Below the pieces are notes generated by a model. That model searched no databases and was not told the origin of the DNA. It was given only the letters and a program-made list of their open reading frames with translations. A stretch of 64,000 bases of DNA, from positions 62,001 through 126,000 of the forward strand of contig JALMLS010000323.1 of the NCBI GenBank assembly GCA_038496445.1, in the 5' to 3' direction. A program made the position numbers and the translations under genes. The stretch's first letter is position 1. The number at the start of each line of letters is the position of its first letter. The DNA is from Trichosphaerium sp. ATCC 40318 (Eukaryota; Protista; Tubulinea). Shown here piece by piece: positions 1 to 64,000 of this stretch.

Positions 1-717
1 TGAAATAGGAGCACAGTTGAATGTTGAGAAGCCTGACGATTGGTATAAAGTATCAAGTGAAGATGTTGTTAGAAAAGGAGGTGCTGGTCTATTATCAAGG
101 TATAATGGATCGTTATACAAGGCCTTGAAGGATGTATACAAGGAACATCCTTGGAGAAAGTTTCTCTTTTTGTACGTTCCTGTCAAGTTCAGTTTCAAGA
201 AAAAAATAGAATTCTTGATTAATGTTTGATTTTTTGCAGGCGTAAGAAACAAAAGCTTGATGAAGATCTTGCATGTACGCTCTCCACTCATTTTTGAAGA
301 AAAAGTTTTGAACATGAGCTCATTCATCTAAATTATGTTTTTTTTAGCTCGTATATCTGGTAGTAGCCGAAGAGGTCCACGTGGACGTGTTACAGAAAAT
401 GAAAGATTTTACGAAATTATTGGTATTTCATCAAGTGCTTCTGTTGCTCAAATTAGATCTGCATACAAGAAGTTAGCTAAGGAATGGCATCCAGGTATGT
501 ATTAAACTATTGTGTTTGAAGAAACAAAAAGATTCAATGTCTGACTTTGAGATGGCTTTTAAGTCATGCCATTTTCATTGTTATTTACTTGTTATGTTTA
601 GACAACTTTTCTGGTAATGCAACTGCAATAGAAGACGCAGAAAAACGTTTCAAAGAAATATCAGAAGCGTATTCAATACTAATTGCTATGCGTGACAAAA
701 AAGCTAAGAAAGAGTGA
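1..717 (+). CDS. 5'-partial, spliced: ~72-aa 'DWY' repeat protein with C-terminal J-domain (DnaJ)
   Basis: Exon 1 reads ...KPDDWYKVSSEDVVRKGGAGLLSRYNGSLYKALKDVYKEHPW. Downstream exons give ERFYEIIGISSSASVAQIRSAYKKLAKEWHP|DNFSGNATAIEDAEKRFKEISEAYSIL, with HPD split by the GT-AG intron 495-601. TGA at 715-717. Confidence 0.85.
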
Positions 718-1170
718 ACAACAGACAACGATTGCAAGTTACTTGATTAATCCAAAACAATTTTGTACAAATTCTTGGTTAAACAAAACGCACAAAGAAA
801 AAACACTTGTAAATACCAGTACGATGCTTCATCATAGTCTGACAAAAGTCAACCCACGCTTTGAAGTTAATATATAACACAATGGCAACTGCGTCACACC
901 AAAATGTGCACGTGAAAAAAATTAAAAAGATAATGAATTACACAATGTGTTACATATAAAAACTGGGTATGTTGTTTTCGAACATATTTTACTGTACAAG
1001 TTCGATTACTTGGGGTTTCTTTGATTATTGGTTTTTTTTTTCTCCCGGTTGGGTCAAAAATTCGAATGGCGTAAGAGATGTAAATTCCATAGTTGACGCG
1101 TCGATTGTTGTTTGTGTACAAGGCGGGTATTGAAGGGTTTTTTTTTTTGGCGAGTTTGTGTCGTAGAACG

Positions 1171-2505
1171 TTATACAAGTAGTACGCCGTTAATACATCC
1201 ATCGTTTTCTGGGTTGTTTGTTACTTGAGCGTATTTACCCCAAATTACTTTTCCTGTTGGTGTTACAAGTCCCAATTCTGATACATTCACCTATTATTAT
1301 ATTTTTAGTACTGTGTACATTGTAGTAAATGCAAGGGGAGATATATGGATTAAATAAAGTGACATGGTTGTTTTTTATTTGAAGAAAGAATTTTTTGGAT
1401 TTTGAGGATAGGTTTTTTTGGATTTTTTTTAAAGCGTACCTCAATGATTGTACCCTTTGTAATAACACCAAGGGATGTGTACATTGGTGACTGAGGGTTC
1501 TTTTTAACACCCAAAATATCCAAATGGAATGTTGCTTTAAGCTCAGGGTGGGAAATATGAGCTTTTTTAAATCTTAAACCAGTAGGTCTAATAAATCTCT
1601 CGTATTTTGGTAACTTCCTTGTAAATCCATCTGGTACGTATGTAACTTTTGTAATCATACGTTTCCATGCCTTCTCTAATAAAATTATTAATATTTTAAC
1701 GACATGTCTTCGCTAGGTGTCAAACACCAAACTGTTTTTTTGAGGGTTTTTTTTTGACACAGGTGCCAAAGCGGTTTACTTACTTTTACGTTTTCCGGTT
1801 TTAATTACTGAGAACATTTCATTTTCGCTGATTGGTCTTACTTTAGGTAAAGGTACCTCCCATTTACCAGCTTTCTCACGTCGTTTTTGTTTGATCATTT
1901 TACTCAAAACCTAACAGAAGGAAAAAACGTCAAAAAAAAGTTTGATTGCAGAAAAAAAAATAATAAAGCTTTAGTTGGCTTGTGAAGCTTTTGTTTGCCA
2001 TGATATTGTCCTTTATCGTACCTTAGCTCTAGTAACGTGTTGCCTATCCAACAAGTACGCTGGTACAGCGCCTTCTGTGATTGTATCGCCCTCAGAGTGC
2101 AAATTGTTACGCTCGTTGTGCATTTTGATTCTAAACGCATTTAGCGGTTATTTTACGACGTTTTGAGGCAAATAAAAATAGTTTGTAAAGGTGAATTGTA
2201 ACAAAAAAAATGAAATAGGTGTAAGAACGTACTTCTTGGTGAGCTGAATCTTTTCTTTACGTTTTTGTTCATGGTACAGCTTAGCTTTCATACCCGTTAA
2301 TTTTCTAGCTCTTCTAGACTCCTTCTTTACCATACGGGCCTCCTTTTTACGCCTACACACTGGTTAGCGTAGAATTAACAATTTTTTCTACCTTTTTTCT
2401 GCAGCATCGAGGCGTTCGCCTACCCGCTTTTTGTGCAGCTCCATATAGTTATTTTGTGGCTAAAGCTATTAGAAACCATTTTACATCTTACAATGTACGT
2501 ACCAT
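1171..2505 (-). CDS. NSA2: Ribosome biogenesis protein NSA2 (multi-exon; first exon is ATG only)
   Basis: M|[14 protein letters not shown]...[46 protein letters not shown]...[39 protein letters not shown]. Confidence 0.97.
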
Positions 2506-2755
2506 CTTGAAATTATAGCAATAGCTAAATTACTTTGTAAACTTTGTATTGGCGGAGTTGCGAGAAGGACAACACTCAAGCGAACTGAGTCAAACAAATT
2601 CCAAATAAAAAAGTCGAGACTTTTTACATTCTTACTCCCTTACATTTTTGTGCGTGGTACAACCCAAGGTACCAAGATACCATGTAGTGCTAGATACTAG
2701 CTTTCCGCTTGTTGTAGACTGATACAGCCTTTTTAGTAAACTTTCTTACAACATC

Positions 2756-4255
2756 ATGGCAACAGCAAAAAACATTACAGTATTTGGTGGCGGTTCGTTT
2801 GGTACTGCTCTTGCATATTGTGTAGCAAAGAATGGCAATAACGTACTAACCGACAAAGTTTTTCGCCTTTGACACTGATAGGTGACCATACTGACGCGAA
2901 ACAAAGAAGTTGTTAAATCAATAAACGAAGAACACACTAACTGCAAATACTTGGGCGTTAATACGCTCCCAACTAATATAAAAGCAACGTCCGACGCAGA
3001 ACAAGCTCTAAAGAAAGTTGATTTTATTATTCACGCCATACCAGTTCAATCATCCGAAAACTACCTCAAACGCTATGCCAAGTTGATATCAGAGACTACG
3101 CCTATCATATCTTCTTCAAAAGTACGTTGATAACCCTTTCTGGACTTCTACTTTTGGCTTTCCGTTCCAATAACCCAATTCATTTAGGGTATTCACACTG
3201 AGAACCTAGATTACATGTCAGAGATTATTCCACGTGCCTTGGGAAGAGAACAACCAACTGCGTTCATAAGTGGGCCTAGTTTCGCTAAAGAATTACTGAA
3301 GGACATGCCAACTGGTTTTGTTATTGCAAGCGAACACGAATCGCTAAGGAGCACGTTTTTTTTTTTGAAAAAACAAAAGATAGTGCCTAGCGACTGACAT
3401 TTTGCTTTTAGCTCAAATACGCGATTTATTCTCAAGAAAAGAGATCAGAGTGTATTTAACAGATGATGTACTAGGCGTTGAGCTCGGTGGAGCTCTTAAA
3501 AATGTATTCGCAATCGCAGGTGAGTAACAAAAATGGAAGTTTACTTTTTTTTGTTGATCCCTGCATGTAGCTGGTATATCTGATGGCATGGGTTTGGGTA
3601 TGAATAGCTTGGCACTCTTGGTAACACGGTACAGCCATGATAGAAGATCATTGTTTGTTAATTCGTTACAGTGGTAACGTGGAGATGCGCAGCCTTGCTA
3701 TTAAGATGGGTGCTAGCCCTACAACATTGACTGGTACGGAATACTTCCTTTATTGCTCATACTGATGATAACCATAGGTCTTGCTGGAATTGGTGCGTGT
3801 AAAGCCAAAGACTAAACAAAGATACAAAGTGTCAAGATTTTAATGACTTTATGATCGTCTAATTTGTATGCACGTGGTTGATTTGTTTTTCTTTATGTAG
3901 GCGACTTGATGGCAACCAGTTTCTCGCCTTTATCAAGAAACAGGACATTGGGTAAACGACTTGGAGAAGGAGAAACTCTAAAGGAAATTCTTGATTCTAT
4001 GAACGAGGTCGCTGAAGGTGTTGCAACAGCTCCAGCAGCTCAAAGACTTGCAGAAAAGCATCACTTAAAACTACCAATTATTGGTGCAGTATCCCAGGTA
4101 CGTTGTACAGGCCAGGACAAGTATGTTTTGCTCATTTGTTATAGATCTTACAAGGCAAGATAGCTGCCAAAGACGCTCTCAACAAGCTACTAGAGCTTAA
4201 CGTAGAAGTAGAGTTTGATCACCAAATATACGAAGTTGTACCAGACAATGAATAA
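2756..4255 (+). CDS. gpsA: NAD(P)H-dependent glycerol-3-phosphate dehydrogenase, GpsA-type (multi-exon)
   Basis: Motifs [53 protein letters not shown] and VAEGV. Includes a GC-AG intron at 3351-3411 and a 16-nt exon. Confidence 0.95.
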
Positions 4256-4304
4256 AGGAGGTTTCAATACGAATTTTTTTTCTTTTAGTTTACAAAATTT
4301 TTAC

Positions 4305-6704
4305 TTATTCTACAAGTCTGGCAAAATGGTTATGAGGCGCCATTATACCTTTATGAAGTTGTTCTACAATAAAACTTAGTCATTGTCCTTATTTAAACAA
4401 ACTATTAATGCGCACCTGTTGGCCCTGAATTCGGTGGAACATCGATTAAAGGAGCGACTCCATTTCCATTTATATTGACTTCCGGCTGGTAAAACATGAT
4501 AGTTGCAGCCAAAGAATCAACATCACCACGCCACCAATAAGGTATTGGTGCCAAATGTATCCCTTCAAAAAAAAAAGAAAAAGTCAGAAAAGAATCACAT
4601 CAAACAAACAGTGAAAGAAAACGCTTTGCGTACCTAATTTTTTGCACACGTTGACTTTTTCTATGTCTTGTGCCTCTAAGATAGATGTACACAGTGCGTA
4701 TGGTAGTACATTATGGTAATGTTGCTCTCCTATTGTGTTGGAGTTAGTTACTATCGTTTTTCTTTGTTTTAAGGGCAGATTCCAGCTAAAGAGCCAAGGC
4801 CTCTGCGGTTCCAAATATTATGTTGCCCAAATGTCTTGATAGCCATTCAGTAGAACTACGAGTTTAATCGTTGTACTATTGCAAGCGCAAACAACCCTTT
4901 TAAGAAAACTGTTTCCTCAGAATTTGCACTAGAAAATAAAAAACAAACAGAAAAAAATTGTGGTTGAAAAATAGTCAAATTTCTGCAGATCCACGCAATA
5001 ACCTTTTTTTTGAATAAACCTCAAATGGTACAGCTTTCGTCACAAGACTTGGCATATTGAAGTTTTCGTTTCTAGTACCTTGGTATTCAATTGCAAGGTC
5101 GAATTTTGGGATAAAAATATCCAACGATATCTTTGCCTGTGTATCAGCTGTTTTGCCAATGATGTGCTCTTCGTTTATTTTAATATCTGGGAAAATAATC
5201 TTAAGACATAGAAGAAGCTGCCTTGAGATAAAGTAAGTACAAAGAAACTCAAGAAGTAAACCTGAGTGTACCGCTGAGATGATTTTTTGGAGCTTCTGGA
5301 AAACCGTCTCCAATCCCATCTGAAACTTGGATACAGGCCTTGAAGTGCATGTCGATAATAGCGCCTTACAGATAGGCCACCAAGATTTTCAATCTGTTTC
5401 GCTGAAATGCGGTACCTACGAAAAGTGTCAAAACTTGAAAACACGTGCAGTAAGTAGTACCATGAGTTAGGGTCTGTGATATTATGTTTGCTAGCTACTC
5501 TAGATAGGAATTGTAATTGGTTGGTTTCATCTGTCCAGAAGCCTCTTTCCACCCTTTGGGATAATGGGAAGTGAAGCTTGGCTTCGGGATACAAAGTGTT
5601 GAAAATTTTTGGCATTGTACTATATCTAAACTGAGTAAGCACGTGTTATGTTTTAACTATGTATTCGTCCATACTTGCTTAGGAGTCTACCCCCACTTGC
5701 TTTGTGGAATGTTTTTGTATCAACAAGTGAGAATTGATCAAGTGTCTTTATGTCTAACGTTTTAGCTATAACTTCTACTTTGGCGATACGATTCTTATTG
5801 GTGTCATAAAACCTTTGAGGCATTATTCTAATCTTATTAAAATCACTACAGACTCAATGACGATTGTGTACTTGAATTTTGATGCATCCCATGGATACTC
5901 AGGATATACGTTCTTCAGTGCTGCTAAAAGACTATTCTCGTACCTACAAGAAGAATTAGTTAAAGAAGAACTAGCAAACTGTTTCAAACCACGTGCTTTT
6001 TCATCATGCCATTCATTTTGAATCTGTTATAAACATCACTGCCCTTAACTTTATACCAGTCTTCAGGTCGTTCTATACCAAGTTGTTGAGCAACATAGTC
6101 AAACTTTTCGCGTTGATTAGTGACATCCATCCAATGACCATTTGGCACAGTGCTACAGTGTTGGTTTAATACAATTACGTTGAAGCTTGTCAGTACGCAC
6201 GAGAATTGCTGCATCTTCCATTCATGGCGTGGGAATAGCTTAAGCAGTAGTTCAGCTACAGAATCGTTGTACCTGAGTTTGGTTAGAACATAGTGCTTGC
6301 AATGCTATATCACCTGTGTAGGAAGCCCTGACCGTCGTTTTGGAGAATATCTTCTGTTTTGACGAAATACCAATCGTCCAAGTGAGTTATATTCAGCTTA
6401 TTAGCTAAGTCATCGATAAATCGCCTGTGGTTCGAGTATTTGTCCCAGTGACCAATAGATCTACGCTTGTAAAAGAGTTTTCGCTTGACACTTGATTTCC
6501 GTTTTAAAACGTGTATTCTTGTGCAATAATATCGATTGTGTAGCGGTTTTACGCCTTTTAAGTGTCAACAGACAAATTTTCAACAACCAAAACCGTTAAT
6601 GGTGACTAGTTGCCGTAACGCTCCTATTATAACGTACTCGAGAGCGATTGTGCGTATCCAGGATTTGTAGCCACACTACAACCCCACAGATTCTTGATGC
6701 GCAT
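4305..6704 (-). CDS. 'DWY' tandem-repeat protein with C-terminal PD-(D/E)XK/RAP-like endonuclease domain; putative organelle transit peptide
   Basis: Basic N-terminus MRIKNLW...HNRYYCT. Repeats such as GHWMDVTNQREKFDYVAQQLGIERPEDWYKV. C-terminus SKKSSQR..LDIFIPKFDLAIEYQGEQHY..QDIEKVNVCKKLGIHLAPIPYWWRGDVDSLAATI. The last exon is uncertain. Confidence 0.8.
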
Positions 6705-6750
6705 TCCTGTCGCGTGTTCATATAGATAGCGCTAATTTAATGCTGACAGT

Positions 6751-8143
6751 ATGCTTCAAACAAATTCTCGTGCGTCACAGTCTTCTGCCAACATGTTAAA
6801 GAAAGCCAGAGTGCCAATAAACCACGTATTCAGACTACGTGTTCTTATTGGCGTTGCAATAGCTTCATTAGTTTTATCTATCATCTTATTCGCTGTGCGT
6901 TATTTCTTGCACCTCCCCGATATGCTTATGTTGGGTAGGAACATTTTTCGAAAGATGAAAAGGCTTTTTGTGACGTCAGCGCCACTATATCATGCACAGC
7001 CCTTCGTCATTCCGAATGGGCGTTTATCTTTAACGTGCCAGTGGCTTTACTTGGTGTACGCGTATAACTACAACAGAACCTACTCTGACGCACTTTCAAG
7101 GTGATATGGAACGTCGTGGCTATTATAGCAGGTATTTTTGGATGTCATTAACCCAAAGTATTAACAGTAGAAAAGGCATTAAAGCTATGGTCTCAAATGG
7201 TACCAACAACCCCTATTTTACGTTTTTGTGGTTGTGGTGTTTGGCAGGATGTGTGTTCGTCTTGTACTTCATCATAGGTACTATAGTTTGATCCTCTTGA
7301 TGCTTACATACTGTAGGTGAGTTGTATGTAGGCAGTTTATGTCCTTTGTGTACTCTTGTCCACGTCGGCGTGTTGATTATGACATACTTGTCTTATTCTC
7401 TAATACAAACTCAACGACAGAATCCACCTCTCATAGCGTCATTGAAGCGTATGAGAGTATTTATTTTGATAGTAGCATTTTTACTCGTATTGCCGTTTTT
7501 CCGTTACAACTTGCTTCACACTTCCACCGATTCTGCTAGTAGCAATACTCAACTACTAGAAAGTGCGGCCACTGAGGAGGCACAGGCTATCGATATTGAA
7601 AAAATAGAACGTCGCACAATACCAAAGAAAGATACTGAAGAAGGAGAAGAAGAAGAAGAAGGAGAAGAAGAAATTGTTAGTGTTGCCAAATGTATAACAG
7701 AAAAAGGATGGAAGTTTTATGGATCTAATCATTGTGGTCATTGTATTCATCAAAAAGAGATGATAGGAGAGAAGGCTATGGAGCATATAATATTCATAAA
7801 TTGTCCAACAGTAAGTTACTTCTTTCTTTCTTTTTTTTTTGACATTTTTGTTTGATTTTTGTTTTTTCGGAAATACCTGCACAAACGCGGCCATCAACAT
7901 ACTGAAACAGTGCAGAACGCATTTTTTGAGTATGTTTGTGTTCGCTAAAGGATATATTCTTGCAGTAAAAGGTTGGTTGTTAGAGCTAATTGGTTTTGTT
8001 TAAAGAATAGGGAAACTTGCAAACAAAAACAGATTAACGCATTTCCGACGTGGCTACGGGAGAAGAAAGGTATAGAAATTAGGCGTGCAATGGGCACACA
8101 ATCTCTTGAATTCTTGAAGAAGATGTGTTCTGAAGCTGCGTGA
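6751..8143 (+). CDS. Vitamin K epoxide reductase (VKOR)-thioredoxin-like fusion membrane oxidoreductase
   Basis: Spliced: TM helix, FCDVSATISC loop cysteines, SEW, NVPVALLG, TM segments, CPLC. Then an acidic linker and a Trx-like domain KFYGSNHCGHCIHQKEM...INC...C...AFPTW...GTQSL. Confidence 0.88.
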
Positions 8144-8256
8144 GACCAGGTCATGATTGTACATAATAAAAAAAATGAGCCAAGAAAATTTAATACAAGC
8201 TTTTTTTTTTCCTCTTTCGGTTTCTGACTCAGTCATTCATGTCACCTGTATAAGTT

Positions 8257-9026
8257 TTAAAGTTCAGATTTTTCCTCAGCGCATACTATAGTATCTGTTA
8301 GTAGTGAAACTAGCGAATCATAATATTTTTAAACAGTACCAAGTAACTTTTCTTCACAAAGCTGTTTCTGCAGCTTTTCTGTTTCCATATCGTGCCATTT
8401 GTTGTCTAGGTATACGTTTACAACGTCTTCTGCCCATTCGCCCATAAAGTGGAAACACTACAAGTAAAGATTAGCGCAGTCACGTGGGACGCTAGCGCTG
8501 TATCAAAGTAGATACCTTCATACGCATATCATCCTTTGAGATTACAGTGTTACCATCCTCATCTTTTAACGCTGGAATAAACTCACATACGCGTCCTGTC
8601 AATAGTGCTGAGATTGATCTGAGGTATGTCAGCGAAAATAATTTAACATTTTGAAAAAAAAAGTCTGTACTCCATTGTAAGTGCTCCATCTTCCTCAAAA
8701 GGCTCTTTACCATGGTCTAAATCCCATTCCAATAACTTTATAGTGGTCCAACACACTCTGAGACAAACTAAAAAAGAATAAGATGCCACTCAAGTTTTTA
8801 ACTTATGACACGTGTCAAGGTAGTTGATCTGAGCTTGTTTACGCTAAAATAGTTTAAAAAGCCTCCTTCACGTACCTTTACATTCTAACTCAACTTCGCT
8901 ACCAACCAAAGGCATTTGTAGAAAGGTATTAATGTCTCTTGGAGTTTTTAGCTCAGGTTCATCGTCACCAAAGACAAGAAGGAGATTGAGAGCGAAAATA
9001 AGTACTACAAGTATACTGGCCTTCAT
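8257..9026 (-). CDS. Secreted/ER saposin-like (Canopy-like) protein
   Basis: Signal peptide MKASILVVLIFALNLLLVFG, then ECKVC...VCE...KCFHFM...QLCEE...VC with saposin-like Cys spacing. Ends KSEL*. Confidence 0.6.
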
Positions 9027-9526
9027 TTGAGCAAGTTAAACGGATATTGTGTTGACCTGAGAAGAACGCCTGTCAGCCATATCTTGTACATAAGATACAA
9101 AACCTACGAATTTCAATTCAGATGCACATGATGGAGATGCTATCATCTTCAATGACCCAATATGGTAGATGGGTAAATCAATTTGCATGATGCACATTTT
9201 TATTTGAACACCACAAGTCCGGGTAGTTGCTTTGAGACTGAAAACTGAGGCGCGGTTCAATATATTGCACCTCTGTTTGGGTAACGTCCAGTTTGCACCT
9301 GGCTTTTTTAGTGTATTTTACCCAATAGCTACCGTTCTTACTCAAATACTACAACAAGCTCTTTGTATGAATTGTTTGCTCACAAAAACAGGCAACAAAG
9401 GTTCCGAAAGCAGTTCGTCGTTCATGAATTTGGTTAAGTCGTTTTGGGTCGCAAATTTTTAAGGTTCATAAAATCGCTACACATAACACAAGAAGCAAAT
9501 CATCTCTAAGAATAGTATTATAAATC

Positions 9527-12272
9527 ATGTCCTGTTGTTATTGGTACCTTTAAGCTTTGTGAAGTTCTTTCTAACGTTTCGTAAGTTTACCAAACATTCT
9601 ATGCATACCTGAAGGCGAGCAGAGGCTTATGAAAGGCTGTACTGAGGTAAACTAACATTTCTTACACGAGAAAAACTAAATAATTGTTTAGTACAAGACT
9701 ATTGATGGCCCAACAGGTACAATACGCAGAAACTAAGACTAACATCCTTTTTTGTTTTTCGACAACTTTTTTTTGCTTATTTTCTCCAAGTTACGTGTAT
9801 TGGACCTTTTTGGTCTTCAGATAGCCGTATGGGCATTACATTAAGTAAGACTGAATACGTTAAAATTGAGGATGAATTAACAGGCACGTGTACATTTCAC
9901 TTGATTTTTCCGTTGGAAAAACAAACCAAAAAAGAGCTTTACCATTTCCGTTAATTCTCTGGTTTAGGTGACTACAAGGTTATCAAAGGACCAGCATTAT
10001 ATTTTAAAGGTATTGTCCAACATGTGATTTAACCCGCATTTCGCTTATAGTGCTTGTAGGCGCTCACGAAAAGGAATACAACAACCAAGGAAAAACAGCA
10101 GCAAAACAGCTGTACGTTTTGACTATTTTTTTTTTTTGAAGTTGATCAAGTTTTCTCGTGTTACGACCTGACATTGTTTGATAGAGGCCCTACTGATTAC
10201 CTAATCATCAGTGACGAACAAACCGGTAACCTTTCTCAGATTAGAGGGCCATTATTGTGGTTCCCAGGTAAGATCTTTTGTGTTTGTTTGGTTTTTTTTT
10301 AACTTTTTTATTAGGTCCTTTTGATAAAGTAGAGCGTGACTTGACCGCTGTACCTCTACAACATAACCAGTACATGAAAATTGTGGACACAGAAACTGGT
10401 ATTATTCGTGTAGAAAAGGGAGAGGATTTGATCTATTTGGAACCAACTGAAGAGGTTCTTAATGTCAATAGAAACGATAAAGGTGTTAAAGAAGCAGTTA
10501 ATATCGATGAGGTACGTGATTCATACACTATCAACGATATTAATGAGTTTGGTTTTAGCATACGGCTGTACTAGTGAGAAACACAAAAACAGGTCAACTA
10601 CGACTTGAAATGCGCCAACAGTTGCTCATTCCTAGCAATGTTGAGGAAATTGAGAAGGTTCAAAAGAAGGTTACTCTAGAAGACCACGAGAGTGTTATTC
10701 TAAAGGACAAAGAAGGTCGCTTCCACTTTAAACATGGTACACCTTTTATCTTGTCCTAAACACAATCCTGACAGTTTTTCTTTAGGGTGTGAGGATCCTA
10801 GCGCACCACATGCTGTGGTCACAGCATCAAGCGCTAAGAAGAGCAAGAAGAGTAAGAAGGGAAAATCAGATGATAACAAGGTAATTTTAGTTGTTATTTT
10901 TTGAAGATACATTACGACAAATTGTAATCTTGATTAACGCTGTCAATAGGAGAGCATGTTCCAAAATGAAGACGACCTAATAAAAGAGATGTTGGAGAAT
11001 GAGTACCAACGTGCTTTCTTCATCCCACCTTACTGCGAGGTAACGAAAACAAACAAAAACCCCATTGTTTTAACTCATAATGATTAGATTGTTTCATTGC
11101 AATGGAGCAAGGGCATAAAGAAGGATAAACAAGAAGTCATCACTAGGATTGATAGACGCCCAGCTTATATGGATTATGAGTTCCTTTGCCGTACTTGTGA
11201 TAACGTAGAATTGGTGCGTAGAAACAAAAACCCCGAAAGGTAGATTCCGTTAAACCTAATTGATTTGTTAGATCCTTGATATCACTTTCTTCTGGCAAGT
11301 GACTGATGTTCAAGTAATGATTGAACATACAGAAGATCCAAGGTAAGTAATAGTGTTCATTTTCTTTTTACGACACAAAACTCACAAGCGGTTTTTAGAG
11401 GCGATATTTGCAACCACGCTCGTTCTATCATTATTCAAGAAGTCAGTCAAACTACACTCGAGAAGTTCATGGCAGGATTCAATAAAATCATTCAACATGC
11501 ACTCCTAGAAACTGGAGACTCATTCTACGAAGACAGAGGTACGCTACCATAGGAGATTGAACAAAATGACAACGTTTTACAAAGGAAACTAAACAATGAA
11601 CCTAGGTTGTATTGTCCATACTGTTGAAGTCCGTTCATACCATTGTAAGGATCCTGGCACAGAAAGAACACTCCAAGAAATTATTAAAGGCACGTGATAT
11701 AATTTCATCATCACGTGATAACTTTTGATTAGAAACAACGGATCGCTTGAACAGACTTCAAAAAGTACAATCAGAGAACGAAGTAAAACTGTACGAAATG
11801 AAGGGTAACATCGAAGAAGAGAAACTTCATGGTGATCTCTTAAAAATCCGTCACTCCCATCATCGTGTGGAAGCTGCTATGGAGGGTGAGGCTGAGGCCG
11901 ATCAAATTGCAAAGTTCATGGAGGGTCTACCAGATCTCGATGAAGCAACTGTTGTAGCTATGTGGAATACTCTTAGAAAGATTGATTCTCTTCAGTACGT
12001 GCCTCAACCAACGTTTTAAATCAACCTAACGATTACACTTTAGTGCTGTCGCACAGGGTAATAGCCGCATGTACTTCACACCTAATGATGTCAACTTATC
12101 TATCGAAACTTTCGAGAATCCTGCAGCTGATGTAAGCTTTATTTTGTTTTTCTTGGGTGTTTTTCTTTTGTTTATGTCTTGTTAGGGTCCACCAAGGTCT
12201 AAGAACCAAGCAAAGGCTAAGAGATATAACTTTAACAAGTTCACAAACCAGAATCAAGAAGAGGAGAAATAA
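9527..12272 (+). CDS. Major-vault-protein-like protein: MVP-type repeats + SPFH/band-7 shoulder domain + coiled coil
   Basis: Repeats DELTGDYKVIKGP / DEQTGNLSQIRGP / DTETGIIRVEKGE / NTKTGQLRLE. Shoulder domain CRTCDNVELILDITFFWQV..DPRGDICNHARS..VHTVEVRSYHCKDPGTERTLQEIIKETT, followed by a coiled coil. Confidence 0.75.
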
Positions 12273-12545
12273 GACGTTTGGCCTCCAAAAGCAGAGCCGC
12301 TCACCTTAGTTTTTGTACAGCTACAAAATAAACAAACAATTTTAAATTTAAAGTACAAACACTCATTTAAGAATAATCCAAACTCCAATGATATATTACA
12401 ATGCACGTGGAAACTTGGTTAGCTATACGTAGCTTGTTTGAAAAGTTAATGAGTAAACGTAGAACGTCAGGAATCCAATTTTAGTGGTTTTTTTATTTAC
12501 AGTTTTTGTACAAGTTTGAAAAAAAGTTTGCTACGACATAAGATC

Positions 12546-13609
12546 TCATTGTGAAAACGACCGTTGGTGAGGACCTAAAATAAACCGTTTTAGTATTAAT
12601 GTAACGAAGTCCAAAAAACATAATTTGTTAAACATACTAGGTAGAGCCATATATTGTGGAGTCAGATTTTGATATGAAACACTTGTTTGCTTCTTAACAA
12701 GCTGCTTTCCTTTGGGCCGCTCGGGCAAACGTATATAAATAGTACTGTCTAACTTATTACCGCCACTTGGTGTTTGTAACATTGTATTTGGTCTTTGTAC
12801 TTTAGGACTACAAGACGCTGAAAGGCGCTAACAACAATGTCAGAAAAAAAAAGAAGGAAGAAAAAAAACTCTTCTCTTGAAATCAAGAACGAACCTTTTG
12901 CTTTCGTATACCCTTGAATATTTCTATATCAGGTGTGGCTGGTTTCTTGCCATAACTGCGTTTCCTTGACACTGTGTTTTGTGTTTCTGATGACTCTTGA
13001 TCCTCTGTAGGTACCCACGTATAAGACGGAGATGGTTTGTTCTTTACCAATGCCACTGATAATGTCGTAAAACCAACCTCATCAGAGCCACGACGTAAAC
13101 AAAAATAAACTTCTTCTTGCTGGATATTACGCAGTTTTCGAAGAGATAAGTAACCTTTACCAATCTAACTCTGTTACTACATATTCGAAAGAAGAATGAA
13201 TGATGTCATCCGTACGATAGCTCCGTTTATAGTATGAACTTCCAGTTTTAATTGGTCACGACCTGGATTCTTTATTTTTAGGGCAAAGTTTGGTATCCAC
13301 TTGTAATTTCCCTGAACGATTTTAGTTCGAATATTAACTGTACGTCTACAACACATGTGTTGGATGTAGCTATGACTTAACATACATTGGAGTTTTGTTG
13401 ATCTGTTGTAGAGACATCGCAGTAGTAAGAGTGGTTTGCTCCACCTGCAATCTTACAAAAAACAGCAGGACAAACAGAGCCTAAAAAAACTTGTTATTTA
13501 GAAATAAACGTAAACAATCTCTTTATAGATTCCTACTGGTTAGAGGAGATTACGTACCGACTATATTCACTTCGATGCGCGTAATGTGGAGTTTGGCAGT
13601 CGTGGTCAT
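12546..13609 (-). CDS. Hypothetical spliced protein, possible C2-like beta domain; boundaries approximate
   Basis: Exons RTVNIRTKIVQGNYKWIPNFALKIKNPGRDQLKLEVHT and IGKGYLSLRKL...VGFTTLSVALV are flanked by GT/AG sites. Confidence 0.4.
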
Positions 13610-14454
13610 GGTCGTAGAACTAGGACGTTTAACAAAAAAGTCCTTGGAGTTCACAATCTTCCGTCAACACAAGCACTTCCGTAGTTTGGCGAATGGTAGT
13701 CCCAAGGTCACGTGAATACCTGACGGTTTATTTCCTTGATTTTATGGAGTTCACGTGGTGTTGTACACACCAACTCAACGAGCTACATAGTTCCCAAAAG
13801 TGCAGGTACCCGATGTTTGAATATGTATGTTCATGAGAAACTAAAGGTACTAAATTGTCAACCGTGGTTTTTAGAGATTCTTAATCAGGAGCGCTCCGGA
13901 ACTTCCTATAGCAGTTCCAAGTTGACAAAAAAGAATAATGGGCGGTTTGGGTTGTAAGTAGGCGATAAGTTAATTAAAGGCTGAATTGATTCAGCAAATG
14001 GGGAAGTTCAATGTTGGAAGTAGTAGATTGACGCTCGCACGCACATGATAGGGTTTTGAATGACTCTGATGTTTTGTTGGGTTAGCTAATGGCGTCATAA
14101 AACAAAGGGACTACCTCACAGTACTTAGTGCCAAAATCTGTAAATACCTTTTTGGTAGTACATCTTTTACGCCAAATAACGCATTTTCATAATGTTTCGC
14201 GTACAATTCAAACCAAATGTAACGTATATCGTTTGTTTTAGCTCCACGTGGTTACAATAGGTTAAAAATGTATTTTTTGCGAACTAAAGCAAGAGCTGTG
14301 ATCATACAACCAAAGCAATAAATGAATAAAGGGAGATGACGATCAACCAACGATCCGACCGAAATTTGACTAAAATATTTGAATTTTGGCTTAAAACTCG
14401 CTCCAATTTGCTTTGTTTTTTACAACTACACTAGACCACGCGTAAATAGTAGAT

Positions 14455-17126
14455 ATGTCAGCAAAAGCCGCTTCCGCAAAGCCTCAATTGAGTACCTTTG
14501 GTAAAGGTGACAAAACAAAGCAAGACGATGTCAGAACCGCTAATATCGTTGCCGCAAAGGGTAATTATCGCTTTGCCGCCTGATCCGCTTTAACGCTTTC
14601 ATAGCTGTCGCAGACGCTGTAAGAACCAGTCTAGGCCCTCGTGGAATGGACAAAATGGTAATTTTTCTATTTCACGGCTTTTAGCAGTTTTTCACCTTTA
14701 TCTTATTTGTTTCTTCAGATTTGTTCACCAACAGGCGAAGTTGTCATCAGTAATGATGGAGCAACCATCTTGCAACAGATGCAAGTACAACATCCTACTG
14801 CTAAGATGGTACGCGCTTGAAATCGCTGTAATACTCGTATACGCATCACGCTACGTTTATTTTAAGCATTTTTAACGCTTTTTTAGCTTGTTGAACTGTC
14901 AAAAGCTCAAGATGTTGAAGCAGGTGATGGCACTACCTCTGTAACCGTTCTCGCAGGTGCTCTTCTCGGAGCCGCAAGAGTACGCACAAACAAAATTCCA
15001 TCATTTCAAAAAAAAAATTTTGACGCCTACATTATGTACTAAACCACGTATAGAATTTGTTGAGTAAAGGTCTCCACCCAATGCGTATCGCAGATGTATT
15101 TCTCAAATGCGCCCACAAAGCAAGCGATGTGTTGCGTAAGGCCGCTATCCCAGTTGACCTCACAGACCGCGAGGCATTGTTAAAATGTGCTACCACTTCA
15201 TTTAACTCCAAAGTACGTGCTGGCGATTTTTTGTGCGGATTTTTTGTTCTTTTTTTCTTTATGACCAAAAATCACTTTTACGCGTTTACAGCGTTGAGAG
15301 AATGAGTGTTGATTTTTTTCTCTTCTAGGTCGTGTCTCAACACTCCCCAATCTTGGCACCTATCGCTGTAGACTCTGTACAACAAATTATTGACGCAAAG
15401 AATGCCACAAACGTCGATTTGAAGAATATTCGCGTAGTTAAAAAGCTCGGTGGTACTGTTGCTAACACAGAGCTCGTTTCTGGTATTGTATTCACACAGG
15501 TAAGCCAAGAGATTAATTAGCAAGCTGACAAGCGAGTTTTAAAAAAAAATCTTCAAAAAAATCCCACAAGCCAAACGTTGCTAACTAATATTTTGTAGGG
15601 CGCTCGCAAATCTGCTGGTGGACCAACACGCGTTGAAAACGCAAAGATTGGATTGATTCAATTCCAATTGTCACCTCCAAAAACAAACGTACGTTTTACG
15701 TTTTAAGGCTTCAAACTAGTCAACTTTTTTTATCTTCTCCTCTTATTTCTGGTATCTGTGCTTACTTGTGTTGGTGTTTAGATGGAATTTGGTGTCACTA
15801 TTGATGATTACTCCAAGATGGATCGCGTTTTGAAACAAACACAACGTTATATTGCCAAATTGGTTCTTGCTATTAAGAGAACAGGGTAAGTCTGACTGTT
15901 TTAATTTTTAATTATCATTTCAATGGCCTTCAAAGGAGCTTACCTTTGATTTTCTAGATGTAATGTTCTACTCATTCAAAAGTCTATTTTGCGTGATGCT
16001 GTAGTTGATACTTCACTACAATTACTCGCTAAATACAAAATCATGGTTGTCACTGAAGTTGAACGTAGTGAAATCGAGTTTATCAGCAAAGTACGTTTAA
16101 AAAAATCGATTTTATTTGTTGGTTTTTTTTTTGATTGCCATTTCTTATTTTGTAATTAGACTACCGGTGCTATGCCAGTTGCTCGCATAGAATCATTCTC
16201 AAAGGATAAATTGGGTAGCGCTGATATTGTTCAAGATCATGGTGACTTTGTTACTGTTACTGGTGTACCAGAAGCTTCACAAGGAAAGACTGTATCTATT
16301 CTTGTCCGTGGTTCTAACAAACTCATTATTGATGAAACTGAACGTTCTATCCATGATGCTCTTTGCGTTGTTAGAAGTCTTGTAAAAGAAAGGTGAGCAA
16401 GCTAACCATTTTATTTTTTTTTGTTTTTTGGGGTTTTTTTCTCGATTTTGTTGAAGGTTGTATGCTTATGTATTGTGTTAGATATATGCTCGCTGGTGGT
16501 GGTAGTTCAGAAATTGAAGTATCCCAAAAGCTTTACGAGTGGTCCCGCGAACTCACTGGCATGGACCCTTTCATCGTCAAAGGTAACATATTTTTTGTGT
16601 TTTTATCATTTGTAATTTTTTTTTGCTGAAGAAAGATTTGTTTAGAGTACGCTGAAGCCCTTGAGGTTATCCCAGAAACTTTGGCTGAAAATGCTGGTCT
16701 TATGCCTATTGAAATTGTAACTGAGTTGCGTGCTGCTCACAAGAGAGGCGAGAAAACTGCTGGTATTAACATCAAACAGGTAAGGACTTCCTTCTTTTTT
16801 TTTTGTTGCTTTGGCATCCTTTACATTTTAATTCGTCGTTGTAACATCAGTTATGCACTGATAGTTATTTTTGAAAGTACTATTACGTATTTTCCTATCG
16901 CGTGAGAGCGTAGAAATGTGCTTTCGAGACGACTCTTTGATTGTTTTGAAAAAACTACGAAACTCTAGGATTAGACACAAATTGATTTTTTTTTTAGAAT
17001 GGTGTCACATGCATGGAGAAGGCTGATGTACTTCAACCATTGTTAGTTACAATGAGTGCAATCAAATTAGCTACTGAGACAGTATGCATGATTTTAAAGA
17101 TTGATGATGTCGTCCCTGTAAGGTAA
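14455..17126 (+). CDS. CCT4: Chaperonin CCT/TRiC subunit delta
   Basis: [72 protein letters not shown]. Confidence 0.97.
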
Positions 17127-17718
17127 ACTTTGAAAAGACAAAAAAAATATATCAAAGAAAAAAGATGTCAATCCATTCTTTTTTTTGTTGCAAAGCTTGC
17201 ATCGATAATAAACAAATATTAAACTGTCACATCCACTGATTTAACATAATTATTCTTACATAATTTTTAATGAATATACGGGTTAGTTTCTGAACTTGCA
17301 ATGTTCGGAAAAATCAAATGAACAAAATTTTTGTACTGACACGTGTGAGAACTAAAAATTGTAAAAAAAAGTTTTTCAGTTATGATTTTGATTACGTAGT
17401 AACCTAGTATTCAAACAACTCAAAGTAAATCAAATTGCATTGACAAACGTACAGTGTATATTCTGAAACTACAAGTTCCTGAATATATCCTCACTACAGA
17501 TGAAGTCTACAATATAGCTCAGTCATTGTCTTTTGTAGTGCGGACTTTGGAAAAAACGTTTACACTATTATTTTAAAATCGTGTCTCTTTTTTGAGTTGC
17601 AACCAGAAAACTAGGAAATTTTGTAGTTGGTTCATAGAAAATAACAACGATGTCTCACTATTGGTTTTGTACGACTTAACAAAAACATATTTTTACGCTT
17701 TACACAACAACGACAACA

Positions 17719-19072
17719 ATGTCTGATACTTGGATTAAAGTTGTGAGCGCTCTGGGATCAGTAGACGAGGCTATAGTGTCATTTATTGTAGAAGCTATTG
17801 ACGAACCCTCAAATTCCACACAAGATGTTATTGATGCTATTTCTCCCATCCTAGAAGATTTAACACGTAGTAAATCATGTCCCTATTTACCTCCTTTACA
17901 AGTATTTGTAGAACAACTACTATCATCCAGGTATGAATTATCAATGAAGAGGTGATGACGTAATCAACATTTTTCGTATTTTTTTACCAACAGCAACAAA
18001 AACTTGACAACAAAATTTCTTCACTGTTGAACTGTTACATTTTTTACCAGCGCTGAATACAAGATCTACATTTATTGTATTGAAAGTGGTGATAATAACG
18101 TTGAATTAATAGTATTTTAAACGGAAAAAAAAATATCACTTTCAAACCTCTGACAGAACCACTTTTTTTTCTTTGTTGTTGACGTTTAAAAATTAGGCGA
18201 CATTCTGATGATGTACCCGAATTTACACGTCTTGAAAAACCTGTCACAATAGAGAATTACAAAGACAAAGTATTTGTTGTTGTACCACCAAACAAGAAGC
18301 AAGGAAATACATATGAAGCAATACCCGGTTGGGAACCTCGTCAAGAAAGTGCGTACTAGAGCATATAAAAATGCAAAATGTTATATTCTGTTATTAACTG
18401 TATCATAGTTGAGTACTTGTCTATTGACGAACATGTGGAAGCTACACGTGTAGCCGATCCTAAAAAACGTCAAGTAAGTAGCCATACCGAACACACTACA
18501 GATGTTATACACCACGTTTTTGTTTTCTTTAAAGCATGTGTAGACTTACTCTTTAAAACTTTTAGAAAGCCCTAGAAAAATTATGTCCATGTAGAGTCCA
18601 GAGAAACGTACGAAGATTAACCAGCTTTTTTGTTATTTTTTATTGGTTGAATGTTAACATTGTTTTTCAGTTTCCTGAATTCTGGGAACGGATATTTGAA
18701 GCTACTGACGATCCTGATGGTAATACATTATGTCTTAAAGTCTGGTAGCTAATACAAGTATTAGAGAAAGTAAGGTACCAAGCATTGCATAATATGGCAG
18801 ATGGTTCACCAAAGGAGTATGAAGACAGAGTACTTCAGTGTGTTAACAGTACGTACCAGCAAAGAGTATCCTCCAAGCTTGAAAATACCTCCCTTGTTAT
18901 CAGGGTTTTTAATGGCTTCCCTAGAACTGGTGAGTGATCCTTGTCCTAAAGTCCGCCGTGCTGCCAATCAAGTATGTTTTTTTTGACACCTTGTTCCTCT
19001 GTTATGTCTAAAGGTATGCTTTTGTAGGTTAGTGGCGCCTACTTACACACCGGAAAATGGAACGTACTCTAA
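17719..19072 (+). CDS. Hypothetical protein with C-terminal HEAT-like repeats
   Basis: Spliced: KALEKLCPCRV...FWERIFEATDDPD.KVRYQALHNMADGSP...DPCPKVRRAANQVSGAYLHTGKWNVL*. Confidence 0.65.
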
Positions 19073-19391
19073 AGAAGAAAATTCTACAAATTGAAGGTGT
19101 AGAGTAAACAAATTATGTAAATAAAGGATTTGGAATAACAACTATCTTCCCCATAAAAAAACAGCAACTCCAAACTCGAACTTTGCTGAGCTGAAAGCGC
19201 ATTTGTTAGTCACGGCCTAGGGGGCAAACAAAGATAACAAAGTATAGCCATGGAGCTAAGCTTTTTACACTTTTCCAACTTTTGTCTTTCACACAACTTT
19301 TTATCTCACACTTTGATGTCACGTTTGTTGTTGGGCGTTAACGGAAATTTTATTTACAGAATGTTAGCATGTAGAACAGCTTTTTTTTGTG

Positions 19392-20137
19392 TTAGGCTTC
19401 TGCGTCAAATGCATTAGCGTGTAATCGAGTATACATTAAAGCCATTGAATTGTATCCTCTGTTTAGACACGTGAGTTTATTAATTGGAGTTTAGTGATAG
19501 TACCTGTTATCACCAGCGCGAATGAGATTACCTGCGTCACAATTTAAAGGACTCTAGCGGTTGGTAAGTAAATTACGCTATTTACATATCAAAACAAGCC
19601 AGGAGGGCTTCCATAGCGTAGAGAAATTGATGTGATGGGTGATCTAGAGAAGTAGACGTACATCAGCCTCAGGGTTTGATAGTAATGCAATAATCGCCCG
19701 GCAGACGGATTCAAGCGTATAAACTGCAGACCAGGCGTCTTTTAGGAGATCCAAGCAAATTTCGCCGGTTTTGAAGTGAATATTTGGGTGAAATACCCTA
19801 GTAACAAAGCTAACGGTGGGAGGCACAAGCGGGTACATCTATAGTACAAATAATAAAACAACAATAACATGACAGTTAAAGCGTTAGAGTGTTATTAAGC
19901 GTTAAACCGTACCTGAGGTACTTCAATATCTAAACAAAATACATAGTTGTGAAATGGTGTTTCGCTTGGTCCCACGATACTAGCGTGCCAGTGAAACAGG
20001 TCGTTATCAACAACCTCTAACGTTACATCCTGTTCCTTTGATTTTGAAGCAGCATGCAATTCTAAAGCATAATAAGCCTAGTGATTACCACAAGTCTTTA
20101 GTTAACCTTTCAAAAGCCTCTTGTTAGCTTTGCTCAT
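19392..20137 (-). CDS. PEX4: Peroxisomal E2 ubiquitin-conjugating enzyme (peroxin 4)
   Basis: FHPNIHFKTGEICLDLLK..VCRAIIALLSNPEADSPLNCDAGNLIRAGDNRGYNSMALMYTRL, the PEX4/UBC21-type C-terminus. Confidence 0.9.
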
Positions 20138-20385
20138 AATCAATAAACAAATGTAAAACTGTTGACTTTGGCTTACTTTTCTCAACTTTCAAGTCAAAGT
20201 ACATCGTTCACTTCTAGACCAATAACGTAACTTGAAATCTTTACAAATAATATTACGCACAAGTTAATACCCATGTTATGCTGTAATTGCCAAATGAAGT
20301 TCCAGCAATGCTTATGGATTGTGCTTTCTCTGAGAGAAAATAATGAAAACTGAATTGGGCAATAAAGGTTTGTTGAGTTTTATAT

Positions 20386-23300
20386 TTACAGACTCATACA
20401 TTTACAATTACATCCCGGCACAGGGCAAGATGTGTGAGTATCAAACCAAGTTTTTAGGCATGCTACATGGCCACCATGTCTACATGTCTGACACCAACAA
20501 AACCATTTGTTCAAGTTAGCATTTCCAGATGTCCATTGTCCTAAACAGACTAACGTTAGTTTTTCAACATCAAACAAATATAACGTACCTTCTGGAAGAG
20601 AGTTGCGGTTTCTTACATCAAATGGCACGCATTCAAGCGGTAAACTACAAATAGTGCACCGCGGCAGAGGACGGTTGCAAGATGGACAAGAAGAAGCCTT
20701 GCTCGGGTTAGATAGGAATTTGTTGATGTTGTTTTCATTTCAAAAAAAGCGTACAACAAGCTTTGGTCTTGCTGAAAGATTACTGAACGGAAGCATAGGT
20801 CTACGTCTATCTCTTGGGTTTGTTCTAACCTGTTGGCGCTCTTTGCCCAAAGTGAATGGATCCTTACAATAGGTACACTTGGCATAAACCTAGCAATGAA
20901 TGTAAACGAACTGTACTCGTTGATAAATAAAACACTCACCTGTTGTTGTACGTTGTTATCAGAGTACGTATTACGACAACGCTGCACATCAAATCTTGCT
21001 CTGTCTGACCAAAGTTGCCACGAGTTAAGTAACGAGCGATAAATATCAACCCAACGTTTTGGGCGTTTATCAGTAATACGTTTTGGATTCAGAGGCATCT
21101 GTGCCAAAATACAAGCAACTGTTTGAATATCAGATGTTCTATCAAGGTAGTTTTGCAACAATGAGACACCATGGCCAGTAGTATTGATGCCCGTCAGTAT
21201 TAATCCATACAATCGACCTTTAGATGCTGCTTCTTGTGTTTGTTTGTTTATAAAGGAAGTCAACTAGGTTTAAGGCATTAGTACGCGACTTATTCATTTT
21301 TGTAGAATGCAATCAAAAACCAATAAAAAAGATGCGCACCCTTGAATCGCTTAGATAACGCAAGGCAAATAGTATTTTATCCTCCAATAATATGTTAGAT
21401 GCAAGAACTCTTCCAAAGTCTTGTCTGTCGCTTGAAATAAATGCAAACAAAGCAGGCATGTAGTCACCAGTTAGATGTTGTGATAACTTCTCACAAGTAT
21501 CTCTACAAAACAACCAACTTAGCCAAAAGAACAAAAAAGATTGTCACGCTTAGCGTGCAATCTCGAAAAGGAGTGAACAACGCGGAAAATAAACGTACCG
21601 TAATAAAATTGCTGATTGCTTCATGCGTTTTTCCATGGACGCCAAAGTGACACCAAGCATTGCAAAATTAACACTCATTCCATTATTCACATTAATTGCT
21701 TGACGATTAATAATCTCAATAGCCTTTCGAATATCAAGCATAAATACAGCCATAGTAATAGCTCGTTCTACTTGACCAGAAGCTTCAAGCCTTTTAAAAC
21801 ATAGAGTAAGCAAGACATTACAATTCCACTTGTCTGCACGCACCTGGCAAGTTTTGCCATTCTTGATTTCTCACCTGGCGCCCAGTCAACCAAATAGTGA
21901 CAAGGCGTACGCCAAGCGCTCTCCATTACTGTGAACCCATAACCACCAGGTTTCTCAACAGAAGCTATAAGGAAGTTAGAGCAACATGTTGTACTTGTTT
22001 ATTTTTAATCATACCTGTGTTCGTGCTGCGCTGCTGGTTAACACGTCCATAGACACCAATTAACTCAGATACAGCTATTTGTTTCTTTTGAAAGATACTC
22101 TTATTTGTGACAATCCAACGCCACACACTCTGAAGAGTCTTGTCCTTCCATTTCTCTGCTAATTTCAAATTGCGATCAGCCTATAACCCGTTAGTTCATT
22201 AATAAATATTTATCCAGCACTAGCTTGTACGCACTTTAGAACCGTATCCTCGTAGTGCCCTAGATCGCATTTGTGCAGAAATATCTGGGTAAGAGACCAT
22301 ATCATCACTACTAGGTTGTAAGCATGAGATTTCGTAAGTACTCCAATTACCATTCCATTGGAAGCTGTCCTTGTATAATTTGGCGTTCCTTCGCAATTGC
22401 AACACCATTTGTAGACGAAATTGTCAATGGTATATTCTCATGAAGTCGCACAGGAGCAACACCACCACTTGAGAGTAGCGACAATAGTCTAGACATACAA
22501 TTAAAAAAAAATTCCAAAAAAAGAAAGAACGAACTTTGTCTCATTACGTGGATGCCATGATATAGAAGTTATACTATTCTCAGCCACATAGCCTATTAAA
22601 ATATTTCAGACTTATGTCACCACAAAAATAAGAGTTTTAGGTACTTCTTGGAACACCACCAGGTTCATCTTTTAGATCCCAAATCTTAATTATATTTTCT
22701 TCTTTTTCATCACTAGAAATAGATGCCAATACACCAGAACGCGTTGGACACCATTCAACTTGTTGTAATTCTATACGCAAAAAATGTTACGATGACGAGT
22801 CTCAACTTCAAAGAAGCAAAACAATTTATAAATTTTAATATAAGTTTACCTTTTGATCCTGTTTGTATAGCGTGAACTGGCTCTCGTAGCATCTTAACAT
22901 CCCATACTTTAATAAATCCATCTTCAGAATAAGTTGCAAGCAAATTCCAACCCAAGGGAGTCGGCCTTGATTAAAAATAAATAAGTTTCAAAATCATCAA
23001 AAACAAGATAATGAAAATGGAGGTGAGACAAGATTTTTCAAATAATTATTTAGGCGTACTTTACACCTTGCACAGATCTATTAGCATGCGCTCCAACAGT
23101 CTTAATGGGCTGTTTATTACTAAGAACTACCGAATTCCCATTAGTCCGTTTGCAAAACAACAAAAAAAGTCTGGTGTACCTCCACCATTGGATTCTGGCA
23201 CGCGGAGGTCGTAGATACGCAGCCAGTTTTTACGTGTTCCAGTGGCGAGATGTTTAGGTCCCATTGAAGGGAGCCAAGCTACTGCTACAGTTCCTTCTGC

Positions 23301-24340
23301 ATTATTCAATTCGCTCATGCGTTGGGTAACCTACGAAACAATAGTTTAACAAATCTGGTTTTTGGCACTGGAATTGTGTTTTAACAACATTAAAACGAAT
23401 AGTGGGAACAGGACGCAGTGTGTACCTCCTCCAAAGCAATACTAGAAGTCACGTTGTAAAGCTCACTGCCAGATCTAGAGTTTTCTAAGATTATTTAGAT
23501 GCCAGGACAATATGTAATAGCTTGTTTGAGATAAAAACACACCCGTGCGCCCACGTAAATTAGTATCCCATACAATTGTAGAGTAATCATTTCGCAATTT
23601 ATCCAAACCAACCGCTATAAGATTAGGTTCTAGAGGGTTGAAAGCTACACAATTGCATTTTCGCTGGCTTTGCAATAAAAGGTCAGAAATATACGTTACT
23701 AGCAGTACATATACAGGTTCTAAATCGCTCAACCTCTACGCTCGCGTATGGAACTGTATAGATATGACACTTTGTACTTGGGTTAAGATATTGTTCATTC
23801 GGCGCACCTGTGATCTGAAACGAATTCTTTTACTATCATATCATCTGCTGTAAAGTTACAGAGCACTGTGCGGCCGTTTGGGCAACCAACAGCCACCATT
23901 TGATTCGATTGGTCCATTGACCAATCAATGCTCTAGGAGGCGAGTCAGCAGCATATCAGGAGCTGTCACAAGCCTGTGGGTCTTTGATGGTAGCATTTAT
24001 TTTCTCGAGGTGTATGTTACTGTCGCCGCTGTCCCTAGCATCTTGCAACTATAAGAGGACAATAACGGCAGCGAGTTTTTGTCGTTGAAATTACTGACTT
24101 CGCCATCATTCAAACGAAAACCGTACCTTTCGCTATGTATACTTCATTCACTCCGTTTGACGCGGTAAGCTCTGCTTGGTGCGGTTTTGGCATTAATGCT
24201 GACTCCTATTTCGCATAAGGCTGGTAATTACGCGCAAAGCGCACCTTTTCATCTATTCTGTACAACCGCACGTCACTCGTGCCAATAACAAAAAATCTTG
24301 AGTCATAAGGACAGTATTGGATTATCGACGAAGCCCTCAT
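20386..24340 (-). CDS. MIOS: GATOR2/SEA complex subunit MIOS (WD40 + solenoid + C-terminal Zn/RING)
   Basis: VAVGCPNGRTVL, LIAVGLDKLRNDYS, LLQNYLDRTSDIQT, WFCWCQTCRHGGH...WFDTHTSCPVPGCNCKC. Confidence 0.92.
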
Positions 24341-24602
24341 ACTGGCATTACATATGAGAGGTTGGTGATTGTTTTAGCGTATTGGTAACTGAAAGGCACT
24401 TATTGCAGGCGTAAAAATTGCATACGAGACTGCAATGTGACTTTGGCCTTGAAATACAGTCGTTACTATTCTGTTGTTCCATACTACACCCTTGTACATT
24501 AGGAATAGCGTATAGGTACTCATTACGCTAAATAGAATCCTCTCTAACTTCTCATAGTTTCTAGAACCTTCTTTCAAGATCAATAAACCAGAAATATATC
24601 AA

Positions 24603-27170
24603 ATGTCAAAGCGCAAGGTACGGTACAACTATTATAACCATTTCTCAACTTTGTATGTCAGAGGCGGGAAAATGCAAAAGAAGCGGGTATGAAGAGGGGT
24701 CGTGGTAAAAGAGTAAAAGTAGAACCATTAGAGCTCGGTACAGTACAGTATTTAAAAACTTCTCTCTGACGCGTCAAAAGAAGTACAGGACGCTCAAAAC
24801 GGTAGTATATGGGCCGTAGGATCGAATGAATTTAGTAATTGTACGGCAACATACATGGATACTTTTTTTTTTGACGTTTTATCAAAAGTCGGTATAGAAC
24901 CTAATGAAGATGGAGACAATATGCTTAAAGACTTCACAAAAATACCTACACTTCAAAAGAAAAAAGTTCTCTCTGTACGTCTTTTTCCTCCATTAGAAAT
25001 CTCTTAAAAGCTTACCTGTTACTCTTAGTTTGTAGCTGGTGGTATGCATAATTGTATTATACTGAAACAAGGATCAAAACACGTACCTATGTCATGGGGT
25101 ACGAAATCGATTTTTTTTTTGTTCCACATGAACTAGCGCGTTCGAAATTGGAGTCTTATTCTCCTTTAGGTAATAATGATGATCTTATTCTCGGTCGTCC
25201 AGTGACTAAGAAAGCTCCAGAATGGAAACCATCTGTAATGCCTGCCTTAACTAAAGAGGAAATTGTGCAGGTAAACATCTTATCTCAGACTTTTTTTTTT
25301 GTTGCAACTTTTGATCATCAAACGCTTTCCGGAGATTGTACTTTCCATCACATTGGTATAAATTTTTTTACTGACATTTTTACGAAGATTTCTTTTGGCG
25401 CTTATCATGGAGCAGCACTCAGCAGTGATGGTACAAAGCCAAATACCAACTCGTTTTTTTTTTTTTTGGATTTATTCACCAGGCTCTTAGACTTAATTTT
25501 CTTGTTTTCTGGAACTCAGAACTTACCCTTATTAAGGTAGAGTGTTTTCTTGGGGTGGTTATAAGAATGCCAGTGGAAAGTTTCACTTGAATGCAACAGT
25601 GAAAAAGGCAGCAGAACCAATACAAATAGACCAACGTTGTTTTGGTGGCGCAAAAGTTGTATGTGTACAGAGTACAAACAATGTTACACGTTGCTTAACA
25701 GAAAATGGACAAGTATACGAATGGGGTCTTCTATCTGATGAGTACGTATCATAGTAATTACTTTTGTTTCATGAAGCTCGAAGAGCACACAACTGCAGTG
25801 AATCCTTTTTTTTTTTTTTGATTTACAAGAAAAGCAATCTGTGTTGCGTAGTATTTATCTCCGTTTGTATTTCTTATTTCAAATGAAAGGTATGGTCAAC
25901 CTAGAACCAAGATGAACTTAAGAGTGAGGACACGTACTATTGCGTGTGAGCCTGCAAAGGTACGTATATATTCTTTTCTTTTTCAAAATGTTAATTGATT
26001 CAAAAGGTTATCTTCAATCATAGAGTATCTAAACTCTTCTGTGGAGGAAGTTATACCTTTATTATAACAACAACTGGAGAAATACATTCATGGGGATGTA
26101 ATGGATCTGGTCAACTTGGTCTTAACCATATGAACCATTTCGTATCTCGCCCAAAGCGTGTCAGGGTACGTAGTCCTTTTACAACAAAAAAAAAAGTGTC
26201 GTTGGGTTTTTTTGATTAACTTCTTCATTAGCATCCTGCTGCTCTTTTACGTGTTGGTCCTGAGACAACCATAACATGCAGTAAAGCTACAGCATATATT
26301 CTTACTGATAACAACACCCTCTATGCTTGTGGAACCAACCACGACGGGCAATATGGTAATGAAACCTCCCAAGCCAAAGTATCTTGTTTATTCACTTCTT
26401 TTTTTTTTAGGCCTTCCTGTCGGTAGAGGTGGAACAGGTGATTTTGAGTGCAGCTTTATGAAGCTTGATTTCTTTGATGATATTGATATCGAAAAAGTCA
26501 CATCACACAGCGACCATACATTGGTATTCACAACAGGTAACATCACAAAGAAAAAAAAAAAATCATCCAAGCTATCAGTAACTTTTTGACTAAATTTGCA
26601 ACAAACTGGTTAGTCCTACCTACCTAGTATTCCAGTTGTCACTTATACGTGTACTTTGGTTTGTGCTTTAAAGGGTAAACTAATACCAAGTTCTGAAAAA
26701 TGAGTGCGGAAGGAGCTTGTGGACAAGTCTTCCGTTTCTCTCGGACGAAATCTTTAGTTTTCGCATATTTTTTTAAGGACATTTATTTGTTGACTTGCTC
26801 ACTTACTGATATACGTTTATTAGATAACCAGATTTACGCCATGGGTATGGGCGAACAGTATCGTAATGGTAGCGGAAGAACAAGAGATCTCAGGACTCCA
26901 GCCTTGATTGCTCCATGCGTAGATAGACCTATCATTGATGCTTACGCTGGTGGTCTTAATTCATTTATACTTGTTGATGATAGCGGACGTAAAATGGATT
27001 ACGGTGAATTTGAAGATGACGAACCTCCTTCTGAGGAAGTTGAAGAGGATTTTGAGGAGTTTGATGATGAAATTCCAGATGCTAATGCAGTGGAGAAGGA
27101 TGAACCTGCTGCTGTTGTTCATACCGCAGCTGGTGAGACCGGTATGGGTTTCTGGGGCAGCAAAATGTAA
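24603..27170 (+). CDS. RCC1-repeat protein with basic NLS-like N-terminus and acidic tail
   Basis: MSKRKRR..KRGRGKRVK; repeats GEIHSWGCNGSGQLG, LYACGTNHDGQYG, IYAMGMGEQYRNG, FVAGGMH, ISFGAYH. Confidence 0.85.
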
Positions 27171-27382
27171 AAAAAAAAGAAAGAAAAACAGAAATAAATA
27201 AAAAAATTACAACGCCTTAGTGATATTGTTTCTCCTTGTTCTTTGCGAGCTTCAGAACTAGTAAATGACAACATCAAGGGCTACGCTAGAGCCACTAGAC
27301 GTTGATGTCTTCCTCCCAATATTGTCTGGTTTGATGAATCGTGAAAATGAGTAGTAGTATGAGGTAAAGGATAGGTTCTAAT

Positions 27383-28216
27383 TCAAGATTCCCAAGGATC
27401 CTTCCATCCGTTTTTCTTCTTTTCCAAGTAGTATGTATTAAAAGGAGCTGAACTACATGAATGATCTTCAATAAGAAACACACCTATAACTGCCTTTGAT
27501 ATAGGTGATATACAATGAATAAGGTAACATTTAGTCTCTCCATTATCGTACTTAAGACACGTGAGGTTTTTCAATCCCCACATGTTTTTTTCTGTAACTT
27601 CTTCTAAACTCTTCAACATCTCAGGTTTGTTCACGTGTTCTGAGAAAGCTTTTAAATCTATTTCACTAAACAGATCTATATCCTCTTCATACTTAAAAGT
27701 AAACCTCTTGAACAGGTTCATCAGTGCGTGTTCTTCGTTGTCATCTTCTTTTAAAGATAAATAAAATGGAGTGAACTTTGGTACATCAAGGCAACCATAG
27801 AACGCAAATTCAAAGTCATCTAGATGAGCAGCAAGCGACGTAGCTATCTTCTGGTTATCACATCTTTCCTGCCAGAGTTCTAAATCTCCTTCCACAATCC
27901 AAAGGACTCCGCGCTGTGCCTCAGCACGTATGTCGTATTCACCAGTCGCTGCTACTTCTAAAACTGCCTCATATCCGAGAATTTCGGCATCTTTAATAAA
28001 ATCCCAAATACCGTTGTTGCGAATGAAACCCTTGTCGGTGGCAATGTAAAGAGAGATATACATATGTCTCCAGTACAGCACACGTGACTTGATAAACTGT
28101 TCGTAGAACTTCGAGAGCGCCAAATGCGTATAAACGGATGCCTTGTCAGTGTTGTAATCCAGAATAAGCATTATGATCTCTTTAGGAAGTTGTTTTAATG
28201 TTGCTAGGTGGTCCAT
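27383..28216 (-). CDS. Intronless 277-aa protein with F-box-like N-terminus
   Basis: Single long ORF starting LKQLPKEIIMLILDY. The rest is unrecognised. Confidence 0.65.
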   Translation of the reverse strand: MDHLATLKQLPKEIIMLILDYNTDKASVYTHLALSKFYEQFIKSRVLYWRHMYISLYIATDKGFIRNNGIWDFIKDAEILGYEAVLEVAATGEYDIRAEAQRGVLWIVEGDLELWQERCDNQKIATSLAAHLDDFEFAFYGCLDVPKFTPFYLSLKEDDNEEHALMNLFKRFTFKYEEDIDLFSEIDLKAFSEHVNKPEMLKSLEEVTEKNMWGLKNLTCLKYDNGETKCYLIHCISPISKAVIGVFLIEDHSCSSAPFNTYYLEKKKNGWKDPWES

Positions 28217-28585
28217 TTGTACTCTTTCTCTAGTTTATGGTTTTAAGTCCTTGTATCTCCTAAGAACGTGCTGGAACAAATTGTAGAAAGTCCTCTACAA
28301 ACGCTGTTTGTTGCGTACTACTCCCAGTAACGAACACTGTCGTTGGATCTAAACTGCAATCTGTTTCCTAACCGTCTCAAAGGACTACCCTTTTTGGGGA
28401 CTAGCGATCTCATGTGATCCTTTACTCCCAAAAGATCGTCTCGCTGTTTTCAGCGAGCCATATATTTTGTGAACTTCATCACTATAAAACGCTACAATAT
28501 TTCAACACTGTCTTTGGCTGAGCTGAGCTGAGCTTCGCATGCCCTTAAAATTCTTATGTAAATTAGGAAGCAACCAATGGCAATG

Positions 28586-28638
28586 ACAATGACTTTTTAA
28601 CCGGGTGCTATCTCGTTGAATAGTAGATATAAACAAAT
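28586..28638 (+). promoter_or_regulatory. Conserved upstream element of tRNA dicistron, copy 1
   Basis: ATGACTTTTT..CCGGGTGCTATCTCGTTGAATAGTAGATA..AAC is nearly identical to 52709-52756. Confidence 0.55.
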
Positions 28639-28709
28639 GGGACAATGGTGTAACGGAAGCACATGGCATTGAAGGTGCTGCAGTTCAGGTTCGATTCCTG
28701 GTTGTCCTA
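28639..28709 (+). tRNA. tRNA with GAA anticodon (nominal tRNA-Phe, atypical body), copy 1
   Basis: Acceptor GGGACAA/TTGTCCT, D-stem GTGT/GCAC, anticodon arm TGGCA-TTGAAGG-TGCTG, T-arm TCAGG-TTCGATT-CCTGG, A73. Confidence 0.85.
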
Positions 28710-28717
28710 CATACCTT

Positions 28718-28804
28718 GCAGAGGTGCTCGAATTGGTTAATGAGGTTGTGTTCAAGACACAATGTGATGAAAATCACGTGTGGGTTCGAGTCCCACTCTC
28801 TGCA
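28718..28804 (+). tRNA. tRNA-Leu(CAA)
   Basis: GCAGAGG/TCTCTGC, anticodon arm TTGTG-TTCAAGA-CACAA, long variable arm, GTGGG-TTCGAGT-CCCAC. Confidence 0.93.
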
Positions 28805-28811
28805 TTTTTTT
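28805..28811 (+). terminator. RNA Pol III oligo-T terminator
   Basis: T7 immediately after the tRNA-Leu discriminator base; no T-run between the two tRNAs. Confidence 0.75.
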
Positions 28812-28955
28812 GACATTGTTCAATACAATAAAGTAGACGCCAAACATGCTAAACACTATCGACAAAAGCCTTTTTGAAACTATTTTACAAGCGCCTGCTA
28901 TCTTTTTGTCAAATAAAGTCAATTCTGACTTGGTCTGCCTTTGTACACAACGAAA

Positions 28956-30124
28956 ATGAGCGACAGAGAGAATTCTACAAAACCGCTAGCTTATCCATAC
29001 GTTTTGTGTAGTAGTAGCGTTTTTTGCTTACCACCAGAGATTATGGTTGAAATTCTAGCGCAATTGGGTCTTTGCGACCTTGCTGCGTTTGGTTCCACGT
29101 GTAGACATTGCTGTGAAGTACATTTACTTGTACAATATTCAAAAGTACGCAAAACGTGCTTAATCCGCCATTATTAACTAGGTGGATTAGGTAGCCAATG
29201 ATTACCGTTATACTGCAGTCAAGTTGCCTCATTCATTCCAACACATATCCAGCTGTGGTGTGTTGTCCACAGGGGAGGTACAGTGCTAGTTACGGTTTGT
29301 GCAGCTCATTTTTGGTTCTTCTAGATTGTTGTAGTTGACTATAGTGCACGTTCCCTTTGGCTTATAAATGGTAAAGAAATTGTGAATATTGCAAGAAGTA
29401 GATCACGTGAAAGTATGGAAATAAGCATCATAAAGTTTTTCACATTAATTTTGTTTCTTTTCAGGATTAGCACCTGCATGTTGTGCCATTGCTCCAGATG
29501 ATAGCATAGTTCTCACTGATTGCAATCATTTTATTAAGCGTATTAATCCTGAGAAAACAGAGATAAAAACAATTGCTGGTGTAAAAAATAGTAAGGTAGG
29601 TTCTGGTTGCCTTTGGTTTCCAAGTGGTATTTGTTTTGATGTTGATGGGAATATGTTGATTTGTAATGAGAACAAAAACCAAATCTTAAAGTTATATCCT
29701 TCAGGTGAACTAGAAACTGTACTAGCTGCCAAAGCCAGACTCAATTTATTCAAACTAAAACAAATTGCATGTGATAGATCAAACAAAGTGTACGTACAAG
29801 CCTTTACAATATACATTTCAAACCCACAAACACTCTAGGTATTTTACATGGGATGTATGTATTTATACCTACAAAGGAGATATGATAATAGAAGTATACA
29901 AGCACAAACAAGTAATCTATGGACTTGCTATAGATAGATATGGTGACTTATATTTTGGAGTACAGCGCAGGGCAGGTGTTTTCAAGTTATGTATGAACAA
30001 TCCAAAGAATCTTGCTGTTCGATTGAATATAAAACCGGAGATACCAAGTGTTTCTGCGATGCACTATAGTAATGGCACTTTGTATGTGTGCAGTAAAAGC
30101 GAGGTGCACAAGATAAGATTATAA
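28956..30124 (+). CDS. F-box + NHL/beta-propeller repeat protein
   Basis: LPPEIMVEILAQLGLCDLAAFGSTCR; IKTIAGV, FPSGICFDVDGNMLICNENKNQILKL, IYGLAIDRYGDLYFG. Confidence 0.8.
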
Positions 30125-30364
30125 AACGACAAATTCCGCATTTGTTTCTCTGAATTATAAAGACTTTAGTCAATGTTAGTTTTATTCCCTGTACTTCGCT
30201 CTATCAGCTCGCTAAATATCTGAGTACAGCAGATTAACATTAGGCTAAGTAATTGCGCAAGGTAAAACAAGAATACAAAGCGTTTAGTACAAACAGCAAG
30301 CAGGCTGATCCAACTCCGTTATTGATTAGTTTACAATACATAACACTTACAATTAAAGCATATT

Positions 30365-30826
30365 ATGGCGTCAAACAATGGCACTGCCTTACCACAGCTT
30401 GGTTGGAGGGAAAATGCTTCAATACCTGAATTAGGGATTGATTGTATATCAGCGAAGGTAGATACAGGCGCAAGAACGTCATCTCTTGATATAGATAGTG
30501 TCACTGAGTTTTCAAAGGACGGGAAGCAGATGTTGAAGATTAAATTACGTCCTTGTAAAAAAATCAAGTTTTCTTCAAAACAAGTTGTCGTACCATTGCA
30601 TGATAAGAGGTCTGTGAAGAATTCAGGTGGTATTTCTCAAATTAGATATGTTATAAGCACGTATGTTGTGATTGGAGACAAGAGAACAAAAGCTGAGCTT
30701 ACACTTGCAAAAAGGAAGAATATGATTTTTCCAATGTTGATTGGGCGTACAACACTTTGTGGTAACTATGTTGTAAACCCTTCTCTTTCGTATAATATGG
30801 GTGATCCGAAGAAGTCTTTTGATTGA
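30365..30826 (+). CDS. Intronless RimK-associated 'ATP-dependent zinc protease' family (retropepsin-like DTGA) protein
   Basis: LGWRE..IPELGI..ISAKVDTGARTSSL..RSVKNSGG..RYVI..ELTLAKRKNMIFPMLIGRTTL..VVNPS. Confidence 0.88.
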   Translation: MASNNGTALPQLGWRENASIPELGIDCISAKVDTGARTSSLDIDSVTEFSKDGKQMLKIKLRPCKKIKFSSKQVVVPLHDKRSVKNSGGISQIRYVISTYVVIGDKRTKAELTLAKRKNMIFPMLIGRTTLCGNYVVNPSLSYNMGDPKKSFD

Positions 30827-31101
30827 TAGTATTTTGTATGCGACGTTGTTGGGTGACTGAAGTAAAAAACAATGACAATTTAGTCTAACACAAAGGTGTT
30901 TTTTTGAAGAAATTTGTTTTGTTGAAGTCTTTTTACTGACTCTGTAAAAAGTACTTATTACCGACCTCGCTCGTTTTTACTTGGAACACAATGTTATTGG
31001 ATAGCTTGATTTTGGAGAAGTCGTTCGATGTGGAAATGTGTTTTTTTTTAAATACAGTGGCATGTACAATGTTTCTTTACCTCGATCAAGATAAAATATC
31101 G

Positions 31102-34100
31102 TCACAATGTGGCATTAGGTTCAAGGACGCCTATAAATAAATCATTACGATTCTTTTTGATTCAAAGAGTGATCTATTACCTCCAATCGGATCTATAAAG
31201 TGTAAAAAGAATCTATCCCTACAACAAGCATTCTGTTAGACGCCAAAAACAATAAAAAGTTGCCTCACTAACCTTGAAATCTCTGGAATCTTTATAACCT
31301 TCTCTAAATACATTTGTAACCCCCAACGGCGCGTGTCTATAAATCCTCTTTTGAATTTCCCGATAGCTTTTTTCTTTGGCAAGTGTGGCACGTGAGAAAC
31401 AACGTATGGCTCTTTTTTTAACTTAAAAAAACCAACGATAAGCAAAAAAAAGACTTTAACGAGGATCGTTTTGTACCTGTTTATGTAGATAATTAAACTC
31501 GCTATATCGACGCTCTATATGTAAGCTTGCACAACTGCATGTAAACTCTATGAAGAATACCTTTATTTATGGGTTATGGAGTACAAAAAATAAAAAAGGA
31601 TATAATTTTTTGTTTTACAATGTGCCGCTTCACATGCACGTGCGTTTAGTAATAACGTACGGTGAATTTTTCCTTGTGTTGTTTCACAATACGAGCGCTT
31701 GATATTTGCACTCTTCCTATTTTGTCCGTGCCATCTTTTAATTTTCTCAATAGATCTACAGGAACATCGTCGCTGGGAACTGATTGTTTGAGCATGAAAA
31801 GGTACGAGTTTGTTTTTGTAAGTCAAAATTTGTCTTCACACTTTCTTTCAAATGTGAGCTCAGTGATGGATTGAGTTACTTGTAGTTAAATAGGACATTA
31901 CACTAGCTGTATTTGAAGTAATCATGCTGATAAGAGTTTAGATACTCTTTGAGTACAACATACTTATTATGCATGTTTCAAATCGTTCAAATACTCTACT
32001 TTTTTTCCCTCACAGAAACGCCTTGCGTTTTAATTGGCTTATAAAAACTGTATTTTCAAGGAGCAAAAAAGTAGGATTGAGGTGGCAAGAACTGTATCTT
32101 CTTTCATTTTTTTTTATTAACTCACAACAACGATAAAATCATCGATGAAATAATTGTTCTTCTTTTGCTAATACAGTAGCAAACCATCCATGTGTTTCTT
32201 TTAAACTATTATTCTCCGGAAAAAGCTTACATAATACACGTAAATGAGCGCTCTCAGCACGTAGATTATCAGCAGTGCAATGAGAGTTTACCATCTCTTG
32301 TAAATACTGTTTACCGCTCTTTGAATCCTCACGTAGTAACGCAACGTGTGCTGGCTGAGCATAACGAGAAGGACGAATCTACAAAAAAGTAAAGGACTAC
32401 AACTACGCAAAAGCTTAAATTACCTCTGGTTCCGCTTTAGCTACCTCTAGGCAATCACGTAGTAGCTCATCGCCCTCTTTTTTCTTGTTTGTAACATAAA
32501 GAATAATACCAAGCCAGAACAGTATACGAGACGTTTTCTTACGGCTAACCTTATTCGCTTCTTGAATATCATACCTTGCTTTTGTTTTCTCGCCGATAGC
32601 TAAACACCGAGTAGTCAGTTTACCGCTACGCAGAAAAAGAGAGGAATTCCCAACAAATGTAAGAAGGGAACTACTACGTACTCAAGTGAAGTAAACCACG
32701 CCAAAACAATGAAGTTTCATCAGCACGCATTGTGACTGCTTTATCAAGGTCTTGCATTGATTCTTCGTATTTTTCACGTTCCAGTGTTATAGCCGCACGC
32801 CATACATAATAACCGGCGTTTTGGGGTTGTAGAGATATAGCCTGAGCAAATATAAGTCAAAAATAGAAGAAAAAAAATGCAAGTTAAGAAAAAATCAAGA
32901 ACACGTGTTAAGATATTGAGTGAAAAAACACAAGTTTTTTGTTGACGCGTTCACAATAAGTTACAAGTTGAAGATGTTACTATTGCAAATCGTGTACGGT
33001 ACCTTTGTGAAATCAAGGTATGATTCTTCAAATGCTCCTGCTCCATAAAGCATTACTCCTCTACTTTGGTAATGTGATGGAAATCCTCCATCTTTGTCAA
33101 TCGAAGAGTTGATATCCTTCATCGCGGCTTTGTAATCACGGAAATGCCTGGAGACAAAGTAAATAATTTTTAAAACACCCCGAAAAGTTGTAGTTCCATT
33201 TACCAATAAATAAGAGCCCTATGAAAAAGATTAGATACTTGCTTACATAAATATTTGATTGTGGTTTCTCCAAAAAACAAGAAAAAACATTTTTAAATTT
33301 TGTGTATGCAAAGATGTTTTGTTTTTGTACCTATACGCATGATCTATATTATCTCCAGTCAGGGCAATAGCTTTATTAAAGTCTAACCAAATCAGATACA
33401 CAAAAAAAAGTGCACAACGGAAAAAATTTCTTCTCCTTTCACGTACCTGCCAATGCCTTCTTCATTTCGTTCATCTCACGCAATATTCTGCCTACAATGT
33501 ACAAGTAAGAATTACATTTGTTTAATATACAAATAAACTAAGGCTTTGGTAAGGAGGTACCTCTAAAGTGATAGTACAAAGAGTTTGAAGGCGAACTCTC
33601 GATTGCCTTATTGAAATCAGAAAGTGCCAATTTAGTTCTTCCTACAGGTTCAATTTAGCTTTAAATACATGTAAATAATGCTCATTACCTGTAAAATGAT
33701 ATATACGTCCACGTAAGCAATAACCTACAACTGTCAGTGAGTAAAAAAAATCAAAAACTACAAATGCTTGTTTCGTTTTGTTAAGAAAAATGAACTGTAC
33801 ATTCTGAGTCTTCCGGGGACATAGCCAAAGCAATCTCAACGTATTGAAGAGCTTTTACAAAATTCTCAAGATCCAAGTACAAATAGGACAAGCAAAGATA
33901 GGTATAGAGGGACGGCTTCTACAAAAAAAACATTAAAACTTTTTTTTACTGTTTTTCAAGATAGTACCACTTCCAAGGATTTATAATAGTACTCCATAGC
34001 TAGTTCAGTGTTAGCCTCTTCTTTAGCCCAATTCCCAAGCTGTCTCCACATTGATTCATTATTAGGTTGTGCTTTAATAATTTCGCGTATATCTGCTTCA

Positions 34101-35035
34101 GCGAGCTTTAACAAGAAAAATATTAGCAGTATGATCTTTTTTTGTTTATTTTGGTAGTTTTTTGTTCGTTGACATACCTTCTTTTTATTCATATCGCGGT
34201 AGAGCAAAGCACGTTGGTACAAGAAGTCATATATACGTTTTTTTTCTGTAGTACACCGAAGGGTAAGTACACAAGATTGATCTTTTTGTGGAAAATTGGT
34301 AATTTTTTGGATTTTTTTTTTTTTTGGTAATAGAATCGTACCTCGTTTTTGCTCCTCTATTGTATCATTAAGAGCGCCAAGAGCCATTTCATAATGCTTA
34401 AGTTCTTTGTGTTGTTGATAGTGACTAGTGTAAAAAAAGATCAAAGTTAGCTATGACCAATTTAAACAAGACAGTGAGCGGTTTTGGTCACACCTCTGAC
34501 AAAAAGTGACGTGATTTTTGTTACCGATTATTTTTTTTTTTGGTTGGTTTGCCAAAAAATCACGTTAAAAATTACGCTTACGCTTGTAAATTCGCTTTCC
34601 CTTTCTTTAACAGCTTAAATTTGTTGTGTACTTCTATGTACTTTTCACGCCAATCCGTAAATCTAAAAATCGAATTAACGACAGAGAAATGGACCGGTGG
34701 TATTGTTTATACGCACTTTCCGATACGCCACGTTACGTTATACGCGTTTTTGTATTGCACATGCCATAAACTGCCTGACTTTGTAAGTTGATACCATTGA
34801 ACCGACACAAGCGCAGCGATACCCTCATAGTCACATAAGTAAAGTGGTAGAATAATGAATTGTGTAGTACCAGGTTCTGCGGCGATAAAAACTCAAATAT
34901 CCTCACTACGAGCTCAGGAGGGAGCATCCAAGCCACAGTGGAATTACAACAAGGGCTTGAAGACTCTGGCGTAGGTTTCAACTTACAAAGGCTATTAAAC
35001 TTGTCTTTGAGGTTTCTAATGACAGGTAGAGACAT
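31102..35035 (-). CDS. F-box + TPR repeats + C-terminal PX domain protein (multi-exon)
   Basis: LPPELVVRIFEFLSPQNL; TPRs such as YCLRGRIYHF and HYQSRGVMLYGAGAFEESYLDFTK; PX domain HIERRYSEFNYLHKQ..PHLPKKK..FIDTRRWGLQMYLEKV. Confidence 0.78.
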
Positions 35036-35196
35036 CAGTCACGTAGAAGAGTTTCTTTATCTCGTTTATGTCAAGTGAGTAGCCAAGTGTACGGTCGGGC
35101 TGCGAGTAATGCGTTTGAACGTGTTTGAAACTACTAGTGACGTTAAGCGAGATCGAAGTGGGGCTACATTTACAAGTGAATGCTACAGCGAGGCTA

Positions 35197-35628
35197 ATGG
35201 AGAGACCTCCGTCTCCAGTGTACGGTTTACAAGGGGAAGCATGGCAAAAGCGGTTAATAGTAATTAATGAACAAATTGAAAAGCGCAAAGCAGCCGCAAG
35301 GGAAAAAAATAAGCCTCTGTACCCTTGGAAGAACCCAGATTGGCCTCAAATAAAAAAGAAAAAGAAGGGCAGCAAGCACTGGCCGAAACTTACAAAAATG
35401 CTTAAAGAACGCGGCTCCGAAGGCTATAAAAACTTGTCCGCGCCTCCATCGCTTTTACCCGCGAAAAAGTACTGTGACATAACTGGCTTGGCAGCACCTT
35501 ACACAGATCCTCAAACAAAGCTGAATTACGCAGCCGCAGATATTTTTTATTATATAAGACAAAATTTAAATACTCAGGCTGTACAAGAGCATTTAGATGT
35601 ACGAAAGGCAGGCTCTTTATTGAAGTGA
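35197..35628 (+). CDS. IES6: INO80 complex subunit C / Ies6 (YL1_C domain), intronless
   Basis: YKNLSAPPSLLPAKKYCDITGLAAPYTDPQTKLNY...VQEHLDVRKA. Confidence 0.9.
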   Translation: MERPPSPVYGLQGEAWQKRLIVINEQIEKRKAAAREKNKPLYPWKNPDWPQIKKKKKGSKHWPKLTKMLKERGSEGYKNLSAPPSLLPAKKYCDITGLAAPYTDPQTKLNYAAADIFYYIRQNLNTQAVQEHLDVRKAGSLLK

Positions 35629-35772
35629 TAACGCTGCCATGTCCAAAAGGCGTGACACATGTCATCAAAGGCATTTTGACATCCACACAGGACAAATGTA
35701 ATTTTACAAATGTTTTGACAAGCGTTGAAAATAAAAAATAAAACATTAAAAATAGTGACCCACAACCAACAC

Positions 35773-36567
35773 ATGAGACTTGCATTGCTCCTTATCGCTA
35801 TATTTTGTTTATTCGCGTTTTCGAACTGTGATGACGCTGCTGAACCAGTTGACGACGCAAAACCTCAAGAAACTGACACTAGCGAAACAGAAGCAGTAGA
35901 AGAAGGTAAGTTGTACTGTCTAGACTAAATCGGTGTTATTTTTACTCTCAATTTAGCTGTACCGATTCCAACGGATGCGGAAATAAAGAAAATGCGTGTT
36001 AAACAATTAAAACAATTTATAGCAGAACGTGGCGCTAAATGTGCTGGTACGCTCTTATTTCACCCAATTGCACCCTCTCAAACGGGACAGGATGCGCTGA
36101 AAAATCTCATCTTGTCGCCAAAGCCATCGAAGTAAAAAATGATCCTTTAGTAGCAAAAGAGGAACCAGAGAAACCCAAAACAATGGAAATGGATGGTAAG
36201 AAAGCTTGGTTTCCCTTCTCTCCGGTTTCTTAACACTAGTACAAGATGAGAAGCTCCAAGAGATCTTAGAGGCATTAAAAAAGCAAAACAAGGAGAAAAA
36301 AAGCATGAGAGAACAACTACGTAACGCTGGTATTAATATTGGTGAAGAGAAAGACCAAGTGGACATTGAAGATATAATAAACAAGATGGAGAATAACAAA
36401 GGTAATACCTCCTTATTGGGAGTAGATAACAACTTTGATAACAACGACAAAAACCCATTACAGATCTTCATCTTTTTTCCCTTTGTACTTACAATCTTTG
36501 TTTTATAGCAGCCGAGAAAGATGTTGAAGGAAAGGAAGAAGAAGATGGTGAAAGTGTAGAGCTGTAA
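35773..36567 (+). CDS. Signal-peptide protein with ARMET/MANF C-terminal (SAP-like CxGC) domain
   Basis: MRLALLLIAIFCLFAFSNC; IKKMRVKQLKQFIAERGAKCAGCAEKSHLV; acidic tail ending SVEL*. Confidence 0.75.
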
Positions 36568-39500
36568 TAGAGGATTTTCTTGTTGAATAAATATATTTGC
36601 TTTTTAGTAGGTTTTGTACTTGACTTACAAGCCGATATCAATTTGATAGTAATGGATTGCTACCAGGTAATTAGATGGTCCTGAAAAAGGTACTATCAAG
36701 ACCGAGGAATTCCTAGTCTTACGTGGCGTTAATGCACATTTCATGCTGTATTTCCACTTCTACATGCCGTGCTCTAAAACGCACTGCGCGTAAAAAAAGC
36801 ACCTAAGGTAGCTAAAACTTATTCAATTCATCGTACGTCCAGAGTAAATAAACTCTATCAAATTGATTTAATGATTGTAGGTAACAATCCTAGTGACGTG
36901 TCAAAATGACAGATTTTTTTTTTCTTGTTGTTCTTTTGTGGCGCGTGATCTTAGATACACAGATTAACGTGTGGAACGTTGTGTGTGGTAAAAGTGTATG
37001 CTACTTGGGTGAATGCCTCCTATTGCTTAAATTACCGAAAAAGTATTTTAGTTATGTTGGAATTTACTTGGTTTCACGTACGATGTGGATAAAAAATACA
37101 AACCATGCCGTCGAGAAACGCCAACGGTACTTTCACGAGCAATCAGGTACGTATTGATATCACACATACTGTACCTGTCAAGAGTGCGAAGGGAGTAATA
37201 CAGGCAAGCTTTACAGCGAGATCGACTAGGGAGGTTATTTTTTTGGGCAATTTTTAGCGAAAAGTAGTGTTTGCGCCTATGGCACTGCTCCTTCAGTCTA
37301 GTTTGTGCAGAACTCCGTAGCGTGAATGAGCAGTTCGTTACCTTTTGTTATGTAAGAAACTCATGCGATGCTTGTTGTAGCGATGTGGGGCCTGCAATTC
37401 CGCAAGGTAATTGGTAACGTCTTTTGAATTTCTATGAAGAAAGTTTTGCTGGCCTCCCGCCCACCGTATACCGGCCACATTGCTCTGTACATTGCGTAGA
37501 CACTGTATATAGTCTCGACGGTATCATACCTCTTTAAAGCGCTTACATGATGTACGTAACCTAGCAAGGAATACAACCATTGGTACAACACTAAAAGAAC
37601 TAGAACAGTTTTTTGTTTTTGGGTACAGGAACCAATGGACTGAACCACATAAGCCTGAACAATACACAACCCACCACGGTACACGTTGAGTAGTATAGAA
37701 GTTTTGTAGAGCATACACAATACACTAAACATACTATTGTTTGAGGAAAGTGTATTACAATGAGATTATAGAGATCCATTCAAAAATTTAGCAAAAGCAC
37801 TAAGGTCCGCCGATGGGTTGACGTCATGGATGCTTTAAATCGATAGTTTGAATCTCAGTAGTTAACCAATTATTACGTAAATGTATATAGCGCAATAGAT
37901 ACCACATAGTCCGAAGACTTCCGAAGCAATTCTCACCGTTGAAAGACATTAATGGCAATCTTAAAAAAAAGATCAAGTTTCCATCACTTTAGCAAAAAGC
38001 ACACGTGTATTCCCGGAGCTTTGTTTTGACGAACAAACTTTTAAACGCTCACTACTTAAGTAGTTTCTCACGTCATATTTCCGGAACACATCATAATTAC
38101 CATACAAACGTCAGTGCAGCAGCTAAGTAAATTTTCTGGCAACCAAAGGTTCATAAGCGAGGCTATCCAAAAACATACTTTACTAATGGATTAAAAGGGA
38201 ACTCGGCCTTCAGAAGAAGTTTCGTTGCCCAGTGGATACTATCCACTGGTACCTTTATTGTGTTGTCTACGATCACTCAAATATCTCCCTTTAGAACACA
38301 AAAGGTTCAATGGAACTGTATTGTAAACTAAACGATAGCCTGTCGCTTTTGTGTTGTTCTTACATATTTATTTTAGCAAAAAGGTAATTTGGTAAAGGAT
38401 TTTATACCTCGATATTCTCACGAGCTGCTACTTGGATCAATGGTACTTATAGCAACATTAGAACTGATCTTAATGAAAGTTGACAAAATAGTAGTTCCTT
38501 TATAAGACGAAAATCAAACCGTTCGGAGTCTTGTCAGTATCTAGTGATCTAGGAAAAAACTGGAAAAATGGTTTATTAATTAGGCATCCCCTACCTTTTG
38601 GAAACTTTCTCGTTCGTATCTCTACATTATAGACACTGTAGGATATCTTTCACGTCTTCTATGCGAAACTAGTGACTTTTATCCACAATAATCACGTGCT
38701 GACCATACGACAAACTTTTTTTTTCAAGTAGTTGATTTGAACGCACTCGTGTTGTTAGCTTAAACGCAGATTGTCTATGGAGTGGGAAAAATCCTTGTGT
38801 GGAAATATAAGAGAGGAGGAAACGTGGATTTCTCTTTTCAGAAAAAGTCGAATCAAGACTGGAAGTGACTTTTTTTTTACCCTTCAAGCGAACTCGAGGT
38901 TTTGTTCGCTATCACTAACATGCCCGATATCGCCTTAACACAACGAGCGTAGTGTGTATGTATGTGTACGTATTTTCTAGAGTTAGACAAAACCACAGAA
39001 GGAAAGTTCAACTTTTGTTTTTTTTCAGCAACATTTTGTTCTAGTTTGTGGTTGACCCAAATTTTACTTAAACTGCATTCTACACGCCATACAACTCTTC
39101 TCAATTTTTTTTTTGACCTAATACTGCAAGCGCCTAAAATACGTAAAATCTTATTTGGTATAAACCGAAAAACTATTGTGCGGAGATGGTGTGTAGTATG
39201 CACATGTGTAGTGTTTACTTTTTTATAACTTTAAGTTATGTGTTTTTACTTAAAATCTTTAGTTCTTTAAAAATCAAGTACTGTATTGGGATAATGCCAA
39301 CAAAGCGTCGCAGAGTTAGTAAAAAATCGCCTCCTCTATACAAACAATACTGTACGTTGATAAAAGATGCAACGGTAGGAGCCTACGAGCTTCTTATTTT
39401 TTACATCTTTTTTTTTTGTAAAAAGATACCTCAACGTACTTGTTGCTCCATAAAATCACGTGGGGTAGCTTTTTTTTTTTTTCATGTGAAAGCCACTTGA

Positions 39501-39822
39501 AATTGATTTTTTCTTTTAGGCAGTCAGTTTAGTCTGAAAAAGGCTATTCCAACTACGACGCCAGCGCTTGTACTTCCACTACTACCACGTAAAGAAGGAA
39601 GAAGAAAAAACTTTCAGCTTGCGTCTTACGACGTCGAGTTTAATACAAACCAGTATTATAAATCACGTGATGGGTATGTATACAAACAAGATAGTTTGTT
39701 TATTTTCGTTCTTTTCAAACAGCAGTGGAGACAAAAAAATAGACAAGGAAAGAAAAAAATGCTTTGTGCATTTTTATGTGTTCCATGTGTTTTATCATAT
39801 GTACTAATCGTTATTACGTAGA

Positions 39823-42023
39823 TCACACGATATATGGGTATTCAAACCAAACACCGCACTTGGCCCGCTCCATAGGCAATCTGCCTTTCAGCCATTCAAC
39901 CCGAGGAGATGAGAAAAAGTTGTTCTTCTGCGCAGATGTAAAGCAATTGAAGAACAACACCTTCAAAAAAAAAAAAATCAATATGTAAATAAAAGTTGTT
40001 GGTATTAATGCCAAAACAAATACGTACATGTTTCATCCATGAAAACTGGCCTGTGTTCTTCAATAATTCATTTCGGAGAAACAATAGGCCCTACCCTTAC
40101 ATGTTGTAAAAACTTTTCGGAAGCAAGTCTCTTGAAGGTTTAGTTCATCGTAGAATCTGTAACACAAGAAGAGATTGCTCAAAACAGTCATTGAAGTGAT
40201 TCCCTTAAAAATCGATTTGACGGTTGGATCTTTTCGGGTTTTTTACGTTTTTTGAGGTATACATACTTCAAGGGCTGCTATGAGTGTCCTATTAAAATAT
40301 TTGTAAGCGAAAAAACGGAAAACAAAAACTCCTTGGCAACCATAAACAGTAACGGAAAATAATGTGTCACATTGTTTTTTTTCTGAAGGGTTTTTTGCTC
40401 TCACTCGTACCTCTGCTTTGCTCTTTTCTTTTTAGTTACTATTCTACGTTCATTCCATTGAATATTAGGATACATACGAGATAACGCATTAACGATATTT
40501 TGGGCGTAATAGAGTAAGCCCGATCCACCCATTAAGGCAATCTCATGGTTTGAAACGCGGTACCTAAAGTCAGTTACTATAGGCCAATAAAATTAATTGC
40601 TTTAATTAAAGTACCAGTCATAGGGAGCCACAATATTTAGCCTTTGTGAAACTTTTGAAAGAAATCTTACAACGTTCATCTGGTTCTTCCAATATCCTGA
40701 TTTAGTGTACCTAATAATCGAAAGTAAGAAAATAAATTATTGTACAAAATAACCCAAAAAATGTAAAAAAAAAAGATCCGGAATGTCAAAACAACAAACT
40801 ACAACGTCACCTCTGCTCCCACTTGTATTCAGGATAAAGCGTTTCTAGTGCCCTTATGATATTACCATCATAACTACAACACGTCAAACAAAAAAAGCGT
40901 TTTCAAGTCAACTTGACTTCTGTGACACTTACTTTGTTAGGAGCAAACCCCACCCACCTGCTTTAACAATTTGGTTTTGAGTAACAAATTCCCAGTCTTG
41001 CCAATTTATTATCTCTAGGTCCTTAGCCATTGCTTCAAACTTTTGTTTTTGATTTCCCAAATCATCCCAATACTCTTTAGAGCAACGACTAATACAAAGC
41101 TCCATTAGCAAAGCGTAATCTAACCAGCAACAAAAACACAACAAAATTCGAGCCTAAGCGTAGAATGAAGCGACAAAGACCACAAGAGAACAAAAGCTTA
41201 CAGAAGTAATGATTATATACATCGGAAAAAAGTTTGCACAGCAAGTCACGTACTTGAACTTCCATATACAAAATTGAAACGTTGGGTATAACGTTGACAA
41301 GCACTTAACAATCGAACCACCATACCTATCATCCGTTAAAATGTTAAATCACAAAATAAAAAAACCAAACAGAAATCGGAAAATCTGTTTTTCCTTCCTT
41401 CGTTATTCTTTTAATCACGTGCCTGGATTTGAGAATAAAGATTGCGTGTTTAGATGTTATACCACCAAATGATACAGTGTACCAATCACTCAGAGTTTTC
41501 AAGTTGAGGGTTTCGCTAAGGCTATCAAAAACTTCACGTTGTGCTTCAACACTGTTCCAAAAATGTGCTGGAACTGTCCTATAAGCCATTTGTTAAAGAA
41601 GTAACTGTTGTGACATGCTTGTCGTGGGTATCTTGTAGCAAGGCGGTCGTACAAGAATTTTTTATCGTTCCAAGCGAATTTAGGGTACAACGTCTTTAAC
41701 GCTTTTCTGAAACCACTTCCATAGCTTTTACGGATTAACAAGCGCGTTTGATGCGTTTTTAAGAGAGAATGTAATAATAAATACGTACTATGCTATATTC
41801 GACGTATTGGTACTTGATACATCACTGGTGGTTACTTTATACCAATCGTCAATTGTTTTTAGTCCAAGATTACGTGCAATGGTGTCAAATCGCATAGTTT
41901 TCTTTCTTGTGCACTCTAGGGGTTTCTGCAAGCTTGAAATACGTTATTACAAAGTAAATGTATAAAAAGGTACCTAGTAGACGCCCTAGCATATTTCGCA
42001 GCGCTAACGAACTTATTTCGCAT
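39823..42023 (-). CDS. 'DWY' tandem-repeat protein, no recognisable nuclease motif; 3' end uncertain
   Basis: MRNKFVSAAKYARAST; repeats LGLKTIDDWYKV, VPAHFWNSVEAQREVFDSL..LSDWY, YWDDLGNQKQKFE..WQDW, WYRVS..GGSGLL; then KKRAKQR. Confidence 0.7.
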
Positions 42024-42156
42024 ACTACAGCCTATACAACGCCTTCAGGATAGTAGCACGGGTCAAAAAGCTGGCTTATTACCTGATTAAGTCGTGTCAA
42101 AAAAAAAGCAATGTGATCACATTCTGCAAATACCGCGCGTCTGAAACACCCTGTAA

Positions 42157-43510
42157 ATGTCTGGTACACCTAAACGAAAAGGTCTTGTCATCAAGAAGTA
42201 CACTCCTGAAGAGCTGAATGTAAGAATACTTCTTTTGTCAATAGTTTTGCATTAAAAACGGTAGGCTCGCAGAATAGCGAGAGAGGAGGCTCTAAAGAAG
42301 AAGGAGGAAGCACGCAGGCAAAAAGTAAACCGGATAACACGTTTTGAGTTGACACTTACTGTAAAAATCAGGAGCTTGAGGAAAAGAACAAGCGTGATCA
42401 AGCCAAAGAAGTCAAACTACAAAAACTTGCAGCAAATGCTTCTAAAGCTGAGAAGGAGCGACATGAGCAAGAGAAGAAGTATCTGGAGGATCAAAGAAAG
42501 CGTAAAGAGGCAGCTGATAGGGAAAAGTACGTTATTAAAGTTTGTACAAAATAACCAGACCGTTTTCTGTTTCCAAAAAAAAATTCGGTTTGGCGCACGT
42601 GATTACAAAGATGAAAGTGAATGGTATTTTTAGGAAGAAACAAGAGGAAGAGCGTAAAAAGAACGCAGAACAACGTAAAAAACTTGATCAGGAAGGAAAC
42701 CTAAAGAACTATGAGGGCGATTGGTTAGCTGAGCAAGTGCGTTATTTTCTAGCCAACTTTTGTCTTTTTTTCTTTTACATTTTTTTTTCTCAACAAGTAC
42801 CTCATCATGCGGGTTGAGCATGACGTTCGTTGTACTATGATTTTGTTTGCACATTTTAGTGTGTTAAGTTTACTAACAGAATTGTTTGTAGCGTCAAGAG
42901 GCAGCCAAGAAAGTCAAGAAATCCAGATACACAACAACTGTTAATGTTTCAGGTGGTCCTTCAAAATCTGGTGGGTCTAGTAAATCAAACGCACCTGTGC
43001 GTAAAGGAATGACAAAGAGTGATGCTGTAGCTGTACGTCCTGTTATTTTAGCGTTATACTTTTTACTTAAAATGCTCACTATTTCAGGCTCTTATGAAGT
43101 CCCAACAAAGTGATGGTTCATGGAAATTTGATCCTAAATTCGGTACAATGTTTAATCTTGACACAACTAAGATGGTTGCTTCTTTACCAAACCCAAACGT
43201 ACGACTTGATTTCTTCGTTTTTTTTTTTTAGTTCACGTGATAGATGCTTAGAATTATTGTAGATTGCTACTGAATGGGGTACTGCTATTGTTGTAATGTG
43301 GATAAAACTATACGCTGCTATTTTAAGCGAGACATGGGGACAAGCTGTTCATAATGCTATTGCGTATCTAAAGGCAAGTCACATGTATTTTCATGATTTT
43401 TTTACCATTGTAAAAAATGTATGTACTTACTTGTGTTCTAGGCAAAAGGAAAAGAGAGTTTATTAGATGATGCCAAAACTGCAATTAGAGGAATGAAAAT
43501 CCCAAAGTAA
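42157..43510 (+). CDS. Charged coiled-coil protein with C-terminal PARP4 MVP-interacting/VWA5-type domain
   Basis: E/K/R-rich helix, then ALMKSQQSDGSWKFDPKFGTMFNLDT...EWGTAIVVMWI...WGQAVHNAIAYLK. Confidence 0.6.
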
Positions 43511-44055
43511 TTATTGTCACTACCAAGTGAACGCCTGTTTCTAATAAAACAATATCAAAAAACAAGCTGAAAACTCAATTCGATTTTGAAAATAATCCAT
43601 TCACTTCACCCGCATTATCACTAAATTGGGCTCCTTGTTATATTGACAAATTTGCAACAGTACATACTCTTTTGTGCAACACAATAGTCTAAATGAACAA
43701 GAACGGAAACGCAACAAAACTATTACTAGTCTAGTGGGTAACTATGTTTATTGAAGCGTCACTAGTGACAGTATACGTTGCATGGACGTAGAGTAATTGG
43801 AAACACAGAGGATTGGCACTGCCATGAACAACCGATCAAGGTAATAGATGGGTTGTCCAATATGTGTTTGTTGTGTCAGAGCCAGACAATGATATGGCCA
43901 AGGGTTGGATTGTTCACCCACTTTAGACCGTCGTGAGACAGTTTGTTTTGCCCTACTGGTGGGCCTATTTACTATTAATGTCAGACGACACTAAGATTAC
44001 AGTGTATGAACAATTGTAAGTGGATTTTATTAAGAATCAACTTTTTGGTCATCTA

Positions 44056-45570
44056 TTACCATTCATAAACATAAGCATAAGAGAACACTTGACTCTTTGT
44101 TGGGTTTCCCACTTTGGTTCCATTATCATCAATACATTTCTGACCGTTAGAACCTGTTGTATCGCCGTTCCTCCATACTACAACAACATTACTATTTCTT
44201 TTTGTGTGGCACTTTTTTTTTGATACAAAAAAGGAATCTACATCCATCATGTTCAGCCCATCGTACCAAATGTAAAATTACTATTCCAAATAAGAGGATC
44301 TTCAAAGTGAAACCTATAAGCTGAAAAAGCGGCACTACCTGTGAAAGAAGTGATAAGGATCTTTCTTGTTTTTTGTAGTTTACTTATTTAGGTCTTTGTA
44401 CCTGTTGTTCTATCGATATGTGTAAGCCCAGATACAGGTAAATGGAATGTTCCAGCGTTGAAGTAGAAAGCAGAATCGAAATAATCTTCAGTTCCAGAGC
44501 TTTAACACAATTAGTAAAACAACATTGCGTGAAAAAAAAGCTGTGTAACAGAAGTCAACCTCAAGAGCATCTTTGGCTTTCCATCAATGTACGCTCTTAC
44601 ACAGCCCTACACGTACGTATGAGTACGCGGATTGAGTGGTTTTAAAGAAAAAAATAACAAGGGTAAACCCAATTAACGCACCTCAAGAAAGTTCAAGTTT
44701 TGTGATTTTACGACCATCATTACTCCAAATAACAGTCCTGATGATTTACTCTGCACTAGGTTTATCTTCTCCAATGGGTCGTAAGTGCCATTTATTTTGT
44801 AAACTTTCAAGTGTGCCCTATGCACTGTTAGAACATGAATTAAAAAAACCACGTGACTTACGTTGGTGGTACTGTAAAGCCTTCCACATGTATAGGAAAA
44901 TTTTCTGCTCCTCGTACAATAAACCAGTACTTTGCTTCTGGATCCGAAGCAGCTTGTTGTACGGTGACACGAAGAGAAGATTTAAACGGTATTTTAATGT
45001 CTACAAAGGGTAAAAAAAGCCATCAGAACAAAAAAAGAAAGAGTCAACACTTACTATTGTACACTCCACCCTGTGCTGCTGCCTGAAATAACTTGTTAAA
45101 GTGAGGGTTTTTTTATCTGTTCAGCACCTTTCCGATGAGTTCTGTTCCCCAAGGACTCTCTTTATCATCGAACCCAATACCAACTGACAAATCAAGAACA
45201 AGTTCAATAGTGTAGCTTGGGTCATCGTCAATGTAGAATCGAATAATGGCATTGTCAACTGTGGGACCTTTAAAAAAAAAAGTCAGAAAACTTTTCAGGC
45301 TGACCAGAAATTGTAGGTCTATGGTCATTTTCGTACTTCCTGTCATCCACCAATGGTTAATAGCGGCTCCATTAGATCCCTTTACGGTATACTTGAAGCT
45401 ATGGGTACATTAGAAAAGTTTTTCAGTTTAAAGCCAGCGTACACCGTTAGTTCTTCGTGTCCTAAGTTTGCTGCTGATACTGCTGTACCAAAAGCTTCTG
45501 GTATAGCACTATTAACCATAGTGGTTAATAATATAGAGATGTATAGTATAGTTATTGTCAAGAGACGCAT
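44056..45570 (-). CDS. Secreted DUF2961/GH172-like protein
   Basis: Signal peptide; INHWWMTG, IRFYIDD, GGVYN.IKIPFKSSLRVT, SGTEDYFDSAFYF, AYRFHFEDP, YAYVYEW*. Confidence 0.8.
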
Positions 45571-45776
45571 GCTAACGTTGGTAATTTACACGCTTTTTAT
45601 GTAAACGTGCACATGCTTTAAGCTACAAATGACACGTGCTACCAAAAAAAACCCAATAGATTCAGTGGTTGCTAAAAGCTCCTACAAACCGCTGACGCCA
45701 GCGCGATATTTAAGCATTTACAGCTGTCCAAGAGATTGATATTTCCGAATGCTAACTACATTTATTTTTTTACTTA

Positions 45777-46502
45777 CTAGCATCCAGAACAATTACAATC
45801 TGGTGGGCAAGTAATAAGACTATTCTCAACAAAGCAAGAGGTGTTACCAAATCCACAAATACTGTCACTGAGTTTACCAGACAAACGTGTGTCTGTTAAG
45901 TCCAAAAAGTGCAATGAAGGTGATTCAAGTACCCACTTTGGTAGCTCTCCATCCAAGTGGTTATTACATATTTCAAGCGAGTACAATGAGTACAAATTAT
46001 TCCAACTATCAGGTATATGACCATAGAAGTTATTGTAATCAAGGTTGATTTCTTCAAGAGACCATAACTCAGAGATAACTTCTGGTAAAGGTTGCTTTCC
46101 AAAATCATTTCTTTTCAGCCTTAGTATTCTAAGGCTCTCAAGGCCCTTGAGGAATGTGACATTACCAGACAGGGAATTGTCATCAAGCCACAGCTCAGTG
46201 ATCATACTCAACCTACCAAAACTCTCTGGAATAGTGCCGACCAGGTTGTTGTGGCGTAAATTGATTTGCAATCCACTTTTTAGCATGGAACAGCCAATAC
46301 CATGCCAAGTGCATGGGTTATCATTACTCTTGTCATTCCATCCTTTGTTTGTCCTCCAAAAGGGTCCTCCAGTTGCATCGTAGAATTGCCGCAAGATTCT
46401 TACTACTTCGTCATGTGAAGGGACTTCTCGGGTTTGTGTGGGTGTTACGATGTGTATTAGTGTGCACACGATAAATAACGAGCAAACAACTGATTTGAGC
46501 AT
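45777..46502 (-). CDS. Secreted leucine-rich-repeat protein (LRRNT + ~5 plant-type LRRs), intronless
   Basis: Signal peptide; FYDATGGPFW..GW....PCTWHGIGC; LxxLxLxxNxLxGxIP repeats; Cys-rich C-terminus. Confidence 0.9.
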   Translation of the reverse strand: MLKSVVCSLFIVCTLIHIVTPTQTREVPSHDEVVRILRQFYDATGGPFWRTNKGWNDKSNDNPCTWHGIGCSMLKSGLQINLRHNNLVGTIPESFGRLSMITELWLDDNSLSGNVTFLKGLESLRILRLKRNDFGKQPLPEVISELWSLEEINLDYNNFYGHIPDSWNNLYSLYSLEICNNHLDGELPKWVLESPSLHFLDLTDTRLSGKLSDSICGFGNTSCFVENSLITCPPDCNCSGC

Positions 46503-46906
46503 CTTAGGAGGTTCCACAAGCTGTAAGTGTACGATTGCTATACTCTGTTTCGCACTGAATACAAGATGTATTGATTGTGGGACACAAAACCAACAGTTGC
46601 TTATGTGTAAAAAAAAAACTTAAATCGAAAATGAATTGGAGTTTTCATGTCTCCTAGATGCCCTTGACCAAAAACTTATGAATGCAAATCCTTTGGCCAT
46701 TACCCTCCTCAGAGTTGCCTTGAAAGGTACAAATATGGCCAAGAATAAAATGAGAAGGTTGAAGTGAACGAGACTAATACAGACTTGTTTAATCAAAATT
46801 ACGGTATTTAATGCGCCTAAAGCAGGTGTAGGCTTTGCTATGGGATATGGTTAGTTTTTATCGGTTTTAACAACAAGAATACAAAGTCACTCGCTTTGCG
46901 CGTAAA

Positions 46907-49900
46907 ATGCGTGCTTTGGCTAAGAGTGTAGCTGGTAAAGCCACACAGCGCTCAAAACAACCACAGGCAAAGCGAAAATTTTCTACAGGTACAAAAGCGC
47001 AATGAAGCGAACCTTCTACGCCCGTTTAAGTTATATATAACCTCACTCGCGCTTTTTACTAGCTCCAAAACCAAAATACCACTGGGATGATATTAGAACT
47101 CAAAGGCACTACTTTGAGAACCACATGGCTCCTGTACTTAATATAACCACACCAAATGATTGGTATAACGTCACAATTGAAAAAGCCAACGAAGCCGGCG
47201 CCAGAGGCATACTTAGGCGGTGAGTAACGCTAATACGCACGATAACTTCCGGTTAAAAACGCTTTGACAGTTCATACTCTATTGTACTCACCTGCTATCT
47301 TAAGGTATGGAGGATCATTGATTAGAGCGTTGGTAGCTATTTACCCGCATAAAAAATGGGATTTATGGCAGTTCAAGTAAGAATGAAACAGTAAACTTAC
47401 CGGATCCAACGGCTATTCACTTAGGTGTGTGCCCATGCATTATTGGGATAAAATAGAGCATCAACAACAAATCTTTGAAAACGCTGCTCGTTTTCTTCAA
47501 GTGATGGCACGTGCAGACAATTTTTTTGCTGAAGAACAAGTCTTTTGGTAATCATGAATATTAATGTGGTTTTACCTAGATTATGGAAGATTGGTATGCG
47601 ATTACAAAGATAGATCTCATCGAGAATGGCTGTGTAAGCGTCATACTTAACAAGTACGAAGGAGCGTTACCGATATGTATCCCTTACACAAGTTCAGATA
47701 CAATGGCTCAGTGTCACGTGCATTAAAGTCTGTTTTTCCTCAAATTAAATGGAAAAAAAAAAGATTCATGTACTGCCTTTTATTCTCGTGTTAGATGTAC
47801 CGGTCACTTATTTGTTTTCGTTTGTCTAGATATGTACCTTTGAATATAAATGAAAAATATAAAAGAGATATAGATGAATTAAACATTGTTGCAGAGAAAT
47901 TGGATATCAAAGTGTTAGATGACTGGCATGAAGTTAATGTCAAAGATGTTTTAGATATTGGCGGTGGTATAACTATTGCAAAGTGAGTACCATGGTTTTC
48001 TCATTATTACGCTTGGTGTTAACGAAATCAAGGCATGGAAGAAGCTTGCAAGCTGCCCTTCGACAGTTATTCCCAATGCACAATTGGCCTCCACTACACG
48101 AGTTAGTACTTGACTTTTTCTTTGAATACTTTTGTCTTATGTTGTTGTGCTTTAGGCTTAGCGAATGGGGTCACTGGAACGATGAAAATAACCAAAGATC
48201 TAGGTTAGAACGTATGGCATCAACTCACGGTATCAAGACATTAGATGATTGGTATGGTGCGCCTTACTCTGAGTTTATCAAGAGCGGTCTTGGGACTATA
48301 ATGAAGATGTACTTTGTTCTGGTTTTTACCTTTCTTGGTTCTTACCCTTTGTGTTTTTAGATACAGCTTTTCTGCTACAAGAATGTTAGCTTCATTATAT
48401 CCTGAATATCAATGGAAAGTATGGCTGTTCAAGTATGTGACAACGACATTATTGTAAATAGGTTTTATTAATAGCTATCATTAGGACTTCTGTTGAAGGT
48501 CATAAGCGTATTGAACTTGATAGGATTGGCCAAGAGCTTAATGTTAAAGTTCTTTGGGATTGGTATAATATACGCGGCGAGGATGTTCAGGCACATGGCG
48601 GTAATTACGTAACACAAAAGTACTACAAAATACCAATTCAGAACCTCATTTCATGTTTGTTCTTTCTCACAATTAGTTGATTTGTTTTCGTAGATTTAAC
48701 GGTTCCTTGTATGCAACTCTTGCTGATTCTTATCCTCACTTTGCTTGGAAACCATGGAAGTTCGTGTAAGTACTTGTCACATGTTGTTTCTTTTCCTAAT
48801 AGTTAAAACGATTTAGAACTGCTCCAATGAACTACTGGGCGGATACAAAGAATAAAAAGGCCTATACAAATTATGTTGCTAAGCGTTTAAATGTCAAGAC
48901 TTTAGAAGAATGGGATAGTATAAAAGCTAAAAAATTCAGACAAGAAGGAGGCGCTGGCATGCTGAGAGTGTACAGTCTTTCTGAACCAATTTTTTCGAAA
49001 AAAAAAAACTAAGACTACACTTCTAGGCATAACGATTCTCTTGGTTCTGCTCTTAAAGATCTCTACCCCGATTTTGCTTTCATTTTCAAGTACTAGTATT
49101 CCGTCGTTGCCTTTTTTTTCTTATGTGTGCACAGAGACAAGAAGGTAGTCCGCAAACCAGGTCACTGGAACAAGGAGAGGAATCAAATCACTTTTCTAAA
49201 ATCAGCAGCAAAATCTCTTAAAATTGATGATCCAGATAGCTGGTACAGCGACCTCATGCTTCGGTTAAAACACCTCACTTAGTTACTCACTTTATGTAAG
49301 GTATCGGATATCAGAGGCTCAGTTAGCAAGTGCTGGTGGTTCAGGTTTTTCGCAACACTTGCTTAATGCTTTGAGGCTACTTTATCCAAACTACTCTTGG
49401 GATCAGAACAACTTTGTAAACTCAAGTAAAAAGTCTAAGCAACGGTAAGTAGTTTACAGCATAATTCGAGGATGGCTTTAAAATAGAAACACTTTATTTG
49501 AGTTAAAGTATTGACAAGAAAGTTTAGGTGGATGTTGTCTTGTATAAAAAAACTATTTCCGTTTCACAGAATCGAAGAAGAACACTTTTTGGGATCACGT
49601 GAAGATTTTACAACTGCTTGCAGTGTTGACGTGTTTATACCTTCTTTTAATTTGGCGATTGAATATCAAGGTAAGCAGCAAGCACATCAAGTTGATTGTG
49701 CACATAACTAACTTTTGAATCAAAAAAGGTGAACATCATTACAGCGATATTTTCAAGTTTTCCATGCCGACTATGGTATTCAAAGCACGTGATATGGAAA
49801 AAATAAGTTTATGTAAAAAAGCAGGTTCGTATCTAAGCTAAATATTTGTTTTCGAGAAGACTGTATCAACATCTTTCTGTATTGAAACAAACTTTTTTTG

Positions 49901-50101
49901 TAACTATTCAACAAACGCTCATCTTGAAAAGGTATTACACTGATTGAGATTCCGTTTTGGTGGCGAGGTGATATTGAAACGCTTGCCGCTACTATTAGGC
50001 ATAGACTTCCTACCGTTGGATTGGATATGTACAAGGATGTTAAACCATTACTGCCTAAGGAATCATCAGAAGAAATACAGAATCTTCCAACAAGTACCTA
50101 A
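46907..50101 (+). CDS. 'DWY' tandem-repeat protein (7 repeats) with C-terminal PD-(D/E)XK/RAP-like endonuclease; putative mitochondrial transit peptide
   Basis: MRALAKSVAGKATQRSKQPQAKRKFST; seven ~72-aa repeats; SKKSKQR..VDVFIPSFNLAIEYQGEHHY..RDMEKISLCKKAGITLIEIPFWWRGDIETLAATI. Confidence 0.85.
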
Positions 50102-51269
50102 ACCCTATTTTTCTGTGTTCCGCAGCTTTTTTAACTCCTTTGGTTTAGCGTTTTCAGCTCATATTATGACGCCCACTAGTTCAGCCAAATTAGGGGTTAT
50201 GAGTGCTTAGGTTGTGTTCAGAAAGGAGGATTTAAAATAAAATAAAATGTACAGTAAAGAAAAAGAGGATTAACTTGCGATTGGCATGGAACGCTAGTAA
50301 CAGCATTGCTAGTGCTCCTTCAAAAGAGAAACGGCATAAGGGATCTCTGAGACAAACCAAATGTTTAAAAAGGATGAGCTAAGGAGTCTGATAAAACATG
50401 TTTCAATCTCTCGTATTTTTGTGATTTGGCAAACAGCATACATCTTCAAGTGTGGCTAGAACTGGTGGTGTCACTACTGCTCACTTTATATCATGTTACA
50501 AATTAGGAAGTACATGAGCCCCTTTGCACTGTAGATATAATGGTATGTTAGACAAATACAGAAGAGAAACTCTCTAATACATCATCCGCTAGATAGTTTG
50601 TCACCTCTCTATTTTAGCGTCATATTGCGACAATACGAATTCATACTTGTTACACAATTTAGCTTGTGGTATTTGCGCGGAAATAGTTTGGAATGTGAAC
50701 AGGCTCATTGTCTTTTTTTCGGTTTTATTCTCACCAAAAAGAAATAACCGCAAGTGGTTTACTACCCTTGCACTCTCATTATTTGGTATATGTGGTTGTG
50801 TTGACACGTTATTATTTGCCCGCTATTGAAGAATACAGCGAATTCGTCATGTTATCGTAGCTTTTATTTTACTATTTTTGTAGTGCATCACATGTGATAC
50901 CGGACAATAAGTTTATGGCCTCCCGCGTATGTGATTTCATGCACGATTGTTGGTATATGTTACAACAGCTTGTAGGTTTTGCAGCTGTGAGCATCTGGTA
51001 TTGCTACTCTCTGGAAACCGCCGTCACTTCACTAAGGGTCACTAGCGCTAGAAAAGTTGCTAAGTTCTTGTAAAGCACATGTAAACAATAAGATACATCG
51101 CCATAACTTTGACTAGCGCTAGTTGCACTATTCCACGGTTTTATCAACAGCCCAAGAAATGTCACGTGATTCTTTATTTTGCTAAAAAACGCGAATTTTC
51201 CAACTAGCGCTGAAAAACAAGGAAAGTCATAAAATACATACAAGACCCAAAGCAACAACAGGTCCTGAA

Positions 51270-52595
51270 ATGAAAACACTACTCTTAGCAAGTATTGCGT
51301 TATTCTTTGTCCTCCATTTTGGTAACATAAACACTGCTGAAGTATGCGCCAACTACGGTCAAGTCGATACTGCATCACGTGATCTCTATGTCCTAAACAA
51401 TGGATACAATATCGATGTATCTAAAGCGGATATTTGTTGTTGGCTAGATAACGGCAATCGATGGGGTGGAAGGATTGACTTTAAACAAACAACAGGTGGA
51501 GCAGGCGTTTCAATAATGTGGGGTAAATGGCCGTTTTCTGCTATTTGGACTACCGGTAGTTATCCTATACATATCAATGCAGTAGAACCACAATACAGCG
51601 AATGGAACTTTAACCTTGGTAGCACCTCAGTTTCTAACTGGAACATGTACGTTCAATTGTGTACTCTTCTTTTTTGTGCTATTTTATTACCTTTTGTCGG
51701 GTTTGATCACGTGCTGACATGTTTTTCAGGTTTTGGGAGATATGGACGCAACCATGTCCTACAGCTGATTGTATAAGACAAGTAGCAGGAGACGTTATGG
51801 TTCATCCTAGATACGGAGAAGTAAGTCTTGGACCAAAGTTTGGATCTGTAACTTTTGATGGTGTTTCATGGGATGTAGTAGCACAACCTCCAACAAATAC
51901 AAGATCATATTACATCGTACACTACTACCGCAGACCTCAAACAACACGTACAGGTACGTTGAAAGAGTTTTCTTACTTTCTTCTAATTCTCTCTTTGTAT
52001 AGGTCGTGTTAACCTTACACCTTTCTGGCGACATTCTAGAGACAACGGATGGGCTTCTGGATATGTCACTGGCATCACAGCTGGATTAGAAATGTCAAGA
52101 GGTCGTGGAAGTTTCACAACAACAAAATTTGTTTTGGATACAACACGTCCTACTGGATCTCCTCCACCGCCTATGTCATTTGTTCTCGATGGAAAACATC
52201 GTATGAGAGATACTTGGAATGGGCTGTACGCAACAGCTGCTACAAGAGTAAATTTTGCTCAAATGAAGGTGAACAATAAACTCTCGCATCCAAGGCAAAA
52301 GTTCTTCTTTGAAAAGATTAGTGGTGATAGATACAGGATAAAGAATGAATGGACTAATAAGTATATCAATGCAGCTAATGATGTTCAATGGACACCACTA
52401 AACGGTTCACCAAGCGCTGCAGGAACAGCAGCACAATGGGTAGCTCAGAAAATTGCAGGACAGAGGTATCGGTTCAGGAATGTCTGGAATGGCATGTACA
52501 TCACATCAAGCGCAAACAACGACCAGAAGCTGCAACAAGCATACTTGAACACAGCATGGACATCTCAAATATGGAATATTGAGGACGCTAACTAA
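51270..52595 (+). CDS. Secreted GH12-like glycoside hydrolase + C-terminal RICIN/beta-trefoil lectin (3 exons)
   Basis: Signal peptide; YVLNN, YP, FWEIW, GSVTFDGVSWDV, VNLTPF, GITAGLE; (Q)xW trefoil repeats YRIKNEW, AQWV, YRFRNVW, SQIW. Confidence 0.75.
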
Positions 52596-52708
52596 TGGAA
52601 AATCGTGCTTTTGTTTGTATACAATAAAAATACATCAATCATGCTCTTGAGTTTCTTTTACCTTTTAGTGCAATATATACAGTGTAGATAAGATCTAGAT
52701 CAAGGAAC

Positions 52709-52756
52709 ATGACTTTTTGATCCGGTGCAATCTCGTTGAATAGTAGATAAACACAT
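52709..52756 (+). promoter_or_regulatory. Conserved upstream element of tRNA dicistron, copy 2
   Basis: ATGACTTTTT..CCGGTGCAATCTCGTTGAATAGTAGATAAAC, matching copy 1. Confidence 0.55.
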
Positions 52757-52827
52757 GGGACAATGGTGTAACGGAAGCACATGGCATTGAAGGTGCTGCA
52801 GTTCAGGTTCGATTCCTGGTTGTCCCA
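52757..52827 (+). tRNA. tRNA with GAA anticodon (nominal tRNA-Phe, atypical body), copy 2
   Basis: Identical to copy 1 except C72 (G1-C72). Confidence 0.85.
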
Positions 52828-52835
52828 CATACGTT

Positions 52836-52923
52836 GCAGAGGTGCTCGAATTGGTTAATGAGGCTGCGTTAAGGACGCAGTGTGGTGTGTAACCACGTGT
52901 GGGTTCGAGTCCCACTCTCTGCA
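52836..52923 (+). tRNA. tRNA-Leu(AAG)
   Basis: Same acceptor, D and T arms as 28718-28804. Anticodon arm CTGCG-TTAAGGA-CGCAG. Followed by a T7 terminator at 52924-52930. Confidence 0.93.
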
Positions 52924-53140
52924 TTTTTTTGATTATGACAGAAAAAGCAAGTTTATTGACATTTGAACAAAATAACACAAGCGCGTTGGGAAGAACGATT
53001 TAAAAAGTTCGCAGTTTAACACATAAAATAGACGTTGAATCTTGGTAGCAACCATAAATTTGAAGCATTTTTAAACTGTTGGCAATACATATACAGAAGC
53101 AATAGAGTTTTATTATATTACAGGCCGACTAGGTCTATTC

Positions 53141-54779
53141 TTATGATCCTCCAGTAGAAAATTTAGATTGCAAAAACCCTGCCTCTTGCATTGCACGTTG
53201 ACGCCTAATTAAGATGTGAGAAAAAATCCAGCAAGGCATCTATGACGTTTAAAAAAAAACAAGAAAAAAGAAAAAAAAAAAGAAAACTGTTCAGGCACAC
53301 CTTGTCAAAAGGTGAACTCTGATAAGGCTTTTTGTTGTTGTTAATGTTAATAATCTTACTTCTTTGGATCTATTGTTCGTTTTATCAAATCTGTATCTCT
53401 ATCCCAGTAAGGCTTAGAAGCCAAGAATGGATTTTTTGGTTTTTTATCCTTTTTCTTTTTACTTTTCTTATGTCTTCTTTTATGCTTTTTATCTTTATGC
53501 CTCTTATGTTTATGCTTCTTATCTTTATGTTTCCGCCGTTTACTCTTTTTTCTTCTTCTATCACTATCACTACTACTGCTACTGCTCTCTGAGCTTGATG
53601 ACTCTGAGCTACTGCTTTCATCAGAGTCCTTATCTTTCTCTTCTAAATGCATTTCAAATAAAGATTTACTTCTATGTTTAGCCTAAGAAAAACATTTTAA
53701 CATAAAGAATACAAGCAATCACGAATAAAAAAAAACCAAAAAAATCAGATTTCTAATTTTTTTTCGTCTCATCACAGAACTTTACAGCTCGAATGAAAAT
53801 AATATTTTTATCACTAATAATAAAGCATAACATATTTTTGTGAGGAGGAGGAATACAAAAGAATTTGAATGAATGTTCTGTATATACACAATAATGTATT
53901 GACAAAAAAAAAAAAAAAGATCCACGAAATTGAATCTCAAGTGTCAAAGTGTCACTTTTTTTTTCGTTTTGACTAATTTTGTTAGCAATACAATTATTAC
54001 CACATTGAATATACAATAGAACTACTAGCGTTAACGTATATATTCGTTGCCTCACGGATAAAATAAAATAATAAAAAAAATGATATTTCTGTAAACTCGT
54101 ACATTGTACTGTTTAATTTCAGCTTCTTCACGCTCTCTCTTCTCTCTAGCTATACGTTCTGCAACCATTTTCTGTGCATCTCTAATAGACGTTGTTTCTT
54201 TTTGTCCTGGAGTTTTTGTCCATGCTTCAGCATCACGTTCACTAACACCAGACCTACTGAATCTTTTGACATTCTTTTGCATAATGTCTACAATAAAAGT
54301 AACAATTAATAACCGCAAACTCAATTATGAGGCTCTTTATCCATACCGAAATTAAGTGTTTTTCTTCTACCTTCTGGCATTTCTAACATCCATCCTTCGC
54401 GTGCTTTGGGTTTATGCTGAAACGGCAATTATTTTTCTTTTAACATTGAATATACGTACAAGAGACGCGTTAGGATCACCACGAAGCCGTGCCCAGTCAG
54501 CTGCTGTATTTTTTACTTCTGGTTTTTTAGTTACAGGTCTCAATAACTCGCTAAACGAAGGTCCTACTTGCTCTAAACCACCAATTAGCGGTTTTTGATA
54601 TAAAAACAACAAACCTTTCTCTCCTTTCGAAATTCGTCGTTTTTTGGGTTGTGGGGGCTTAGTATCGCTCGTATCATCTGATCCCTAACTTTATTAACGA
54701 AAGACGCCAGTAGTCGATCACGTACCGCGCCGAGCCTCAGCGGACCATCGTCGGGTTGCTTTCTTTTCTCTCCTTGCAT
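53141..54779 (-). CDS. GPALPP1: GPALPP1 / DUF3752-family protein with Ser- and Lys/His-rich low-complexity insert
   Basis: REGWMLEMP, WTKTP, IKQYN.KHRSKSLFEMH, YWDRDTDL, LQSKFSTG. Confidence 0.7.
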
Positions 54780-55609
54780 TGCGAATAACCAAAAGAAGGA
54801 ATGACATAACCGTCAAGCGCATTCTCTCCTTAAACTAAATTTCCAATGTACGCGGTATTTCTGCGGTTACTCACTTGCTGAGAAACTCATATTGCTTTTA
54901 AATTTGTCCGTTGCCTCTCGTTACAAAAACATGGCTTCATTCTTGATGTTCACTCTACACTTTCTGCCTATGGACCTAAATATGCTTGGATCCAAGCCTA
55001 ATCGGTACATCAAGAATTGTTCCGTAAAAGGACTTTATTCATTGATTTCAATTCAAAAACACCACAATTGTAACGGACAGTTGTGACTTGTGTGGTAACT
55101 AGTTTATTATCTATCTACAAACACTTAAACACATACAATCGCTTGATAGCGATATACACACGGAGTCTCTCTAAGCACATGTATCAGGATTTAAAGAAGG
55201 AAGTTTAGGATTTGATACATTCCTCAGAGGAAGAAGAAGAAGAGTTGTATTCTCAAGAACAGGTCCAGGTTATCAATCATGGATAACTGTTGAAAGAGAA
55301 TTGGGTCTTGTACCAGCTGGTACCTTTGATTTCCAAATTGTGTTCAAGCTTGGTATTAACTTGAACTTTCGAAATTGTAAGAATAACAACTTTTATTTGT
55401 TTGGGTAAAACGGTTCAACTTAATGATCTTCCGAATTTAAGTAGTATTCATTAGTATTCATGACTAGCACTAATTCATTGTTCATGCATGTTAGGCTGCA
55501 ACAGTAAACTGCGAAACTTTTTAGAAAGTCTGTGGATTGGTGTCACACTTTTGTCAATTGAAGTAAAATTTCTTTTCTTTTTTATCCTTTTACACGTGAT
55601 TAGTCATTC

Positions 55610-58564
55610 ATGGCAAAAGTACATTGGTTGGTTTTACTAGTGCTAGCTTTATCGTATTGCGAGATAATAGTTGTTGGCCCTGAAACGCCAAATACACGCT
55701 ATGCATCGAGAAAACTTCAAAACTTTTTAACTACTGAGCGTTCCCAATGGTACGTAAGGGTTAGAGTCTATATTTTGTTTGTAAACGTGATGTGATGTTG
55801 TTGTACGTTAACGGCTTCAAACAGGGAAGTAGTACAATTTGATGAGCTAAAACACTCTGAAAGAACATTTTCATCGCAAGAACACGTGATTGGAGTCGTT
55901 ATTGGTTTAAACGATGCTAGACAATTACTGAGAACTTTCGGCATTTTTACACCTAAACTAGACGAATCTAATATTACCATGGAAGGCTACATTGTATCAA
56001 CACATGTAACTGAGGTACGTTTCTATTGAGAAAGTTAAGTAGAATGTTCGGTAGCTTTTTGATCGTTTTCACGTGCGATGTAGACAGTCAAATTGACTTG
56101 CGTGTATTCAAATTCTGGTCGCGGTTTGATTTATGGTGTACAAGATGTGATAGAGCAAATGAAGCTCGCTGTAGTTTTGAATGATGTTTCAGAAGCCAGT
56201 CTTGATTCTGTTTCGGACAAGATTGTTGTTGGAGCTCGCTTTGAGTACAGGGCACTTAAAATAAACATCCCTTGGAACCCTTACAGAGAAGGTATGAATC
56301 TTTAAAAGACACTCCAAAAAGAAAAAGTATAAATCTTGTCACGTGCATCTAACAAGCCGAAAATAGGAATTGCTACCTCTCAACATATTCCAACGTTCAA
56401 GAATCTTACTTTTTGGGACGCCTATCTTGATATGATGGTTGAGAATCGTTTTAACGTCTTATCGTTATGGGGTCTTCATCCTTATCCGTTTATGCTCGAA
56501 CTAGAAAAATGGCCAAAAGCATGCCAATTTGATACAAAAACTCTAGCAGAATGGAAGCTTTATTGGCACGGGCTATTTGATAGAGCACATGAACGCGCCA
56601 TTGATACATTTATAATAGACTGGTACTCTAAAAACATAGCTTAGTATTACTTTGTGTAATTTATGTGTTAAGGAATATCTTTGTTTCGGATGGGTACGCT
56701 GCTGCGTATGATAAAGGTAACTCAACGGTTTTTGTTCCCGTTTGTGAAGTTGTAACAAAAACACAGGCGCTTGGACAGATACGTATCATGGTGCTCATAA
56801 AGCAATAGAATCTGTTGATTACCAGCAAGAGAGTGTATACCAGATGCTAAAAGAATACCCTAACATTGGTGGTATAGGATGGGTATGTGGGATTTTTTTG
56901 AAAGGAAACCTGTTACGTAACAGCATCTTTAGGAATTAGCTGAAGCAATGAATGGAATCTCAATACCAGATCGTATCAATTATGGAAATACCAAGTACTT
57001 TGGTGCTGTTGCTAGAGCGAACAGATCAGTATCTATAATATACAGAGATCCTCAGTTAGGTAAAGATGCAAGTCAAGTAAGGAAAACAATGGAAGAAATG
57101 AGCGAAAAACTAAAAATACCAATCTACCTCCAAGTAAAGTTCGACTGGAGTCACGGGTGTGTACAATACAAATATGTACTATTTGGCTTTAATTAATGTT
57201 TAAATAATAGGCATGGTACTACAATGCTCGTACATTCTGGAAGTGATTCATCTAATACAACAACGAAAATTTACTGGGATCCTCCACCAACAAAGTACAA
57301 ACTAGTTTTTCTTTAATATTTGACCTCCGAGTACTTCTTCATTCTTTAAAAGCAAACGAGACAAAAAATTCCAGGGCTTCCAATATCACTTCTAGAGTTT
57401 CGACGCTTGCGGATTTTTACCTTTTCTGCAATACTATATCGCTACTCACAACGCTTACTGTTTTTCAAAAATAGATACAAAGTCACGTGGATGGTAAGAA
57501 ATGAGGACTTCTTCTTTCTTAGATGGGGCGGTTCAGATTTTATAAAGCGTCATATAGCAAATAATGGGTTTGATTGGGTCGCAGGGTATGTAACAGGATC
57601 AGAAGGACTCATACCTGCTCTGGAATACGCAGAACAAAAAAAATACCAAACATGGAATTTTATGTTCGAAAGACAATGGCTTTTCTACATGCAGGTTAGT
57701 CTTGTTAGCTCTCAATAGTCAAAAAAACATCACCAATAGTATCTTTGTATTCGCTAACATAGCTTTTCTTCAGTGGGGACGGTTGTTGTATGATCCAAAT
57801 ACGTCATCAGATGTCTTTGCTCAAAAGTTTGCTTCTAAATATGGCACAACACTTGATGTTGCTTCAACAATGTTGCAAGCGATAGACCAAGTTGGAACTG
57901 TACCTTTGTCTATTGTTAGATTCGTAGAAAGCCAATCCGATTTTACGTTACACAGTGAAGCGTTTATAGCTCATTCTAAGTTTATCACTATTGATACGCT
58001 TATTGCTTCTCCAACTCTTGATCCTCTGCTTCAAAACATCCAAAAATTTGTCGATGGTGATAGTCCAGGTAATGCTCAAACGCCTGATCTATTTGCTTTG
58101 GAAGTAGAAAAAAATTGTAGTAGTGGATTGGCTCTGCTGAATAAGGTCAGATCATCGCTACCAGCGTCTGCTCATTTGGAAGTTGCGGTAAGAATTTCTC
58201 AGTTTTTTCTTGTTTTTTACATAGAAATCCTTCGCTTACTCACCCTTTATTTTTGTTGTAGGATATTGATTCCTGGGTAGCTTTGGGACGGTATTTTTCT
58301 TCAAAAATCAATGGCGGTATTGCGTTGGCGAAGTACAGAAAGAATGGAGATAAAGATGAAAAGACAAAAGCTGTTAATTATTTAACGCAAGCACTCGATC
58401 AATGGCAAAACCTTGTTAATGCTACGGAATCTCATTTGAGAGTTGGTATCAACTTGCTAGACCTTGGCGCAAGAGGTACAGGTCCTAATGAGAATAAGAA
58501 ATACGCATGGAGTGATCAAATTGAGCTTGTTAAAAAAGACATCCAAACAGCTCAGACCGCATAA
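55610..58564 (+). CDS. Large secreted bacterial-type carbohydrate-active-enzyme-like protein (GH20/GH67-like N-domain + TIM barrel + helical domain); family not assigned
   Basis: Signal peptide; EGYIV..GRGLIYGV; RFEYRALKINIPW; FWDAYLDMMVENRFNVLSLWGLHPYP; WMVRNEDFFFLRWG; FERQWLFYMQWGRLLYDP. Confidence 0.7.
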
Positions 58565-58755
58565 ACAAAGTTTGCATTAAAATGAACTCCCCAAGTAGAC
58601 TATAGTTGTATTGTTTTGTTTTCACCTAAGACCTTATACGATCTATCAGTTTGAATCAAGCACTTGATATCGTAATCCTTTTTATTTTTGAACTTTTTTT
58701 GAATGTATATTTTCTTGGTTTTCTGTTGTTTTTGGATTTTTCGTTGCTTTCTGCT

Positions 58756-59788
58756 TTAGTTGAGGTATACTTTCATCACTTGAGTGATTTGAACACGACA
58801 CATTGGGCATGGTTTATTCGTAAATTTAGGAGCGCATTCAGAACACATAACGACATGACCACATGGTATACAAGCATGTGAAGCTTCTTGATCAAGGCAA
58901 ACCTAATAAGTCTTTAACAACAAATACTAAATGATTGGACGCTTTTACAGCATATCACGTGTTAATCACACAGTAAATCACCGACATAAATACTGCGATA
59001 TCAAGCAAGTAAAAACTGACGTACCACACACTCGCTAGCTTCTTCAGAATTCTGTTTTTCTATTTTTTCTTTTTTTGCTAATTCCAACTTTTCTATTTCT
59101 GTCTTGTGCTGAATAATCAACTTATTAATCTCCATTATAGTCAAACTATCATAATCTCCTTTAATAATTTGAGTCATTTCAGTAGGACCATTTGATGTAA
59201 TGGTCCCTGTTGATGAAGAAACAGTTGGATTCATGTTTTGGTTTGGTGTTGTCATCATCGAGTTATTTGCGTTAGTGCTGTTGTTCTGAGTATGCTTTTG
59301 CTCTGCTAGCTTTGTTCTATGATCTTTTGAGCAACACAAGTAGTATCGCTTCTTTATGATATTGAATTGAACTGCCTCTGTACAACCTACAAAAAGATTA
59401 AAGCCGTTCAACGAAACAGAACAAGAATTGAAAAATAATTGATATAGATAGTACCTTCAAGGGCACAAAAGCGTTGTGTACGATGAGGCGTGTGGTTATT
59501 GTATTTTGACCTTGGTTTGTGTTGATGACCCCGATTATGGTTTGAGTAGGTAGAATGAATTAAACTAGAGCGTTGAGGGTAATTTCTAGATCGTGAGTGC
59601 CCTTGATGATGCGAATGGCTTAATCTATGCCCTGAGTCGTTATTGTTACTCCAATCACCACCTTGCGCGTTTTGGTTTCCATAGCGGTACCTTTTGTAGC
59701 ATTCACTACAATAAGAATGTACTTTATGGCCCCTCCTAGCCTTGGGGTTTGCACAACCAGGTGTTTGACAGTTCATATACGGTTCCAT
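58756..59788 (-). CDS. C-terminal RING-HC (C3HC4) E3 ligase-like protein with N-terminal Cys clusters
   Basis: ECVV|CLDQEASHACIPCGHVVMCSECAPKFTNKPCPMCR; N-terminal CQTPGC..YCSEC and CALEGC..CCSKDH. Confidence 0.85.
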
Positions 59789-60017
59789 GCGTGTGTAAGA
59801 ACTTTTGTTTGAATTGGTTAAACAACTTCAATAATTCAGAAAACTCGCCACAAATTCAGTTATATCCGAAGTACTACTCATGTATTAAAAGTAAGTTTTG
59901 AGGTATAATGGAGATATTCAGCAAAGTGTCACAACAATGTCTGTTGGACTTAACTAGGGCCTTTCAGTGATTAGAATTATACATGCAAGACACTCACCTT
60001 GTATGCAATTTTACGAC

Positions 60018-61707
60018 ATGGCAACACCTCAAACACAACCGTCATTTATAAATGAAGTTATAGACGATATAATATCCGATGTTTGTACTCATAGTGATGC
60101 GTACCAGAAATTTGTTGATACATTGCAAAAACCTGAAAATTTGACGTCACATCGTCTTATTGTGCCGCTGTTGAACAGTAAAAAATACAAAACAAAGTCA
60201 TCAGAAGATGGACACGTTTTAGTGCAATCTAAATCGCTACGACAGCGTAGAAATAACAGTTGTGGGTATTACGGCTTGTTTAACGCATCTGTAATTGTAG
60301 CCGCCATTATCGCGAAAGACGAGTCTTGGATGAAAGGTGAGAGGCTGAAATCGCGTAACAGTGGTTTAAAACGCTATGTGTAACCGAAAAACTCAGTAGT
60401 TGGTATTTTTAGTTTGACACTTTACTAACCCTTCGTTTCAGAGCTATTGAACCTTCATCGCGACCGTAGCTTCTTTTGGAGAAACTACACAACAAACATC
60501 GACTTACTCCTTGACCATGCAGCCGAAAAACGAAAAAACGGATCAAACTGGTATCCCTGGATTGATAAAGACATAAAATGTGGTACGGTTAGCTTCAATC
60601 TTTTGATACAGCTTGTTGTTAATCGGTTTATTGTTAGGCGTAATGGAGCGTCCTTACTTAAATTTCTTGCTTGATAATGATCCCATTATGAAGGCACTTC
60701 GCGCTCATCCTCATGTTGGTATTACAAACCTTCCGGAGTTTGGTTTAGGCTCTTTAAAATGCAACGCTTGTTCAAGCAGACTTGACATTCTTGAGGGTAT
60801 TTTTGATGATTTCAGAACTCACGACAAGTACACACACATGTTCATTATGGGACAGACATGTCATTGGTACGAAAAAGAATCGTCTGAATAATAGAATTGC
60901 AACACTCTTCGAAGCAAGATTTTTTTTTCAAAAGCTAAATGATTCTTTAGGGTTAGTGTTGTCATTAATAAATGTGGTGATAAAGTTGAAACTTTATTTT
61001 TTGACTCTAGAAACCACTTTTCTCTAGACATGTCAAAAAAAGATATTCTGGAGCACATAGATAAGCGGATGGAAGGTTACAAGCCAATTACTGATTTTAA
61101 AAGAAAAGTTTGGATTCAAAGTATTGAAGACTCACAATACGTTGTCCCATTATTACATAATTGTGCTACAGGCAAATCAAAGGTACACCAGCAAACCCAC
61201 AGCAACTTCAGTTTTGTCATATCCAGCGTACAAAGACGTTATTTTTTGACACATTTGTAGATTACAACAGAATTGCTTTCACTTAATTTTGACGGATTTT
61301 TAAACCGCTATAAAACAGTCGTAGTGGCACCAACTGAGGATGAAGAATGGTTAGTTCAATTAATACACTGGTTAGAACATTACTACCCACCAGCCATTAT
61401 TGAGTCAAGTATCATCGTACGTCCTTTGCACGTGGTTTTGTAACAGAGTTTAAATTGTTGCTATATCGACTTTCCAACTTCTCGTCGAAACTCCCTGTCT
61501 CCAAATTAGCACCTAATTGACCTTCAATAGAAACCACTTGAAATGTATGGTATTACTTCTTTACGAGACAATATAAAGGTAGAGTTAATCGCATGGGCAT
61601 CTAACATTTGGCGCAAAGTTAATTTTTCAAAACCTAAAGTTACTGTCATTGCTCGTTTTCATAATACAATGCAATGGTTCAAGAAAAACTTACTACCACA
61701 TACATAA
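60018..61707 (+). CDS. Papain-fold (Josephin-like order) cysteine peptidase candidate
   Basis: Spliced: RQRRNNSCGYYGLFNA ... FIMGQTCHWVSVVINK ... TLFFDSRN, giving Q, C, HW, D order. Confidence 0.55.
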
Positions 61708-61915
61708 ACAATAAAACTACCGCAATCTCAACAATATAAAAACAGAACAAAAAAATGTACAAAAACAAAGAATTGTAAATTAAATCAAGAAAGATTTTGA
61801 CCGCAATTCCACGTTCTTGATTAACCAAAAGGCTTAAAAAGCAAATTAATATTATTCCCATACGCTATTTGTACTATTTATATCCATTAAAGCGCAAAAA
61901 ACGTAATCTCAAGAG

Positions 61916-63374
61916 ATGACGGATGTAAATGAAGACAGCTTAACCAAATATCGTAAAGAACCATATCAAGAAGGTTTATACGTATCTAACTTGCTTTCAC
62001 TCCCTCCCGAACTACAACATTGCATACTAAACAAATTAAACCATCAGCGCTCTCTATTTCAAGCGTCTGTAACTTGTACACGTTTACGTCAGATTGCTGC
62101 TCTATCAACGTTATTCAGATTATGTACAAAGCCTTCCTACCACGTACGTTATCCCTAAACGCAGTACAGACGCATTTTGACGCTAACACGCTTAATAGAA
62201 AGCAAGTGAGCTTGTTTTTGGCTGTGAGCACTACAGCAGAGGGTGCAAGCCACTAGCACCATGCTGTAAAAAGCTGTATAGTTGTCGGTTCTGTCACGAT
62301 AAGGCTGAAGATCACAAAATAGATAGGTACCTCAAAAAACGCCTTTTACGATTTTTATTGTTAAAATCTCAGCCTCGCTGATTCCACAATTTAAAAGATT
62401 GAACGGCCTAAGGCTTGTGTAAAGTATCACGTATTTTTAAAAGCAACATAAGCGTACAAGACTGTAATAGTCAGAACAGTGCGAATCTAACTACACTAAA
62501 AAAACCCGAACAGTTTTCATTGAAAATTCCGTTGGTTTTGGCCTTTCACGTGATGTCTTCGTAATTTAATAACTTTATTTTAGATATGCTGTAAAGCAAG
62601 TCTTTTGCTATACCTGTGACCACCTTGTACCACAGGGTGAAACATGTACAAATTGCGGTACAAGGTTCGCTCGATATTATTGTGGTATTTGTAAATTTTG
62701 GGATGATACAGTACGCCCTTGTCTTTTGACCAACACCTCTTTAAACCATGCTTATTTATTATTATTAGGAAAGCAAGGATATATATCATTGCAAGCACTG
62801 TGGTCTATGTAGAATAGGTATGTCGTTCACATCTATAGCCTTTTCAATTGGTTGTAGTTCAATTGTTTAATAACGGTCATAGGTCGCGGTTTAGATGTCG
62901 ATTTTAGCCATTGTCATACATGTGGTGTTTGCATGAGTAAAAGGTACAACTTTTTTTTCGCTACTCTTGAGCTTTTGAGCAAGCATGTGTCTATTAAAAG
63001 CTTTTGCAAAAAAAAAAATTAGTCGTTTTAGTATAACTTTTATCAGTCACTGCCTCATTACCAAAGTCATACATGGTACTAACATAAAATAATTTAGGTT
63101 ATATCCAACTCATAAATGCATTCCTGGTAATAATAAGGCAACATGCCCTATTTGTAAAGAGTCAGTATTTTTTTCTGTAAAACCTGTACATTTTTTACTT
63201 TGTGGACATTTGATTCATTTCGAGTGCTTACACAAGTACAATATGGAAAAAATAGCACCCGGAGCAGTTCTTGATTGTCCGAGGTGTGATGAAGAAAAAG
63301 AGGAGAAGGAGAAGGCTAAAAAAGAGGGAAGTAATGAAGAATGTAAAATATCGCATATAAAGGCAACAAATTAA
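61916..63374 (+). CDS. F-box fused to CHY-zinc finger/CTCHY/RING-H2 (RCHY1/Pirh2-like)
   Basis: LLSLPPELQHCILNKL..ASVTCTRL; GCEHYSRGCK..APCC..YSCRFCHD; YYCGICKFWDD; IYHCKHCGLCRIG; CPICKE..CGHLIHFEC..CPRC. Confidence 0.88.
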
Positions 63375-63567
63375 AAAAACTTGTTTGTATCCTCTTTACT
63401 GACTACTAGCGTTATTCCATTTGTACGGAACTGTTTATATTTTCTGTTTGTATTTGATTACTTTGAAAGAAAACTGAAAAGTCACGTGGTTTTTTAATGA
63501 TGTGCCACAAAACTAAACGTAACCAAAATTAGCATTTTTTTCTATCTACATTTTTATTGTTGGTAAT

Positions 63568-64000
63568 CTACAATCGCTTTCCTAACCACTCAAACCCTTC
63601 TTTATAACCAACTTGTTTGACTATACTACACATGAAAACTCGCATAGATCTGGCTCCCTATAACAAGATCCTCAGCAACGAAGACAACTACATATTAAAG
63701 TAAAAAACCAACATACCTCCTCTGGTATTCGATCTATGCCAAGAGCACACTTTAATTGATCTAATCCTACTGCATCCACCATATCTATCTTATTTCCGAG
63801 AATTAAAATGGGTACTTTATCTATAACCTCAGAGCTTAATAAACCCTAGAATCAACAACGTATTAGAATCCAACTTAGAAAACCATTTTAAAAAAACGCA
63901 TACCATTAAAGCAGCCTTAGACTCTCCGAAACGCTCATGATCAGCAGTATCTACAATAAATACAATACCTCCCACCGAGTGAAAATAGCGTTCCCATTGA
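63568..64000 (-). CDS. 5'-partial Sar1-like small GTPase (missed by ORF track)
   Basis: Spliced: QWERYFHSVGGIVFIVDTADHERFGESK..|PILILGNKID..|ARSMRVFMCSIVKQVGYKEGFEWL. Confidence 0.85.

Follow-up and report, generated by a model that had tools for sequence, protein, structure and literature searches.

Several described systems bear comparison with the protein analysed here. The Vsr-like phage homing endonucleases of the I-Bth0305I or 'EDxHD' group (3r3p; PMC3239194) are bipartite, with a C-terminal Vsr-type nuclease behind a modular N-terminus of NUMOD/HTH or zinc modules. The Mg-binding aspartate is D51 in Vsr and D196 in I-Bth0305I (PMC3239194). DUF2726 (PF10881), bacterial and uncharacterised, is a PD-(D/E)XK family that has been grouped with Vsr and DUF559 (PMC3424549). 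Organellar RNA factors with a RAP domain (FASTK, OPR-RAP and HPR-RAP proteins) combine a presequence, an array of repeats and a Vsr/DUF559-like C-terminus in many paralogues, and engineered TALE-FokI fusions place a tandem array ahead of a nuclease in one chain. DUF4046 proteins, mainly from Bacillota and about 260 aa long, consist of tandem domains and have no known function. A full-text literature search returned no paper on DUF4046, and no description of a family in which a repeat array is joined to a Vsr-like nuclease was found in the literature.

The gene lies in a 64,000-nucleotide stretch of DNA from Trichosphaerium sp. ATCC 40318, the whole of which is referred to as the window. Joining three plus-strand frames at canonical GT..AG sites gave a reading frame of 2064 nt in 19 exons, which codes for 687 aa and contains no internal stop, all 18 introns being 44-107 nt long, and a six-frame scan of the window recovered the same exons. 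The gene is real, intron-rich and nuclear, with 19-20 exons. At the 3' end an RNA-library contig connects 50093 to 50149 across a 55 nt gap with GT..AG ends, and the same run confirms intron 1. This last intron takes out the TAA at 50099-50101 and the ORF therefore runs on to a stop at 50209-50211. Judged from that one contig, the stop at 50101, with which the original prediction had closed the gene, is probably spliced out. RNA coverage of the gene amounts to only three short contigs and the remaining junctions are accordingly based on frame, GT-AG ends and homology. The spliced protein has the predicted order of parts, namely a basic acid-free N-terminus, seven repeats, a KKSxQR-type linker and the C-terminal motifs:

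46907 to 50211, plus strand: whole coding span, 19 exons to 50093 and an RNA-supported last exon at 50149-50211
46907 to 46987, plus strand: N-terminal 27 aa, MRALAKSVAGKATQRSKQPQAKRKFST, without D or E, net charge +8, presequence-like
46989 to 47062, plus strand: intron 1, 74 nt, GT..AG, RNA-library contig joint 46986>47061 (cut +2)
46988 to 47374, plus strand: repeat 1, aa 28-103, two exons with an intra-repeat intron at 47220-47304, HMM E 7.4e-24
47375 to 47767, plus strand: repeat 2, aa 104-177, three exons, HMM E 4.8e-23
47831 to 48099, plus strand: repeat 3, aa 179-251, the most divergent and without the first Trp, HMM E 2.5e-14
48160 to 48430, plus strand: repeat 4, aa 254-326, HMM E 1.3e-23
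48489 to 48763, plus strand: repeat 5, aa 329-395, N-terminally shortened, HMM E 4.1e-20
48764 to 49135, plus strand: repeat 6, aa 396-468, HMM E 7.1e-22
49148 to 49415, plus strand: repeat 7, aa 473-542, HMM E 3.2e-18
50094 to 50148, plus strand: probable last intron, 55 nt, GT..AG, RNA-library contig of depth 2.4 with 71 nt on its shorter side

Targeting was judged by eye and by simple counts of composition. The product begins with 27 residues in which the D/E count is 0 and the net charge +8, and N-termini of the same acid-free, basic kind occur in 54 of 147 relatives, many of them with classic MLxxR-type starts. The composition thus fits the presequence-like N-terminus that had been proposed, about a third of the relatives being alike, and the protein would possibly be mitochondrial, with a KRK-type nuclear signal as a possible alternative. 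The whole protein is basic (pI 9.4, net charge +25), as is the family at large (median pI 9.0). Net charge per repeat averages only +1 in the family, and three of the seven window repeats are neutral or acidic.

Each of the seven repeats, of about 75 aa, is significant (E 2.5e-14 to 7.4e-24) against a repeat HMM that was built solely from proteins of other organisms. Conserved features are a polar N-Q-R motif where helix A begins, and a G-G loop. In repeat 7 the intron falls inside the D-W|Y motif and not after GLLxK, and likewise in the last repeat of a paralogue at 6704-4305. Modelling of a single repeat (pLDDT 88.8) returned five helices of 14, 6, 7, 6 and 8 residues in a unit of 75-76 aa. 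In this model the repeat is a compact five-helix domain with a confident fold on its own, not the unit of a helical-hairpin solenoid. Pfam models of PPR, OPR and HPR, whose units have 35-38 aa in two antiparallel helices, matched none of 55 full-length relatives and none of 121 single repeats, in line with the earlier view that the repeat is none of these, and no Pfam family reached threshold. The remote tools were given exon pieces or a proxy protein, P0015, and the spliced window protein was tested with local HMMs only; a Pfam search of the separate exons of the window gave no match.

The kinship that did emerge is with DUF4046. One repeat superposes on DUF4046 models with TM 0.76 over 76 aa at 2.3 A, and three consecutive repeats on a three-repeat Bacillota DUF4046 protein over 212 aa at 4.3 A, both sides being predicted structures in each case; agreement with the 'homing endonuclease associated repeat' PF18780 is weaker (TM 0.50). 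DUF4046 sets make up 35 of the nearest 100 named Atlas clusters by language-model features. The DUF4046 HMM (PF13255) aligns over nearly the whole domain, with a best score of 15.1 bits (E 0.0067) against a gathering cut-off of 22.8, and gave sub-threshold matches in 2 of the 121 repeats and 2 of the 55 proteins. Predicted structure and language-model features thus make the repeat a distant relative of DUF4046; a resemblance that the original prediction had suggested proves real at this level, with a sequence score under the Pfam threshold. The likeness covers domain fold and tandem arrangement, but bacterial DUF4046 proteins have about three repeats against seven in the window protein, and no nuclease family is among the common Pfam families of their Atlas clusters. 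Among solved structures, a PDB fold search with the repeat found no significant DNA-binding domain, TetR and Slx4 CCD being best at Z 3.6, and neither the repeat nor the nuclease gave anything significant in PDB sequence profile searches. The GGxG loop, together with weak matches to SAM_TNK, Myb_Rap1 and CH, had prompted the idea of a SAM-like or (HhH)2 domain; the idea was dropped as the PDB fold searches contained no SAM or solved HhH domain (best Z 3.6). The sole row with an HhH name was a weak Atlas cluster at TM 0.39.

The C-terminal part of the protein comprises the following features:

49428 to 49528, plus strand: linker KKSKQR (SSKKSKQR with the two residues before it), split by an intron at 49445-49527
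49425 to 50038, plus strand: Vsr-like PD-(D/E)XK domain, aa 546-667, exons 49528-49670, 49729-49824 and 49932-50093
49628 to 49642, plus strand: DVFIP, with D586 in the family-invariant Asp column
49658 to 49742, plus strand: IEYQG|EHHY, across the intron at 49671-49728, with E597, Q599 and H603; Glu and His are family-invariant
49788 to 49802, plus strand: RDMEK, with D621 as the invariant second Asp and K624 as the near-invariant Lys
49949 to 49963, plus strand: IPFWW; Pro and the first Trp are invariant in the family, the second Trp near-invariant

The domain matches the family nuclease HMM with 117 bits (E 3e-38). It contains the motifs DVFIPSFNLAIEYQGEHHY, RDMEK and GITLIEIPFWW, preceded by an EEE about 20 residues before the Asp, and the K..Q.. 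at the start of the module is near-invariant in the family. Across 44 divergent relatives the columns D, E, G, H, D, P and W are invariant, and all are kept in the window protein. The structural proxy P0015, its closest full-length relative (29% identical from end to end and with the same architecture; mean pLDDT 85), matches over residues 535-651 the NGO0050/DUF559 protein 3hrl (Z 9.5), DNA-bound Vsr 1cw0 (Z 9.3) and I-Bth0305I 3r3p (Z 9.3), the last with a Foldseek probability of 1.0. The proxy model and the family profile match agree that the C-terminus has a PD-(D/E)XK fold of the Vsr/DUF559/I-Bth0305I type; the restriction-endonuclease-like fold shared by Vsr, DUF559 and RAP domains, as originally proposed, is indeed what the proxy models as.

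In sequence, phage homing endonucleases and DUF2726 are closer kin of the domain than RAP is. Profile searches matched phrog_559 in 54 of 55 relatives (best E 1.7e-27), phrog_9084 'homing endonuclease' in 51 and phrog_7140 'intron encoded nuclease' in 36 of the same 55. DUF2726 is the only Pfam family that a majority of the nuclease domains match: 33 of 44 do so at E<=1, the best E being 4.9e-6 (5.3e-7 in a search of full-length relatives), with no tabulated member at the Pfam gathering score and one viral relative at 19.4 against a cut-off of 24.7. Pfam RAP (PF08373) was found in one of the 44 domains (E 0.03) and in none of the window exons.

Comparison with the phage enzymes extends to the order of the conserved residues. 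I-Bth0305I has Asp, acidic, polar, His and Asp residues in the same order as the window family (PMC3239194), and the PHROG families that match the nuclease are labelled homing, HNH or intron-encoded endonuclease. From motif order and spacing, D586 appears to be the equivalent of the Mg-binding Asp (Vsr D51, I-Bth0305I D196), and D586, H603 and D621 together would correspond to D51, H69 and D97 of Vsr. The E-x-Q-G-x-x-H spacing in the window protein is, however, one residue shorter than that from N208 to H213 in I-Bth0305I (PMC3239194). The window protein also differs in having seven 75-aa DUF4046-like domains in place of NUMOD/HTH or zinc modules, and its nuclear gene of 19-20 exons, which encodes a presequence-like N-terminus, lies outside any intron or intein. 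The likeness to Vsr (1cw0, 1vsr) is one of fold (Z 9.3 over 126 residues) and of Asp and His in what appear to be the catalytic columns, but the family lacks the zinc site and a Pfam Vsr match and has a long N-terminal array added. No evidence of mismatch recognition was found for the window family.

The repeat profile matched the representatives of 5742 clusters, which come from Amoebozoa, Heterolobosea, marine protists and metagenomes, and about 60% of the best matches bear the same nuclease. The window protein is no rare oddity but belongs to a very large family, whose representatives number in the thousands. A word-index homologue search with P0015 and alignment A5 had returned two proteins only, the index being too insensitive for this family. 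No functional name was present among the family proteins seen. Relatives carry 2 to 25 repeats; four family genes are clustered in this window, and many are present in Cavostelium. Behind the nuclease of P0062, P0117 and P0147 stands an ATP-dependent DNA ligase domain (PF01068) that scores above the Pfam cut-off, and P0048 has a weak match to it. At 1-717 of the window the array of a paralogue is joined to a J domain instead of the nuclease (DnaJ E 2.4e-9), and other paralogues have no nuclease, which means that the array can serve other effectors. The nuclease is also homologous to giant-virus 'restriction endonuclease' proteins, and in at least 309 viral stretches it stands behind DUF4379, DUF723 and CapR zinc modules. 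A modular N-terminus with a C-terminal Vsr-like nuclease is thus a recurring plan, as in I-Bth0305I. The eukaryotic repeat was found in 0 of 87 viral ORFs examined. Atlas clusters with the repeat include Nucleocytoviricota members.

We tentatively favour, at somewhat less than an even chance, a mitochondrion-targeted DNA-nicking enzyme that is positioned by its domain array. The nucleus-encoded protein would probably be imported into mitochondria, and seven independently folding five-helix DUF4046-like domains would place the C-terminal endonuclease on DNA. This endonuclease would be a putative Vsr-type, Mg-dependent and His-activated enzyme with the invariant residues as its likely catalytic ones, and with a single active site in each chain it should nick just one strand. 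The array would bind nucleic acid, with DNA as substrate, and variable surface positions of the repeats would set target preference. The family as a whole probably acts on DNA, possibly in mitochondria. DNA is favoured over RNA on account of the homing-endonuclease and DUF2726 kin of the nuclease and the DNA ligase fusions. Several observations weigh against the favoured reading. Solved RAP domains of mitoribosomal and FASTK proteins come close behind in their fit to the nuclease fold (Z 8.4-8.6), the charge per repeat is modest, and the repeat has no significant match to a solved DNA-binding domain. A presequence, a long array, a PD-(D/E)XK-like C-terminus and many paralogues are also the plan of organellar RNA factors, and paralogues with a J domain or no nuclease exist.

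An organellar RNA-processing or -stabilising factor, in which the array would sit on specific mitochondrial transcripts and the C-terminus would be a RAP-like RNA endonuclease or RNA-binding module, is the rival that draws on these parallels. The C-terminal domain aligns with RAP domains of human FASTKD4 (9gek, Z 8.4), of mitoribosomal proteins of T. gondii (9g6k_Li, Z 8.6) and of one from Tetrahymena, a neighbouring Tubulinea cluster in the ESM Atlas carries the automatic name 'RAP domain-containing protein (Fragment)', and presequence-like N-termini in a large paralogue family per genome (four in the window, many in Cavostelium) would suit such a role. Weak full-length Foldseek matches lead to the same T. 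gondii proteins (E 3.6e-3), but with TM 0.12-0.20 and rmsd >20 A. The repeats of RAP factors are 37-38-aa helical hairpins, whereas those of the window protein are 75-aa five-helix globular domains akin to bacterial DUF4046. With RAP at 1 of 44 domains against DUF2726 at 33 of 44 and phage endonuclease PHROGs at 54 of 55, and with DNA ligase domains fused to relatives, we regard an RNA factor as less likely than the DNA enzyme, though still as a serious rival, and the RAP/FASTK/OPR analogy of the original prediction comes out weaker than the DNA one. The same phage kinship would suit a domesticated or still selfish descendant of free-standing homing endonucleases, swapped among amoeboid protists, giant viruses and phages, whose paralogues would cleave particular sites in genomic or viral DNA, as gene drives or as antiviral defence, instead of maintaining an organelle. 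Homology to phage homing and intron-encoded endonucleases and to the giant-virus proteins, Nucleocytoviricota members in repeat-bearing Atlas clusters, repeat numbers of 2 to 25 and the clustering of paralogues in the window fit this origin. The spliceosomal introns of the paralogues, however, stand at shared positions, so that they behave as ordinary, old nuclear genes. Together with the presequence-like N-termini, the 0 of 87 viral ORFs with the eukaryotic repeat, and an intron or intein context and terminal repeats of which none were seen, this renders a homing descendant improbable. Least probable of all, in our judgement, is an array without a nucleic-acid role that serves as a scaffold for binding proteins or ligands, next to a nuclease-like domain that is a non-catalytic interaction module. 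Arrays joined to a J domain or to nothing, the modest charge per repeat and the lack of a structural match of the repeat to known DNA- or RNA-binding folds would be compatible with a scaffold. Opposed to it are catalytic-type residues invariant in 44 divergent relatives, the conserved N-Q-R motif and G-G loop, the basic character of the whole proteins and the DNA ligase fused to relatives.

Returning to the favoured DNA-nicking enzyme, an expandable array with a nicking-type nuclease whose residues are retained, and sometimes with a DNA ligase, may constitute an undescribed cut-and-seal system of DNA maintenance, possibly mitochondrial. A bolder analogy, to which we give a low probability, is that DUF4046-like domains are a new modular nucleic-acid reader, a natural and evolvable counterpart of TALE and PPR proteins, although the window units are globular and twice as long as those of TALE. 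The original prediction's comparison with a natural TALEN, read as a programmable code of one repeat per base, finds no support in these results. In the reader model, variable residues where helix C begins and at surface positions nearby (HMM positions 39, 40, 43, 52 and 53) would let each 75-aa unit touch a set number of bases, and arrays of 2-25 units would spell target sites for a nuclease, nuclease-ligase or J-domain effector. Mitochondrial 5' tRNA editing is known in amoebozoans and heteroloboseans, and in a narrower version of the reader model the family may supply the mitochondrial nuclease of that editing.

The plan is common to thousands of proteins in amoebozoans, heteroloboseans, marine protists and some giant viruses, and no Pfam model describes the eukaryotic repeat. 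An array that reads sequence would amount to a new protein scaffold with which to target nucleic acids; with non-specific binding, too, DUF4046 and DUF2726 would gain a functional context from the family. It would also connect phage homing endonucleases with a host-gene expansion in eukaryotes.

No long open reading frame runs between 46907 and 50101; short coding pieces are instead chained across the three forward frames, in a window of eukaryotic character, with a G+C content of about 37% and short introns. Spliced at canonical GT..AG sites, these pieces form the main gene, with 19 exons, introns of 44–107 nt and a product of 687 aa. Three short contigs of this gene were found in a public run labelled probable RNA, and this RNA support covers 2 of the 19 junctions. 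Intron 1 was confirmed, and an extra GT..AG intron at 50094-50148 was observed that removes the stop codon ending at 50101 in the original prediction and shifts the stop to 50209-50211. Relative to the window, the same contigs carry an in-frame 3-nt deletion at 46952, inside a presequence-like region, and a G>T change at 48261, differences that are probably strain or allele variation.

Profile A1 was built on first-half repeat exons taken from the window itself and searched against 1.84 billion cluster representatives. At E<=1e-3 it matched 5742 proteins, of which 542 reached E<=1e-30; a single protein contained as many as 21 matched stretches. A 76-position repeat HMM was then made from the A1 matches without any window sequence (consensus FKKVPKGFWKDKENQREFLDWLAKELGIKKLEDWYKVTKSDIKENGGSGLLKKYGGSLSKALKSLYPEHEWKPWKF), and in the spliced product of the main gene it detected seven copies, with E-values of 2.5e-14 to 7.4e-24, so that the predicted array is real and far beyond chance. 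The best A1 matches included transcriptomes of the amoebozoan Cavostelium apophysatum (at least 11 distinct clusters in the 30 examined), Heterolobosea sp. BB2, an MMETSP marine protist, one MAG labelled 'bacterium' and many metagenome contigs. One family match adjoins split PTPA and CYFIP genes on a 1-Mb contig, which is therefore eukaryotic. Names among the family sources examined were only 'hypothetical protein' or bare transcript/ORF labels. Among full-length relatives, P0015 (690 aa, same architecture) is closest to the window protein, with 29% identity over the full length.

No Pfam family reached threshold for the repeat in searches of the window exons, full-length relatives and 121 single repeats. 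Modelled with 121 homologous repeats, a single repeat gave a confident stand-alone fold (pLDDT 88.8, pTM 0.72) of five helices of 14, 6, 7, 6 and 8 residues, for which the PDB held no meaningful match (best VIA Z 3.6, Foldseek E-values >7). Among ESM Atlas models it superposed on unnamed Tubulinea and Nucleocytoviricota clusters (TM 0.83), on a Bacillota DUF4046 cluster (TM 0.76, 76 aa, 2.3 A) and, more weakly, on the 'homing endonuclease associated repeat' PF18780 (TM 0.50). Three successive repeats of the full P0015 model superposed on a three-repeat DUF4046 protein over 212 aa at 4.3 A, and DUF4046 clusters predominated among the language-model neighbours of a three-repeat piece. DUF4046 was also the only Pfam family matched by more than one single repeat, below threshold and with an alignment spanning almost the whole domain. 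The likeness to DUF4046 named in the original prediction thus holds as a remote relationship, though not as Pfam membership. Over 614 family repeats, an aromatic core (W9, W34, Y35, W71, F76), a polar N-Q-R at the start of helix A and a G-G loop were conserved, and positions 2, 12, 39, 40, 43, 52, 53 and 59 were most variable, lying mostly at helix starts and in loops by the helix limits of the single-repeat model.

The C-terminal nuclease domain recurred in 95 of 154 family proteins. Seven columns (D, E, G, H, D, P, W) were invariant across 44 aligned domains, whose consensus is ELDVxIPSLxLAFEYQGEQHY...RDxEK...C...GITLIxIPYWWD. The window protein matched the nuclease-family profile at 117 bits (E 3e-38) and kept every invariant residue (D586, E597, G600, H603, D621, P639, W641). 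Structural comparison employed an AlphaFold2 model of P0015 (mean pLDDT 85.3), and the scores listed here accordingly represent P0015 and not the spliced window protein.

Structural matches of P0015 residues 535-651
3hrl, NGO0050 / DUF559, Z 9.5
1cw0, Vsr bound to DNA, Z 9.3
3r3p, I-Bth0305I catalytic domain, Z 9.3
9g6k_Li, T. gondii mitoribosomal protein (RAP), Z 8.6
9gek, human FASTKD4 (RAP), Z 8.4

In sequence searches, Pfam DUF2726 was matched by 33 of the 44 domains and RAP by one, and phage PHROGs annotated as HNH, homing or intron-encoded endonucleases were matched by 36–54 of 55 members (E to 1.7e-27). BFVD matches were phage homing endonucleases and giant-virus 'restriction endonucleases'. 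By modelled fold and nearest sequence relatives, the module is a predicted Vsr-type DNA endonuclease. In I-Bth0305I an Mg-binding Asp is essential and a His serves as general base, and a neighbouring Asp, a further conserved acidic residue and a polar residue are also described (PMC3239194). The family pattern D...E-x-Q-G-x-x-H...D repeats the residue order described for that enzyme (PMC3239194), and a retained active site is therefore likely, with residue equivalence taken from the motif rather than from residue-level superposition.

The same nuclease is encoded in at least 309 viral stretches. In the viral ORFs examined it was preceded by DUF4379, DUF723 or CapR zinc modules, and the eukaryotic repeat stood ahead of it in 0 of 87 ORFs. 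On IMG/VR contigs, loci L004, L049 and L077 have the nuclease behind DUF4379 treble-clef, DUF723 and CapR modules, and two or three such genes lie close together on L028, L038, L053, L069, L073 and L078. An ATP-dependent DNA ligase domain followed the nuclease in three relatives above the Pfam cut-off and, as a weak match, in a fourth.

The window holds four family genes, the main gene included.

Paralogues of the main gene in the window
6704-4305, minus strand, four repeats and the same nuclease
about 41892-40446, minus strand, four repeats, exon-split like the main gene
1-717, plus strand, J-domain paralogue, of which only the 3' part lies inside the window

The nuclease exons of 6704-4305 are 48–49% identical to those of the main gene, and the two share introns after KQR, between EYQG and E, and between KKxG and I. 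The gene at about 41892-40446 ends in ...KKKRAKQR followed by GTATGAG, matching the position of the main-gene KQR intron; with no nuclease exons detectable downstream, the gene is a truncated copy or else a paralogue that lacks the nuclease. Gene 1-717 consists of one intron-less repeat and a J domain split by an intron, with the HPD motif assembled by splicing (Pfam DnaJ matches the two exons at E 2.4e-9 and 4.8e-4). Elsewhere in the window, a 246-aa ORF in one exon lies just upstream of the main gene (45777-46517, minus strand); its product is a leucine-rich-repeat protein that looks secreted and has a Cys-rich C-terminus. ARAGORN found two plus-strand copies (28639-28805 and 52757-52924) of a tRNA-Phe(GAA) - tRNA-Leu pair in tight linkage, with 6 nt between the two genes; one copy has Leu anticodon CAA, the other AAG.

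The window protein has a pI of 9.4 and a net charge of +25, and three of its repeats are neutral or acidic. Of 147 relatives, 54 have four or more basic residues among their first 30 together with an acid-free run of 15 aa or longer, and many of these begin in the classic presequence-like manner. The partners that recur with the nuclease are a modular N-terminus and a DNA ligase, and they suggest DNA as the substrate. A RAP-like role on RNA, favoured by the fold that RAP shares with the nuclease domain and by a matching overall gene-family pattern, is a less likely but serious alternative for the main-gene protein. The most likely mechanism would be a mitochondrion-targeted enzyme that nicks DNA, in which the seven-domain array would set the site or structure preference and ligase-bearing relatives would reseal the nick. 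A programmable recognition code in the array is a speculative possibility. Paralogues that have a J domain or no effector suggest that the array is a general targeting module.

Between 47305 and 49444 the main gene has eleven successive exons whose lengths are multiples of three, bounded by twelve phase-2 introns.

Lengths of the eleven exons, in order
72, 153, 69, 153, 72, 135, 72, 153, 63, 108, 144 nt

Repeats 1-6 have one intron after the GLLxK segment (repeat position 52/53) and another at the repeat boundary; in repeat 7 the intron falls instead within D-W-Y, between W and Y, as it also does in the last repeat of 6704-4305. Skipping or duplication of an exon pair would preserve the frame, which would provide a ready route to altered repeat number.
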